Shown here piece after piece: positions 1 through 64,000 of a stretch of 64,000 nucleotides of DNA (positions are counted from its first letter, which is position 1; each line of letters opens with the position of its first letter). The stretch is from an uncultured Actinomycetes bacterium (lineage in GTDB: Bacteria; Actinomycetota; Acidimicrobiia; Spongiisociales; DATADW01), in contig CAWGRK010000006.1 in NCBI GenBank assembly GCA_963824995.1, positions 1 through 64,000 of the forward strand, in the 5' to 3' direction. The position numbers were made by a program, and so were the translations under genes. The notes under the pieces were generated by a model, which saw only the letters and a list, made by a program, of their open reading frames with translations, did not search any database and was not told where the DNA came from.

Positions 1-83
1 CGGCCGGTCAGGCCAAGATACCCCCCTCGTGACCGTGGCCGAATCGAGATTCGGTGGCGTAAGGGACGCTCCCTATAGGCGGA

Positions 84-946
84 TTAGCCCGGCTGATAGC
101 GGCTTACAAGGCAAGCCGCGCCCGGGGGTCTCGCAAGGCTGCCATCCTGACCTCACCGAAGTCCATGGCAGGCATCTCCAATGTCCCGCCGAGATCGGTG
201 GCTCGTTGCACGATGGCGTCGGTGTCATCGACCGCGAAGGTGACGCTCCAGTGTGGCGGCACGTCGTCGGGGAACTGGTTAGCCGTCATTGGCCTGATCC
301 AGCCAATTGTGTCCTCGAAGCCCGATGGCCATCCGGCAGCGGCCTGGCGGCGGCGCAGGTCGGGGTCCTTCATGTCGAGGATGTGCCCGTAGCCGGGCCT
401 CCGGAACATCGTGGCCTGCCCAAAGCCGAGATCGACCGTTTCGGCCTGCCAGCCGAACACTGCGCCGTAGAACGCCTTGGACCCTTCCGGGTCACGCGTG
501 TTGAGGTCGCTCCAATTCCAAGTGTTCGGCTCGTTGACCAACTGAGCACCAGTGTGCTGGTTCGCCTCCCACACCGAGAACGCGGCTCCGAACGGATCGG
601 TGAAGGTGGCCATGCGGCCGGCGTCGAGGACATCGAACGGCTCCATCAGGGTGATCCCACCCGACTCCTCAACCTTCGTCGCGGCATCGTCTGCGCTGCG
701 AACTGCGATATAGGTGCTCCACACAGGTGGCGCCGGCATCCCCTCCCGCACGGATCCCACAGCCGCGACGTCACGGCCACGAAGTTGAGCCAGGAAGTAC
801 TGGCCGGGAACTTCGGCCGGCATGCGATCGACGAACTCCCAGTCGAAGAGGCCCTGGTAGAAGGCCACCGCCTTTTCCGGGTCGGGCTGCGCGGTGTCGA
901 TCCAGCAGGGCACGCCGGGTGGGTACGCATCTCGCTCGAGGACCAT
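84..946 (-). CDS. VOC (glyoxalase/bleomycin resistance) family protein, two VOC domains; probable frameshift near the 3' end
   Basis: PGVPCWID..DPEKAVAFYQGLFDW, AGRMATFTDPFGA, WSDLNTRDPEGSKAFY, HWSVTFAVDD. The ORF track ends at 104; the shifted frame gives DP-GAACLVSRYQPG* ending at 84. Confidence 0.85.
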
Positions 947-1054
947 TGCCAAGCTCCCGGCTCGGTGTCGCGGTTCACCCTATTCGGCGCCCAGCCGGGG
1001 TTTGCCCTGGTTTCGCTGTCCTAGCATCGGGCCGGGCACGGGGTAGGAGTCGCT

Positions 1055-2487
1055 ATGTTCGATACAGCTCGCGCCGCGGTGGAAGCGGCACTAGCCGGGG
1101 CGCGGTATACGCCGACGCACGAGTCGTCACGTCGCGAAGCGAGGAGCTGCTGGGGCGGAACGGCGAGATCGAGGCAGCCGATCGCAGCGAGGCGGCCGGC
1201 GTCGGGGTACGGGCCCTGGTCGGTTCCTCGTGGGGCTTTGCCGCCACCAGCGATCTCGAAGGGGCGGAATCAGCCGGGTCCCGGGCCGCCGCCATCGCCC
1301 ACGCCTCGGCATTGGTGCCGGGCACCGACCTCCATCTCGCCGAGGTTCCCGCCGTGCAGGATCGGTATGTCACCCCGGTGGTGGAGGACCCGTTCGCGGT
1401 TCCCCTGTCCGAGAAGGCGGACCTGGTGGTGGGCGTCACGGACACCATGGCGGCGGTGGAGGGCATCAAGGTCGCCCACGCCTACCTCAGTTTCTGGGAG
1501 ACCGAGAAGTACCTGGTGTCGAGCCAGGGCCACGAGATCCACCAGCGCCTGGTCGAGTCGGGTGGCGGGATGGACGCCACCGCGGTGGGGGAGACCGAGA
1601 CCCAGCGCCGCTCCTATCCCCAGTCCACCGGCGACTACCGCACCGGTGGGTATGAGGTGGTGCGGGAGTTCGACCTCCCCGGCAACGCCGGCCGCATCGC
1701 CGAGGAGGCGGTTGCCCTGCTGTCGGCGCCGGCCTGCCCCAGCGGGGAGACGGACCTCATCCTCGAATCGAGCCAGCTGGCCCTGCAGATCCATGAGTCG
1801 GTGGGCCATGCCATCGAACTCGACCGGATCCTGGGGTGGGAGGCGGCGTTTGCAGGCACCTCGTTTCTCGACCTCGGGGAATTGGGCCGGTTCCGTTATG
1901 GCTCCGAGCTGATGAACGTGGTGGCCGACGCCACCATCCCCGGCGCCCTGGCCACCTTCGGCTACGACGACGAAGGGACCGCGGCGCAGCGGGTGGACAT
2001 CGTGCGCGACGGGGTCTGGGTGGGCGTCCTCTCGGGGCGGGACTCGGCCCATCTGGCCGGGCTGCCGCCCGGGGGGATGGTGCGGGCCGACGGGTTCAAC
2101 CGGCTGCCGATGGTCCGGATGACCAACGTTGGATTGCTTCCCGGCGACTCCTCGCTGGAAGAGATCATCTCCGAGACCCGCTCCGGCGTCCTGATGTCCA
2201 CCAACCGCTCCTGGTCAATCGACGACAAGCGGCTCAACTTCCAGTTCGGGTGCGAGGTGGGATGGGAAGTGACCGACGGGAAGCTGGGGCGGATGGTGCG
2301 GAACCCGACCTACACCGGGATCACGCCCCACTTCTGGGGATCGCTCGACATGCTGGCTGGGCCCGAGGAGTGGCGTCCCTGGGGGACCCCGAACTGCGGG
2401 AAGGGACAGCCCATGCAGATCGGGCACACCGGACATCCCGCGTCACCGGCCCGTTTCCGGGGAGTGCGGGTGGGGGTGACCGGATGA
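1055..2487 (+). CDS. tldD: TldD metalloprotease subunit (frameshift ~1100)
   Basis: AGGAG SD then MFDTARAAVEAALA; shifted frame YADARVV; HESVGHAIELDR (HExxxH), YDDEG, RMTN, CGKGQP. Confidence 0.9.
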
Positions 2488-3813
2488 GTCGTCTGGAAGA
2501 ACTGGCGGAGCGCATCCTCGGGCTGGTGGGAGCCGAGGCGGAAGCCGAGGTGCGGGTCGTCTCCAATCGGCACGGACTGACCAGGTTTGCCAACTCCTTC
2601 ATCCACCAGAACGTCGAGGAAGAGACCGCCGAGGCCGAGTTGCGGGTCGCGGTGGAAGGACGGGTGTCATCGTCTGCCACCTCCAACGTCGGGGACGACG
2701 CCCTGGATCGGTTCGTCGCCGATGCCGTCGATGCGGCCCGGCTGCAGCCGGTCGACCCGGACTGGCCGGGGGTGGCGCCACCCACCGAGGTACCCGAGAT
2801 CGACCACTACGACCCGGAGACGGCCGATGCGCCTCCCGCCGTGCGAGCCGAGATGGTGCGGAGTTTCATCGCCGCCGGCAAAGGGCTGCGCGCCGCCGGG
2901 TTCGCCGACACCCAGGCGATCAGCTTTGCCTTCGCCAACTCGGCGGGCCATCGGGCTCAGGGACGAACCACCCGGGCCACGATCGAGGGCATTCAACAGA
3001 CCGACACCTCGGCGGGGTCGGCCCACCAGACCTCGCTACGGATCGCCGACCTCGATGCAGCCACCGCTGGCGGAATCGCCGCGGAGCTGGCGCACCGCTC
3101 TGCCGCCTTCGTGGATCTGGAGCCCGGTCGCTACGAGGTGGTACTCAGCCCGGAGTGCGTCTCGACCATCGCCGTCTTCCTCGCCGTCTACGGGTTCAAT
3201 GCCCAGGCACATCTCGACGGCGGTTCGTTCGTCCGCCTCGACGAGCCCCAGTTCTCCCCACTGCTGACCATCGTCGACGACTCTTTGCGGCCCGATGCCA
3301 TCGGCCTGGGCTTTGATGTCGAAGGAACCCCCAAACGACCTCTCACTCTCGTGGAGCATGGGGTCACTCGCAGTCTGGTGCACGACCGCCGCACCGCCCA
3401 CCGGGCCGGAGTGACCTCGACCGGCCATGCTCTGGGTGCCAGCGGCTTCGGTCCGGTGCCGGCCAATGTCGTGGTCACGCCCGGCTCAGCGACCGCCGAC
3501 GAGCTCGTGGCCGGGGTGGAGCGGGGACTGCTCATCACCGAGTTCAACTACTGCCGGATCCTCGACCCCCGGACCCAGGTGGTGACCGGGCTCACTCGCA
3601 ACGGGACCTTCCTCAGTCGAGGACGGCACCATCGCCGGGGGAGTGGGAAACCTGCGCTTCACCCAGTCCTTCCTCGAGGCGCTCTCCGAGGAGAACCTCA
3701 TCGCGGTGGGTGGAGACGCCAGGTACGCCAACTCCGAGTTCGGCCCGGGTCTGATCGTGGCCCCGTCGCTGCGTCTCGCCTCCTGGACATTCACCGGAGG
3801 CGCCGCCGGCTGA
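2484..3813 (+). CDS. pmbA: PmbA/TldE family subunit (frameshift ~3615)
   Basis: ATGA overlap with tldD; LTRFANSFIHQNV, LEPGRYEVVL, FDVEGTPK, TGLTRNGTF, then NLRFTQS in the shifted frame. Confidence 0.85.
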
Positions 3814-3876
3814 TCCACTTTCGCTTAGGTAGATGTGAGCAGTTGCACATCGCAACCCCTACCTCGGGAGGCGGCA

Positions 3877-4533
3877 ATGTCCCAGCTACGTGTCCACAAC
3901 TTCTCGATCTCGCTGGACGGGTTCGGGACCGGCGACGGCATCACTTTCGACGCCCCGTTCGGTCACGCCGGGGAGCGCCTTCACGAGTGGATGTTCGCCA
4001 CGGAATTCTGGTGCTCGATGGTCGGCGAGACCGGTGGCACCGCTGGTGTCGATGACGCGTTCGCCGTCCGCCATGGCGTCGGCATCGGTGCCGAGATCAT
4101 GGGCAGGGGCAAGTTCAGCCCGGATACCGGGCCATGGACCGATGTCGGCACCGACAACGAGTGGCGCGGCTGGTGGGGGCCGAACCCACCATTCCACACG
4201 CCTGTGTTCGTGCTCACGCACCACCCGCGCCCGTCGATCGAGATGGAGGGCGGCACCGTGTTCCATTTCGTCGACGCCAACCCCCAGGAGGCGCTCGACC
4301 TCGCCCGGAAGGCAGCCGGCGACCTGGACGTGCGCCTCGGCGGTGGCCCGACGGTCGTCCGCGACTTCTTGACCGCAGGCCTCATCGACATGCTCCACGT
4401 CGTGCAGGTGCCGATCCTGCTCGGCCGCGGCGTTCGCCTGTGGGACGGCGTCGAGGGCGTCGAGGAGCGCTACGACATCGAGGCGGTCTCGTCACCGAGC
4501 GGCGTCACCCACCTGACCTTCACCCGTCGATAA
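3877..4533 (+). CDS. Dihydrofolate reductase/RibD C-terminal family protein
   Basis: GGAGG SD; FSISLDGF, IMGRG, PVFVLTH, GGGPTVV, PILLGRGVRL. Confidence 0.9.
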   Translation: MSQLRVHNFSISLDGFGTGDGITFDAPFGHAGERLHEWMFATEFWCSMVGETGGTAGVDDAFAVRHGVGIGAEIMGRGKFSPDTGPWTDVGTDNEWRGWWGPNPPFHTPVFVLTHHPRPSIEMEGGTVFHFVDANPQEALDLARKAAGDLDVRLGGGPTVVRDFLTAGLIDMLHVVQVPILLGRGVRLWDGVEGVEERYDIEAVSSPSGVTHLTFTRR

Positions 4534-4635
4534 CCGATCGGCCAGACGTCCGGGGCCTTGTGCGGGAACTCTTCGACGCCGCGTCGTCTGCATTCCATCA
4601 ATCTTGAGGATGACGGGATGCAACCGCTCCAGCAA

Positions 4636-4657
4636 TGTTCACTCGACTGTTCACTCG
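4636..4657 (+). promoter_or_regulatory. Direct repeat TGTTCACTCG x2 (12-bp period), candidate regulator site
   Basis: Exact 10-mers at 4636-4645 and 4648-4657, about 70 bp upstream of the nuclease start. Confidence 0.35.
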
Positions 4658-4723
4658 CCTGCACGCCCACCCGGGACCGCTCAGCGGCCAGAGGGATGCA
4701 GGCATATCGAAAGAAACGAGGAC

Positions 4724-5613
4724 ATGGACCGGGGCAAGAAGTGGGTATCTGGAGTCGTCTTGACTGCCATCGCGATCGGGATGGTGGTGAGCCAGGGCGG
4801 TGACGGACAGACCGCGGAAGCACGGCCTGACCAAGCCGCCTCAGCTGCAACCGTCGCCCCTACAGCCACCACGGGTGCCGCCACCACCACCGAAGCCCCA
4901 GCAACCACCGTTGCCATCACCACGACCGAAGCGCCGACAACCACCGTGGCCCCCACCACGACAGAAGCGCCGACAACCACGGTTGCCAAGACCACCACGA
5001 CGACGATCCCCAGAGCCCAGGTAGTCCGTTGGGTGGATGGAGACACCGTGGAAACCACCGTGGGCACCGTCCGACTCATCGGCATGGACACCCCTGAACG
5101 CGGAGCACCGTGTTCAGCAAAGGCGACAGCGAACGCCGATCGGCTTGCGCCCGTTGGTAGCACCGTTCATCTGATCCCGGTTCAGGGACGTGACGACACC
5201 GACCACTACGACCGACTCCTGCGCTACGTCATGCGTGGCCGAGTGGATGTCGGCTACCGCCAGATCGTCCACGGCTTGGCTGATGCACGCTACGACTCAG
5301 GTGAATACGGCACCCATCCGCAGACGGGACCGCTACCGCCAAGCCGACATCGAGCATCCAAACCAGACATGCGAAGTGACCACGACACAAGCAGCACCAC
5401 GACGCGCTGGCACCGACGACCACGACTGTTCCGGCTACCACGACCACGGAAGCACCGGCAGGGAACTGCGACTCCAGCTACCCGGACTTCTGCATTCCGC
5501 CTCCGTCGCCTGACCTTGACTGCGGTGACGTCAACGGAACCAACTTCACGGTTGTCGGATCCGACCCACATGGGTTTGATGGCAACGACGATGGGATTGG
5601 CTGCGAAAGCTGA
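4724..5613 (+). CDS. Secreted/anchored thermonuclease (SNase) with Thr/Ala/Pro linkers and a C-terminal Excalibur-like Ca-binding motif (frameshifts ~5320, ~5400)
   Basis: Hydrophobic N-terminus; VVRWVDGDT, VRLIGMDTPE, DHYDRLLRYV; last frame CDSSYPDFCIPPPSPDLDCGDV...DPHGFDGNDDGIGCES*. Confidence 0.8.
4882..4990 (+). repeat. Intragenic 36-bp tandem repeat x3 encoding TTTEAPxTTVAx
   Basis: Three 12-aa units in the translation, also recognisable in the DNA. Confidence 0.7.
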
Positions 5614-5774
5614 CCTCGACCTGACCACCCGGTACTTAAGCCCGATCGGGGATCAGCGGCTTCAACGGACCCAGGAACGGTCGAGTGATTAGTGGTCGCC
5701 CAATGGCCGTTCGATCTCTCTGGCCCTGAACGCGGCGCGGGGGTGACTATTGATCCTGGACAACCGGAGACTCT

Positions 5775-6428
5775 TCATGGAGATTCTCTGAGGCCATCGA
5801 GGATCAGGTCGAGACCGAATTCGAATTCGTTGTCGACGCTGTACACGGACCTGAGCGCGTGTTCTCCTATCTCGACGAGATGCGGGTACTCCGTCGGGTT
5901 GAACTGCTCGTCGAGGGGTACGTCGACTGCGTCATCTCCTCAGAGGAGCTGAACGGCAAACTGGTCTCCTGTATGACTTGTCCGTAGACGTAGCAGTCGA
6001 GCAGCCAGAAGGCGTGGACAGCACAGGGTGATGGAGAAGCCCGCGGTGCGCAGGTTCCCGAGGATGGAATCGACATAGTGCAATGCGTTGGGCCCAGTCG
6101 AGCCACGTGCCTCGAGCAAGCCGATAGCCCATGAGTGGCGGCTGAGCACTTGGCGTGCCGAGACCGCTCGATGCCGCATCGCCTGCTTCCAATCGGTTCC
6201 GTCGGTCGGGACCTCGATCTCGCCGATCACTAGCTCGACGATCCCATCGAGGATTGCCTCCTTATTGGCCACGTGTTTGTAAAGCGACATGGCTTCGACA
6301 CCGAGCTCAGCTCCCAGGCGGCGCATCGTCAAGGCGCCGAGTCCTTCACGATCGGCCAGATCGACGGCGGCCTGCAAGACCCGGGCTTTGGTCAGGGGAG
6401 TGCGTAGTGAGGTGTTCTTGTCAAGCAT
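5775..6428 (-). CDS. TetR family regulator with TetR_C domain (frameshifts ~6025, ~5930)
   Basis: LTMRRLGAELGVEAMSLYKHVANK HTH; shifted frames AFWLLDCYVYG and YPHLVE...FEFGLDLILDGL. Confidence 0.85.
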
Positions 6429-6433
6429 CTCAC

Positions 6434-6474
6434 TTGACAGCTTACTAAGTAATTGGTACGTTTACTTAGTAAGC
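6434..6474 (+). promoter_or_regulatory. Sigma70-type promoter overlapped by paired TetR-type operators
   Basis: TTGACA (6434-6439), 17 bp, TACGTT (6457-6462). Perfect 13-bp inverted repeat GCTTACTAAGTAA (6440-6452) / TTACTTAGTAAGC (6462-6474); each arm is itself palindromic. Confidence 0.75.
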
Positions 6475-6496
6475 CACCGTCCAATAGGAGGGTTCC

Positions 6497-6961
6497 ATGT
6501 CTATCCAGACCGAGAAAACACCGACCACCGTCGGTAGAGGGTTTGAACCTGCCAGCGTCAACGTGAGGATGAAGATCTCGGCGCTATGGGTGGCGTTGCT
6601 GTTCGTCTACGCCTACGTCGATATCTTCGGCCTCTTCCGATCTGACGTCAGAGCCGACATCGAGGCAGGTCAGATCGGGGGGTTCGCCCTCAGCCAGTCA
6701 TTCCTCCTGGCGACGACGGTCTACATCGTGATCCCGAGTCTGATGGTGTTCGCCACCCTCGTCCTACGACCAAGCCTCAACCGAATCGCCAACATCGCGC
6801 TGAGCATCATCTATACGGCAACGATCATCGCCGGGGCGATCGGCGAATGGAACTACTACATCCTCGCCAGCGCCATCGAAGTCGGACTGCTCGCCTTAGT
6901 CATCTACTACGCCTGGACCTGGCCGCTACTGGGACACCAGGCAGGAGTGGACCCGAGGTGA
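6497..6961 (+). CDS. DUF6326-like membrane protein
   Basis: AGGAGG SD; KISALWVALLFVYAYVDIF, IPSLMVF, NRIANI; about 4 TM segments; divergent from tetR. Confidence 0.75.
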   Translation: MSIQTEKTPTTVGRGFEPASVNVRMKISALWVALLFVYAYVDIFGLFRSDVRADIEAGQIGGFALSQSFLLATTVYIVIPSLMVFATLVLRPSLNRIANIALSIIYTATIIAGAIGEWNYYILASAIEVGLLALVIYYAWTWPLLGHQAGVDPR

Positions 6962-7111
6962 TCGCTCAGCGTGTCGTCGTGCGCATTGCAGACCTGCGGC
7001 TGGTCGTTCACGATGACCCGCTTGAAGAGGTGACACGGTGGGGTCCGTGATCGCAAGGATCTCGCGACGCTTCGTCGAGGACCGCGGTCGTCGACGCCTT
7101 GCCAGCACGAG

Positions 7112-7693
7112 TTACTGACCGATCCGTCCGTCGATCCGCTCACGCAAGAGGTCGGCGTGACCCATGTGACGGGCGTACTCCTCGATCGTTCCGACCAGTA
7201 CCTCGCGCAGGGATATCGACCCCCCGCCGCTGCCATGCTGATTCAAGGGGTCGTCTCTGGTGATGTCGAGACTGCGCGCCTCGGCCACGAACCGCGTGGC
7301 GAAGTCCACCTCGGCACGCCAGGCGTCCCACGCCTCCGCAACCACCCCGCGGTCGGGAACAGCACCATCGAAATCACCGTCACGGTCGGTGTCGGAGCAG
7401 AACAGCCGGGGTGCGTCCTGTCCCGCCATCATCACCCGGAACGCCCCACGCTCCATCTCGGCGAGGTGTCTCACCAGTCCCAGGAGTGACATCGTGGACG
7501 GCTCGACGGAACGCCGCGCCATGGCTTCCGCATCGAGACCTGAGCACTTCAGCTCCAATGTCAGGCGTTGACGGCGCAGGGCTTCGACCAGCGTGGCGCG
7601 CTCGTCCCCCAGCCTTGGTCCGTTCTCACGCGGGTCGTCGTCAGACGGCTTGCCGTCCGCGGTGAACATGTCGGCTCGTCGGGTGGTGGCCAT
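7112..7693 (-). CDS. DinB superfamily (DUF664) protein
   Basis: DERATL, STMSLLGLVRHLAEMER, IEEYARHMGHADLLRERIDG. Confidence 0.9.
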   Translation of the reverse strand: MATTRRADMFTADGKPSDDDPRENGPRLGDERATLVEALRRQRLTLELKCSGLDAEAMARRSVEPSTMSLLGLVRHLAEMERGAFRVMMAGQDAPRLFCSDTDRDGDFDGAVPDRGVVAEAWDAWRAEVDFATRFVAEARSLDITRDDPLNQHGSGGGSISLREVLVGTIEEYARHMGHADLLRERIDGRIGQ

Positions 7694-7949
7694 GGCCACG
7701 ATTATCGCGGCGGACCTTGGGGACTCACCATGGATTATCGGCATCGCGACGGTTGTCCAGTCCCGCCGTCCCCGCGACGACAAGCAAAACCCAACTCAGG
7801 TGCAGCTCGCCGAGATCGAAGAGCGACGGATCGACCGGCACGGTGCGGACCCTAGATCGAACTGGCTCTTGGCCCTGACGTCCACCAAGCGCATCCATGA
7901 CATCGACCACTGGGTCGATGCCCGTCTCCAATAGGCTCCGCATCAGCCG

Positions 7950-9763
7950 ATGGACCTCCAGATTCAGCTTCTCGGGCGACCTCAGGTGGAACGTGGCGGG
8001 CTGGTTGCCAAGCCACGAGGGCGCAAGACGTGGGCCCTTGTTCGTCTACCTGATCCTCGCCAGGGTCCCCCCTTCCCGGCAAGTGCTTGCAGAGCTGCTT
8101 TTCCCTGATGCCGACGACCCACTCGGTGCGCTGCGCTGGACTCTCTCCGACCTGCGCCGCCTGTTGGGGGACCAGGCCATCATCGAGGGAGACCCAGTTC
8201 GGCTCGTCCTTCCGGTGAACAGCACGATCGACACCCAGATCCTCACCAGGGGATCGTGGGTCGAGGCGATACGCCTGCCCGGGTTGGGCCGGGATCTGAT
8301 CGAGGGACAGGACATTCCCGCCAGCCCGGGCTTCGAACTGTGGCTCACCAGCGAGCGCCGTCATCTCGGTGTCGCCACCGAATCGGTGTCTGCGGGAGGC
8401 CGCTATGTCCAGCCTTGCCCGGAACGAACCGAAAATCGCCGCGGAGTACGCCTCTCGACTGGTCATGCTGAACCCATACGACGAGAACCACCACGCTCTG
8501 TTGATCCGCAGTCTCTCCGTGCTGGGGGACCGTCAGGGGGCGGACCGTCAGGTGGAGTTGGCGACGGCGTTGTTTCGACGTGAGCTCGGGATCGATCCCA
8601 CAGCGGTCCTGCGGATGGCGGCGACTGCGACCTCCGGCGGAAGGTCGAGGGGAGATGGCACCCGCAGTTCTCGCCCGAGTCGAAGCCGGTGAGGCGGCGG
8701 TGGCGGCCGGAGCCCTCGAGGCCGGCCTCACCGCTCTTCGCCAAGCAGTCGAGGGAGCCCGGAGTCTGGATGATCGACGTCTCCTTGCCCGATCCCTGTT
8801 GGCCCTGGGCAGCACCCTGGTACACGCTGCCAGAGGCACCGATGAGGAGGGAGCCGCCGCCCTCTTCGAAGCGGGCGGGTTGGCCGAGGAGGTTGGTGAC
8901 AGGTCGATCGCGGCCACTGCTCGACGGCGAGCTGGCCTGGATCGAGCTTCTTCGGGCTCGTCACGACCGGGCCCATCGGTACCTCGACGAGGCGTCGTTG
9001 CTGGCCGGTGACGACGAAGCGGAGCAGGCGTGGGTCGAGATGATCCGAGGTGCGTGTTATACTGACACCGCGGACTATGCCTCGGCTCTATTGCCTCTTG
9101 ACTCAGCCGTGGAGCACGCCCGGCGAGCGGGCACGGTGCGTCCCGCCGCCCTCGCCGAGGCTCACATCGGACGATGGCATCTGCTGCGGGGTGAGCTGGA
9201 TGAGGCCCGGGTGGCGCTCCATCGCGCCCTCGAGGCGGCCCGGGAGGGGGGATGGACCATCGTTCATCCCTTGGCCCGAGTCGCTCCTCGCCGATGCCGA
9301 CCTGCGGGCCGGCGATGTGGACGCCGCAGCCGCCGGCTTCGAGCATGCCTTCGCCCTCGGCTGCCAGATCGGCGATCCGTGCTGGGAGAGCATCGCGGCA
9401 CGTGGACTGGGGCTGGTGGCCGCCGCCCGAGGCAACGGCGCAGCCGCCCTGGAGTGGCTGGAAGATGCGGTGCACCGTTGCCGGCGGCTCCCCGATTCCT
9501 GGCTGTGGGTGGAGGCCTACGCCCTCGAGGCCCTGTGCAGGGTTGCGGTGGACAACAGCGCTCCATCCTCGTCCCGATGGATCGCCGAGCTGGAAGTCCT
9601 GGCAGCCAAGGCGGGTCTGCGCGAGCTGCTGGCCAGGGCAACCATGCACCGCGCCAGGCTCGGCGACGCAGGCGCCGACGAGGCGGCTACCTTCCTCGCC
9701 GCCGGGATCGACAATCCGGCGCTCATCGCAGAGCTGGCGGCGTCGATCGCCTCATCCTCATAG
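7950..9763 (+). CDS. SARP/BTAD-type transcriptional activator with TPR repeats (about 5 frameshifts)
   Basis: MDLQIQLLGRP...RGRKTWAL; SRQVLAELLFPDADDPLGALRWTLS; FELWLTSERR; LNPYDENHHALLIRSL; TPR-like helices spread over successive frames. Confidence 0.75.
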
Positions 9764-9773
9764 AGTCGTCTCT

Positions 9774-9796
9774 CTCACACGCCCACTCACACGCCC
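9774..9796 (+). promoter_or_regulatory. Direct repeat CTCACACGCCC x2, candidate SARP/BTAD binding site
   Basis: Exact 11-mers at 9774-9784 and 9786-9796 between the regulator and the methyltransferase. Confidence 0.45.
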
Positions 9797-9848
9797 CTCC
9801 CTCAAGTTGCTCCGAAGACCGAACAGGCATCTCAGGAAGGAGCAGCTC

Positions 9849-10914
9849 ATGACGAAGGTCGCTGAGCGCCGTGCCGTCGATGGTCGAGGAGCCGACCATC
9901 AAGGACCAGGCGGGAAAGGTGCTGGGTCACATCGCCGGATACGTGGCGAGCAGAACCGTCGAACTCGGCCTCGCCCACGGACTGATCGCATCGCTGGCGA
10001 GCCATCCCGATGGCCTCACCGCCGAGGACCTGGCATCTGATCGCGATCTCGATCCCTTCTACGTGGAGGTCTGGTGCCGTTCGGCCTTCGCCAACGAACT
10101 CCTCGAGCGGGTGACCGACAAGGTGTACCGGTTGGCACCACACATGGACACGGTGCTCCTCGACCGCGGGTCGCCGGCCTATGTGGCCGGGACGATTGCG
10201 GTCATGTCGCAACCCGATGTGTTCGACCAGTTCTCCCGAACCCTCCCCACCGGCGAGACGGACCTGGTGGAACCACTGCACGTCCAGGATTCATCGATGG
10301 TGTCTCAGGAACCGGCGGGGCCTTCTACGCGAGGCTGATACCGGGTGGGCTGAGCCAGGTCCCGGGGCTTGCGGAACGACTCCAGGATGACGCCCGTATC
10401 CTCGACACCGCCTGTGGATCCGGGGTCGGGCTGGTCCGGCTGACGGAGGCGTATCCGTCGGCGAGCCGTGGTGGGAGCGGACGGGGACGCCTACTCGCTC
10501 GAACTGGCCGCCGAGCGTCTCGGTCGACACGGTCTCACCGACCGGGTCGAGCTGGTGCACACGCCGTTGGAGGAATTGGACCGGGCTAGCGAGTTCGACC
10601 TCATCACCAACAACATCTCGATGCACGAGTGCCGGGACATCAACCGGGTCACGGACAACATCTGGCGGGCGCTCCGGCCGGGCGGCTACTTCGTCATCTC
10701 GGACTTTCCCTTCCCGGACACCGACGAGGCGTTGCGCACCGTGCCGGGGCGGATCATGTCCGGGATCCAGTTCTTCGAGGCTCAGATCGACGATCAGCTG
10801 CTCCCTGTCGCCGCCTACCTCGAGCTGCTGGCCGGACACGGCTTCCGAGACGTGGCCTCGTTCCAGCTCACCCCCGTCCACGCCGTGACCTACGGTGTGA
10901 AGGACCATGGATAG
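9849..10914 (+). CDS. Class I SAM-dependent methyltransferase with N-terminal winged helix (Rv2258c-like; frameshifts)
   Basis: AAGGAG SD; LTAEDLA..LDPFYVEVWC; RILDTACGSGVG; GADGD; FDLITNNISMHE; LRPGGYFVISD. Confidence 0.8.
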
Positions 10915-10920
10915 GAGGGG

Positions 10921-11945
10921 ATGACCATGGGTGCTGAGTGGACGGTTGCCGCGGTCCAAGCCTCGTACGTGCTGATGGATCGCGATGCGACCACGTCGAA
11001 GGTCGAGCAAGCTCATCGCCGACGCCGCCGGTCTCGGGGCGCGCCTCATCGTGTTCCCCGAGGTGTTCATTCCGGGCACACCACTGTGGATCGACACCGT
11101 GCCGATCTGGGACAACGACGAGGCTTGGTACGCCCGGCTCGTGGACCAGGCCGTGGTCGTGCCCAGCCCGACCACGGACCGGATAGGTGCCGCAGCACGT
11201 GAGGCGGGCGTCTACGTCGTGATCGGCGTCAACGAGCGGCAGCCACACGGGGCCACCATCTACAACACGCTGCTGTACTTCGGACCCGACGGACAGCTGC
11301 TCGGCACCCACCGCAAACTGGTGCCGACCGGGTCGGAGCGGACCGTTTGGGGCATGGGCGACGGCTCCACCCTCGAGGTCGTGCCGACCGAGTTCGGGCG
11401 GATCGGCGGGCTGATCTGCTGGGAGAACTACATGCCCCTGGCGAGGTTCCACCTCTACGCCCAGGGCATCGACGTGTGGGTCGCCCCGACACTCGCTCGC
11501 GGCGATGGATGGGTGGCCACCATGCGCCACATCGCCCGCGAGGGACGCGTGTGGGTCGTCGGAGTGCAACCCCTGCGTGCAGATCTCCGACATCCCCGCC
11601 GACTTTCCCGACCGGGACCGTATCGCCCGTGTCATCGACCCCGAGGACGGGGATTGGATCGAACCCGGCAACACGCTCATCTGCAATCCCAACGGTGAGC
11701 TCGTGGCCGGCCCGCTTCGACACAGCGAGGGCATCCTCACCGCCGAGATCGATCTGGCGAAGGTCCACGCCGCACGCCGGCTGTTCGATCCGGCCGGTCA
11801 CTATCACCGGCCCGACGTCTTCCATCTCACCGTCGACACCCGGGCGCGTCCCCCGGTCACTCAGCTCACCGATCGGCCCGCGGTAGGTGAACCGGCGAAC
11901 GGCTATGTGGAGAGACGGATCAGCGAGGACGAACGTATCGGCTAA
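10921..11945 (+). CDS. Nitrilase / carbon-nitrogen hydrolase (frameshifts ~11010, ~11565)
   Basis: VAAVQA, VFPEVF (Glu), HRKLVPT (Lys), ICWENYMP (Cys), DPAGHYHRPDVF. Confidence 0.9.
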
Positions 11946-12016
11946 GGCATGCCGAACCAGGGTTGCCAGCGAACCGTGGAGGTACTTCCCAACCTGGGTC
12001 GCCAACAACCGTCGGT

Positions 12017-12784
12017 CTAGGTCTGGCTCTTCGCCGTCCGGCTGAAGTACTCGAGGGCGGTCTTGGTCTTGGTGTGCTGTTCGCCGGTCACGTCGACCCC
12101 GCGCTCCTTCAGCAGCAGCTTCGCCCTGATGGCAGTCTGCAGAGCCTCGCCAGGACGGCTCTTCGTCGACAGCTCGAGGATGCGCGAGTAATCGGGATAG
12201 GTCCACATCTCGGCGACGACCTCTTGGTCGAGCCCCGGAAGGGTGAACTTGAGCTTGAGCACGGTGATCGGTCCGAGGACGGTGAGGTCGTCGAGACCGA
12301 GACCGGCAGGGGCATGGTCCTCGTAGAACGCCCGCTGCTCCTTGGAGAAGGCCCTGCGGATAGGACGGTCGCCGCGCGCAACATCGATTACGTCTGTGGT
12401 CTCTCCCTTGAGTGAAGCGGAGCAGACAAATCCACCGGGCATGGCGTCCACTTCGACCACGCAGTTCGGGGACTTCCGCAACTGTGTCGGGAGCTCGCCT
12501 GGCACCACCGGCCGAAGCTTGACGACCGAGTCGTCACCTCTACGTTGCACCCTCCGTGCTCGAGCCACGACACCGTGCTCGTAGAGCGCAAGGTCTGGTG
12601 TGTCGAAGAAGTAGACCTGACGGATCTGCGCGTCGAGCGGATCCATCCCTAGCGCGGTCACCGTAGAGCGCTGCTCCTCCTCGGGGATGGTCAGCTTCAG
12701 TTCCACGCTGTCGGCGTCCTTGACGAGGTCCAGGACCTCGCGCAATTGCTCTTCGGTGAGGTTGATGGCGGGGCTTGTGGACAC
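12017..12784 (-). CDS. CYTH-like (triphosphate tunnel) domain protein
   Basis: GGAGG SD before GTG at 12784; SVELKLT, VYFFDTPDLALYEHGVVARARR, VVKLR, ILELSTK, KTKTAL. Confidence 0.7.
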   Translation of the reverse strand: MSTSPAINLTEEQLREVLDLVKDADSVELKLTIPEEEQRSTVTALGMDPLDAQIRQVYFFDTPDLALYEHGVVARARRVQRRGDDSVVKLRPVVPGELPTQLRKSPNCVVEVDAMPGGFVCSASLKGETTDVIDVARGDRPIRRAFSKEQRAFYEDHAPAGLGLDDLTVLGPITVLKLKFTLPGLDQEVVAEMWTYPDYSRILELSTKSRPGEALQTAIRAKLLLKERGVDVTGEQHTKTKTALEYFSRTAKSQT

Positions 12785-12961
12785 CGTGGCACCTCCGGCG
12801 CCCTCGAGCGGCGCATTGCTTGCAAGACCTCTCAGATGATGGCACGTGTTGTCGGTCACTGAAAAAGTGGGCGGCGTAGGGTCGAGGCAACGGCAGCCGA
12901 GATGTTCGAGTGTCCCTGCAGCTCATCGCTCTCCCGTCGACTCCACAAGGAGGCACCGATC

Positions 12962-13564
12962 GTGACGAGACGGCTGGTGGTGGTGGAGAGCCTGACCCTC
13001 GACGGCGTGATGCAGGCGCCCGGTGGGCCGGATGAGGACACGCGAGGAGGGTTCGAGCACGGGGGTTGGGCCGCGCCTTACAGCGACGACATCATGGGCC
13101 GCGAGATGGGGAAGGGTATGGGCACGAGCGATTTGCTCTTCGGGCGCTGGACCTACGAGAGCATGTACTCCTTCTGGCCCAAGCAGACAGATGACAATCC
13201 GTTCACCGAGGTTCTGAACCAGACACAGAAGTACGTCGCGTCGAACACGCTGGCCGAGCCGCTCCCTTGGATGAACTCCACCCTGGTGTCGGGTGACGCT
13301 GCCGAGACCGTCGCCGCTCTGAAGGAGGAGCCGGGAAACGACATCGCGGTTCTGGGCAGCGGCGCGCTCGTCCAGACACTCATGGAGCACCGCCTCGTCG
13401 ACGAGTACACGCTCCTGATCCATCCGCTGGTACTCGGATCGGGCCGCCGCCTGTTTCGCGAGGGGGGCAGGTACGCCCCGCTGGAGCTGACGCATTCCGT
13501 CACCACGACTACCGGCGTGGTCATTGCGACCTACACGCCGATCGACACGGGGAGGAAGACATGA
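12962..13564 (+). CDS. Dihydrofolate reductase/RibD C-terminal family protein
   Basis: AGGAGG SD; SLTLDGVMQAPGG, LFGRWTYE, KYVASNTL, GSGALV, HPLVLGSGRRLF. Confidence 0.9.
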   Translation: MTRRLVVVESLTLDGVMQAPGGPDEDTRGGFEHGGWAAPYSDDIMGREMGKGMGTSDLLFGRWTYESMYSFWPKQTDDNPFTEVLNQTQKYVASNTLAEPLPWMNSTLVSGDAAETVAALKEEPGNDIAVLGSGALVQTLMEHRLVDEYTLLIHPLVLGSGRRLFREGGRYAPLELTHSVTTTTGVVIATYTPIDTGRKT

Positions 13565-13643
13565 GTGCAATCGCCGGCAAGCTCCCATCGACCGGCGATG
13601 TGATCTCGTTCGGGTAGCTTCGAGGTCCCTCTAGGAGGCACTG

Positions 13644-14297
13644 ATGACCACACCTTCCAGCCAGCCGGTCCATGTCGGTGCCGCGATCGAATACGGGTGG
13701 CGCAAGCTCTGGGAGAACGTCGGGCCGATGCTGTTGGCCGGGCTCCTGGTGTTAGTGGTCACCGGGCTGGTCACCTGGTTCACCCTGGCGGCCGGGGACA
13801 ACGCCTGGGTGAGGTTTCTTGCCGGTGTTGTTGAGTTCCTGGTGGGAGCCATCGTCGGCATGGGATGGATCCGAATTGCTCTCCTGATCACACGTGGAGA
13901 GCCTGTCGAAGGCACCGACGTCTTCCGGACCGGCCGGTACCTCATCGCCTACATCATCGGGTCAGTCCTCTTCGGACTGATGTGCCTGGTGGGGTTTCTG
14001 CTCCTGGTCATCCCGGGCATCTGGGTGCTACTCACCTTCGGGTTCTTCTCCTGGATAATCGTGAACCAGGACAAAGATGCGATCGCAGCACTGACACGCA
14101 GCTCCGAGATAACCAAAGGTCACAAGTGGGACCTCTTGGGGTTCTTCCTCGTCCTTTTCCTTCTCAACATCCTGGGGTTGCTTGCCTTGATCGTCGGTGT
14201 GATCGTCACGGCGGCGATCAGCCTGTTGGCGACCGCCTACGTCTACCGCAGGCTCGAGGGCGACCCCGTTCAAGAACTGGGTCCCGCCGGCACCTGA
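13644..14297 (+). CDS. Integral membrane protein (DUF975/UPF0259-like)
   Basis: AGGAGG SD; GFLLLVIPGIW, AIAALTRSSEITKGHKW, AYVYRRL; multiple TM segments. Confidence 0.75.
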   Translation: MTTPSSQPVHVGAAIEYGWRKLWENVGPMLLAGLLVLVVTGLVTWFTLAAGDNAWVRFLAGVVEFLVGAIVGMGWIRIALLITRGEPVEGTDVFRTGRYLIAYIIGSVLFGLMCLVGFLLLVIPGIWVLLTFGFFSWIIVNQDKDAIAALTRSSEITKGHKWDLLGFFLVLFLLNILGLLALIVGVIVTAAISLLATAYVYRRLEGDPVQELGPAGT

Positions 14298-14512
14298 GTT
14301 TCCAAGCGACCACGTGACGAAAGCCAGCGTCTCAGGGCTCAAATGAGACGGTCGACCCATGTTCCCGATGGCGTTGGACGCCGTATTTTCTGCGCCGTCA
14401 ACACGCAAATTTGGCCTAGGGGGAACTTTGACCGCTACATGTCGCCGCCGGCTGGGCAGATACACTCGCAATCACTACGGACGGGCGACGCGCTCCAAGT
14501 GACTCCGGAATC

Positions 14513-16072
14513 GTGGTGCCCGACCAGATCCCGGCGACACCACCGTCAACCGCCGTCCCTGGCTCGCCCGACACGGGGCCGAAGACCGTCCAGACATTGC
14601 GCCCGATGCGGGGGCGCTTCCTGCTGGCCACGGCCGTCATCGTCCTCCTCGGTGCGTTGCTCGTGGTCGATCTCAGGTCGGGTGTCGTCCCCGATCTCGG
14701 TATCGACTACGTCGCTCTGGAGATCGTCCTCGTGGTCCTTGTGTCAACGATGGCCATCATCGCCGGAGCCCTGATCGGCGCCAGGTGGTGGATCGATCGG
14801 GATCCGGCCGACATGTGGATTGCCATCGGCCTGCTCATTCTCGGGGTGGTCGTCTACGGCATCGCCGGTCTCCTTCCACTCCTGGGAATCCGCTGTCAGC
14901 AGGAACCGGTGTTGTCATGGGTGACCCCCATCGGGCTGGTCGCGGCGTTTTTCACCTTCTGGAGGGGTCTGATGGTGGGTTCTTCACGCCGCGTCCGAGC
15001 GTGGAATATCGCCGTGATCGCCGCCGCCTTCGTCATCCTCGCCGTGCAGGCGCTATCACCGGTCACCGAACTGGTGGCCAACCCCGGTGAACCCATCTCG
15101 ATTCAGACTCTCGGATGGGGCACTCTCCTCTTGATTGTTGCGGCGCTCGCTCTTTCGGTCGGCTACGGCGTCAAGGGGTGGCGTGCCGGTTGGCCGCTGC
15201 ACACTGCACTCGGCTTGATGTTGGCGACCATCGTGCTCGGCCAGGTGATTGGCGCCTTCGGGGAGAGCACGCATCTCGACGGGGAATTGGCACTCCCACT
15301 CATCGGTCTGCTGGTGGTCGTCTTGGCGCTCGTCAACGAGGTGCAGATGGGGTGGTCGCGCCGTGAGGTTGAACTCCTCGAGTCCGAGACCATGGCCAGC
15401 GAGGCGCATGAGGAGGTGCGCCGAGTCCAGGAGTCGATGGAAGAACGTGCCCACGATGCGAGGTCGGCGTTGACCGCGATCGAGGGCGCCGTGAAGCTGT
15501 TGGAGCGCGGCGCGGACAGGCTGGATGACACGGCCTGGGTCTCTCTGCAGGCGGCGGCGGGAAGCGAGATCGCTCGGCTGCAGCGGATGATCGCCCCCAG
15601 GGAGGAGGCGCTGCAGGACGAGGAGAGCTTCCTGGTGGCCGACGTACTGCGGCAATCGGCTTCAGTCGAGCGGCTTCACGGGAGCACGGTCACTCTGAAT
15701 ATCCCCCCCGATCTGACTGCGCTGGGCAAGCCGACAGCATTGGCCGAGGTGATGAACAACGTCCTCGACAACGCCCGCCGGTACGCCCCCGGCCCGGTAG
15801 GGATCAGCGCCGGTCGGGAGGACGATCGGGTGCTGATCCGGGTCGAGGATCAGGGACCGGGTGTGCCCGAGCAGTGGTGGGAGCGGATCTTCCAACGAGG
15901 GGTGCGAGGCCCGACCAGCGAATCGGTCCAAGGCACCGGCCTCGGGCTGCACATCGCCCGCGAGTTGATGCGGTCGCAGAGCGGAGACGTATGGGTAGAG
16001 GAGAGCCCCGAGGGAGGGACTGTCTTCGTGCTCTCGCTGCCGGCGTCGTCAGACGGAGCTGAGATCGGCTGA
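14513..16072 (+). CDS. Multi-TM sensor histidine kinase
   Basis: About 8 hydrophobic segments; H-box AHDARSAL, N-box NVLDNARRY, DQGPG, GTGLGL, GGTVF. Confidence 0.9.
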   Translation: MVPDQIPATPPSTAVPGSPDTGPKTVQTLRPMRGRFLLATAVIVLLGALLVVDLRSGVVPDLGIDYVALEIVLVVLVSTMAIIAGALIGARWWIDRDPADMWIAIGLLILGVVVYGIAGLLPLLGIRCQQEPVLSWVTPIGLVAAFFTFWRGLMVGSSRRVRAWNIAVIAAAFVILAVQALSPVTELVANPGEPISIQTLGWGTLLLIVAALALSVGYGVKGWRAGWPLHTALGLMLATIVLGQVIGAFGESTHLDGELALPLIGLLVVVLALVNEVQMGWSRREVELLESETMASEAHEEVRRVQESMEERAHDARSALTAIEGAVKLLERGADRLDDTAWVSLQAAAGSEIARLQRMIAPREEALQDEESFLVADVLRQSASVERLHGSTVTLNIPPDLTALGKPTALAEVMNNVLDNARRYAPGPVGISAGREDDRVLIRVEDQGPGVPEQWWERIFQRGVRGPTSESVQGTGLGLHIARELMRSQSGDVWVEESPEGGTVFVLSLPASSDGAEIG

Positions 16073-16393
16073 GAGCCGGTCGATCAGGGCGATAAGATCG
16101 TCGACACTGGTCAACTCAACCCACTCCTCGCCTTTTTCGTTGCTGATGCGGGCGGTCCCCAGACCATTCGGCGTCATTGGCAACCGGACCAGGGTGTCGA
16201 TTTCGACCGAAGCGAGCTCGACGTCGGTGTTGACGAATGCCACGTCGAAGCGGCCATCCGGCAGCGTCCCATCGGACGGCATCTCGACCACGTCGAATTC
16301 GACGCGCGAGACGAGGCGACTCAATAGATCGCTCAACAGCGGCGGAACGACGGCCACGAGGATCCGCCGAGGCGTTATAGGACACCGAGGCAT
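16049..16393 (-). CDS. Small hypothetical protein, possibly a degenerate receiver-like fold
   Basis: RRILVAVVPPLLSDLLSRLV...FDVAFV reads like an alpha/beta protein and fills the gap between kinase and regulator; start uncertain. Confidence 0.5.
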   Translation of the reverse strand: MPRCPITPRRILVAVVPPLLSDLLSRLVSRVEFDVVEMPSDGTLPDGRFDVAFVNTDVELASVEIDTLVRLPMTPNGLGTARISNEKGEEWVELTSVDDLIALIDRLSADLSSV

Positions 16394-16445
16394 TGAACCC
16401 GGTGTGCCGCCCGGTCTCATCCCCAATGTTGATATAGGTGCGCTG

Positions 16446-17102
16446 ATGAGCAACCGGGTGCTCATCGTTGACGACCACGTGCTGCTGGGGCAGAGCCTGC
16501 AGCTTGCCTTGACCGGGGAGGGCTTCGAGGTGCGGGTGGTGGACGGCCCCACGGCCGATGCCATCTTCGATGCAGCCGAGGCGTTCAGCCCCACGCTGGT
16601 CTTGCTCGACCTCGACCTGGGCGAGGAACTGGGGAGCAGTCTCGGCCTGATCGACCGACTCCTGGAAGCCGCCGAGAGGGTTGTCGATCCTCACCGGGAA
16701 CACCGACAAGCGACGTCTGGGAGAGTGCCTCGAGGCCGGCGCCGATGGCATCCTGAAGAAGTCGGTCTCGTTCGACCGCTTGGTCCAGTCGATCCGCGAC
16801 GCCGTCGAGGGCCGGGACATCCTGATCCGCCTGGAGAGCGTCACGAGATGCGCGCTGCGCTCCGAACCTGGCGCTCCTCCGAGGCTCAACGGAAGGCCAC
16901 TCTGGAGAGGCTCACCGAGAGGGAGCAACAGGTGCTCGCCGGCCTCGTGGATGGCAAGTCCGCCGCCGAGATCGCCGAGGAGTCGTTTGTCTCGCTGGCG
17001 ACGGTGCGCAGCCAGATCCGATCCATCCTGCTCAAGCTGGATGTGGGCTCCCAGCTCCAGGCTGTGGCGATGGCCCGCCGACAAGGCTGGTTCGACAGCT
17101 AG
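16446..17102 (+). CDS. NarL/LuxR family response regulator (frameshifts ~16680, ~16835)
   Basis: RVLIVDDH, VLLDLDL (phospho-Asp), ILTG, GILKK, LTEREQQVL...TVRSQIRSILLKL. Confidence 0.9.
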   Translation: MSNRVLIVDDHVLLGQSLQLALTGEGFEVRVVDGPTADAIFDAAEAFSPTLVLLDLDLGEELGSSLGLIDRLLEAAERVVDPHREHRQATSGRVPRGRRRWHPEEVGLVRPLGPVDPRRRRGPGHPDPPGERHEMRAALRTWRSSEAQRKATLERLTEREQQVLAGLVDGKSAAEIAEESFVSLATVRSQIRSILLKLDVGSQLQAVAMARRQGWFDS

Positions 17103-17131
17103 TCCACGCCGCCTGCTGCGCGCAGTTCTGG

Positions 17132-17152
17132 CTGCCGTCTGCCGACTGCCGT
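17132..17152 (+). repeat. Heptamer tandem repeat (CTGCCGW)x3
   Basis: CTGCCGT CTGCCGA CTGCCGT, intergenic. Confidence 0.5.
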
Positions 17153-17160
17153 CTCGCTTT

Positions 17161-17201
17161 CATCAATTTTGATGATGGGCGAATCCTCAATTGTGGCGAT
17201 G
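17161..17201 (+). promoter_or_regulatory. Two related AT-rich boxes upstream of the flp operon, candidate response-regulator sites
   Basis: CATCAATTTTGATGATG (17161-17177, palindromic core) and CCTCAATTGTGGCGATG (17185-17201), 13/17 identical. Confidence 0.45.
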
Positions 17202-17283
17202 AGGCGGCGAGCTGCATCCACCGATACTTGCTATCAAGTAGAGACCGCAAAGGGCGGTCCGCAAGCACAGTAAGGAGAAGCAA

Positions 17284-17458
17284 ATGCTTCACATCTACAC
17301 CTGGCTGCAGTCCCGCATCGTGCGGGAGAGAGGGTGCCACCATGGTCGAGTACGGCCTCATGGTTGCCCTCATCGCCGTGGTCGGCATCGTGGCCGTGGC
17401 CCTCGTCGGACGCGATCTCGGACGATGTTCGACCGACGTCGCCGGCCAGCTCGTCTGA
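17284..17458 (+). CDS. flp: Flp family type IVb pilin, probable major pilin (frameshifts)
   Basis: TAAGGAG SD; MLHIYTWLQSR, then EG|ATMVEYGLMVALIAVVGIVAV (G-cleavage site, E5-Y6 Flp motif). Confidence 0.85.
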
Positions 17459-17473
17459 GCAAGCCGGCTGAAC

Positions 17474-17514
17474 GAACTGCGGCGGTCCGTGACCTTCTCG
17501 GACCGCCGCAGTTC
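17474..17514 (+). terminator. Strong stem-loop after the first pilin (partial terminator or mRNA stabiliser)
   Basis: Perfect 16-bp stem GAACTGCGGCGGTCCG / CGGACCGCCGCAGTTC with a 9-nt loop; no U-tract. Confidence 0.65.
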
Positions 17515-17533
17515 CAGCCAGAAGGATTCTCTC

Positions 17534-17701
17534 ATGATCACCCGCTTCCTGACATCTGAAGACGGCGCCATCCATGCCCGAGTACGCCTTGATGGTGACG
17601 CTCATCGCCATGGCGGCGGTGCTCGCAGTCGTTGCTCTTCGGACAGTCGGTGAACGGTCTCTTCGACCAGCCAGAGCTCTTGACCGCTCTGCCAGGGCTG
17701 A
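17534..17701 (+). CDS. flp: Second Flp family pilin (frameshifted; 3' end uncertain)
   Basis: AAGGA SD; MITRFLTSEDGA, then SMPEYALMVTLIAMAAVLAV. Confidence 0.7.
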
Positions 17702-17711
17702 GGGATCGACG

Positions 17712-18101
17712 ATGTCTGCTTCCACCCGTTTCCAACGCCTCCGTCAAGACCGGGGTGCCTCGATGGTCGAGTTCGCCCTGATCCTCCCCATTCTCGTCCT
17801 GCTCATCTTCGGCATCGTCGAATTCGGGCGGGGCTACAACGCCCAGATCACCCTCACCCACGCCGCCCGTGAAGGTGTGCGCACCCTGGCCGTCACCAAG
17901 GACTCTGGCGACGCCGTCCAGGCCACCAAGAACGCCGCCACCTCGCTCAACCCGGCGCAGGTCTCGGTGAGCACCACTGCCTGCAACCCGGGCAGCCCCA
18001 CCAGTGTGACTGCCACCTACCCCTTCACGTACGACATTCCCCTCTTTGGGACCAACACCATCACCCTCAAAGGAAAAGGAGTCATGCGATGCGGTGGTTG
18101 A
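17712..18101 (+). CDS. tadE: TadE-like pseudopilin
   Basis: DRGASMVEFALILPILVLLIFGIVEFG, LTHAAREGVR. Confidence 0.9.
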   Translation: MSASTRFQRLRQDRGASMVEFALILPILVLLIFGIVEFGRGYNAQITLTHAAREGVRTLAVTKDSGDAVQATKNAATSLNPAQVSVSTTACNPGSPTSVTATYPFTYDIPLFGTNTITLKGKGVMRCGG

Positions 18102-19102
18102 AGCAGCTTGATACGGCGGCTGAATGAGGAGCGCGGCGCCACCGTGGTCATCGTGGCGATCAGCCTGACGGCCCTCATTGGGATGGCCGCCTTCGCCATC
18201 GACGTCGGAGCCCTCTACGGCGAGCGACGCGAGCTCCAGAGCGGCGCCGACGCCGGCGCACTGGCCATCGCCGAGGACTGCGCTCTCGGCAAGCCATGCA
18301 CGACCGGCACCGCCAACGCCACCGCCGGCACCTATGCCAGCTCCAACGCCAACGACGGGGCAGCCGGGATCGAGTCGGTTGACCTCAACACCGCCGCCAA
18401 AGAGGTCACGGTGACAACCAAGACGCTCGACACCAGCGGATCAGACGTCTACAAGCCCTTTCTCGCCCAGGTGATCGGGTTCAACGGCACCACGGTCAAT
18501 GCAAAAGCGACCGCGGTGTGGGGATATCCGAGCGGCCTGACGACTCTTCCGCTGATCATCTCCGACTGCGAATGGGCCAGATCCGGGATACGGGCCACCG
18601 ACGTCACGGTCAAGCTCACGATTCCACGCACTCGACATCCGAGTGGCGACTGCGCGCTGGGTCCTCCGGTCATGACTCGGACGGCGATGGACAGGCTTCC
18701 GGGGGCGTTCGGCTGGCTCAACGGCTCGATCGACTGCAACGTCAACAGTCGAGAGTGGGCGACTGGATCGAGGGAGACACCGGAAACGTCGCGTCCACCG
18801 ATGCGGATGACTTGCCCGACCTGATGGAACACGACGTATTGATCCCCTTCTATGACGACTGATCTGCTTCGAGAGCCGCTGCCACGGAGTGTCAACGGCA
18901 AGTGGTATCACGTTGCTGGCTTTGGTGCGTTCACGCTCACCGGATACAAGTCTCGCTGGCGGACGGAACATGTCGGCAGCCAGTGTCTGCGAGTGGCGGC
19001 GAACGTCGGTGCATCAGCGGATATTTCACCCACGCATCCGATCCCGATGGCGAGCTCGGCGGACCCAACCGTGGTGTCGTCGTCGTCAAGTTGACCAAGT
19101 AA
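18089..19102 (+). CDS. tadG: TadG-like pilus assembly protein (several frameshifts)
   Basis: EERGATVVIVAISL..AAFAIDVG..ELQSGADAGALA, PGAFGWL, VLIPFYD, YHVAGFGAF; ends GVVVVKLTK*. Confidence 0.75.
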
Positions 19103-19139
19103 CAACAAACACCGAGTAGAAAAAGGAGAGAGATAGATC

Positions 19140-20022
19140 ATGAAAAGAGTACTGGCGGTCATTGCCGCCGTCGTCCTGGCCGCAGTTGGCACCTTCGTGG
19201 TGCTCAACTACGCCCGCAGTGCGGAGGCCCGCGCCCTCGCCGGCGAGGAGACCATCGAGGTCCTCGTCGCCACCGAAGCGATCGCGCAAGGCACGCTTGC
19301 GCAGGACATCGCCGAGTCGCAGGTCGAGGTCAAGCTCATTCCGGCCAAGATCCAGACGCCGGGCAGCATCGGCAACCGCGCCGAGCTGAGTAGCGAGCTG
19401 AAGGGCATGGCGACCTCGGTCGACCTGGTGGCCGGGGAGCAGCTCCTCAAGAGCCGCTTCGTCGATCCCCAGGTGGCGGCGGCGCAGTCCGAGGTGGATG
19501 TCCCCGAGGGCCTCCTCGAGGTGACGGTGTCGCTCGAACCGCAGCGGGCCCTGGGCGGCAAGCTCACCCCCGGCGAGACCGTGGCGGTGCTGGCCTCCTT
19601 CGATCCCATTCGACCTCCAGATCGACCGGACCACGGCCTCCGAAGAGGGGACCGAGACCGAGGAGATCGACAAGCAGAGCCCCAACACCACGGGGATCAT
19701 CCTCCACAAGATCCTGGTCACCGATGTCCAGGTGGGACAGGCGTCCGCCGCTCCCGTTGGAGGCGAGGAGGAGACCGAAGGACAGCCCGACGTGGCCCCT
19801 GAGGGCAGCCTGCTGGTCACCCTGGCGATGGACGCCCCTTCGGTGGAGCGGTTCATCTTCACCCAGGAGCACGGCCGCATGTGGCTCGCCGGCGAGACCG
19901 AGGACGACTCCGAGGCAGGCACCCAGGTGCAGACCCGGCTCACCGTCTACGGCGAGGCCGAGCCCATCCTCGACTACCTCCAGATGCTGGAGGAGCTGAA
20001 CCAGGGTGAGGTGCAGCCATGA
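19140..20022 (+). CDS. cpaB: CpaB/RcpC Flp pilus assembly protein, SAF domain (frameshift ~19610)
   Basis: N-terminal TM; VLVATEAIAQG, LVAGEQLL, VPEG..EVTVSLEPQRALGGKLTPG, LLVTLA. Confidence 0.85.
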
Positions 20023-21207
20023 GCGGCATCACCATCGCCACCAAAAGCTCCGAGTTCGAGGCCAACGTCCGGAGCGCCTTCGGAGGAAGGCTGAACGGCG
20101 ACCTGCGTCGCTGGTTCAGCCAGGCGGGGCTCGAGGATCCGGTGGCGGCGGTCGAGGAGATCGCCGCCACCGATCCCGAGGTCGTCGCGCTGGGCCCCGA
20201 CCTCCCGCTCCAGGTCACCTTCGACATGGCGCGCGAGTTGGAGCGTCTCCGTCCCGAGATCACCGTGCTCATCGTGGCGCCGCCCAGCGCCGACGGTGTG
20301 GGAGAACGCCCTGCGGGCGGGCGCCCGCGACGTGATCGCACCCGACGCGGTGGCCGAGGAGCTGCTCGAGACCTTCGACCGGGCGCTGCAGACCGGCACC
20401 CGGTTGCGGGCCAACCTCGCAGGGAGCGAGACGCCTGCGGCTTCCCAAAGCCGGTTCATCACCGTGCTCTCGCCAAAGGGCGGATCGGGCAAGACCGTGG
20501 TCGCCTCCAACCTGGCCGTCGGGCTGGCCAAGCGCCATCCCGGCCAGGTCGTCCTCGTGGACCTCGACATCCTCTTCGGCGACGCTGCCAATGCACTCAT
20601 GCTGGTCCCCGACCAGACGCTGGCCGACGTGGCCCGCTCGTTGCACACATTGGACGCCACCACGCTCAAGATGTTCCTCACCCCGCACGCCACCGACCTC
20701 TATGTGATGTGCGCCCCCGAGACACCGTCGGAGGGCGAAGGTGTGAGCGGTGACCAGGTGGGGCGGATCCTGGAGCTGCTGGCCCAGGAGTTCGCCTACG
20801 TCGTGGTGGACACCGCCGCCGGGATCGACGAGTACACGCTCGCCGCCCTCGACCATTCCACCGACCTGCTGCTGGTGGCCGACATGGACGTGTCGGCGGT
20901 GCGCGGGCTCCGCAAGGGGCTCGACCTGCTCGACAAGCTCGCCGTCACCGCTCCGGAGCGTCACCTGGTGCTCAACCGGGCCGACAGCCGGGTGGGGCTG
21001 GACCGCGACGACATCGTCGCCACCCTGGGGCTCGACATCTCGGTGAGCGTGCCCAGCTCGCGTGAGGTGCCCCTCTCCTACAACCGGGGCGCTCCGCTGC
21101 TCGAGACCGAGGCTCGGTCGTCGGTGGCCAAGGGCCTCGAAGACATCGTCGACATCTTTTCGCCACCGACGGCACGACCCAAGTTCCCCTGGAGGAAGAC
21201 CCGATGA
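20019..21207 (+). CDS. cpaE: CpaE/TadZ MinD-like ATPase with degenerate receiver domain (frameshift ~20295)
   Basis: ATGA overlap; SPKGGSGKT, VLVDLD..FGD, YVVVDT, VLNRAD. Confidence 0.85.
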
Positions 21208-22603
21208 AATTGCACGAGCGCCTGCGGCTGGCCGACATCGCCGCACCCGAGGCTCCGCAGCCCGAGATCGCCAAGCCGGCGGTGCCCCGCGAATCGTTCG
21301 AGCCCATTGCCGACCCGCTCTCCGGGTTGAAGAACCGGGCGCAGGAGTCCCTCTTCGCCCGGCTGGGATCGCGCCTCTACGACTCCTCGCTCTCCGAGGA
21401 GCAGCTGCGCGGCCTGGTGCTCGAGGAACTGGGCCGGGTGATGGAGGCCGAGCGGATCCCCATGTCCGCCGGCGAACGCCACCGCATGGTGGCCGAGGTG
21501 AGCAACGACGTGCTCGGGTACGGGCCGATCGAGCAGTTCCTGCTCGACGATGCCGTCACCGAGGTCATGGTCAACGCCGACGACGCCATCTACGTCGAGC
21601 GGGAGGGAAGGCTTCACCGGACCGATGCCCGCTTCTTCTCCGAGGAGCACCTCCGCCGGGTGATCGAGCGGGTCGTGAGCCAGGTGGGCCGTCGCATCGA
21701 CGAGTCCTCGCCCATGGTGGACGCCCGTCTTCCCGACGGCTCCCGGGTCAACGCGGTCATCCCGCCGCTGGCGGTGGACGGTCCCGCCCTCACCATCCGC
21801 AAGTTCTCCAAGGACCCCCTACCAGGTCAACGACCTCATCCGGTTCGAGACGCTCACCGCCGAGATGGCCGATCTGCTGCGGGCCTGCGTCGAAGGACGG
21901 CTCAACATCCTCATCACCGGAGGCACCGGGACGGGCAAGACGACGTTGCTCAACGTCCTCTCCTCGCTCATCCCCTCCACCGACCGGATCGTCACCATCG
22001 AGGATGCGGTGGAGCTGCAGCTTCACCAGGACCATGTGATCCGTCTCGAGGCTCGTCCGCCCAACATCGAGGGCAAGGGCCAGATCACCATTCGCGACCT
22101 GGTGCGCAACTCGCTGCGGATGCGCCCCGACCGGATCATCGTCGGGGAGGTGCGTGGCGGCGAGACGCTCGACATGCTCCAGGCGATGAACACCGGCCAC
22201 GACGGCTCGCTGTCGACGGTCCACGCCAACACCCCGCGTGACGCCATCTCCCGGTTGGAGACCATGGTGCTGATGGCGGGTATGGACCTGCCGGTGCGGG
22301 CCATCCGCGAGCAGGTCGCCTCGGCGATCGATCTCATCGTCCACCTCACCCGTTTGCGCGATGGGTCGCGCCGAGTGACCCAGCGTCACCGAGGTGACCG
22401 GGATGGAGGGCGAGGTAGTGACGCTCCAGGACATCTTCACCTTCGACTACTCGGCCGGCATCGCCGACGATGGCCGCTTCCGGGGCACGACCAAGCCCAC
22501 GGGCATCCGCCCCCGGTTCACCGACCATCTCGCCGATCTGGGTATCACCCTGCCCGCCAACCTCTTCGGTGCGGTGGACATCAACGGGTGGCGCACGTCA
22601 TGA
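21204..22603 (+). CDS. cpaF: CpaF/TadA pilus assembly ATPase (frameshifts ~21820, ~22385)
   Basis: [52 protein letters not shown]. Confidence 0.92.
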
Positions 22604-24552
22604 GGCTGCGACTCACGATCAGCGTCCTGCTGCTGGGAGTCTTCGGGGCGTTGGCCGCACCGGCCCTCGCCGCCGAGGACGGTTTCCAGATCGAGCAGGT
22701 CGATACCAGCAATCATCCCCAGGTCACCTTGACCGCGGTGGTGGCCGGAGACGAGGGCGCCTCTCTCCAGGCGGAGGACGTGCAGCTCACGGAAGATGGC
22801 CGGGAGATCCCGGTGACGCTGCGGCGTCTGCCCACCGAGGACCTGGAACTGGTCCTGGTCATGGACACCTCGGGGAGCATGGACGGGGCCCCGATGGCCG
22901 CGGCCAAGCAGGCGGCGGTGTCGTTCCTCGAGCGCCTGCCCGAAGACGTCGATGTGTCGGTGCTCGGGTTCGGCAGCGAACCGGTCCTCGCGGCCGGCTT
23001 CTCCGCCGATCGCACCGAGGCGGTCAGCGCAGTCTCCACATTGGAGGCAAACGGCGAGACCGCCCTCTACGACGCGCTCGTGGCCGGCTCGGAGCTGTTC
23101 TCCGAAGGGAATGAGACGCGGCGGGCGCTGATCCTGCTCTCCGATGGCGGCGACACGGTGAGCAGCGCCAGCTTCGATGATGCCGCCACCGCCCTGCAGG
23201 GAGCCGGGCTGGACTTCTACGCGGTGGCGTTGGAGGGCTCGGAATTCGACATCACACCATTGAACGGCTTGACGGACATCACCGAGGGGCAGATGGCCGC
23301 CGCTGAAGATCCCGAGGCTCTGGCCGGGATCTACGAATCGCTGGCATCACAGCTCATCAACCGCTACCGGGTGAGCTACCGCTCGCAGGCACACGGCCCG
23401 ACCACGATCAATCTGAGCTTCGCCTCAGGGAACGAAACCTTGCAGGCAAGCCGCACGGTGAAGATGCCCGTCGGCACCGGCGCCCCCGACGACTGCGCCG
23501 CAGGCGACCACGCCTCCGACCACGCCGTCCGGTCCAACACGGTGCCGGCAACCACGGTGCCCGAGTTGCGGCCCGGGTCGGCGCTCACGCCGGCGCCATT
23601 GGCCCAGTCGAGCGCCCTGTTCGTGGGCTTGGGGCTGTTCTTCGTCGCCCTGCTGGTGGGCGGGCTCGCCCTGTTCGCGCCTCGCTCGCGCCGGGTGAAT
23701 CTGATCGCCCGCTTTGGCCGCCGCGGCGGCGCCGAGGCGAAGACGACCCTTTCTCGCTTGTCGAGCCGGGCCAGCTTCGCCGTCGAGGGCGCCCTCGACC
23801 GCAGGGGCAAGCGCAGCTCGCTGGCGCTCGCCCTGGAGAAGGCGGGCATCGTGCTCCGCCCCGGCGAGTTCGGTCTGCTGGTGCTGTGCGGGTCACTGAT
23901 CGCCTTCGCCCTGGGCCTGCTGCTGGCCAACCTCTTGGTTGGCATCGTCCTGGCGGTGTTGATCCCGGTGGCGGCCCGCTTCCTGGTCTCGCATCGAGCG
24001 AGTCGCCGGCAGACAGCCTTCGCCGACCAGCTCAACGACACGCTGCTGCTGTTGGCAGGGACGCTGCGAGCCGGGTACGGCTTCATGCAGGCCGCCGACA
24101 CCGTGGCCCGCGAGGCGGAGGCGCCCACCTCCGACGAGTTCCGCCGTCTCGTCCTCGAGACCCGACTCGGCCGGCCGGTCGAGGAGGCACTTGACTGCCA
24201 TGCACGAGCGGGTCGGCTCGGTGGACTTCGGGTGGGTGGTGCAGGCCATCGAGATCAACCTGGAGAGCGGGGGCAACCTGGCCGAGGTGCTCGAGACCAT
24301 TGCCGGGACCATCAGGGAGCGGGGCCAGCTGCGTCGCCAGGTCCAGGCGCTCAGCGCCGAGGGCCGCATGTCGGGCTGGATCCTGATCGCTCTTCCGTTC
24401 GGGCTGGCTGGCGTGATGTCCGTCACCAACCCGGACGTACATCTCCGAGCTGTACACCACCATGCCCGGGCGGAGTCATGCTCGGGGCGGCGGTGGTGAT
24501 GATGACCGTCGGCGCCATCTGGATGCGCAAAATCGTCAAGATCAAGTTCTAA
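22600..24552 (+). CDS. tadB: TadB inner-membrane platform protein fused to a signal peptide and vWA domain (frameshifts)
   Basis: Signal peptide ..[63 protein letters not shown]. Confidence 0.85.
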
Positions 24553-24563
24553 AGGAAGGTCTG

Positions 24564-25493
24564 ATGTCTCTCAATTTCCCGGTTCCGGTGCTGTTTGCCG
24601 CCGGCATGGTTGGGCTCTCGCTCATGCTCCTGTGGTGGGCGGTGGCCGGACGCCGCAAGGCTTCCGTCGCCGCCTCCGACAACTTGCGTCGCGGCGGGGG
24701 CACCGACCTCCACCAACTGGTGCTGAGCCGTCCCGCCGGGGACCGTGCCGTCAAGCCGCTGGTGGCCGCTCTGGCCCGCAAGGCGGTGCGTCTCACCCCG
24801 GTCGGGTGGATGCGCAGCCTGGAGCGGCGGGTCGTCCTGGCCGGTGAGCCGGCGCGGTGGCCCATGCAGCGGGTGCTGGCAGCCAAGTTCGTGCTCGGGG
24901 CGGCAGGACTCGCCGCTGGGTTCTTCTACTTCTCCAGCCACCGCTCCCTGGTTGGGCTCCTGATCGGGATCGGCGTGACCGCCCTCGGGTTCTTCGTCCC
25001 CGACCTGCTCCTCTACAACCAGGCGCAGAAGCGCCAGATGGCGATTCAGGACGAACTGGCCGACACCATCGACCAGATCACGGTGAGCGTCGAGGCGGGT
25101 CTCGGGTTCGAGGCGGCGCTGTCCCGTGCCGCCAAGACCGGGACCGGCCCACTGGCCGAGGAGCTGACCCGGACGCTGCAGGAGATGCAGGTCGGGGTGC
25201 CCCGTGATCAGGCGCTGCGCAACCTGGTGGAGCGCACCAACGTGGCCGACCTGCGCCACTTCGTCTTCGCCCTGCTCCAGGCGCAGAAGCACGGTGTCTC
25301 GGTGAGCCAGGTGTTGCGGGTGCAGACCGCGGAGCTCCGCGTGAAGCGGCGTCAGCGCGCCGAGGAGAAGGCGATGAAGATCCCGGTGAAGATCATCTTC
25401 CCGCTGGTGACCTGCATCTTCCCGGTCATCTTCATCGTCCTGATTGGCCCGGCGGGCATCCAGATCATGCGCAACTTTGGTGGGGTGCTCTGA
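24564..25493 (+). CDS. tadC: TadC platform protein (T2SSF domain)
   Basis: AAGGAAGG SD; SVEAGLGFEAAL, RRQRAEEKAMKIPVKIIFPLV. Confidence 0.9.
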   Translation: MSLNFPVPVLFAAGMVGLSLMLLWWAVAGRRKASVAASDNLRRGGGTDLHQLVLSRPAGDRAVKPLVAALARKAVRLTPVGWMRSLERRVVLAGEPARWPMQRVLAAKFVLGAAGLAAGFFYFSSHRSLVGLLIGIGVTALGFFVPDLLLYNQAQKRQMAIQDELADTIDQITVSVEAGLGFEAALSRAAKTGTGPLAEELTRTLQEMQVGVPRDQALRNLVERTNVADLRHFVFALLQAQKHGVSVSQVLRVQTAELRVKRRQRAEEKAMKIPVKIIFPLVTCIFPVIFIVLIGPAGIQIMRNFGGVL

Positions 25494-25495
25494 AC

Positions 25496-26519
25496 ATGAC
25501 CACGCACACCACCACGCTCGACCTTCCGCTCAACGACAACGCGAGCGTCCCCAAGAACCTCGTCTCGCTGCTCGACGATCTCGACAGCGACCGGCGCCTG
25601 GGGACCGCCGAGCGGCCCCGGTTCGCCACCGGGTTTGATCCGCTGGACACAGTCCTCGACGGCGGGCTCCGGCGAGGCGATCTCACCCTGATCGGCGGAT
25701 TGCCCGGGGTCGGCAAGACGATCACCGCGCTGCAGTGGGCCCGATCGTTCGCCCTCGCACGGCCATCCGGTGGTCTACGCCTGTTACGAGCACGAGGAGC
25801 GCGAGTTGCTGGGCAGGCTGCTGGCGCTCGAGATCGCCGAAGTGGGCGGAGACGAAGATGCCAGGTTCAAGTTCCGCCGGGTACTTCGCGAGGTCTTGGC
25901 GGGGCGCGCCTGGCTCGAGCAGGAAGTGATGTACGAGCCGCGGCTTCGCCCCGCATACGAGCGCCTCAGCTCGTATGCCAACCGACTCTGGGTCATCAAG
26001 GCCTCCGGGACCAGCACCGACGTCTCCGAACTGGCTCGTCACGTCGAGGAGTCGGGGGACGGAGCTCAGGTGCTCGTGGTCGACTACCTGCAGAAGGTGG
26101 CGACGCCCGAGCTTGCCAACGGTGGGGACCGGGTGACCCGGGTGGCCGAGGGGCTGAAGGAGCTTGCTCTTCACGGTGACATCGCAGTGCTGGCCATCGC
26201 CGCCGCCGACCGTGAGGGCCTCGGCTCTCCCCGGTTGCGGCTGCAACACCTGCGCGGATCAACCGCCTTGGCCTACGAAGCCGACCTGGCGATCCTGCTC
26301 AACGACAAGCACCGCATCGTCTCCAAGATGCACCTGACTTTCGACCCGGTGCGGGGAGAGGACTTCCACAACACGGTTGTCTTCTCGCTGGAGAAGTACC
26401 GGGCCGGGCAAGCCGGCTTAGACCTCGAGTTCCGTAAGGAATTCGCCTCCTACCGCTTCAATCCGGCGGGCGGCCACGTCTTCGACCGACTGATCGACGG
26501 ACGGCTCGACCCCGACTGA
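25496..26519 (+). CDS. Stand-alone DnaB-like (SF4/RecA-fold) helicase C-terminal ATPase domain (frameshift ~25760)
   Basis: TGFDPLD..LDGGLRRGDLTLIGGLPGVGKT (Walker A), YACYE, VLVVDYLQ (Walker B), LRGSTALAYEADLAILL, EKYRAG. No DnaB N-terminal domain; starts 2 bp after tadC. Confidence 0.8.
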
Positions 26520-26629
26520 CGACGCATCCGCCTCTTCTCTCCCCCGGGGGAGTACCGTCGGGGGAGGGGGCTGGCTCACCCGAGGTGCGCATGGCGGTCG
26601 AACCTCTGGGATCCCGGGATAGGGTGTAC

Positions 26630-26815
26630 CTAAGAGAAGTTCTCCCGCGAGAACCCTGACGGCTTGGTTGCCTCGCCTGAACGTGCTCTCTGCTTGTTGA
26701 CGGGCCGTGCCGCGATCTCTACGGGCTTGTCCGTCCAGTCCCGACGCTCAAGCAGATCCTGCTTGACGAATCGGTACTGGGGTCCTCGACTTGGGGTCCA
26801 TCCGCGCTGTGGCAC
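26630..26815 (-). CDS. Small conserved actinobacterial-type protein (EIAARxVNKxRARSGE motif), short or diverged copy
   Basis: GAGGAG SD before GTG; MPQRGW...QY..VK..L...EIAARPVNKQRARSGEA. Confidence 0.55.
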   Translation of the reverse strand: MPQRGWTPSRGPQYRFVKQDLLERRDWTDKPVEIAARPVNKQRARSGEATKPSGFSRENFS

Positions 26816-26912
26816 GAGTACTCCTCTCGGTGCCTGGATTCCCTACCCGCCTCCGATCACCGGCAAACCGCAAGTCGTTTCCTCGACCGACTCGCCGGGT
26901 ATTGCCACCGGC

Positions 26913-27848
26913 ATGGCTTCACACACTGTGTCCGTCCTCGCCCCGATGCTGACCCTCACCGTGACGATCGAGGTAGGCGGGTCGGACGATGGGGACGAGA
27001 TACACATCCACGCCGGTGGGCAGGGTGTCTGGGTGGCGAGGATGCTGCGCGAGCTCGGTGAGAGTCCCATCATCTGCGGCCCCGTCGGGGGCGAAGTCGG
27101 GCGCGTCATCCACGGTTTGATCCACGAGTGGGAAATCGACTTCAGCACGGTCGAGACCCACGGCAGCTCACCCGCCACCGTCCAGGACCGCCGGTCCGGG
27201 GAGAGGGAACTGATAGCCGACGGACCGCCGCTGACGCTGGAGCGCCACGAGTTGGATGACCTGTACGGGAAGTTCCTCGACTTGGCGCTCGGCTCCAAGG
27301 TGTCGGTGATCACTGGGCAGCTGGGTGAGGTCATCCCGGCCGATACCTACCGCAGACTCGGGCACGACCTCGCCGCCGCCGGGGTGACGGTCGTGGCCGA
27401 TATGCACGGCCCCGATCTGTCCGCTTTCCTCGAGGGCGGGCCGATCCACATTCTCAAGGTGAGCGACGAGAACCTGGTCGAGGACGGACTTCTCGAGGAT
27501 GATGACGAGGAATCCGCTCGCTCGGCAATGGATCGCCTGGTCGAACAAGGGGCAGAGGGTCTGGTGCTATCCAGGGCGGATCGTCCGGCTCTCGCCATGC
27601 TGGAGGGGAGTGTCTACCGGGCGGAGACACCTGATCTCGAGCCTGCCGACACCAGAGGGGCGGGGGACTCGATGACGGCGGGCCTGGCCGCTGGGTTGAG
27701 CCGCGGCTTGGATGCTGTGGAGATCCTCAAGCTGGGATGCGCCGCTGGAGCAGCCAATGTCACCCGGCACGGACTTGGAAGCGCCTCCGAAGACCTCATC
27801 GAGACTTTGGTGGAACGCGTTGAGATAGAGACCGTATCGGAGGCATGA
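26913..27848 (+). CDS. PfkB family carbohydrate kinase (1-phosphofructokinase-like)
   Basis: HAGGQGVWVAR, ILKVSDE, DTRGAGDSMTAG. Confidence 0.88.
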   Translation: MASHTVSVLAPMLTLTVTIEVGGSDDGDEIHIHAGGQGVWVARMLRELGESPIICGPVGGEVGRVIHGLIHEWEIDFSTVETHGSSPATVQDRRSGERELIADGPPLTLERHELDDLYGKFLDLALGSKVSVITGQLGEVIPADTYRRLGHDLAAAGVTVVADMHGPDLSAFLEGGPIHILKVSDENLVEDGLLEDDDEESARSAMDRLVEQGAEGLVLSRADRPALAMLEGSVYRAETPDLEPADTRGAGDSMTAGLAAGLSRGLDAVEILKLGCAAGAANVTRHGLGSASEDLIETLVERVEIETVSEA

Positions 27849-27851
27849 GCG

Positions 27852-28613
27852 ATGGCCGGTTCGACACGGATAGTCATGACAAACGACGACGGGATCGAGT
27901 CACCCGGGCTGCTCCTCCTCGCCAAGGAGCTAGCCGCCGAGTTCGAGGTCGTGGTGGCCGCACCAGCCACCAACATGTCGGGGGCCGGCACCGGAATCGG
28001 TCGTTTCGACCCGCAGACCGGCGTCGAGTTGAGCACCAAGGATATGGACGGGTTCGTCGCCCACACCATCTCCGGCCCACCCGGGCTTGCGGTGATGGCC
28101 GCAGCGCTCGGTGCCTTTGGCCGGCCACCCGATCTCGTGGTTTCGGGGATCAACGCCGGGATCAATACCGGTCACTCCGTGATCCACTCGGGGACGGTCG
28201 GCGCCGCGCTCACCGCACGCACGTTCGGCGGTAGGGGAATAGCCCTTTCGCTCGCCCCCTCGGACCCGTGGCAATGGGAAACGGCGGTGACGATCGGCGC
28301 GTCGGCGGTTCGTTGGATGGCCGCCAACGCCGGCTCACCGCATGTACTCAATGTCAACATCCCAGCCGTGCCCATCGACCAGGTCGCAGGGACCAGGTGG
28401 GCCGAGTTGGACGAGTTCGGTTACTTCCAGGTTGCCACGACCGACGTGACGGATCAGCGGTTGCAATTCGCCATAAGGACCGAAACTGCAGGCGCCGACC
28501 CGGCCAGCGACACCGCGCTCTGTGCCGACAACTACGTCACGGTGACCCCGTTGTCGAGCATCGAGCCGGCGCCGTTTCCCGAAGTCGAGGCGAGCGCCAT
28601 CTGGAGCAGGTGA
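27852..28613 (+). CDS. surE: 5'/3'-nucleotidase SurE
   Basis: MTNDDGIESPG, VAAP..NMSG, PDLVVSGINAG.N, HSGTVGAA, LNVNIP, VTVTPL. Confidence 0.92.
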   Translation: MAGSTRIVMTNDDGIESPGLLLLAKELAAEFEVVVAAPATNMSGAGTGIGRFDPQTGVELSTKDMDGFVAHTISGPPGLAVMAAALGAFGRPPDLVVSGINAGINTGHSVIHSGTVGAALTARTFGGRGIALSLAPSDPWQWETAVTIGASAVRWMAANAGSPHVLNVNIPAVPIDQVAGTRWAELDEFGYFQVATTDVTDQRLQFAIRTETAGADPASDTALCADNYVTVTPLSSIEPAPFPEVEASAIWSR

Positions 28614-28843
28614 GTCCCAGCCGGTCGGGTCTCGACGTCAGTCCCGGGCGATCGCAGAGTCGAGTCCCTGATGTCGAGTTCGATGTGCCCCTTGAATTCT
28701 TTGGCCAAGCAGCCTCCGTTGTGAACGGAGGTCGAACCAAGCGAGGGAGTGAAGATGGTCAACTTCCTACCGGCGAGGGAGGGGTGGGAGGGTGACGCGC
28801 GCCGCTCGCCTCCATCACCCCATCCGCTCGCGGCGCTCGGAAT

Positions 28844-29191
28844 TCAGGACCTGGCTAGCTCACCTCGCACTTTGTTGATCGTGTCCTCGTCGAGGTCGCT
28901 CATGTCGTGGTGCTCTGCGGCGTGGGTACTGACACCGGCGAGCACTTCTTCCTCGGTGTCGCCGACCACCTCGGAGGTGCAGTCCCAGTAGAGCGAGCAG
29001 GTCCACTTGATCTCTGTGGCGGCGGGTGTGATCTCGCCACGGATCTGCTCGACGACGGCCTCGTCGAGCTCGTCCATGTCGTGATGCTCGGCGGCGTGGG
29101 TGGCCGCTCCCTTGATCACTTCCTCCTCGGTCTCGCCGACCACCTTGGAAGTGCAGTTCCAGTAGAGCGAGCACGTCCATTCGACCGCCAT
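28844..29191 (-). CDS. Tandem two-domain DUF1059-like small metal-binding protein
   Basis: GGAGG SD; two near-identical units WTCSLYWxCT...GxTEEEV...THAAEHHDM. Confidence 0.8.
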   Translation of the reverse strand: MAVEWTCSLYWNCTSKVVGETEEEVIKGAATHAAEHHDMDELDEAVVEQIRGEITPAATEIKWTCSLYWDCTSEVVGDTEEEVLAGVSTHAAEHHDMSDLDEDTINKVRGELARS

Positions 29192-29292
29192 CGAACCTCC
29201 TCCGGGGCTGAGGCACCATATCAAAGGGGTGCCGGCTCCGCCGTGATACGACTCGAGAGGGACCGTGATTCCGGTTGCCATACTTCCATCAC

Positions 29293-31965
29293 ATGACGGC
29301 TCCCGACCCAGCGCTGCCCACCGGGACGGTCACGTTCGTCTTCACCGACATCGAGGGCTCGACCCGGCTTCTCCAGGACCTTGGTGCCGGCTACCGGGCG
29401 GTCCAAGCCGCACACGACGACATCATGCGGGCAGCCATCACCGGGGAATCAGGAACGGTGGTCCGCACCGAGGGCGACTCGTTCTTTGCCGTGTTCCCCA
29501 CACCGGCGCAGGCGGTACGCGCCATGGTTGCCGCCCAGCGGGCGCTCCACTCCCACTCTTGGCCCGAGGGGGTCGAACTACGGGTGAGGATGGGGATCCA
29601 CACCGGTGAGGGGACGCTCGGTGGCGACGACTACCTCGGGCTCGATGTGAACCGCGCCGCCCGGATAGGCGCCGCAGGGCACGGCGGCCAGCTTCTCCTC
29701 TCCGGCCCGGCGACCGCTCTCACCGAGCACTCACTTCCCGAGGGAGTGGAGTTGCGCGACATGGGAGCACATCGGCTCAAAGACCTTGCCCATCCCGAGC
29801 GGATCTACCAGGTGGTGGTCGCCGGGCTGCCAAGCGAGTTTCCGGCGCTGCGCTCGATGGACGCCCGTCCCAACAACCTCCCGCTCCAGCTCACCAGCAT
29901 GGTGGGGCGGATCGACGAGATCGGCGCGACGATCGACATGCTCGAGCGACATCGTCTGGTGACCCTCACCGGACCGGGCGGGACCGGCAAGACCAGGCTG
30001 GCGGTCGAGGTCGCCGGGAGACTGCTCCACCGGTTCGACGACGGGGTCTACATGGTCGAGCTCGCCGCCGTATCCGACCCGGCGCAGGTGACGTCGGCCA
30101 TCGCCCAGACGTTGGGGATTCATGAGGGCCCGGGACGTTCCATCACCGACGTCCTGACCGATTGGCTCGCCGACAGGCAGGTATTGCTCGTGCTCGACAA
30201 CTTCGAGCAACTGGTTGCAGCTGGACCCCTTGTTGAGCGGCTTCTCGGCTCTGTGCCAGGGGTCAGGCTTCTCGTGACGAGCCGTACGCCCCTCCGGCTA
30301 TATGGCGAGCACGAATTTCCCGTCCCACCCCTTCGGCTGGCAGATCCAGATGACGTCCGCGAGACAATCTTGCGGTCGGACGCGGCGACTTTGTTCGTCG
30401 AGCGCGCCCAAGCCATCAAACCGGCGCTCGACCTCAGCGACGACACCGTGGTCGCCATCGCCCGACTCTGCGCCCGGCTCGACGGCCTGCCACTCGCCAT
30501 CGAGCTGGCGGCGAGGCGGGTGAACATCCTCTCCCCGCGCGCCATCCTCACTCGGCTCTCCACCGGACTGGAAACGCTGGCGGCTTCGTCGACCAATCTG
30601 CCGGCGCGGCAACGGACGCTGCGCGCCACGATCCAGTGGAGTTACGACCTTCTGGGTGAGCAGGAAAGGGTGCTGTTTCGGAGGCTGGCCGTCTTCTCAG
30701 ATGGAGCCGATCTCGACGCGATCGAGGCGGTGGTGGGTTCGGCTGGAGAGTTCGATGTCATGGACGCGCTAGAGAAGCTGGTGGACAGCAGCCTCGTGAG
30801 GACTGCCGATTCGGAGGGAGGTGAGCCCAGGTTCGTGATGCTGCAGACGGTCCACGAGTTCGCCTCCGAGCTGCTCGGTGCGGGTCCCGATGCGGACATG
30901 ACCCGGCGCCGTCATGCCGATCGCTACCTAAATCTGGCCATCGAGGGGGAACATCACCTCACCGGCCGGGATCAAGCCGAATGGCTGAGGCGGTTCGAGA
31001 TCGAGCAGGGCAACCTCGAGACCGCGCTGCGCTGGACACTCGAGACGGGAGAAATAGAGCGCGGGATGGAGGCTGCCTCGGCGATGTGGCGCTACTACCA
31101 GCAACGTGGGCGCCTCGCCGTGGGGAGATTCTGGGTGGAGCGACTCCTTGGCGCCCCCGGCGCCGACCCCAGTCGGGCTCGGGCGGCCGCCCATCTTGCG
31201 GCAGGGAGCCTGGCCTTCTGGCAAGCGGACTACAACACGACCGCTGATCATTACCAGCGGGCTCTCGCCATGTTTGAAGAATTGGGAGACAAGCAAGGTA
31301 TCGCCGAGGCGACCTACGACCTCGCCTTCGTGCCGGTGATGACGTCAGACGAGTCCTTCGACCGCGGATTTGCCGGCCGGCCCGCCCACCTCATCGCGAT
31401 GGGCCGGCTCGAAGAGGCTCTACGCCGCTTCGAGGAACTGGGTGACCTTGGAGGAGTGGCCAAGACGAAAGGAAACATGGCTCTCTTCCTCGGCGGCTCC
31501 GGCGAGTTGGAACAGGCTTTCCCCTTGCTCGAAGAAGCAATGGCGGCTTACCGGGAGTTGGGCGACATGTTCCATCTCGCCGATGCCTTGATGGCCTTGG
31601 GCGAGGGCTATTTCATCAAGGGACAACACGCCGCAGCTCGCCAGGCTGTCGTCGAGGCCATCGGGCTCTTCGCCGATGCCGACAACACGGCCGGTATCGG
31701 CTTGGGGCTGGAGTCGCTGTCCTTCATCGAGGCGGGTGAGGGCCGGCACGATCGTGCGCTCCGGTTGTTGGCGAAGGCAGAGGAGGTCCGGGCGGGAAAG
31801 GAAGGGGATGCCAAGTACCCGATACCGGCTTCCATCTTCTATCCGGACATCGACGTGCTCAGCGACGGTCGGGCCGCAATCGGGGACGAGGCCGCAGAAC
31901 GGGAACTGGCCAAGGGTCGCTCGATGAGCCTGGCCGAGGCCATCGCCTACGCCATGGAGGATTGA
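29293..31965 (+). CDS. Class III nucleotide cyclase + STAND (AP/NB-ARC-like) ATPase + TPR
   Basis: FTDIEGST, RTEGDSF, VRMGIHTG, DYLGLDVNRAAR; GPGGTGKT, LLVLDNFE, LDGLPLAIELAA, WSYDLL; helical TPR-like C-terminus. Confidence 0.92.
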   Translation: MTAPDPALPTGTVTFVFTDIEGSTRLLQDLGAGYRAVQAAHDDIMRAAITGESGTVVRTEGDSFFAVFPTPAQAVRAMVAAQRALHSHSWPEGVELRVRMGIHTGEGTLGGDDYLGLDVNRAARIGAAGHGGQLLLSGPATALTEHSLPEGVELRDMGAHRLKDLAHPERIYQVVVAGLPSEFPALRSMDARPNNLPLQLTSMVGRIDEIGATIDMLERHRLVTLTGPGGTGKTRLAVEVAGRLLHRFDDGVYMVELAAVSDPAQVTSAIAQTLGIHEGPGRSITDVLTDWLADRQVLLVLDNFEQLVAAGPLVERLLGSVPGVRLLVTSRTPLRLYGEHEFPVPPLRLADPDDVRETILRSDAATLFVERAQAIKPALDLSDDTVVAIARLCARLDGLPLAIELAARRVNILSPRAILTRLSTGLETLAASSTNLPARQRTLRATIQWSYDLLGEQERVLFRRLAVFSDGADLDAIEAVVGSAGEFDVMDALEKLVDSSLVRTADSEGGEPRFVMLQTVHEFASELLGAGPDADMTRRRHADRYLNLAIEGEHHLTGRDQAEWLRRFEIEQGNLETALRWTLETGEIERGMEAASAMWRYYQQRGRLAVGRFWVERLLGAPGADPSRARAAAHLAAGSLAFWQADYNTTADHYQRALAMFEELGDKQGIAEATYDLAFVPVMTSDESFDRGFAGRPAHLIAMGRLEEALRRFEELGDLGGVAKTKGNMALFLGGSGELEQAFPLLEEAMAAYRELGDMFHLADALMALGEGYFIKGQHAAARQAVVEAIGLFADADNTAGIGLGLESLSFIEAGEGRHDRALRLLAKAEEVRAGKEGDAKYPIPASIFYPDIDVLSDGRAAIGDEAAERELAKGRSMSLAEAIAYAMED

Positions 31966-32022
31966 ATCCAAGTCCGAGCGAGCCGTTTTGCTGGGGCGCT
32001 GGGGGTTCGTCCCGGCGAAGAG

Positions 32023-34863
32023 GTGATGGTCGGGCTCGTCGTGGCCCTGATGTTCGTTGCGTGGGCCGGGCTGGCACTCGGGCAGAGCACCATCGACGGC
32101 CTCCTCTTTGCCCGCTTCGGTGTCGACCTGCTCCCTCTGCTCTATGTGCTGCTCGGCGTGCTGTCGGCTGTGGTCTCGCTGTTTGTCACCGGTCTCCTCC
32201 AGCGAACGCCGCCGAAGACACTCTTCCTGGCGATTCCGATGGTGCTTGCCGCCTTCTTGGTCCTCGGCCGGGTTGCGGTGTCGAGTGCGAGCGCGACGGT
32301 GTACGGGGCTCTGTGGCTTCTCGCCGGGATGGCGCTGCTCGTTCAGGGCTTCTATCTGTGGGGGGTCGCCGGACTGGTCACCGACACCCGTCAGGCGAAG
32401 CGGCTCTTCCCGTTGTTCGCCGCCGGCGGCATTGCCGGCGCCACCGTGGGCGGCTTGGTTACCGGCCCGCTCGCTGCCTGGCTCGGGGCGGAGAACCTCT
32501 TGCTGGTTTGGGCGGCCACGCTGGTTGCTGCCACTGCGCTGGCCCGGCGCATCCTCGCCGACTACTCCGCTCCGGTGGCTGCGATGCCGCGCCGACCATG
32601 GCAGCCCTTGAATTCCATCCGACAGGGATGGCACGTTCTATGGGCATCGACCATGTTGCGATGGCTCGCTGCGGCGGCGTTGCTCTTCTCGGTGCTCCTC
32701 TACTTCCTCTACCTCCCCTTCTCCCGGGCCGCCTCGGAGCGGTTCCCCGACGCCGACGGTCTGGCGGGATTCCTGGGGACGTTTACCGGGGTGGCTACCG
32801 GCGTCGCCCTCCTCGTGTCCGTCCTCGTGGCGAGGCGTCTGTTCGCTCGATGGGGCGCCTCCTCTGTGGTCGTCGGTTATGGAGTGGTGTACGTCGCCGG
32901 CTTCGCTCTGCTCATCATCGATGCCTCTTTCATTCCCCTGGCGGTGGTGCGGTTCGTCCAACTGGTGGCGATGCAGGGTCTGGCCAACAGTGCCTGGGAG
33001 ACGATGATCAACGTGACTCCACCCGAGAGGCGCGACCAGGCGCGGGCGTTCATCAATGGTCTGCCAGCCCAGGCCGGAACCGCGCTGGCGGGAGTCCTTC
33101 TCCTCGCAGGTGAGGAGAGCCTGGGACCGAGCGTTCTGTTCACCTTGGGCCTCTTACTGGCACTGCTGGCGACATTTGCCAGTTGGCGGGCGAAGCGGGG
33201 CTATCCAGGCGCGGTGGTCGAGACACTCCGGACCGGGCGCCCCCATGTGTTCGATGCCTCACCACTCTCTTTGGTGGACGCGGCTGCCATCGACGCGGTG
33301 ACCTCGGCGGTGACCGATCCCGATCCCAGAGTCCGCCGAGTGGGAGTGGAGATGCTGGGTGGGCTGCCCGGAGTCTCCCCGTCGCACGCCCTGCGGACCG
33401 CGCTGAGCGATTCCGATGCGGACGTGAGGGAGGCGGCCCTCCGCGCCATCGTGACCACCGGGGAGCTGCCACCTGACATCGCCGAGATGCTGGCCGATCC
33501 GGTGGCCGAGGTACGGCTCGCCGCGGTGGCTGCAGTCGGCGAGCTCGGCGGGGAAATCGGGGGTCTATCCCCGCTGCTCGTTGACCCCGACCCAAGGGTT
33601 CGGGCGCAGGCGGCGTCGTGGGTGAGTCGGGAAGATCCCGACGTGGTCTCATCGATCCTGGCCCCGATGAGCACCGATGAGGATGACCTAATGCGGGCCA
33701 TCGCGGTCGATGCCATGGTGCACGCCAAGAGTGTTGCGGCCTATCGGCTTGTAGCGGATCGGCACGACGACCCGAGCCCAAACGTGCGTGTGTCCGCAGC
33801 GCGCGCGCTCGCCTCGATCGACCCGGAGCGCTCGGTCATGACCCTTGTCGAGATGCTCGCCGACGGAGACCCCGATGTCCTCTCGGAGGTCGCGACTGCG
33901 ATAGGCCGGGTTGGTGTCACTGCATTGCCGGCCGTGGCCGATGCGCTCGACAGCGCCGAGACCGAGGCGGGGGCCCTGCTGGCACTCGGGGAGCTGCCTC
34001 ACGACCAGATCGCCGGCCGGATCCGCTGGTTCGCCGAGCGGCAGGTAGCCCAGTCGAAACAGGATGCCGGGCTCGCCGCCGCCATAGTCGCCAACGGGGA
34101 CGAGCGATGGATCCTCATTCGGGATTCACTCACGGGGCTCTACCTGAGGGAGGCCCGCCATGCCGTCCGCGCCGCGGTGTTGCTCGATGATGACTCCCCG
34201 TTGAGAGAAGCGCTGGACAACCTCAGCAGCGAGGACCCGGCTCAGCGCGCCGGTGCGATCGAGCTGATCGACTCGTCACACGAGGCCGTGCTGCTTCGCC
34301 CGCTCATTTCCGTGCTGGAGGGGACCGAGACCGGGGAAGGCCCGTTGCCGATTCCCAAGCTGCTGGGCCATCATGACCCTTGGATTCGAAGATGTGCCGA
34401 GTTCGCCACGAGCCCTGGAGATGAGATGGCACGGACCCTGGCCACACTCAGTTTGATGGAGCGAGTCCTGTTCCTGCGCAAGGTCCCGCTGTTCGCCCAT
34501 CTCGCCCCTCAGGATCTCGAGCGGATAGCCGAGGTGACAGAGGAACATGCCTACGGCGATGGAGACACCATCACCACCGAAGGTGACCCTGGCATCGAGA
34601 CGTACATCGTGGTTTCAGGTGCGGTGGTCGTAATCCGTAACGGCTCCGAGGTTGCCCGGCGCGGGGAAGGCGCCGTAGTCGGAGAGATTGCGATTATTGG
34701 GGACCAGCCTCGTACGGCGTCGCTCATCGCGGCCGGCGACGTCCGGTTGCTCAGCATCGGTCGCAGGCAGTTCACCGCCATCCTCAGGGAGCGTCCCGAG
34801 ACGGCGCTGGCGGTGATGCGTGTCTTGGTGCAGAGGCTCGCCGAGCGGGACAGGCTGGCTTGA
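32023..34863 (+). CDS. Npt/TLC-like (MFS) membrane domain + HEAT repeats + C-terminal cNMP-binding domain; true start probably slightly upstream
   Basis: About 12 TM segments with DTRQAKRLFPL; repeated DPDPRVR/DADVR/SPNVR HEAT units; ERVLFLRKVPLF, EGDPG, GEIAIIGDQPRTA phosphate-binding cassette. Confidence 0.85.
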   Translation: MMVGLVVALMFVAWAGLALGQSTIDGLLFARFGVDLLPLLYVLLGVLSAVVSLFVTGLLQRTPPKTLFLAIPMVLAAFLVLGRVAVSSASATVYGALWLLAGMALLVQGFYLWGVAGLVTDTRQAKRLFPLFAAGGIAGATVGGLVTGPLAAWLGAENLLLVWAATLVAATALARRILADYSAPVAAMPRRPWQPLNSIRQGWHVLWASTMLRWLAAAALLFSVLLYFLYLPFSRAASERFPDADGLAGFLGTFTGVATGVALLVSVLVARRLFARWGASSVVVGYGVVYVAGFALLIIDASFIPLAVVRFVQLVAMQGLANSAWETMINVTPPERRDQARAFINGLPAQAGTALAGVLLLAGEESLGPSVLFTLGLLLALLATFASWRAKRGYPGAVVETLRTGRPHVFDASPLSLVDAAAIDAVTSAVTDPDPRVRRVGVEMLGGLPGVSPSHALRTALSDSDADVREAALRAIVTTGELPPDIAEMLADPVAEVRLAAVAAVGELGGEIGGLSPLLVDPDPRVRAQAASWVSREDPDVVSSILAPMSTDEDDLMRAIAVDAMVHAKSVAAYRLVADRHDDPSPNVRVSAARALASIDPERSVMTLVEMLADGDPDVLSEVATAIGRVGVTALPAVADALDSAETEAGALLALGELPHDQIAGRIRWFAERQVAQSKQDAGLAAAIVANGDERWILIRDSLTGLYLREARHAVRAAVLLDDDSPLREALDNLSSEDPAQRAGAIELIDSSHEAVLLRPLISVLEGTETGEGPLPIPKLLGHHDPWIRRCAEFATSPGDEMARTLATLSLMERVLFLRKVPLFAHLAPQDLERIAEVTEEHAYGDGDTITTEGDPGIETYIVVSGAVVVIRNGSEVARRGEGAVVGEIAIIGDQPRTASLIAAGDVRLLSIGRRQFTAILRERPETALAVMRVLVQRLAERDRLA

Positions 34864-34895
34864 AAGTGGCGTCTTGATCAGGACCGGAGGGGGGG

Positions 34896-35478
34896 CTAGC
34901 CGTGCTTGCTCCTCTTGCGAGTTGGTTGGCGCAACCCGTCGGCGACGGCGTTGAGACGGGCGGGAGCAGGCTCTCCGGGAGCGGCCCGCTTGTTGGGAGC
35001 GAGGTCGGGCGGCCGCATCTCACGGGGAATCATCTCGCCATGCTTGGTGCCCTCGGCTACCAGATGCCGGGCGGGGACGGCTGGGACCCCAAGCGCCTGA
35101 GCGGCCGCAATCACCTGGCGACGCTTGCGTCCATAGGAGAAGGGCAGGGCCGAGAGCGACCACGGCGCCACGCTCCGCACGCATCCCGTGGGCGTGCAAC
35201 TCGATGCGACCCCAGACGGCCATCGCTCCGGCGACGAGATCGGCGGTGGTGAGCGATGCGGTCCGCGGTGGGGGGGTGTACCTCACGTAGAAGCCGCAGG
35301 TGCAGTGTCTGGCGGGCACCGGCTCGTCGTGGGAGGACGGTGCCAGGCACACCGCCGTGTGGGCGCCCTCGGTCCAGAGGTGCGGCGCCAGCACCGACCA
35401 AAGTCCGCCATCTCGGACCGCGAACTGACGGAAACCGATAACGGTCCCGATCAGATCGGGGGCGATGCCCTCGGTCAT
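34896..35478 (-). CDS. Conserved hypothetical protein with C...H..P...CxCGFY motif (frameshift ~35150)
   Basis: IGFRQF, AVC....HDEPVPARHCTCGFY, GAMAVWGRIELHAHGMRAE; continues ALPFSYGRK in the next frame. Confidence 0.65.
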
Positions 35479-35488
35479 GGGGAACGGT

Positions 35489-35665
35489 TCAGCGGGCCGG
35501 CTTGGCCGGCGGCGTCGCGGTCTTCTCGGGTTCGCCTGACGGCTCGGGGTCGCGCTCGATCTCTCGTTTCGGCACGGGCTCAGCCACCGGCTCGACGATG
35601 ATGGTGCGCGAGGGACCGTCCAGCGAGCCAACGAGTGGCTTGGGAGCCTGCTGACGGCGTTTCAT
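35489..35665 (-). CDS. Small Pro/Glu-rich protein (58 aa)
   Basis: GAGG before ATG; GPSRTIIVEPVAEPVP core with a low-complexity tail; 10 bp upstream of the CxC protein. Confidence 0.5.
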   Translation of the reverse strand: MKRRQQAPKPLVGSLDGPSRTIIVEPVAEPVPKREIERDPEPSGEPEKTATPPAKPAR

Positions 35666-35719
35666 CCTCAGCCGAGGATACGCCGTCTCAGGCAGTATCG
35701 GTTCGGTCAAATTGGTCAG

Positions 35720-36259
35720 TCAGAGCTTGCGGACCTGGTCGCCGCGGCGGACGACACCGGGTTCGACCACCGAGGCATTCATCCCGCGCAACCTGAGTGA
35801 CCTGCCTTCGGGAGAGTTGACGAAACGGAGCGCATCGAGCCCGAACCGGCCGCTGAACTTGGAGCAGCCGGTGTGGGGTAGGTCACTCACCTCGAGCACG
35901 GCCGCCCCTACGCCGAGCAAGGTGCCCGGCGGGAGGTTGTCGTCCCCGATGTCGAGATCGACGTACAACTGATCGCCGGCCAGGCTCCAGCGGTCGGGGG
36001 AGCGGGCCACCAACGCGGCCACCCTGGCGTTCATCACCGTCACCTGGGTCGGGCGACCGCCACCACGCTGGCGCCAGCTGTCACCGACGAGCCCCTGTTC
36101 GAGGTCGAGCACCCCCTCGTCGAGTTCCTCCCGGAGGTCAACTGCCGGGCGGCTGACGATCAACTCGAGAGTGCCGAAGTCGGAAGGCGCTTGGCGGATG
36201 TGGTCGAGCCCGGCGTCGAGTTCGGGACGGGCGAGATTCTCGGATGTCAGTTGCTCCAT
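35720..36259 (-). CDS. MOSC domain protein
   Basis: GLVGDSW, AGDQLYVDLD, LEVS..PHTGCSKF, LRGMNA.VV..G.V..GD. Confidence 0.88.
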   Translation of the reverse strand: MEQLTSENLARPELDAGLDHIRQAPSDFGTLELIVSRPAVDLREELDEGVLDLEQGLVGDSWRQRGGGRPTQVTVMNARVAALVARSPDRWSLAGDQLYVDLDIGDDNLPPGTLLGVGAAVLEVSDLPHTGCSKFSGRFGLDALRFVNSPEGRSLRLRGMNASVVEPGVVRRGDQVRKL

Positions 36260-36342
36260 CACATCAGTTTCGTCGCCCCGAGCGAGCTGCGTGCGCAATT
36301 GGCGTAGGGGAGGGTTCGGCATACCGGCGTAGCATCGAAGTC

Positions 36343-37528
36343 GTGAGTGCGCCGCGTAGGGTCTGGCCTCCTCCCGCTACCCGGCTCGATCATCTGCGTC
36401 TTGTGGGTGATCCGCCGGCGGACGACGTGGTGACCCGCATATTCGAGGCTCGCGGGCCAGCCGCCATCGACAAGCTGCAGAGCGGGCTGTTCCGCTATGA
36501 GGCGGCAGAGGATGCTCTTCCCGGGGAGGCGGCGAGCTTCATGGCCGAGCCGGTGGACACCCTGCAGCTCGAGATCGGGCACGGACAGGAGTTGTTCCAG
36601 GAGATGGGGCCCGAGGTCCTCCTCATCCTCGGCTGCTACTCGCTGCCCGCCGCCTACGCCGCCACCAAGGGTGCTCGAGTTCTCGCCCAGACCGGTTTCC
36701 TCACCGAGGACACCGACCGCCGGCTCGGCGAGACCTCGCAGATGGTGGTTGACGTGATGGCGACAGGTGGTCTCGAGCGGGGTGGCACGGGGATCTGGGC
36801 GGCGCGCAAGGTGAGGCTCATGCACGCCGCCATACGCCATCTGGTGTTGGCGCGCACGCGATGTCCGCTGGGAGACCGAGCGCGACGGCACTCCTATAAA
36901 CCAAGAGGACCTCGCTGCCACGCTGATGACCTTCTCCTACCTGGTGGTGACCGGCTTGCGCCGCCTCGGCTTCTGGGTGTCGAGCACCGCCGCCGAGGAG
37001 TACCTCGCCGCCTGGAAGGTGGTGGGAGGTCTCATGGGGGTCCTCCCCGAGCTGATCCCCGCCGATCTCGACGAGGCCGGCCAGCTAACAGAGACGATCG
37101 AGTCCCGACAAATCGCTCCTGGTGAAGTGGGGCGTGGGCTGACGACGGCGCTCCTGGCCGTACTCGACGCCAAGACGGCTCCGGGAGTGCCGGCGGCATT
37201 GATGCGGCGGATGCTCCCTCGCTCGGTGTGCGATGGGCTGGGTGTTCCGAGACACAAGGTGCGTGATGGTCTCGTGGTCGCGATGTGCGGCTTGGTGCGC
37301 TTGGTCGACCCGGTCTTCCAGCTCTTTGGCACCAGGACGGCCGCCTACCGGAGGTTCTCGATGGACCTCCTCGGTTACCTCATCGAGCGGGACAGGGGAG
37401 GCGAGCGCGCCGAATTCCGGCTTCCTACCGAACTCCACGACTTCTGGAAGAAACAGGGGGATCGGAACGCCCCCGGAGCGAGGATCGCAAATCGGGTGCT
37501 CGCCATCGGGGCGCCCGGACCGGCATGA
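36343..37528 (+). CDS. MpaB/Lcp (DUF2236-like) haem oxygenase family protein (frameshift ~36860)
   Basis: GDPPADDVV, SLPAAYA, RRLGETSQMV, KVRLMHAAIRH, then PINQEDL..TLMTFS, YLAAWKVVGGLMGV. Confidence 0.85.
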
Positions 37529-40500
37529 ACTCCGGTCAACCACAACCGGGGCCAGTCCGGGGTGAGGTCGTGGCGCTGCTCAGCAGGATGGCGTGCCGTA
37601 CATACGCCCTGCGGCCGGCCGATGGAACCGGACCGGTGGCGAGCACGGTGGAGGCAGTGACGCTGGTCGCCGATGTCAGCGGATACACAGCCATGTCCGA
37701 AGAGGTGTCGCGCCGCGAGGCAGGCGGCGCCGAGATCATCCTCGAAGGCGTCAACAGCTGTATGGAGCCCCTGGTCCGGGCGGTGCTCGTCCACGGGGGC
37801 GACGTCACCTCCTTCACCGGAGATGGCATCCAGGCGGTGTGGCCGAGCGAGGAGGACGCGCAAGGCGATGACGTGCTCCGGGCCGCCGCCGCGGCCCACC
37901 AGGCTCTGGCGCTGGTCGACGGGTTGGTCGTCCCGCCAGGGTTCGGGCTAAGGCTCCGAGTCGGAATCAGCACCGGGCCGGTCAGCTGTGCGGTGGTCGG
38001 CGGCGTCGCCGGGCACTGGCTGGCCGTCATTGGCGGCCCCGGAATGGCGACCGCCGACCGCTCTCAGAGTGAGGCACGTCCGGGGGAGGTCGTTGTATCG
38101 GCCGAAGCCGCCATGCTGGTCGACGGTGCCTTGGAGGGCTCGGCCATGTCATCTGGCGCTATCCGGCTTCGAGGCGCGCCCCGAGCAACCCGGCTCTCGG
38201 CCCCTGTCACCCGAACCCGATGTCCCATTCGAGAAGCTGCTGCCCCACAGCGTGATCACCCTGTTGGGATCGCGTACCGGGTCGAGAGGCGAGATCAGGT
38301 CGGCTTCGATGCTCTTCGCTCGACTTCCCGCCGGCCCCGAGGACCTCGAGGCTCTCCACGGCTCGGTTGCGGCGGTGCAGTTGACGGCGCAGCGGTTCGG
38401 CGGGGTGGTGGAGGACGTGGCGGTGGAGGAAAAGGGCGTGCTCGCCAGGGTGTGTTGGGGGCTGGCCATGCATGCCCACGATGACGACGCGGTGCGAGCT
38501 GTCTCCGCCGCTCAGGCCATCCATCAAGACCTCGACGAGAGACCCGGTGTGGGCGTTGCCAGCGGCCGTGTCATCCATGGGCTGATAGGGCCGCCGGAAC
38601 GGCGCACCTACACCGTTATCTCGAAGGTGACCAACCTGGCGGCGCGCCTCGCCGGCGCCGCCGGCCAGGGAGTGCTAGTCGACGGCACCACCCGGAGCCG
38701 GGCACGTCGCTCGATCTCGTTCGAGCCGGTCCCAACGATCCACCTCAAGGGGATCGAGGGTTCGATGACCTTCTACCGCCCCTTGGGGGCCAGGCAAGAG
38801 GAGCGGGAGTCAAGGTCCGGCCATGGTGGGACGGCTGGGTGAGAGGACGCTGCTGCGCGAGGCGGTGCGGCGCCTTGCCTCCGAGGGGGCGTCGGCTTCG
38901 GTGGCGATCGAGGCGGAGCCGGGAATGGGGAAATCGGTCTTGCTCAGGTCGGCCATTGCGGAGGCGGCTGGGTCCACTTTGTCGATCATCGAGATCACCG
39001 GCGACGCCCTCGAGGACACGGTGCCCTACCGAGCTGTCCGGCCGGCGCTGGAGAGACTCCTCGGGCGGGGTGAGGGTGCGCTCGATCGGGCACGCGGCAT
39101 CCTGGGCGACATCTCCGATCACGACGCCGATCTGCTGGGTGCCGTCATCGGGGGCGTCGGTGACGAGGGCAGTGCAATCAGCTTCGAGACCAGAGTGGAG
39201 GTCACCCGCCGCCTAACCGCACGCCTCATCGCCATTCTCACCGAAGGGCGCCCGGTGCTTGTTGGCATTGACGATGCTCAATGGGTCGATGGCGCTTCTT
39301 GGGAGCTCCTGTCGGAGCTGTGGAGAACCCTTCCCGCCGTGGTCATGGTGTTCGCCCATCGCCCCGTTGAGCGAGAGTGGCCGGAGGGGACGCACCACTT
39401 GACGCTGGCGCCGCTTGGCCGCGCCGACACCGCTGAGCTGATCGGGGACCGTCTCGACAGCGATGCGGCACCCGACGACCTGGTGGACGCGGTTTGGGGG
39501 CGCGCTGAGGGGCACCCGTTGTTCACGGAGGAGATCTTGCGATCGATGCGGGACCAGGCGGTGGTGACCGTGGCCGGTCCCGACCGCGACGTCTCCTTCG
39601 ACAAGAGCAGGTGGGAGGGCGGGGTGCTGCCCGAGTCCGTGGCTGCTTCTATCTCGTCGCGGCTGGAACGATTGGAACCCCATGCCCAGCGGGTGCTCAC
39701 TGTGGCCAGCGTGCTCGGCACAGTCTTCGAGCCACAAGTCGTGGCGGCCATCCATCCCGATGTGCCCGGCATCGACGAAGTTGAGGACTCGTTGGACACC
39801 GCCGTCGGGGCCAGACTGGTGCAGCGGGAGCCCGAGGGGACGGTCCGGTTCAGTCACGCCGTCATCGCCGAGGTCGCAGGGTCACGGCTGCCGGTGCCCG
39901 AAGAGCGCCTGCTTCATTCGGCAGCCGCCGAGGTCTTGTCTGCCCAAGGAGCCGAGCCGGCCCTGATCGCGCACCACCTGGTCGGAGCCGGAAAGCCGTT
40001 GGATGCACTCGATCCGCTGGAGGCGGCGGGGCGGCAGGCACTCGCCGCAGGGGCATACACCGATGCCAGCGAAGAGCTCGAAATGGCAATCGAGCTCGGG
40101 GCGGAGGCGGTCGCCGACGAGCGGCTCGCGGAGTGGCACCGGCTGCTGGCCGCTGCGGCTCGCCTTCACGGAGACGTGACACGAGCCCGCGCCGAGGCCG
40201 AGGAGGCCTCGGCACTTCTCGGGATGGCTGTGCCGAGTTCAGCGCGCCGGCAAGACAATCGGGCTGATGGGACAGGCAATCATCCAGACCGGCCACCGAC
40301 TGCTGCCTACCCGGCGGCTGAGCGGGCCGAAGGCGGCGAAGCGGGTTCAACAGGCCGAAGCCACCTATGACCTCTTGTTCACCGCCTTCTCCCAGGCCGA
40401 CACCATGGCGCTCTTCCACCATGGCGTCCGGGCCGCCAACCTTGCGGAGCGGGCGGCGCCATCCTCGGTGGAGGCTCGGGCACTGAGCTTCCTCATGTAT

Positions 40501-41495
40501 GGGGTCGGGCTGGCCGGCATGAGCGGCCTCTCGCGCCGCTACCACGAGAGGGCGCTGCGGATTGCTGACGAGGCGAGCTCGCCGCTGGCCCGGGCTGAGG
40601 TCCTGCTCAACCGCATGGTCTTCCTGGTCACCATCGGCGCCTGGTCGGAGACGTTCGAGATCGGGGCTGAGTCGAGGGCGGAATACGAGTCCATCGGCGA
40701 AGCACGTGGTGTCCGCAGCGTCATCGGGGTCGAGGCCTTTGCGGCGCGCCACCACTTGGAAGTGGAGCGGACAACGGTCCTGCTGCGTGAGCTCGGAGAG
40801 CGCGCCGTCCTTGCCGGTGACGACCTTCACGTTACCTGGACGGGCCTCGCCGAATCGGTGCTCGACGTGCTGAGGGGGGACTACGAGGCAGCGATGGCGA
40901 AGTGCGAGGACCTTGCAGGCCGCGCCGACCGGGTTGCCGAGGTTCCTTCCTTGCTGGAGCGTCTCGGGATACTCACCCTCGCATCATGGCGTGTGGGGAG
41001 GATCGACGCATCCGGCCGATACCTCGCCGAGGCGGCGGACCTGGTGGCGACATCTCCCCGCTTGCTGCCGTCCACGCCTACGACGGGTATTGGATGCTGG
41101 CCGAAACCGCCATGGCCATCTGGGAGGCAGGCGACACCGGGGCTCCGCTCCCGGCAGGGGGTGATGCGATTGCCGCCGCCGATGCTGTCATCCGGCCGCT
41201 CTTCGGCCAGGCGCGCACCACCCCGATCGCCCGGCCCATGGCACTCGTGGTGAAGGGCCATCAGGCGCGCCGCGCCGGGCACACCCGGAAGGCGCTCCGG
41301 CTTTGGAGCCAGGCGGTCGAGCTGGCTGGCGGTCTCGACATGCCGTACCCGCTGATGCGGGCCCACCTGGAGCGGGGTGGCCACGGGCCGGACGCAGACG
41401 ATGGGACGGCCGACCTGGATGCGTCGTTGCGGCTTGCCCGGTCCCACAAGGTCAGGTGGATCGAGGAGCGGGCTACCGAGGCCCTTCGAAGGTGA
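37525..41495 (+). CDS. sAC-like tandem class III cyclase + STAND ATPase + TPR (frameshifts ~38210, ~38820, ~40250, ~41070)
   Basis: C1 ADVSGYT, FTGDG, LRVGISTG; C2 EEKG, HDDDAVRAV, YTVISKVTNLAARL, IHLKG; AEPGMGKS, IDDAQWVD, EGHPLFTEE; TPR-like tail. ATGA overlap with the oxygenase. Confidence 0.82.
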
Positions 41496-42453
41496 CTTCC
41501 CGGGCGTGACCCCATAGACGGAACAGCTCGTAGAGGCTGACGTTCATCCAGGCGGCAGCCGCCCAGACGATCACGGCCTCGATGGGCAAATCCGACCAGG
41601 GCTCGATGAATACGCCGACCATCTGTGAGCTTCGGTAGTTCCACCATCCGTATGGCAGCGCCAGCGTCACCTCCCACAGCAGGGCAACGAGGAGAAGCGC
41701 CTGCAATGCGAAGAGGAAGGCGCGCAGGTTGACGAAGCGGAGGACCAACCGGAAGGTGGTGGCTGCTGGGATGGTGACCAGGAGCACGATGAACACCATG
41801 TATCCCGGGAAGCCCTCCTGATTGCCGTGGGGCCCGAGCTTCTTGTAGGCGATGGCGGCGGCGATGACCATCAACCCGAGGGCCAGGCTCTTGGGGTGGC
41901 CCATCTGCCGAAGAACTAGCCCGGCTGACACCTCGTCTCGGTACTCATCGGAGGACCGTGTCGCCGCCGGGTACCAAACCTCGGCGGACCAGATGTAGGC
42001 GAGGACGATGAAGGCGCACCCGCCTATGTAGAAGAGGAACTCCTCAACCGGCACGTTGAGGCCCCACCCGCTGACCGGGTCGAAGCCGGGGGCGTTGATG
42101 CCCACGGTCGCCGCAGGGTTAGGAAAGGTGAAGAAGGTCCGGGCGAGCAGCACGTCGAGCATCGTCCAGACACCGACGACCACGGCGAAGGTCAGCCAGA
42201 ACGCCCGCCAGGGTGGGTGCTTGCGGCGGTGCCGAGCGAACCACACGAGAAAGCCGGCGACTGGGAGCGCGAACAGGACCAGGCTGATGGTGTACCCGTA
42301 TGGGGTGATCGGCGCTCCGTCGAACACCGGATCGGGGGAGGGGCGAACAGTAAGGACGGCAACCGATGCCGCCACCACCAGCACCACGACCATCACCAAT
42401 AGGGCGCGGTACCCGGCGCGTGGCGACACCTCGTCGGGGGGTGAGGGCTCCAT
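41473..42453 (-). CDS. Membrane protein with two lycopene-cyclase-like (CrtYc/Yd-type) repeats
   Basis: About 7-8 TM segments; halves end in LD.....FFTFP....GI...VPVEEFLFY and WE......WWNY....G....LPIEAV. Confidence 0.6.
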   Translation of the reverse strand: MEPSPPDEVSPRAGYRALLVMVVVLVVAASVAVLTVRPSPDPVFDGAPITPYGYTISLVLFALPVAGFLVWFARHRRKHPPWRAFWLTFAVVVGVWTMLDVLLARTFFTFPNPAATVGINAPGFDPVSGWGLNVPVEEFLFYIGGCAFIVLAYIWSAEVWYPAATRSSDEYRDEVSAGLVLRQMGHPKSLALGLMVIAAAIAYKKLGPHGNQEGFPGYMVFIVLLVTIPAATTFRLVLRFVNLRAFLFALQALLLVALLWEVTLALPYGWWNYRSSQMVGVFIEPWSDLPIEAVIVWAAAAWMNVSLYELFRLWGHAREVTFEGPR

Positions 42454-42478
42454 GGGGCAGCCTAAGGCCGGCCGATGT

Positions 42479-42888
42479 TCAGGCCGAGAGCAGCGTCACC
42501 AGGTCCAAGACGAATGCGGTCACCAGGAACCCGAGGACGATCACGATGAAGATCGTGTACTGCCACCGGGCACGGTGGTCGGCCAGCCAGAAGCGACGGA
42601 GTCCGGATATCGCCATGCCGATCGCCAGCACGGTCAGCATCAGGCTCACCGGGACGGCGAGCACCCCTGCCAACCCCAGCACCGGCGCCAGGACAGGGAT
42701 GACGAGATAGGTGAGCGTGCAGCGCACCGCCGACACAACGAGAGACTTACCAAGGAGGCGCTGCGCACCGAGGATCGCTCCGGGGACGGGGTCTCCCGTG
42801 ATACCGAGCAGCCGGCGCATGAACCGATCGGCCCGGCTTCGAGAGTCGGGGCGGGCGACCGGTCCAGGTGAGCGTGTAGAGACGGGCA
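42479..42888 (-). CDS. Conserved actinobacterial membrane protein
   Basis: SLVVSAVRCTLTYLVIP, GLRRFWLADHRARWQY; 3 TM segments; start uncertain. Confidence 0.7.
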
Positions 42889-42933
42889 TCTGGGGATGGC
42901 GAGGGTAGTAGGGGGCAGTGGTTGTCCTGCCGC

Positions 42934-43845
42934 TCACCGTTCCAGTGCCCTCCGGTCCCAGCGGGCGTGGACTGCCGCCGCCTCGTATGTGGTCTGGAGG
43001 AAGCCGAGGAGCGCGGCATCAGGGGCGGGAGAGGTGCGAACAACCTCGTAGGGGAGGATGAACTCGCCCATTGCGTCGTCGTAACCCGCACCAGCAGGCG
43101 TTATGGGGTGCTCGTCAAAGCCTTCGGGCTCGGGGTAGGCATAGGAGTAGAAGGCCCCCTCGACGCCGGTGTCGGGGAAGAAGCCGGCGCTGCTCACCTC
43201 GTGCGAGTAAGCCTCCTCCATCACCCAGTTGCCAACGTTGGGGACACCTCCCGGATGCGGGGGAGCGGGCCGGCCGGAAAACCGGGTGACCGCCAGGTCG
43301 AACGATCCCCAAAAGAAGTGGACAGGGCTGGCCTTGCCCACGAAGCGAGCCCTGAATTCCTGCAGGACCCGGTCGGCCTGGACTAATTGCTTCCAGAAGG
43401 TCCGGGCGCAGACCGGGTCATACGAGGCGTGTTCGTGATCCAGTTCGAATGGCACGGCGTCGTCGATCTCCACGGGCATCGTCCAAATCTGTGTTGACAG
43501 GCCGAGTTCGTCGAGCCTGCCCATCACTTCGGTGTAGAAGTCGGCCACCGACCGAGGTTCGAGCGGCATGATCGATTTCCTGCCGTCACTCGACACGATC
43601 ACAAACTGATGATCTATGAAGTCAAAGTCGATGGCGAAGACCGCGTGGCCGTGGGGGATCGAGGACGTCGTCATGCCCCGAGGAGTGACGTACAAAGCAA
43701 CTCCCCACCAGTGGGGGTTGGCCGGCGAGTGGGCGAGCCGTACTTTTCCCACAATCTGGGTCCACCGATGGAGCGTGTCTCTGGTGTCCCGCCAAGCGGC
43801 GACCGCCAGTGCAGGCCAGACCGTGGCTCCTAACGTGTCGCTCAT
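42934..43845 (-). CDS. DUF5996 family protein
   Basis: TLHRWTQIVGKVRL, SVADFY, FVGKASPVHFFWGSFDLAVTRFSGR, EAYSHEVSSAGF, FYSYAYPEP. Confidence 0.88.
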   Translation of the reverse strand: MSDTLGATVWPALAVAAWRDTRDTLHRWTQIVGKVRLAHSPANPHWWGVALYVTPRGMTTSSIPHGHAVFAIDFDFIDHQFVIVSSDGRKSIMPLEPRSVADFYTEVMGRLDELGLSTQIWTMPVEIDDAVPFELDHEHASYDPVCARTFWKQLVQADRVLQEFRARFVGKASPVHFFWGSFDLAVTRFSGRPAPPHPGGVPNVGNWVMEEAYSHEVSSAGFFPDTGVEGAFYSYAYPEPEGFDEHPITPAGAGYDDAMGEFILPYEVVRTSPAPDAALLGFLQTTYEAAAVHARWDRRALER

Positions 43846-43897
43846 GGGACCGAAGATAGGGTCAGTCCATTCTAGGCGGGGCACGACCGAGACGACC

Positions 43898-44392
43898 TTG
43901 CCTGTCACCTTGCGTGCCATGTCTCCCGCCGATTGGCCGCGAGTGGCGGAGATCCTCGCCGCCGGCCTCGAGGAGGGGCAGGCGACGTTCGAGACTCGGG
44001 TCCCCGAATGGGGAGATTGGGACCGTTCGCACCTGCCCGGGCTTCGATTGGTGGCCGTCGACTCAGAGGGTGGAATCGTGGCTTGGGTCGCAGCCTCGCC
44101 TGTGTCGCGCCGAGCCGTCTACGCGGGTGTGATCGAGCACAGCATCTACGTCGATGCCGGGTCCCGGGAGCGCGGGGTGGGCAGGATGCTTCTCGAGCGG
44201 TTCATCACCGATTCTGAGAACGCCGGGGTGTGGACACTGCAAGCGGGGATATTCCCCGAGAACGCCGCCAGTCTGGCGCTGCATCTCGGGTGCGGATTCC
44301 GCGTCGTCGGGACCAGGGAGAGGATCGGGCGACATCACCGCGTGTGGCGCGACGTGGTTCTCGTGGAGAGGCGAAGCTCTCGGGTCAGTTGA
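43898..44392 (+). CDS. GNAT N-acetyltransferase (phosphinothricin acetyltransferase-like)
   Basis: ATFET, EHSIYV, RGVGRML, ENAASLALH..CGFRVVG, WRDVVL.ERRS. Confidence 0.88.
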   Translation: MPVTLRAMSPADWPRVAEILAAGLEEGQATFETRVPEWGDWDRSHLPGLRLVAVDSEGGIVAWVAASPVSRRAVYAGVIEHSIYVDAGSRERGVGRMLLERFITDSENAGVWTLQAGIFPENAASLALHLGCGFRVVGTRERIGRHHRVWRDVVLVERRSSRVS

Positions 44393-44398
44393 GGACCT

Positions 44399-44980
44399 TC
44401 AGCTGGATCTGGGCCTGGGAACCTGACCGGCATGCTCTCCACGGTCCGCCCGCTCCGCGGTATCGGTCACCCGGGCGGCTCTGGTTGCTTCTCTCTTCGC
44501 CTGGGCGATCCACCCCAGCAACGCCTTGCGTGCCGAAGGGGGAAATGCCTCCCAGCGATCCCTAGCACCCGGTCGGCTCGCAAGGGCTTCCGCCAGGTCG
44601 GCGGGGACGACGAGCGCTTCTACATCGTCGAGCAACGTCCACGATCCGTCCTGCTTGGCGGTCTCGATCACCGCCCATCCGGCATCAGTGATCAGCCCGT
44701 CCCGCTCGAGCCGCTCGACTCGCTCCTTGTTGGTGCGGGACCAGCCGCTTCCCCTCCGGCGGGGCGTGAACCTGATCATCGACCGCTCGGCGTCGATCGT
44801 CTCGGCCCGAGAGTCGATCCAGCCGAAGCAGAGCGCCTCTTCCACTAGCCCTTCGTACTCGAGTCGCCTGCCGGTGTGCGCCTTCCACAAGACCAGCCAC
44901 ACCCCGCTCGACGACTCCACGTTGTTCTCCAGCCAGCGCCGCCAGTCGTCTCGAGTCTCGGGCTGGAACCGGTCGGTCAT
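44399..44980 (-). CDS. YdeI/OmpD-associated family protein
   Basis: WRRWLENN, VEEALCFGWIDS, FTPRR..S.WS..NK, WIAQAKREATR. Confidence 0.9.
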   Translation of the reverse strand: MTDRFQPETRDDWRRWLENNVESSSGVWLVLWKAHTGRRLEYEGLVEEALCFGWIDSRAETIDAERSMIRFTPRRRGSGWSRTNKERVERLERDGLITDAGWAVIETAKQDGSWTLLDDVEALVVPADLAEALASRPGARDRWEAFPPSARKALLGWIAQAKREATRAARVTDTAERADRGEHAGQVPRPRSS

Positions 44981-45015
44981 ATTGGTTTCCGTCTTCGGCC
45001 TTCCGCCTTCCGTAT

Positions 45016-45429
45016 TCATGAAGACCGTATCACCCAGCACGACTCGTGACGCTCCATCCCGATGTGGGGGTAGTAGTCGACCGCCGCCGGGGCGGCGAGC
45101 AGGATCAGAGTGGTCCCGGTGCCGGCGGCCTTGTGCGTCTCGTCGAGCAGACGCCGCCCGATCCCTTGACGTTGAAAAAGGCGGTCCACCGCCAGATCCG
45201 ACAGATAGGTGCAGTAGGCGAAGTCCGAGATAGCTCGCGAAACACCAATCAGCTGGTCGGCGTGCCGTGCCGTCACGATCACATCGGCTCCCGACGTCAT
45301 CGCCGCCATCATCTCTGGTCGGTCTACGGGGCGTCTCTCGCCCAGGCCCGAGCGTTGCAGCACATCGGCGAACTCCACCGAATCGAGGGTGGGCTCGAGC
45401 GCGTAGACGATGTCGCCGGGGGCTTTCAT
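45016..45429 (-). CDS. GNAT N-acetyltransferase
   Basis: [30 protein letters not shown]. Confidence 0.88.
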
Positions 45430-45502
45430 GAGATCGACGCTAGCCACACCACTCCTACCGTTCCCCCCTTCCTTAGACTCGACGCGTGCGAGCGAGGCGG
45501 TG

Positions 45503-45895
45503 ATGGCGCAACATCCGATAGAGATGATCCTCCTGCGGCAGTGGGCGAGCACCATGGCCATCCCCATATGGATGTGCGACGCCGATGGCAACCTCATCTA
45601 CTACAACGAGCCGGCCGAGGTGGTCCTCGGGATCAGATTCGACGAGGCCGGCGAGATCCCAGCAGCCGACGTGGCCGACAAGTTCGTCACCACCGACCTG
45701 GACGGCTCACCGCTCCTTCCCGAGCAACTGCCACTCGTGATCGCACTGACCAGGGCGGAGCCTTCGCACAAGCCGCTCCGGTTCAAGGCCGGAGATGGCT
45801 CGTGGCGGGTGGTCGAGGTCACCGCGATACCGGTCACCGGTCATGCTGATCGGGTCCTCGGTGCAGTCACCCTCTTCTGGGAGCCCCCCCTGTGA
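45503..45895 (+). CDS. Stand-alone PAS domain protein
   Basis: [49 protein letters not shown]. Confidence 0.85.
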
Positions 45896-45931
45896 GTCCG
45901 GGCCTGTGAGTTCGGCCCAGTGAGGCCGGGG
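45890..45931 (+). repeat. Degenerate 14-bp tandem repeat x3
   Basis: CTGTGAGTCCGGGC / CTGTGAGTTCGGCC / CAGTGAGGCCGGGG. Confidence 0.5.
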
Positions 45932-45943
45932 GGTGCTTAGGTC

Positions 45944-46774
45944 ATGAGGCTGACGTTGTTCGGCACCCGCGGGTCAGTGGGACGGGCCGGGGTGTCCACG
46001 GTCCGTTATGGCGGGGACACTTCGTCGGCGCTCGTGATCGACGATGGCGCCTGCCTCCTACTCGATGCCGGCTCGGGGATCGCTCACGTCGAGGAGCACT
46101 TGTCCGACGATGCGCGGCGACTCGACATCCTGCTCGGCCACCTCCACATGGATCACATCCAGGGCCTCGGGTTCTTCCCGCCATTGTTCAACCCCGATAT
46201 CGAAGTCCATCTCTGGGGGCCCGCCTCGCCGACGATGGAGCTCGCCGAGAGGCTGGCCCGCTACCTGTCCCCCCCACTGTTTCCTGTTCGGTTGCGTGAG
46301 CTTCCGGGCGTCGTGCTGCACGACGTGACTCCCGGCCGGTTCGAGATAGGCCCCTTCATCATCGAGGCCGATCTCGTCTCGCATCCTGGACCGACGCTCG
46401 GCTTCCGTATCGAGCGGAACGGGGTGTCGATCGCCTACCTGTCCGACCACGAGCCGGCGCTCGGCGTCGACTTCCCCGGCCCCGCCAACTGGACCTCGGG
46501 GTACGACCTTGCAGCCGACAGCGACCTCCTGGTCCACGATGCGCAGTACACCGCCGCCGAGTACACGACGAGGGCGGGGTGGGGGCACAGCAGTTTCGAG
46601 CACTGCCTGGCATTTGCCCGCCATGTCGGAACCCGATCATTGGTGACGTTCCACCATGACCCGGGACACTCCGACGTGTTGCTCGACCGCCTCCACGAAG
46701 ACGCCTCCGGAAGGGGCCTGCCCTTCGAACTCATCGCGGGCACCGCCGGGAAGTCGATCGACATAGGGGTGTGA
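45944..46774 (+). CDS. Metallo-beta-lactamase-fold hydrolase (RNase Z / cyclic-nucleotide phosphodiesterase-like)
   Basis: GTRGS, YGGDTS, LDAGSG, HLHMDHIQG, HPG, YLSDHE, HDAQY, WGHS, FHHDP. Confidence 0.88.
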   Translation: MRLTLFGTRGSVGRAGVSTVRYGGDTSSALVIDDGACLLLDAGSGIAHVEEHLSDDARRLDILLGHLHMDHIQGLGFFPPLFNPDIEVHLWGPASPTMELAERLARYLSPPLFPVRLRELPGVVLHDVTPGRFEIGPFIIEADLVSHPGPTLGFRIERNGVSIAYLSDHEPALGVDFPGPANWTSGYDLAADSDLLVHDAQYTAAEYTTRAGWGHSSFEHCLAFARHVGTRSLVTFHHDPGHSDVLLDRLHEDASGRGLPFELIAGTAGKSIDIGV

Positions 46775-46779
46775 GCCGA

Positions 46780-47142
46780 TCAACTGGGATCGGGCACGAG
46801 CCAGGTGATCACCCAGGAGATGAGCGCCATGACCAGTGCCCCGAAGAACGCCGCCCAGAATCCGTCCACACGAAGCCCGAACTCGAGCACGTCGGACGCC
46901 AACCAGTCGGCCAAGAGGAACATCAGGGCGTTGACGACCAGGCCGAACACCCCGAGGGTCAGAATGGTGAGCGGCAGCGAGAGCACCTGAGCCACCGGAC
47001 GGATGAAGGCGTTGACCACGGCGAAGATGGCGGCAACCACGACGAACTCCCAGAAGGAGCCTTGGTAGTCGAGCCCGGGGAGCAGGAGGATGGTGAGCCA
47101 CAGGGCCACACCGACAACCACCAATCTGATCAGGAGCCTCGT
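46780..47142 (-). CDS. Phage-holin-like membrane protein (YvlD/DUF360 type); apparent ACG start
   Basis: VVNAFIRP..LSLPLTILTLGVFGLVVNALM, VDGFWAAFFGAL; GAGGAGG lies 5 nt before ACG. Confidence 0.8.
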   Translation of the reverse strand, partial: TRLLIRLVVVGVALWLTILLLPGLDYQGSFWEFVVVAAIFAVVNAFIRPVAQVLSLPLTILTLGVFGLVVNALMFLLADWLASDVLEFGLRVDGFWAAFFGALVMALISWVITWLVPDPS

Positions 47143-47187
47143 CTCGCCCTCCTCGACGCAACCCGGCACGGTACCGCTGCAGGCGAC

Positions 47188-47895
47188 GTGAGCCACAGCG
47201 TCGGACAATCGACGCGTCGGGTGCTCTCGCTGAAAGCCCTCCCCCTCTCTTCCGCCCTGATCATCGGGCAATGCCTGGCCCATCTCGCCCTGCCGGCGGC
47301 GTGGTGGCAGGGACCGCACGTGGTGGCCAACCTCGCCCTGGCCACGACCGTCGCTCTGACCGATGGCAGCCCCATCTGGGGGCGCGGGCGCTGGGCGAGG
47401 CAATTGTCGGTGACGGTTGGGGCCATCGTGGGCAGCGGGGCGCTGACCGCGCTGGCCATGAGGCTCCCCGGGCTGCACCGTGTCTACGCCGCGGAGCGGG
47501 TTGGCTCGCTTCCGGTGTCGCGCCGGCTGGCCCACCTCGCCGTAATGGTTCCGCTGGGGACGGTTATCCCCGAAGAAGTGATATTCCGAGGGGTCCTGCA
47601 ACGGCGTTGGGAGGAGGAGACGGGCCGAACCTGGGGCGGGATTCTCGGATCGGCCGTGTTCTTCGGGCTGTGGCATCTCGGTCCCAGCGTGGCCGCCTTG
47701 GCGCGGCTGCGCCCACAGCTGGGAGCAGCGCAGATGGCCCCTGCGGTCATTTGGACGGTGGCCACCACCGGTCTGGCCGGCATCGGGTTCGGGGTTCTTC
47801 GGGCCGTCTCGGGGGGACTGGCGGCGCCCATTGGGGCACACCTGGCCGTCAACCTTGTTGGTTCGCTGGCCGGAAGACGCCTCGTTTCTCGATAA
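47188..47895 (+). CDS. CPBP (CAAX/Abi) intramembrane glutamic protease
   Basis: EEVIFRG, FGLWH, APIGAHLAVN; start uncertain. Confidence 0.82.
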   Translation: MSHSVGQSTRRVLSLKALPLSSALIIGQCLAHLALPAAWWQGPHVVANLALATTVALTDGSPIWGRGRWARQLSVTVGAIVGSGALTALAMRLPGLHRVYAAERVGSLPVSRRLAHLAVMVPLGTVIPEEVIFRGVLQRRWEEETGRTWGGILGSAVFFGLWHLGPSVAALARLRPQLGAAQMAPAVIWTVATTGLAGIGFGVLRAVSGGLAAPIGAHLAVNLVGSLAGRRLVSR

Positions 47896-48900
47896 TCAGG
47901 CGGAGAAGGACGCCAACCGATACTCGAGCACCTTCTGCTCGGGGTCGAACGCCCGGAGGTCGGCAAGGCCCAGGTAGCGCACCCCGGCGCGTACACGCTC
48001 CTCCTCGGAAACCGGTCCCGGAGTACCACCGGCCATTCCGGCTGCGTGATCTCCGGCGGCGAGCAGCGCTCCCAGCGGGACCATCCCGACTATCTCGCTG
48101 CCGCGTACCCCGATTCCGAGCTCCCGCGCCATCTCGGCGCAGGCGTCGAAGACCACATGGGGCGGTGTGGAGCGCCAATCGATCAGGTTGCACGAGACCT
48201 GGGCAACCCCTTGTGGCTCGAGGACCCAACCGATCGCCTGGAGTTGGGGGAGTCTGGTCTCCGGTTGTGGCCCCGATGAACGAAGGGCGGCGGCGATGGA
48301 CGAGGCGATCAGGTCGTCGGGCCTGTCCAGGTTGATGTTGTACGCGATCAGGACGGGGCGGGCCCCCACGGCGACGGCACCGCTATTCCGGTGGAACTCC
48401 ACCGGCCCGTAATCGGGCCGATCGGTGCGGGTGGAGAGAGCCTCATATCCGCCCCGCCGGACCTTGGCCAGCGAGACGTTCTGTCCGCTGCTGGACGCTG
48501 CGCCGTAGAGGTAAACAGGTATCCCGATGTTGTCGCCGATGCGTTTTCCCACCCGGCGCGCCAGGTCCACGCAGGTGGTCATCGATACACCGTGATAGGG
48601 CACGAAAGGGAGCACGTCCACCGCACCCATCCTGGGATGGGCACCGTGATGCCTGGTCATGTCGATCGAGACCGCAGCGGTGCGCACCAGGATGAGCGCC
48701 GCCTCCTCCACGGACTCGGGTGACCCCATGAACGTGAAGACCGTTCGATGCACGGCGGGGCTGGGATCCACATCGAGGAGCGTCACATCCCCGACCGAGG
48801 AGATGGCATCCGCCAACTCACCGATCACCCGCCGGTCGCGCCCCTCGCTCACGTTTGGCACGCACTCCACCAGCGGACCGGTGAGCGGTCGCCGGGTCAT
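47896..48900 (-). CDS. ftcD: Glutamate formimidoyltransferase
   Basis: LVECVPNVSEGR, HRTVFT, HPRMGAVDVLPFVP, GARPVLIAYNINL, AQVSCNL, SEIVGMVP. Confidence 0.92.
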   Translation of the reverse strand: MTRRPLTGPLVECVPNVSEGRDRRVIGELADAISSVGDVTLLDVDPSPAVHRTVFTFMGSPESVEEAALILVRTAAVSIDMTRHHGAHPRMGAVDVLPFVPYHGVSMTTCVDLARRVGKRIGDNIGIPVYLYGAASSSGQNVSLAKVRRGGYEALSTRTDRPDYGPVEFHRNSGAVAVGARPVLIAYNINLDRPDDLIASSIAAALRSSGPQPETRLPQLQAIGWVLEPQGVAQVSCNLIDWRSTPPHVVFDACAEMARELGIGVRGSEIVGMVPLGALLAAGDHAAGMAGGTPGPVSEEERVRAGVRYLGLADLRAFDPEQKVLEYRLASFSA

Positions 48901-50591
48901 TTCCGGGGCGTGCCACCCGGCACCGAAGCCTCGACCGTTTCCTCCAGACGCACCGACCCGTCTGTCTCGTGGAGTGCGTGGTGCACCGCCACCAGTTGCT
49001 CCCAGTCGGGCCGATCGGCCGGGTCATCAACGTCGATGGCGACGAGATGCCGCCCGATCGGCCCGCCGGCCCTGTCGAAGGCTCGAGCCGATCGGATGAG
49101 ATCTGCCGCTGCGGCGTCGATCCGCCTGTGCTGGCGGAGATGGTCCTCCCAGGAGGCGAGCAGGAAGACCTCCGTCATCCGGTGCGCGTCTTCGGCGTTG
49201 CGGTAGAGCCGCCACCTGTAGGCACCGGTGCGGAGACGGACCTGACGGACCTCGTTCATCAGCTCGAGGAACTCGGCCAGGTCGGACTGGTCGATCACCC
49301 AGGTGTTGAGGACCATCACCGGCCCTCCTTCGACGTGGTCTGCGTGCTCGGGGACGGTCCAGTCCTCGGGCGGCTCAGGGGTCACCACCGATCCAAGGTG
49401 GGGGAGATGGAGCGTGGGGAGAAACAGCCCGAGGATCACGGTGCCGGTACCCAACGCGACATACGCCACGGGAGTCCCGAACGCCGACCCGATGGCACCC
49501 GCCAGGAGCGCTCCCAAAGGAAGGACGCCGACAAAGGCAAGCGTGTAGAGCGACGCCGCCCGACCCCTCACCCACGCCGGGACCAGCAGCTGGACGGTGG
49601 CGTTGAGAGTGGCCAGCGTCCACACCCATGCGATCCCGGCGATGAAGAGCGCAATGGCGGCCAGCCACAGACCGGGAGCCAGGCCGACGGCTATCGCCGC
49701 AAGCCCGAAGATGGTGACCGCCACCCCGACGTGACGCTCCGCCAACCGTTCGGCAGCGGCGCCGCGGGTGAAGGCACCGAGCAACGCCCCCGCCCCCATG
49801 GCCCCGAGCAGGGCGCCATAGGCAAAAGCCCCTGCGTCGAGGCTCTCCTCGGTGAGGGTGGCTAGCAGCGACTGGACCACTCCCGAGGTGAGAGCGAAGA
49901 GCGCTGCCACCGCCAACAGACGGCGAAAGGGTGGGGTGAACCTGGCGAAGCGCACCCCGAGCCCGATTGCCGAAGCAACCGAGGACACCTCGGGTTCGGC
50001 GGGCTCGGACCAGTGGAGCCTGGCGACGGCGATGATCACTGCCAGGAACGAGAAGCTGTTGATGAGAAATGCCCACCCGGCACCGGCGGCGGCGACCAGC
50101 AGACCGCCTATGGCGGGGCCAACCGCCCTGGCGACGTTGAACGCCACCGAGTTGAGCGCCACTGCATTTGCCACCAGCTCACGGGGTACCAGATCGGGCA
50201 CCATTGCCTGCCAGGCGGGGAGGTTGAAGGCAACCCCGACTCCCAGCAGCAGCCCAAGCCCGAGGAGCAGCGGCGGGTTGAGTAACTCGAGGAAGGCGAG
50301 TGCCGCCATTGCGGTGGCGGCGATCCCCATCACCACCTGGGAGACCAACATCACCTTGCGCCGGTCGAGGATGTCGGCCAGGGCTCCGGCGGGAAGGGCG
50401 AGGAAAAGGAGCGGGAGCGTTCCGGAGGCCGCCATCGCCGAGACCCAGAGCGGCGACCCGGTCAACTCCTGCATGAGCCACGACGCCGCCACCGTTTGCA
50501 CGAACGAACCGACGTTGGACGCCACCGAGGCGAGCCACAGAGAGCGGAATGGTGCGTAGCGAAGCGGGGCAACCGAGGTGCTGAACGTCAT
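48897..50591 (-). CDS. MFS transporter (MFS_3 type) with C-terminal soluble domain
   Basis: AGALADILDRRK, NAVALNSVAFNVARAVGPAIGG, WVRGR, SWEDHLRQHRR. Confidence 0.9.
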   Translation of the reverse strand: MTFSTSVAPLRYAPFRSLWLASVASNVGSFVQTVAASWLMQELTGSPLWVSAMAASGTLPLLFLALPAGALADILDRRKVMLVSQVVMGIAATAMAALAFLELLNPPLLLGLGLLLGVGVAFNLPAWQAMVPDLVPRELVANAVALNSVAFNVARAVGPAIGGLLVAAAGAGWAFLINSFSFLAVIIAVARLHWSEPAEPEVSSVASAIGLGVRFARFTPPFRRLLAVAALFALTSGVVQSLLATLTEESLDAGAFAYGALLGAMGAGALLGAFTRGAAAERLAERHVGVAVTIFGLAAIAVGLAPGLWLAAIALFIAGIAWVWTLATLNATVQLLVPAWVRGRAASLYTLAFVGVLPLGALLAGAIGSAFGTPVAYVALGTGTVILGLFLPTLHLPHLGSVVTPEPPEDWTVPEHADHVEGGPVMVLNTWVIDQSDLAEFLELMNEVRQVRLRTGAYRWRLYRNAEDAHRMTEVFLLASWEDHLRQHRRIDAAAADLIRSARAFDRAGGPIGRHLVAIDVDDPADRPDWEQLVAVHHALHETDGSVRLEETVEASVPGGTPRK

Positions 50592-50696
50592 GAGGGAAGC
50601 TCAGGATCGTAGGTGCGCGCCCGCCGCTTTTGGCAGACCTCGGACCAGGTCAGCAATGGAGCCGATGCCCCTCGAGCGACGTGGTGGCCCTTGCGC

Positions 50697-51995
50697 TCAG
50701 AAGGGAAGAACGAGGCCGTTGGCCGGGGCCTGGTAGGTCCAGGTCCAACTCTGGGTGATCGTCTCACCATCGAGGTAGGTGATATAGCGGTAAACGGTGA
50801 CGGTCCCCCCGCCCTCGGGCGTCGCCGTGCCGGTGAGACCATCGTCGACCTGCCGGCCCTCGTTGTCGCCGTAAAGGGTGGCGGTGAGACTGCTGTCGCT
50901 GTAGGACATGTCGATGGTGACCGGGGTCGAGGTGTCGTTGCGGAACACCAGGTCGGGTGCGGTCCATCCCAATGTCGCTTCCCGACCCATCGGGTAGCGG
51001 CTGATGTAGAGGCTGTGAGGCTGGTGAAAGACGTCTTCGAGCCCGGCGAAGAAGACGGCGTTGTAGAGGGTCGTCGCCACCTGGCTGACTCCACCGCCGA
51101 TATTGGCTGGGTGATCGCAGCAGTAGACCTCTCCGCCGATGATGGCGGGCGCCGGCACGTATCCCTTCCCGCTGGTCCTCTCTCCGACCGTGGCGTTGAT
51201 CGAGAAGGTCTGACCGGGTGCGACCACCATTCCATCGATGGTGTCCGACATGAGATGGATGTTGGTCACGCGGCTCTCACAGCACGGGTGGAACGTGGTG
51301 AATTGGCCGATGAGTGTCGGTTCGGGCCGCGGCGGCGGGACGATCGGCTCCAGCCCGAGCGCCCGGGCGAGGAAAGAGGCCATTTCCTGGCGCTCGACTT
51401 CCGCCGACGGGCAGTAGAGGGTCTCGGTGCACCCATTGGTCACGCCCTCGCGGGCGAGGATGTTGATCTCGTTGCGGAAGTAGTTGCTCCTGGTGTCGTT
51501 GAAGGCTTGCTTCGGCTCGCCCTTCCACCCCATCGCCCGGACGATCAACGCTGCCATCTGGTCGCGAGCGATCGGTACATCGGGGCAGAACTCGGTGGGG
51601 GTGCAACCCAGAGTGATCCCAGCTTTGGCGATGGCGTTGATGTCCTTCTCGAACAGGCCGTCGTCGTCGGTGAAGTAGTCCTTCTTGCCGCTGGGAAGAT
51701 CGAGCGCTCGGTGGAGGAACGCCGCCATGTACTTGCGAAGCACCGGGTCCTCGGGACAGAAGTACTCGCCGTCCTCGGTGCAACCGAGGGTGATACCGGC
51801 GGCGTAGATGGCCTCGATGTTCCCCTCGTGGGTGCTGCCGTCGTCATCGAGAAAGGTGCCACCGGGAGGAAGTTCGACCGGCGGGTCCTCCTGGGCGCCG
51901 GCGGGCGCGGCAAAAAGCCCAACAACGAGGGTGGCTATGAGTGCCGCCAGCAACGACCGTCGGCGAGTCTTGGACCGGACGCGGACCCCGCGCAT
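50697..51995 (-). CDS. Secreted protein with S-layer homology repeats and a VanW-like domain
   Basis: Signal peptide; three F.D...I..I...GIT.GC...FCP..V.R..MA repeats; FSINATVGER, GGGVSQVATTLYNA, HSLYISRYPMGREAT, DLVFRNDT. Confidence 0.85.
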   Translation of the reverse strand: MRGVRVRSKTRRRSLLAALIATLVVGLFAAPAGAQEDPPVELPPGGTFLDDDGSTHEGNIEAIYAAGITLGCTEDGEYFCPEDPVLRKYMAAFLHRALDLPSGKKDYFTDDDGLFEKDINAIAKAGITLGCTPTEFCPDVPIARDQMAALIVRAMGWKGEPKQAFNDTRSNYFRNEINILAREGVTNGCTETLYCPSAEVERQEMASFLARALGLEPIVPPPRPEPTLIGQFTTFHPCCESRVTNIHLMSDTIDGMVVAPGQTFSINATVGERTSGKGYVPAPAIIGGEVYCCDHPANIGGGVSQVATTLYNAVFFAGLEDVFHQPHSLYISRYPMGREATLGWTAPDLVFRNDTSTPVTIDMSYSDSSLTATLYGDNEGRQVDDGLTGTATPEGGGTVTVYRYITYLDGETITQSWTWTYQAPANGLVLPF

Positions 51996-52097
51996 TGGTC
52001 ATCTCCAAAAGACGTGTGGCGGGCAGGGTAGACCGGCCGTCGCTGGGGACAAGAACTCTCGCTCGGGCTCGGCTTATCGCCGGGGAGTGACCCGTGT

Positions 52098-53366
52098 TCA
52101 CGGTGGGTCGGGCCCGGTGGTGTATTCGTGTCCCAGTGGACTGGTCCAGGTGATGGTTCCGTTCGGTCCGGTTCGCATCCTCCACCCGGCCTCTTTGAGC
52201 CGGTGGTCGTGGCGGCACGCCGGGTTGAGGTACTCCACCAGGGTGGGTCCCCCCTTGGAGTGGTCGACCACATGGTCGATGTCGGAGCGGGTGGCGGGCA
52301 TCCGGCACCCGGGGAAGACACAGGTGGGGTGACGGGCCTCGACGTACCTGCGTTGCGCGCCGGTGGGTCTCCTCCTGGTGGTTCCGTCCCAGAGGACGGC
52401 ACCGCTGTCGGGGTCGGTGACCGCCACCCGCCACACCGACCCCACCTGGGTGGCGGCCACCCGGCGGGCGATGTCGGCCACCACCGGCCCGTAGCCCGGT
52501 ATCTCCCCCGGGTTCTCCGACAACCGGGTGAGGGTGGCCAGGTCGACTCTGAGGTCGATGACGCCTCTCCGTCCGCAACCGTCACCGCAGTCCAGGAGGT
52601 CCAAGAGGACGTCGCAACGCACCTGGTCGATGCTGCGGGGGTCGTCCTCTCCCTTGGCCACCCCGGCGAGGGAGTCCAACCGGCCGAAGGCGGCGTTGGC
52701 CCGCTCGGGGGGCAAGCACCAGGCGATGAGGTTGGCGGTGCCGTCGGGGTTGGCGGAGAGTTCCACCCGTCTTCCCTCGACTCCCCTCTGGTAGCGCTCC
52801 TGGGCTGCTGCGGGGTCGACCGAGAGCACCAGGCGACGCACCCGCGCCCCCAACTGACCGGTGGTCTGCGAAGAAGCCCGCTCCAGCACCACAGAGACCA
52901 CCGCTTGGGCCTCCTCGTCGTCCAGGGTGGCCACCTCGCTGCACACCACCCGGGCCCGGGGGAGGTCGATCGACCCCGAGCGGAGCGCCGCGACCAGCGC
53001 GGGGAGCCTCTCCAGGTCCCGGGCCAGTTGCAGCAGCGACACCGCCGCTCTCCGGGTGAGACAGAGAGCGGCCCGGATCTCGTCGGCGGCGAACTCGCCG
53101 TCGTCGTCGGAGACCAGGGCGCTCGCCTCAGAAGAGGCGTCGGCCACCCGGGCCACCAGATCCAACAACTCGGCCTGCTGATGGGACACCTGGCGGGCGT
53201 GGGCGGCCATCACCACCACCAGGTCGAAACCGGGGAGGGAGTCCAGGTCGATCCCGGCCAATACCCGGGCAAGCTCGGGACCGGGGGGCATCTCCTCGAG
53301 ACCGTCGGGGAGGAGAGAGGGTGGCGGTGGTGGCCACAGCTCCGAGATCACTTCCCCTGCCAGCAT
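52098..53366 (-). CDS. DUF222 + HNH endonuclease (13E12 repeat family-like)
   Basis: L..G.IDLPRA, GEIPGYGPV, ARHPTCVFPGC, DIDHV, NPAC.HDHRLK, ITWTSPLGHEY; GGAG SD. Confidence 0.88.
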   Translation of the reverse strand: MLAGEVISELWPPPPPSLLPDGLEEMPPGPELARVLAGIDLDSLPGFDLVVVMAAHARQVSHQQAELLDLVARVADASSEASALVSDDDGEFAADEIRAALCLTRRAAVSLLQLARDLERLPALVAALRSGSIDLPRARVVCSEVATLDDEEAQAVVSVVLERASSQTTGQLGARVRRLVLSVDPAAAQERYQRGVEGRRVELSANPDGTANLIAWCLPPERANAAFGRLDSLAGVAKGEDDPRSIDQVRCDVLLDLLDCGDGCGRRGVIDLRVDLATLTRLSENPGEIPGYGPVVADIARRVAATQVGSVWRVAVTDPDSGAVLWDGTTRRRPTGAQRRYVEARHPTCVFPGCRMPATRSDIDHVVDHSKGGPTLVEYLNPACRHDHRLKEAGWRMRTGPNGTITWTSPLGHEYTTGPDPP

Positions 53367-53403
53367 GATCACTCCATTGGTTCACGGTGGGGAAGTAGGT
53401 CAC

Positions 53404-53425
53404 AACCTATCAGCGGGGTGTGACA
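53404..53425 (-). promoter_or_regulatory. RecA-NDp / PafBC-type DNA-damage promoter
   Basis: Minus strand TGTCAC-N10-TAGGTT matches the TGTCRG-N10-TANNNT architecture, about 40 bp upstream of the HNH gene. Confidence 0.65.
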
Positions 53426-53430
53426 AATTG

Positions 53431-53446
53431 GCGAACACATGTTCGA
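53431..53446. promoter_or_regulatory. LexA (SOS) box
   Basis: GCGAACACATGTTCGA, one mismatch from the actinobacterial TCGAAC-N4-GTTCGA palindrome. Confidence 0.8.
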
Positions 53447-53582
53447 CCAAGACGACAAATCTCGGCGACGCAATCTGGTTACTCGATGAGTTCCGTTCGT
53501 GACTCGTGGGCAAAGGCGATGTCCGCTGCCGAGCTCAAACGATCCACGTAGCTATGCGCACGGCCGTGGACGGGCGTTCTTC

Positions 53583-55847
53583 CTACCAGCCGCTGCCGCC
53601 GCCACCACCTCCGCCACCACCACCGAAACCGCCTCCGCCAAAACCGCCGAAGGATCCCGGGCTCCAGCCCCCACCGCCCCAACTGGACCCGCCACCGGAT
53701 CCGCCGCCGAAACTGCCGCCGCCGAAACCACCGAACCAGGACGAACTGTCGGACGACCATGAGTCGTCGCGAAATACGGGGTCCCAACCCACCCCGGTCC
53801 CATGCCCGCCGGTGATGACCCAGTGGAGGTAGAGCAACGTGAACGGGTCGTACCCGCCTAGCCCAGTGGGTATGGGCTGGCCGGTCCAAGCATCCTGCTG
53901 CCGGCCGGTGCCCTCGTGCGCAAGCTCGGGAGCAAAGCGATCTGCGTCGTCGATCTTGGAGCGGGCAAGGGCCTGACGCTGGGCGGCATAGGCGAGGGCG
54001 AATGTCTCCGGACCGCGTGGGTCGGCAGCGCCGAACGCCGCAGCCACGTCGGCGTACGATCCGCTCAGCCCCAGGTTGGACAGCGCCTGGCGCGCCTCCA
54101 CCCATCGACGGAGTGCTTGCGACGGCTCCAGAGAGACAGCGAGGATCCCGGCGATCGTGGAGCGGCTGTCTCCAGTGACCCCCTCAGCGGCTAGCTCGTC
54201 CATCAGCGCCTGGTAGGAAGCGATGCCGTCGTTCCGGTTGCGGAGCAGCGTGGCCGCGATCACCACCGGGAGACCGTGGTGGCGGGCCGCCTCGCTCACC
54301 GCCTCGATGTCGGCAGGGTGGGTCAGACCGGCCAAGGCGTACTCCACCGCCTCACCTGGCTCGAGGGCATTCTCCCGGTTGACCCGATAGGCGGCGACGA
54401 AGTCGGATACCGCATCCTCAGAGTTGTTGAGGAGCAACAGCGCGGCGATACCGGGCAACTGGAGCCCATCGGCGCGCAGCTCACCGCCTAGCTGCTCGAG
54501 CTCTACCCGCACTCTCTCGTAGCGCTCGGCGGCTTGCGACGGGTCGTCGTCGAGGTCGGCCAGAGCAGCTGCCACGGCAGGGCGGGTGGCCGATTCGGGG
54601 AGGGCGTCGTAGAGCTGCTCGAGCCGCTCCACCTTGGTGGCCGCAGTCTGGTAGCTCGATTCGATGCGATCGACCGTCTCCTCGAGCGGTGCTGTCGGCG
54701 GGAGGACCGGTGCCGACTTGAGCACCCGCTCCCCGAGGTCGGTGATCAACGCCGGACCGACGGGAGTGTCCACCAGACGAGCCTCCACTGCCGCACCGAG
54801 GCGGGCTCGAGCTTCGGCGACACGATGCTGGCGCAGCCCGTCTACCAGCGTCTGGAGGTCACCGAGCCGCACCCGGAAGAGGGTCTCGTCACTTGCATCC
54901 ACCGCCAATGCCTGGCGAGCCGCCTCTTGGGCACCCTCGTCGAGCACCGGTCCCTCGCCCTCGACGCGCAGCTCGAGCGGTATCTCGGTGTCGATCCGCC
55001 ACCGCTCCCGATCGAGCACGTCTACCAGTCGCTCCGACCACAGCGCCCCACCCACGTCCGGGGTGAGCCCGTTGCTACCTTGCGCCACTCTCGTCAGTGC
55101 ATCGATCGCCGCCCCGGTCGGCACCGTCGGACCGTCGGCCGGCGGCTGCATCACGTACTCGGCGATCTGAGGCAGTTCGTTTCCCGCGGGAGTGAGCCGG
55201 CGTAGCTGACCGTCAACCAGTTCCTGGCGTTGCTTGCTGACGACCGCGATGCGATCGCGCCTCCGCTTCCAGAGGACTGCACCGCCCGCAACCGCGGCAG
55301 TACCGCCCAGGATGATGAGGACCAAAGGCCAGCCACTGCCGCCTTCCTCCGCCGATTGCCCTTCCTCACCGGGGCCAGCCTCGAGCGCCGACTCGAGCGA
55401 CCCGACGATGGCGAGGACACCCCCGTCGAAATCGCCAGCCGCGAAGAAGCTGTCGCCGGCCGATGCGATCTGGCTTGGATCCCGCAGTTCGAGGCCGTCG
55501 CCGGGCTCGACCCATGTGTCCCGACCCCCGACGTCGACCAGGACCACGACGCCGTCGTCATTCTCGGCCGAGCCGACACCCCATTCGTTTCCGATGCCCT
55601 GGGCGAACTCCTGGGTGGACTGCCCACCGGTATCGGGCACCATCACCACTGCGATCTGGTTGCCGCGGCCCTGAACGACCCGGCCAACCGCCTCCTCGAG
55701 CCGGGTGTCGTCCTCGATGACCCCGGCGGCGTCGGTCACATACCCGTCGCAGGTGATCCCTTCATAGGCAGGGCAGGTCGTGTCCTGACCGGCGGCGAGA
55801 GCCGGCGTGAGGAGAACGGTCAGGATGGCGGCTGCGATCACGCGCAT
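53583..55847 (-). CDS. TPM (DUF477) domain membrane protein with a long helical region and Gly-rich tail
   Basis: Signal peptide; YVTDAAGVI, QIAVVMV, WGVG...DDGVVVLV, G.GLE, GDFDGG; one TM; GGFGGGGFGGGGGGGGGGSGW terminus. Confidence 0.85.
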   Translation of the reverse strand: MRVIAAAILTVLLTPALAAGQDTTCPAYEGITCDGYVTDAAGVIEDDTRLEEAVGRVVQGRGNQIAVVMVPDTGGQSTQEFAQGIGNEWGVGSAENDDGVVVLVDVGGRDTWVEPGDGLELRDPSQIASAGDSFFAAGDFDGGVLAIVGSLESALEAGPGEEGQSAEEGGSGWPLVLIILGGTAAVAGGAVLWKRRRDRIAVVSKQRQELVDGQLRRLTPAGNELPQIAEYVMQPPADGPTVPTGAAIDALTRVAQGSNGLTPDVGGALWSERLVDVLDRERWRIDTEIPLELRVEGEGPVLDEGAQEAARQALAVDASDETLFRVRLGDLQTLVDGLRQHRVAEARARLGAAVEARLVDTPVGPALITDLGERVLKSAPVLPPTAPLEETVDRIESSYQTAATKVERLEQLYDALPESATRPAVAAALADLDDDPSQAAERYERVRVELEQLGGELRADGLQLPGIAALLLLNNSEDAVSDFVAAYRVNRENALEPGEAVEYALAGLTHPADIEAVSEAARHHGLPVVIAATLLRNRNDGIASYQALMDELAAEGVTGDSRSTIAGILAVSLEPSQALRRWVEARQALSNLGLSGSYADVAAAFGAADPRGPETFALAYAAQRQALARSKIDDADRFAPELAHEGTGRQQDAWTGQPIPTGLGGYDPFTLLYLHWVITGGHGTGVGWDPVFRDDSWSSDSSSWFGGFGGGSFGGGSGGGSSWGGGGWSPGSFGGFGGGGFGGGGGGGGGGSGW

Positions 55848-55863
55848 AGGGATCACGGTACCC

Positions 55864-55891
55864 AGGTGGTAGGTGGTAGGTGGTAGGTGGT
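55864..55891 (+). repeat. Heptamer tandem repeat (AGGTGGT)x4
   Basis: Four exact copies in the divergent TPM/tdh intergenic region. Confidence 0.85.
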
Positions 55892-55986
55892 AGATCGTTT
55901 GAGCACCGTTGGGAGTTCGACAGCCCCCCACCCGCCGCAGTCGCAGCGGGTCCCTTCCCCTCTGCGAGAGATTGACCTTGGATTGG

Positions 55987-56014
55987 CCGCCGTCCGCCGT
56001 CCGCCGTCCGCCGT
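55987..56014 (+). repeat. Heptamer tandem repeat (CCGCCGT)x4
   Basis: Four exact copies upstream of tdh. Confidence 0.85.
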
Positions 56015-56062
56015 CTCTTTGGGGGACGGATCGAGTGCCGAGCTCGCGTAACCTGCAAACCG

Positions 56063-57115
56063 ATGCGCGCCGTGGTGAAGCCTGCCCCGGGTCCTGGGTT
56101 GGAGATGGTTGAGCGGCCCATCCCAGAGGTTGGCGATGGCGACGTGCTGATCGAGGTCCAGGCGACCTCGATATGCGGGACCGATCTCCACATCCGCGAC
56201 TGGAGCCAATGGGCGGCCTCGCACGTGCGCCCGGGGATCATCGTCGGGCACGAGTTGTGCGGCGAGGTGGTGGAGAAGGGCCGCGCCGCCGGAGGTCCCG
56301 CTGTGGGAGAACTGGTGTCGGTGGAGTCACATGTCACCTGCGGCGAGTGCGCTCCGTGCCGGACGGCCAAAGGACATCTCTGCCCGGCCACCGAGATCCT
56401 CGGTGTCCACCGCGACGGCGCATTCGCCGAATACGTGGTCGTACCGGCAGCCAACGCCTGGCCGGACCCCGTCGGGCTGCCGCTGTCGGTTGCGGCGCTC
56501 CAGGAGAACTTCGGCAACGCGGTCCACTCGGTGAGCGTTCCCACCATCGCCGGGCGAAAGGTGCTGGTCACCGGGTGTGGCCCGGTCGGCCTGATGGCGA
56601 TCGCCGCTGCCCGCGCCTTGGGGGCTCGATCGGTGCTGGCCACCGATATCAGCGCCTACCGGCTGGATATGGCCAAGCAGTTGGGGGCGGACCTGGCCGT
56701 CGATGCAGCAGATGGCGTCGAGGCGATCTGGGAAGCGACCGAGGGGGAGGGCGTAGACGTCCTCCTCGAGATGTCAGGATCGGCTACCGCCATCGACGAA
56801 GGGTTCGGGTTGCTCAAGCCGGGCGGGGAAGCGGCACTGCTCGGACTGCCTCCGGCACCGATCAGCTTTGACATCGCCGACAACGTGATCTTCAAGGGCG
56901 CCACCATCCATGGCATCTTCGGGCGCAAGCTGTGGGACACCTGGTACGAGATGCGGGGTCTGCTCCGGGCAGGTGCCGTCGATCTGGCCCCGTTGGTGAC
57001 CCACCGCTTTGCCCTCGACGACTACGAGCGCGCTTTCGACCTCATGGCATCGGGCGAGTGCGGCAAGGTGGTTCTGTTCCCCGATACCGGCAAGGCGGAC
57101 GGCCCGCTCTCATGA
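56063..57115 (+). CDS. tdh: L-threonine 3-dehydrogenase
   Basis: [50 protein letters not shown]; coupled to kbl. Confidence 0.93.
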
Positions 57116-58308
57116 CGGCGACTCACACCCCGCTCGACTTCCTGCGCGACCAGTTGGACGAGATGGTCGCAGGGGGTCTCGCCGCGAACATCCGCACCGT
57201 CGGCTCCCCCCAGGGTGCGCGGCTTGTGGTGGACGGCCGCCAGGTCCTCAACTTCACCTCGAACGACTACTTGGGACTGGCGGGCGATCAGCGTCTGGTG
57301 GCGGCGGCGAAGGATGCGGTGGACCGCTACGGCGTCGGCCCCGGAGCGGTTCGGACCATCGCCGGCACCATGCAGCTGCACGTGGACCTGGAGGAGGCGC
57401 TAGCCGATTTCAAGGGGGTCGAGGCCACGATCTCCTTCCAGTCGGGATTCACCGCCAACCTGGGCACCATCCCTGCCCTCGTGGACGAGGGAGACGTCAT
57501 CATCTCCGATGCGCTCAACCACGCATCGATAGTGGACGGCGTCAGGCTGGCGCGGGCCGGTCGGTCCATCTATCCGCACGCCGATGTCGCCGCACTGGGC
57601 GACAAGCTGTCCGAGGCGAGGTCCAAGGGGGCCAGGCGCATCCTGGTGATAACCGATGGGGTGTTCTCGATGGACGGTGACCTGGCGCCGCTCCCCGGCA
57701 TCGTCGAGGCGGCCGAGGAGTACGAGGCGATGGTGATGGTTGACGACGCTCACGGCGAGGGGGTGCTCGGCCGGGGTGGGCGGGGAATCGTGGACCACTT
57801 CGGGTTGCACGGGCGTGTCGCCGTCGAGGTTGGGACCATGTCTAAGGCGTTCGGGGTGATGGGCGGCTACGTCGCCGGCCCGGCCGACCTGGTCGGATGG
57901 CTTCGACAAAGGGCCCGTCCCTTCCTCTTCTCGTCGGCGCTGACCCCGGCGGACACGGCGGCGTGCCTGGCGTCGGTCTCGATCCTCGCTGAGTCCACCG
58001 AGAGGGTGGAGCGGCTCTGGGCCAATGCGGAGCGCTTCAAGGAGGCGATGACCTCTTCGGGGTTCGACCTCGGTGTCAGCGAGACGCCGATCACGCCGGT
58101 GATGCTGGGCGACGCCAAACTCGCCCAGGACTTCTCCCGGCGGCTGTTCGACGAGGAGGGCGTCTTTGCCCAAGCCATCGGGTACCCGACGGTCGCCCAC
58201 GGTGCGGCCCGGATCCGGGTGATGGTGTCGGCATCGCACAGCCACGACGACCTCGACCAGTGCGCCGAGTCCTTCCGCAAGGTGGGACAGGGCCTGGGCG
58301 TCATCTGA
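57112..58308 (+). CDS. kbl: Glycine C-acetyltransferase (2-amino-3-ketobutyrate CoA ligase)
   Basis: [53 protein letters not shown] overlap with tdh. Confidence 0.9.
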
Positions 58309-58318
58309 GCGAGTCCGG

Positions 58319-59282
58319 GTGAAGGCGACCGATCCTGTTGCGCGCCATCCCCGTGCCGAAGCGGAGGAACGCCTCGGGGGGAGGTACGGGGCCCGGGTCC
58401 TCGAACCGTCGCCGCCCACGGTTGACGACGAGCCGTGGTTCGCCGACGACCCAGTGAGCGCACCGGTTCGTTCCCCGGTGGTATCGCCGGTGGCAAACGG
58501 GAACTACCTCTGGGCGGAGATCGTGGCGACCGACCCCGGACTTGCCAGTTGGGCGGCCGACAGGGCGCTGGTGGCATCTCCTCTCCCGTCGCCACCCGAA
58601 GGGATGGTGGCTGCGAGGGAAGCCCTCCACCAACTGGCGTTCTACGTCCTTGCGCCCGGGAGGCAGGCTGCCAACGGCAAGATCGGGCTGCGGTACACAA
58701 AGGGGGGATTCGGGACGCCGTTCTTCGGCGACAACCGCCAATTGAGAATCGAGGGACCGAATCTCGTCGACCAGCGCGCGTATGGACGATCTCGTCGTGG
58801 AGCCGCTCACCACGATCGGCTCGGCGCGCCGCCGTACCGGTATCGCGGAGGATCTGGCACTCCATGGACCGCCGCGCTGGGATGATGGGCGGAGCCTGGA
58901 GATCGAACCGGAGCACATCGACTTCATCGCTCGCTGGTTCGGGACGGTCACCAGGGTGCTCGAGACCATCCGACTGGAGGCGGCCGGCCTCGAGCCGTCA
59001 CGAGTCCAAATATGGCCAGAGCACTTCGACGCCGCCGTGGAAATCGGACCGGAGGAAAGACGGGCTGCGTTCGGCGGGTCGCCCGGGGACGAGGCTCACC
59101 CCGAGCCGTACGTGTACGTCGCTCCATGGTCGCCGCCGGCGCCGGATCCCTTCTGGAATGACCAGTCGTTTGGCGGGGCAAGCCTCCAGTACGCCGATCT
59201 GGTGGGTCTCCCCAACCCCGACGGCACTCTGCTCGACTTCTTCCGCCGAGGCGTCGTACGACTCGGTCCCGCCACCGCATAG
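58319..59282 (+). CDS. Conserved hypothetical protein (frameshift ~58780)
   Basis: REALHQLAFYVL, GKIGLRYTKGGFGTP; next frame QIWPEHFD, GGSPGD..HPEPYVYVAPW, FWN. Confidence 0.7.
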
Positions 59283-59327
59283 TCGGAGGGCGCCCTTTTC
59301 CGGAGGTTGTGTCTAGCCTGACCCACT

Positions 59328-59618
59328 ATGGCGGCAAAAGAGATACCCCAACTCACCCAGGAGCTCATCGAGATATCGAAGGCCTACCTGATGCAGGAGA
59401 CGGTCGAGCCGGCCAAGCAGCTCGGCAAGATCGCCGGCATCAGCCTGGCAGGCGGAATGCTCCTGGCGCTCGGTGCCCTGTTCCTGGTCCTCGGTGCCAA
59501 TCAGGGCTTCTTGGTGCTGTTCGACGACGGCCGGCTCTGGGTAGCTCTGGCATCACTGATCACCGCCATCGTGGCGCTCGCCATTGGCGCATTGGCGGGA
59601 TGGAGGGCGACGAAATGA
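59328..59618 (+). CDS. Small 2-TM membrane protein (phage holin / YqjE-like)
   Basis: AYLMQETVEPAKQLGK followed by two hydrophobic segments. Confidence 0.7.
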   Translation: MAAKEIPQLTQELIEISKAYLMQETVEPAKQLGKIAGISLAGGMLLALGALFLVLGANQGFLVLFDDGRLWVALASLITAIVALAIGALAGWRATK

Positions 59619-59806
59619 CCGTGACACGCGGTGATATCGAGGCCAAGGCCCGCCAGATCGAGCGAGCGGTCAATCAGACCACCGACACTGTCAAGGGTCG
59701 GGCGATCCAGATCGGGATCGGTGTAGGCGCCCTGCTGCTTCTCCTGATATTGCTGAACAGGAGAACCCGCCACCGGCAGGCTGTGGTCGAGGTCTACAGG
59801 GTCTGA
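59615..59806 (+). CDS. Small tail-anchored protein (DUF3618-like)
   Basis: GGAGG SD and ATGA overlap; MTVTRGDIEAKARQI, TM, basic tail. Confidence 0.65.
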   Translation: MTVTRGDIEAKARQIERAVNQTTDTVKGRAIQIGIGVGALLLLLILLNRRTRHRQAVVEVYRV

Positions 59807-60072
59807 TCGCCGAGCAGGGCTCGAGCCTGCTCAACGCCGAGTGGTTCTTGATCGACCTGTCGCACCCTCACCAAGAGCGTCTCGCCTGGCTCGGCGGTGA
59901 GTCGGCTGATATGTCTCTGCGGCTTGGGGCGGGTGAGCAAATAGACGGCAAGGAGTGTTCCTCCTCGCGCCAAATAGACACCCCGTCCGGTGCGGGCGCT
60001 ACGGCCGATCCAGCCGAGGGCGCGCTCGATCCCGTGGTTGCGAACGATGAAGAGGTTGATCAACCGTCGCAT
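59794..60072 (-). CDS. Small hypothetical protein
   Basis: 92-aa ORF with a short hydrophobic stretch and a PGETLLVRV motif; fills an otherwise empty gap. Confidence 0.45.
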   Translation of the reverse strand: MRRLINLFIVRNHGIERALGWIGRSARTGRGVYLARGGTLLAVYLLTRPKPQRHISRLTAEPGETLLVRVRQVDQEPLGVEQARALLGDQTL

Positions 60073-60116
60073 CTCGCCATGAGGGTACCGCGCCGGCGAT
60101 ACAGTGCCGGCACCCG

Positions 60117-60212
60117 ATGCGAAACCAACAGTTCTTCCGTGTCGTCATCTGGATCGTGATCATCGGACTGGTCGTCTCGCTACTCGCTACGGCGATCCTC
60201 TTCCTCCAATGA
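60117..60212 (+). CDS. 31-aa single-TM miniprotein (absent from the ORF track)
   Basis: MRNQQFFRVVIWIVIIGLVVSLLATAILFLQ*; TACAGT -10-like hexamer at 60100-60105. Confidence 0.6.
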   Translation: MRNQQFFRVVIWIVIIGLVVSLLATAILFLQ

Positions 60213-60248
60213 GCCTCTCAACGCGGCGCAACGCCGGCATCGCATCGG

Positions 60249-61046
60249 ATGGCTGAGTCGCTCGGGGCCGGGGAGCCGGTGCTGCTCCTCGACCAGAAGG
60301 GCCGGCGCTATCTCATCCGTCTCGATCCAGATCGGAGCTTCCACTTCCATCGCGGAGTTGTGCCCCACTCGGACGTCATCGGGCTCGACGAGGGGAGCGT
60401 GGTCACTTCGTCCGGCGGTGGTCGGCTCACCGTGCTCCGTCCCCGCTTGGCCGACTACATCCTCAAGATGCCCCGAGGCGCCCAGGTCGTCTACCCGAAG
60501 GACATCGGGCAGATCCTGGTTTGGGCCGACATACGGCCGGGCGATGTTGTGCTCGAGGCCGGGACCGGCTCGGGCGCACTGACCTGCGCCCTCCTCCGCG
60601 CCGTGGGGAGCGATGGTCGGGTGGTCAGCGTTGAGCGTCGCGACGATCACGCCGCCCACGCCCGCCGTTCCATCACCGAGTTCTTCGGGGAGCTTCCCCG
60701 ACATCTCGAGTTGCTGATCGGCGACGTCGAGGAGCAGATCGCCCGGGTGAGGCCCGACAGGTTGGTCCTCGACCTGCCTGAGCCATGGCACGCCGCCCTC
60801 AGGGCAAACGAGGGCCTCGCTCCCGGCGGCGTGTTCTGCGCATACCTGCCCACTGTCCCGCAGGTGCAGACCACGGTGGAGGCGCTCGACCAGACCGGCG
60901 GCTTCATCGACACGATGGCGTTCGAGACGCTGTTCCGGACGTGGTCGGTGGCGGGCAGGTCGGTCCGCCCCGATCACCGGATGGTGGGGCACACCGGGTT
61001 CGTGATCGTCTCGCGCCGGCTCGCCGATGCGTCGATCGAAGAATGA
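60249..61046 (+). CDS. trmI: tRNA (adenine58-N1)-methyltransferase
   Basis: MPRGAQVVYPKD, VLEAGTGSGALT, VLDLPEPW, VRPDHRMVGHTGF. Confidence 0.95.
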   Translation: MAESLGAGEPVLLLDQKGRRYLIRLDPDRSFHFHRGVVPHSDVIGLDEGSVVTSSGGGRLTVLRPRLADYILKMPRGAQVVYPKDIGQILVWADIRPGDVVLEAGTGSGALTCALLRAVGSDGRVVSVERRDDHAAHARRSITEFFGELPRHLELLIGDVEEQIARVRPDRLVLDLPEPWHAALRANEGLAPGGVFCAYLPTVPQVQTTVEALDQTGGFIDTMAFETLFRTWSVAGRSVRPDHRMVGHTGFVIVSRRLADASIEE

Positions 61047-61050
61047 CCCG

Positions 61051-61926
61051 CTAGGCGGCCAACTCGAAACGGCACGAACCGGCGACGACGACCCGGTCGT
61101 CACCGTCCACCACCTCGACCTCGAGGGTTCCCGATCCGGGCCCACTGACCACCTCGCTGGCGATCACCTCACCGTTTTCATCCATCCGGGTGAAGGAGCA
61201 GAACTCTTCCTCCTCCAGTTGGTAGCGAGCCTGCCAGTTACCGGGCGACACGCCGTCGCCCACCACATAGCTGCCGGCGCTGAGCGAGCCCTCCTCACCG
61301 CTCATCTCGCCCCCCGCTTCCAGGAAGCAGCGGCGAGCCTCGGAGACCATTGGTGCCCAGTCGCCCTCTGCGGGGAGGAGAAGATCGAGATTCAGTCCCG
61401 AGAGACCCGGCTCGCGGGCCACACCGCGCTTGATGTCGTCGAGCGTCGGCTGGGCCGCACCCGATTCGCCGCGCTGCTCGCCCAGCCTGCAGGCGACCCC
61501 GGCACCGCTCGACAGGACCTCGGCGCGGTCGGAGGAGAGCTGGTCGTCGTACTGGAGCCGGAGGGCCGCCAACTCCTCCTCGGTGTCCTCCAATTGGGTG
61601 CGCAGCTTGGCCCTCGCCCGCAGCGCCCGGCGGCGCTCGGCATTGGCGTCGTCGCGCTGCCCCTTGGCGGTCTCGGCGGCGGCGTCGGCTGCCTCGAGCT
61701 CTCCGCTCAACCGGTCCAGCTCGCTCTCCAACTCGTCGATCCGGGCCTTGGACTCGTCGGCAGCACCGCTGGCCCTGGCCACGCGTCTCTGGAGATCGGC
61801 GATTTCGTCACGGGCAAGGTCCAACTGCTCGGCCTGGTCTGATGCCGCGGCATCGGCAGTTACCGCCGGGGTCGAGCAGGCGGCGAGAAGGGCAAGTGCC
61901 AGCGCTGCGACGACACGTGGGCCCAT
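61051..61926 (-). CDS. Lipoprotein with a coiled-coil stalk and small C-terminal beta domain
   Basis: Lipobox LLAAC; heptad-rich middle; GSYVVG..VSPGNW, paired Cys. Confidence 0.75.
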   Translation of the reverse strand: MGPRVVAALALALLAACSTPAVTADAAASDQAEQLDLARDEIADLQRRVARASGAADESKARIDELESELDRLSGELEAADAAAETAKGQRDDANAERRRALRARAKLRTQLEDTEEELAALRLQYDDQLSSDRAEVLSSGAGVACRLGEQRGESGAAQPTLDDIKRGVAREPGLSGLNLDLLLPAEGDWAPMVSEARRCFLEAGGEMSGEEGSLSAGSYVVGDGVSPGNWQARYQLEEEEFCSFTRMDENGEVIASEVVSGPGSGTLEVEVVDGDDRVVVAGSCRFELAA

Positions 61927-61983
61927 GCGACCGTATCGGCGGTCCGGGCTTCGAACTTCACCAAGCGGTAACAGGGCGTTCGA

Positions 61984-62229
61984 TCACGGCTCGATGAAGA
62001 TGCACTCCCCGGGGCACTCCTCGGCCGATTCGATGGTGATGCCTTCCTGGCCGCCTGGGACCTTGGCGACACCACCTGCGCCCTGCTGGTTGCCCTTGGC
62101 ATCGGCGTAGACCGTGCCGCCCTCGCGGACATACGCCAAGCCGTCGTCCAGCAGAACGAACACGTCGGGGGCGATCTCCTCGCACAGACCGTCTCCGGTG
62201 CAGAGGTCCTGATCGATCCACACCTTCAT
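61984..62229 (-). CDS. Ferredoxin (3Fe-4S/4Fe-4S monocluster)
   Basis: [32 protein letters not shown]...[10 protein letters not shown]. Confidence 0.92.
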
Positions 62230-62397
62230 TGCCTGGTTTCTCCTCGTGACTACCCCTTGATCGTAGCCCCGGTCGGGCGTTTCCAAGCGGGCATGACCGC
62301 CCCCGGCCGGTGCCGGGACGCGTCGAGGGGTCCATGGGTTGGGGTCCCCCGGCCGTATACTCCGCGGGCGAGTTGGCAAGTACGAGGAGCTGACGGT

Positions 62398-64000
62398 ATG
62401 CCTCAGCAAGGCCCGGAGCACGAGACGGCGGCGCTGCGCGCCACCATCCGGGCGCTCGAGGAGGAAACGTCGGTTCTGCGTCGCCGGCTGCAGGACGCTC
62501 CGCGCCGGGTGAGGGTGATGGAGGAGAGGCTCCTCGAGACCAAGGGCCAGCTCGCCCAGGTTGCAGCGCAGAACGAGAAGCTCACCGCCGTGCTCGAGGA
62601 GACCCGCGAGCAGCTCGCCGTGCTGCGCGACGAGGTCGAGAAGCTGACCACACCGCCCAACACCTTTGGGACCATCCTCCAGATCAACCAGGACGGGACG
62701 CTCGATGTCCTCTCCGCCGGGCGGAAGCTGCGGGTAGCCGCCCAGCCCAATATCGAGGTCAAGATGCTGGCGCGGGGCCAGGAGGTCCTGCTCAACGACT
62801 CCTACAACGTCGTTGACGTCCGCTCGTTCGAACCCACCGGCGAGGTCGTTGCCGTCAAGGAGAAGCTCGAGGACGGCCGGTTGCTGGTGCTGGCCCACGC
62901 CGACGAGGAACGGGTCGTCCAACTCGCCGAGCCGATGCGCGACGTTCCCATCCGCGCCGGTGACCACGTACGTATCGACTCGAGGACCGGTTTGGTGCAC
63001 GAGCGGCTTGCCCGTCCCGAGGTCGAGGAGCTGGTGCTCGAGGAGATCCCCGACGTCACCTACGAGGACGTTGGCGGTCTCGCCCACCAGATCGAGGAGA
63101 TCCGCGACGCGGTCGAGCTGCCATATGTCCACAAGGACCTGTTCGAGAAGTACGGGCTGGCGGCGCCCAAAGGCGTGCTTCTCTACGGACCGCCTGGCTG
63201 TGGCAAGACCCTCATCGCCAAGGCGGTGGCCAACAGCCTCGCCCTGGCGGTGGCGGAACGGACCGGTCGCAGCGACGCCCGCTCCTACTTCCTCAACATC
63301 AAGGGCCCCGAACTGCTCAACAAGTACGTGGGCGAGACCGAGCGACAGATCCGCTTGATCTTCCAGCGGGCAAAGGAGAAGTCCGAGGAGGGCGTCCCTG
63401 TCATCGTCTTCTTCGACGAGATGGACTCGCTATTCCGCACCAGGGGGAGTGGGATCTCCTCCGACGTCGAGTCGACCATCGTCCCGCAGCTTCTCTCCGA
63501 GCTCGACGGGGTGGAGAAGCTGAAGAACGTCATCGTGATCGGCGCCTCGAACCGCGAGGACCTGATCGACCCGGCGATCCTGCGCCCCGGCCGGCTCGAC
63601 GTGAAGATCAAGATCTCCCGCCCCGACGACAAGGCGGCGCGCCAGATATTCCGCATCTACCTCCAGGACGAGTTCCCACTCGATGCGTCCGAGCTCGAGC
63701 GACACGATGGCGAACGCGGCGAGATGGTGGACGAGTTGGTGTCGCGTACCGTCGATGCGATGTACGCCACCGACGAGGTCAACCGCTTCCTCGAGGTGAC
63801 CTACGCCAACGGGGACCGCGAGGTCCTCTTCTTCAAGGACTTTTCGAGCGGTGCCATGATCGAGAACATCGTGCGTCGAGCCAAGAAGGACGCCATAAAG
63901 CGGCACATCGAGACGGGAACAGGTGGCGTCCAGCTCAACGATCTGCTCTACGCCATAAAGCAGGAGTTCCGTGAGCACGAGGACCTGCCCAACACGACCA
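62398..64000 (+). CDS. arc: Proteasome-associated AAA ATPase ARC/Mpa (truncated by window end)
   Basis: GAGGAG SD and TATACT at 62356; coiled coil then [62 protein letters not shown]. Confidence 0.95.

Follow-up and report, generated by a model that had tools for sequence, protein, structure and literature searches.

A cyclase-STAND-TPR gene adjoining an NTT-HEAT-cNMP-binding gene: a candidate two-gene cyclic-nucleotide circuit

Two adjacent genes and their domains

The window, by which we mean the whole 64,000-nucleotide stretch of DNA analysed, carries two adjacent genes on its forward (+) strand. Gene A (29293..31965; ORF, Pfam and orthologues) encodes a class III cyclase, an NB-ARC STAND ATPase and a TPR region in one chain, and gene B (32023..34863; ORF, Pfam and homologues) encodes a 946-aa protein (P0002) with an NTT/TLC-like transporter domain, HEAT repeats and a cNMP-binding domain (cNBD). 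This succession had been proposed in a first-pass annotation of the DNA, and ORF calling and Pfam confirmed both reading frames and both architectures. Gene A starts at either TTG 29275 (896 aa) or ATG 29293 (890 aa) and ends at 31965; residue numbers of its protein (P0001) begin at the alternative TTG. No NCBIfam family scored above its own cut-off for the protein of either gene.

The cyclase catalytic domain of gene A was placed at residues 15-169 (29317..29781, +) by Pfam and by a column read-out of the cyclase alignment. Its match to Guanylate_cyc (PF00211) reached an E-value of 3.4e-10 and 40.3 bits against a cut-off of 21.9, and a whole-genome search for the class III family recovered it as well. 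Both metal-binding aspartates and the N..AR motif, which the first-pass annotation had read from the sequence, are present in the translation and the cyclase alignment (D25, D68, N126 and R130), so that a profile above cut-off, two metal Asp, an Asn and an Arg together assign the domain to PF00211. The usual Lys site carries Arg64, again as annotated, and the second substrate-specifying site carries Asp119; of the Lys/Asp pair of adenylyl cyclases, only the Asp is thus retained. We take these columns to be the canonical class III positions on the basis of the class III motifs. The column set D R D D N R is common to the window and loci L001, L010, L014, L016 (both copies), L017 and L058, and Arg stands at the Lys position in eight of nine complete Actinomycetota type-a cyclase domains.

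Downstream of the cyclase lies the NB-ARC/STAND NTPase module (29944..30648, +), identified by Pfam matches to NB-ARC (residues 224-458, E 6.9e-7, 29.2 bits versus a cut-off of 23.5) and AAA_22 and by motifs in the translation, namely Walker A (GPGGTGKT), Walker B (LLVLD) and a GLPLA motif. The C-terminal TPR sensor region spans approximately residues 520-896 (30832..31962, +), includes a TPR_12 match at residues 728-797 (E 4.2e-12) and is kept in orthologues as a tblastn segment. An NB-ARC profile, Walker A, Walker B and C-terminal TPR repeats make gene A a STAND/NB-ARC protein. Because the two metal Asp, the Asn and the Arg are present and Walker A and B are intact, the cyclase looks competent.

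Gene B follows the domain order of the NTT-HEAT-cNBD fusion family according to Pfam, PDB matches and structural modelling. Its membrane domain (residues 1-405; 32023..33237, +) is a predicted 12-TM, NTT-like domain of MFS fold with the invariant motif DTRQAKRxFP, assigned by profiles, an AF2 model and Foldseek. The primary Pfam evidence for TLC is borderline (E 1.7e-4, 21.0 bits versus a cut-off of 21 with the whole protein, and 23.6 bits with the membrane domain alone), the NTP/NDP exchanger model TIGR00769 of NCBIfam gave 21 bits versus a cut-off of 387, and a single-sequence phmmer search of the membrane domain against PDB returned no match up to E 10. However, the weak TLC assignment appears to hold up, since Pfam TLC is matched by 25 of 27 family members, a 27-sequence profile of the membrane domain picks out nothing in the entire PDB but the two solved NTT1 sequences (E 2e-7 and 1.5e-6), and Foldseek of the AF2 model (pLDDT 88.3, 12 TM helices) ranks the NTT1 structures 9j3n, 9j3m and 9j3l first to third (TMq 0.72-0.80). 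The Npt/TLC-like domain claimed by the first-pass annotation was therefore upheld.

These data also bear on a reading in which the coupling to the cyclase is real and gene B is not a transporter, its NTT-like domain serving as a membrane anchor or as a sensor of substrate ('transceptor') and its HEAT repeats as a cNMP-controlled scaffold on which other proteins assemble. The low identity to NTT1 (~15%), a domain some 90 residues shorter (~400 versus ~490), a Pfam score at the cut-off and the typical role of HEAT repeats as protein-binding scaffolds (PMC5381601) speak for it. Against it, the model keeps the MFS fold with its full set of 12 helices at high confidence, many charged or polar membrane positions are invariant over 27 sequences (D121, R123, K126, R127, R310, R337, R341 and Q350) and the AKR motif in common with NTT1 is retained; we consider this reading unlikely.

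The HEAT solenoid of gene B (approximately residues 420-800; 33280..34422, +) is supported by Pfam HEAT_2 (E 1.2e-25) and HEAT, by AlphaRep/HEAT matches in PDB and by helical repeats in the full-length model, whose pTM of 0.60 makes its domain arrangement unreliable. It is followed by the cNBD (residues 843-923; 34549..34791, +), detected by Pfam PF00027 (E 6.6e-17, 61.7 bits versus a cut-off of 27.5), PDB and alignment, with best PDB matches to PKA/PKG regulatory subunits at E ~1e-34. Within it, the cNBD alignment delimits a phosphate-binding cassette (residues 887-903; 34681..34731, +). The first-pass annotation had called this cassette intact and written it GE...PRTA: the form GE...PR.A does not vary among the 57 family members aligned, and the Thr is peculiar to the window, Met or Ile standing there in most of the family. 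Across the same 57 sequences, the residue after the Arg showed no correlation with partner cyclase type. Given the cassette invariance and the PKA/PKG matches, gene B is predicted to be a competent cNMP receptor.

At the A-B junction (31963..32022, +; sequence and orthologue comparison), the TGA of gene A lies in the same frame as gene B. Orthologues start gene B at an ATG that corresponds to CTG 31999 in the window, approximately 8 codons upstream of the first canonical starts (GTG 32023 and ATG 32026), which leaves the predicted N-terminus of gene B uncertain by ~8-17 residues. The intergenic gap is ~10-60 nt across the window and orthologues (roughly 10-35 nt in the orthologues), and we predict a tight operon. 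Read-through of the TGA to join the two genes was considered and rejected: orthologues carry their own ATG for gene B, and the shared frame in the window, L001, L010 and L003 (four of six) is near chance, L017 and L058 differing. At L001, L002, L003, L009, L010, L014, L016, L017 and L058, the gene immediately upstream of the gene B orthologue is a gene A orthologue with an unchanged architecture, and across loci A and B rank their orthologues by identity in roughly the same order.

Further along the window, we found a second, syntenic cyclase-AAA_16-TPR gene (37414..41489, +; tblastn of the L001 ORF, Pfam and NCBIfam). It is broken over frames 1, 2, 3, 1 and 3 in this assembly, its counterpart at L001 is an intact 1366-aa ORF, and its catalytic columns read D S D G A R, a degenerate set. 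Genes surrounding the A-B pair encode a Tad pilus and housekeeping functions.

Relatives of gene B travel with cyclases

We next describe the neighbourhood of gene B, which is single copy in its genome and has 894 relatives; among the best 120 listed, nearly all align over 97-100% of the query. Conservation of the pair in other genomes had been set beforehand as a refutation test, and a cyclase or cyclase-like gene was found within 2.5 kb of the gene B relative in 69 of 76 species-level loci, alongside two single-chain fusions. Class III cyclases, detected with an HMM made for this analysis, lie within 2.5 kb in 47/50 Actinomycetota, 4/25 Chloroflexota and 1/1 unclassified loci, and in 36 of the 38 Actinomycetota loci whose sequence extends 2.5 kb or more on both sides. 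Around gene B, cyclase hits had a near-zone density of 1.62 per 10 kb and a far-zone density of 0.35 per 10 kb, measured with an HMM that was built from cyclases of the same loci and may favour near-zone types. Clusters of two to four cyclases surround one B gene at L012, L018, L041, L044 and L050, and five loci have no cyclase-like neighbour of B at all (L005, L008 with its downstream flank missing, L062, L063 and L073). Overall, gene B travels with a cyclase or cyclase-like gene almost always, in both Actinomycetota and Chloroflexota.

Counted from the cyclase side, the linkage is one-sided. A reverse search yielded 80 metagenomic loci with relatives of gene A (best-segment identity 36-52%), which mostly occur without B; 22 of them carry a cyclase domain, and none of these 22 more distant relatives adjoins an NTT-HEAT-cNBD gene, at least seven having more than 1 kb of downstream flank. 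Within the genus, the A-B pair is present in 5/5 other genomes. Across 35 other genomes of the order, gene B gave one long match (genome G021) and three matches to the cNBD alone. The pair's occurrence in Acidimicrobiia as well as Jiangellaceae suggests that the two genes were transferred together.

Partner genes proved diverse. PF00211 was detected in 21 of 22 partner ORFs, and Actinomycetota partners display at least five architectures, including cyc-NB-ARC-TPR, Zn-ribbon-cyc-AAA_16-TPR, TPR-cyc, MerR/Ad_Cy_reg-cyc and small stand-alone cyclases (Pfam on partner ORFs), in four orientations relative to B: upstream co-oriented, divergent, downstream co-oriented and convergent. Unusual catalytic sets occur in several partner types, for instance D H D D H R or N..H in place of N..R. 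On the tree of gene B, which has 57 rows, the partner type must have changed at least 12 times. The partner is thus replaceable yet always a cyclase, and the STAND layout, which the first-pass annotation had treated as part of the pairing, is not essential to it, at least six partner types, this one among them, being interchangeable.

In Chloroflexota, neighbour clustering (run on 548 greedy ORFs) revealed a DUF2652-SRPBCC gene directly upstream of B and co-oriented with it in 17 of 25 loci, where no class III cyclase was detected. Comparison of DUF2652 with the cyclase profile by hhalign gave a probability of 85% and an E-value of 5.8e-6, and the columns for the metal Asp, Lys, Asn and Arg coincided. 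The family has been described as nucleotide-cyclase-like (Biol Direct 2016, PMC4886424), and its authors noted cNMP-binding neighbours for some DUF2652 genes.

Two metagenomic proteins, P0123 (2129 aa) and P0124 (2154 aa), join the parts in one chain in the order TLC/MFS-HEAT-cNBD-cyclase-AAA_16-TPR. An apparent 2167-aa fusion at L006 was discarded as an alternative-frame, stop-to-stop ORF; Pfam found neither HEAT nor cNBD in it, and the cyclase gene begins just past the NTT stop.

Could the adjacency arise without functional coupling, from the mere abundance of cyclase genes? The window's genome holds ~22 of them in 2.9 Mb (roughly 0.08 per 10 kb), and relatives of A are usually without B. 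At genome density, however, a neighbouring cyclase is expected for ~1-2% of genes versus the 69/76 observed, with varied partners and orientations, and single-chain fusions exist. The linkage and the fused proteins strongly disfavour chance, which we regard as very improbable.

A predicted cyclic-nucleotide circuit and its alternatives

In the reading that we favour, the transporter is regulated by a ligand which the cyclase next to it produces, and we give a probability of roughly 60% to genes A and B forming a two-gene cyclic-nucleotide circuit. It draws on the linkage, the near-zone density, the replaceable cyclase partners, the Chloroflexota DUF2652 genes and the fusions, together with intact receptor and enzyme motifs, the tight predicted operon and the 5/5 genus genomes. 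Counted against it are Arg64 in place of Lys in gene A, the odd catalytic sets of partners, the distant TLC match with its ~15% NTT1 identity and cut-off score, the one-sided linkage and the five loci lacking a cyclase-like neighbour.

In such a circuit, ligand binding at the TPR region of gene A would drive ATP-dependent oligomerisation of the STAND (NLR-like) switch, and oligomerisation would bring the N-terminal class III cyclase domains together as active dimers. These would produce a 3',5'-cyclic nucleotide, putatively and most likely cAMP, that would bind the C-terminal cNBD of gene B. The bound cNMP may then raise or lower, through the HEAT solenoid, the activity of the 12-helix NTT-type domain on a cargo that is probably anionic and nucleotide-like. 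Since the genome encodes ~22 cyclases and at least four further cNBD proteins beside gene B, cross-talk with other cyclases or cNBD proteins is possible.

The same linkage data might instead reflect export or homeostasis, with gene B carrying the cyclase product (cAMP or another cNMP) outward and the cNBD sensing its level, so that efflux rises with synthesis. A transporter beside a nucleotide-making enzyme is a classic producer-exporter arrangement, the loci with two to four cyclases around one B gene would suit it, and NTT-type carriers accept varied nucleotides, NAD transport having been cited (PMC5381601). Nevertheless, canonical NTTs are exchangers or importers (PMC5381601) and the large HEAT domain would be left without a role. 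This alternative is improbable, if the least so of those weighed here.

We find it doubtful that the pair acts as an NLR-type sensor, immune or danger-related, with a non-lytic output, in which a cNMP-opened NTT carrier dumps adenine nucleotides or ceases to import them; if true, cyclic-nucleotide defence signalling would gain a new class of effector, and the carrier would be the first secondary nucleotide transporter gated by a ligand.

Should the circuit be confirmed, it would provide a rare secondary transporter gated by a cyclic nucleotide and would supply one subclade of the numerous orphan STAND cyclases in Actinomycetota with an output. DUF2652 proteins, as probable cyclases, would likewise gain a functional setting.

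Comparison with known systems

The layout of bacterial NLR-like defence proteins, a STAND ATPase flanked by an enzymatic effector at the N-terminus and a repeat sensor at the C-terminus, is also that of gene A. The first-pass annotation had drawn an analogy to Pycsar, and an antiphage or abortive-infection module can be envisaged as a Pycsar and Avs hybrid, where the TPR region senses phage, the cNMP opens the NTT-like protein and nucleotide loss aborts infection. As in Pycsar, a cyclase gene adjoins an effector with a cNMP-binding domain and membrane helices, and PADLOC matched the cNBD of gene B, and that domain alone, to PycTIR models (E 1.3e-18); the patchiness of B above genus level and the suggested unit transfer fit as well. 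Other observations speak against the analogy. The best PycC model scored gene A at E 1.3e-3 and 16.3 bits, compared with 40 bits for the general Pfam model, and none of the 33 ORFs between 11 and 52 kb matched PADLOC at E 1e-5 or better. Partner cyclases carry Rv1264-type regulatory domains, SRPBCC or nothing, which are not invader-sensor layouts. Gene B has a single copy and is fixed throughout the genus, and the NTT-HEAT(-cNBD) family extends across cyanobacteria, chlamydiae and oomycetes (PMC5381601). Pycsar effectors, encoded in defence contexts, fuse a cNBD to TIR or to a short TM module, whereas the 946-aa gene B protein joins a 12-TM transporter fold to HEAT repeats, its cyclase carries a STAND sensor and no defence island surrounds the pair. 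We consider an antiphage role unlikely, and the A-B module most likely serves the cell in physiological signalling or in nutrient handling.

Mycobacterial STAND adenylyl cyclases such as Rv0386 combine cyclase, ATPase, TPR and HTH. Gene A resembles them in its N-terminal class III cyclase followed by a STAND/NB-ARC ATPase and TPR, and in a cyclase that departs from the canonical Lys/Asp substrate pair. In contrast to this class, gene A ends after the TPR region without a LuxR-type HTH (Pfam) and shares its predicted operon with a cNMP receptor-transporter gene.

Among solved structures, the sole PDB profile matches of the gene B membrane domain are NTT1/Npt1 proteins (9j3n from C. pneumoniae; 9j3j, 9j3l and 9j3m from Arabidopsis), with which it has the region W-G-x-A...AKR-[FL]-[YF]-P-L-F-G in common. 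Unlike NTT1, gene B bears a 540-residue cytoplasmic HEAT and cNBD extension, and its host is free-living. DUF2652 proteins fill the cyclase's place beside B homologues in the 17 Chloroflexota loci and are absent from the window; the main text of the paper describing them contains neither 'transporter' nor 'HEAT' (PMC4886424).

NTT-HEAT(-cNBD) proteins make up a large family in many bacterial phyla and oomycetes, and we know of no biochemically characterised member of the NTT-HEAT-cNBD or gene A subfamilies. The first-pass statement that no characterised system has this pairing stands as far as characterisation goes; the NTT-HEAT-cNBD architecture and the speculation on its tuning by cAMP had been published in 2017. 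Major, Embley & Williams (Genome Biol Evol, PMC5381601) described fusions that, like gene B, comprise an NTT (PF03219)-like domain, HEAT repeats and a C-terminal PF00027, from a sample with one actinobacterial and two Chloroflexi sequences, and offered the speculation that an adenylate cyclase, through its cAMP, tunes the transporter. In that article, 'cyclase' occurs once, in this speculation, and neither a cyclase neighbour nor a fusion is reported. Our literature search, which covered the main article, found the cyclase linkage of NTT-HEAT-cNBD genes nowhere in print and no publication combining cNBD, ADP translocase and HEAT. Compared with that work, the present analysis quantifies the cyclase linkage and adds fused forms, turning the 2017 speculation into a testable two-protein hypothesis in which a local cyclase feeds a cNMP-regulated transporter. 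Neither the architecture of gene A nor that of gene B is new; the novelty, as far as our search of the literature goes, lies in the cyclase linkage.

Domain composition of the gene pair

The window, with a G+C content of ~66% and Acidimicrobiia MAGs as nearest relatives, holds two co-oriented ORFs spanning 29275-34863. The first, gene A (P0001; 29293-31965, + strand, ATG at 29293), combines the Pfam domains Guanylate_cyc (residues 15-169, E 3.4e-10), NB-ARC/AAA_22 (residues 224-458) and TPR_12 (residues 728-797), and its translation contains Walker A GPGGTGKT, Walker B LLVLD and GLPLA motifs. STAND adenylyl cyclases are a known class in mycobacteria. From the translation, read together with 80 aligned cyclase domains, we placed D25 and D68 at the metal positions, N126 and R130 at the transition-state positions, and Arg64 (where Lys is usual) and Asp119 at the two substrate-specificity positions, following the general class III catalytic layout. 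The first-pass annotation had read both metal Asp residues, the N..AR motif and an Arg in place of the adenine-specifying Lys from the sequence, and all three hold. The D-R-D-D-N-R pattern is common to orthologues in loci from other genomes (L001, L010, L014, L016 with two copies, L017 and L058), while the L003 cyclase deviates with Ser and His and the Chloroflexota relative in L022 has the Lys. The two L016 copies of cyc-NB-ARC-TPR (L016:4057-9945) stand in tandem before the B homologue; both are broken across frames, as is usual in this long-read MAG.

Gene B (P0002; 32023-34863, + strand) shows a strong HEAT_2 match (E 1.2e-25), a cNMP_binding domain (residues 843-923, E 6.6e-17) and a threshold-level TLC match at 110-293 (21.0 bits vs a cut-off of 21); neither A nor B scores above any curated NCBIfam cut-off. 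The cNMP cassette, previously described as intact, is confirmed by GE...PR.A being invariant in 57/57 aligned B homologues; the Thr of 'PRTA' is specific to the window, the family usually having Met or Ile there. A single-sequence PDB search with the membrane domain gave no match. A profile of 27 sequences (alignment A2) matched exactly two PDB sequences, both NTT1, from C. pneumoniae (9j3n, E 2.1e-7) and Arabidopsis (9j3j, E 1.5e-6), and the invariant 'AKRxFP-LFG' stretch of the family aligns with 'EAKRFY-LFG' of NTT. Additionally, Pfam finds TLC in 25/27 and MFS_1 in 22/27 family members, and the AF2 model (pLDDT 88.3, pTM 0.86) has twelve TM helices, with NTT1 structures as the top three Foldseek hits (TMq 0.72-0.80, ~15% identity) and generic MFS carriers ranking below. 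The membrane domain is therefore a divergent NTT-type MFS fold, a prediction from which the cargo is not deducible, in agreement with the earlier reading of a ~12-TM Npt/TLC-like protein. The full-length model (pLDDT 84.7, pTM 0.60) confirmed the TM, HEAT-solenoid and beta-barrel cNBD modules, their relative placement being unreliable. With E up to 1e-3 allowed, B has 894 matches. Among the 120 relatives listed, almost all cover 97-100% of the query, with identities of 40-78%, and source names are 'HEAT repeat protein' or 'Npt1/Npt2 family nucleotide transporter'. The pair is confirmed as first described.

The TGA of A (31963-31965), which shares its reading frame with B, is followed by 57 nt to the first canonical start of B (GTG 32023, ATG 32026). 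B orthologues start ~8 codons earlier ('MVGVRPGE...'); in the stretch 31999-32026 of the window, CTG (31999) stands where they have ATG, and 'RPGE', a conserved motif of the N-terminus, precedes the canonical start. Gaps of roughly 10-35 nt in orthologues indicate that A and B form an operon. Frameshifts or in-frame stops interrupt the orthologues of both genes in several MAGs from the genus (L002, L014 and G002-G005, the last four being same-genus genomes); these breaks probably stem from sequencing indels and not from gene decay.

Two further features of the window stand out. A second cyclase-AAA_16-TPR gene (37414-41489, + strand), 2.5 kb downstream of B, is syntenic with an intact 1366-aa ORF in L001 (79-88% identity); it is split over frames 1, 2, 3, 1, 3, its cyclase is degenerate at the catalytic positions (D S D G A R), and it is either a pseudogene or a product of assembly indels. 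The other is an 895-aa ORF (21865-24552, + strand) in a cluster of Tad-pilus genes (TadE at 17574, Tad at 18108, T2SSF at 24462). It matches T2SSF weakly and joins a VWA domain to a C-terminal T2SSE/TadA-type ATPase piece, and is either an unusual fusion or an error of the assembly.

Cyclase linkage across genomes

Scanning GTDB species representatives with the B-homologue alignment confirmed 371 relatives and returned 76 loci, and a cyclase HMM built from domains in these loci was run on six-frame translations. A class III cyclase domain lies ≤2.5 kb from the B gene in 47/50 Actinomycetota loci, 4/25 Chloroflexota loci and the single unclassified locus (1/1). With both flanks ≥2.5 kb, the counts are 36/38 and 0/14 for Actinomycetota and Chloroflexota, respectively. 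Neighbourhood conservation across Actinomycetota, proposed as a check in the first reading, is borne out. HMM matches are denser near B (1.62 per 10 kb) than further out (0.35), and the window's own genome averages ~0.08 per 10 kb (~22 cyclase genes in 2.9 Mb, 8 in ORFs >870 aa); it also has four cNBD matches besides B.

In a large Chloroflexota clade, clustering of 548 neighbouring ORFs revealed a conserved, co-oriented DUF2652 + Polyketide_cyc2/SRPBCC gene directly upstream of the B homologue, present in 17 loci (L015:8844-9953, L039:8820-9953, L075:7642-9836 and 14 others) and tandem in some; L049 has up to five copies, tandem or nearby. Their alignment (A3) matches the cyclase-domain alignment at an hhalign probability of 85% (E 5.8e-6), pairing ADISGYT/TDIEGST, KLEGDAVF/RTEGDSFF and GSDVNLxHRL/GLDVNRAARI, and all class III catalytic columns are conserved. 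Counting these cyclase-like genes, 69/76 loci have a cyclase or DUF2652 gene beside B. Outside this count fall L005, L008 (no downstream flank), L062, L063, L073 and the near-adjacent L027 (a STAND gene, then a cyclase-STAND gene, near B) and L028 (a 1206-aa cyclase gene adjoining B, its cyclase domain 2.9 kb away).

Searching for longer B relatives yielded 10 proteins. Two long metagenomic proteins, P0123 (2129 aa) and P0124 (2154 aa), carry TLC/MFS, HEAT, cNBD, Guanylate_cyc, AAA_16 and TPR, in this order, in one chain; the remaining eight are not such fusions, having HEAT repeats alone in common.

Partner types and reach of the pairing

Pfam confirmed PF00211 in 21/22 partner ORFs, which fall into at least five architectures: (a) cyc-NB-ARC-TPR, as in the window; (b) Zn-ribbon-cyc-AAA_16-MalT-like TPR (~1200 aa); (c) a convergent TPR/SNAP-like-cyc (~680 aa); (d) MerR/Ad_Cy_reg-cyc (~400 aa); and (e) small cyclases (~300 aa). 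Type d keeps the canonical signature D K D D N R, whose Lys is replaced by Arg in types a and b; type c reads D H D D H R, and in type e His replaces the transition-state Arg. For 57 full-length B homologues we built a maximum-likelihood tree, drawing on the window and the 76 loci but omitting 12 loci that are partial or frameshifted and eight more that are truncated or have internal stops (L007, L024, L040, L043, L045, L051, L055 and L068). It requires at least 12 changes of partner type; type a occupies 6 of the 7 rows in the window's clade. In L012, L018, L041, L044, L045 and L050, between two and four distinct cyclase genes (types e, c, d) cluster around a single B homologue, on its downstream side, which suggests several sensory inputs feeding one receptor.

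Viewed from A, the pairing is not general: 22 of 80 metagenomic A-related loci (best-segment identities 36-52%) bear the cyclase domain, and an NTT-HEAT-cNBD neighbour occurs in 0/22, several having short flanks. In one of them, L095, a stand-alone cNBD ORF (L095:3122-3475) lies just upstream of a distant A relative without an NTT partner. Within the genus, B is present in 5/5 further genomes. Elsewhere in the order, where 35 genomes were compared, a long match (37% identity) occurs in G021 alone, an unpublished genome on which this count rests, and three more match the cNBD only.

Comparison with known systems

The first-pass annotation had likened the pair to Pycsar antiphage systems. PADLOC gives A a weak PycC match (E 1.3e-3), and B reaches Pycsar effector models solely via its cNBD. 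Since 33 ORFs lying at 11-52 kb in the window gave no PADLOC match at E 1e-5 or better, and partner cyclases at other loci include non-STAND types, we consider a Pycsar-like defence role improbable. The neighbours of A and B are Tad-pilus genes, PfkB, SurE, DUF1059, MOSC, formiminotransferase and an MFS_3 carrier. What stands of the earlier proposal is a putative self-contained cNMP circuit, supported at the comparative-genomics level by the conserved cyclase linkage and the fusions; the defence analogy is its weak part.

Our literature search found no published report of cyclase linkage to NTT-HEAT-cNBD genes. Major, Embley & Williams (2017, PMC5381601) describe a monophyletic clade of NTT-HEAT and NTT-HEAT-cNBD fusions, widespread and uncharacterised, and speculate that cAMP might tune ATP uptake; their paper uses 'cyclase' once and reports no cyclase neighbour. 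DUF2652 has been proposed as cyclase-like, some members having cNMP-binding neighbours (PMC4886424), in a paper whose main text mentions neither transporters nor HEAT. The architectures of A and B are already known; the linkage conservation and the cyclase fusions of the B family are derived in this analysis.
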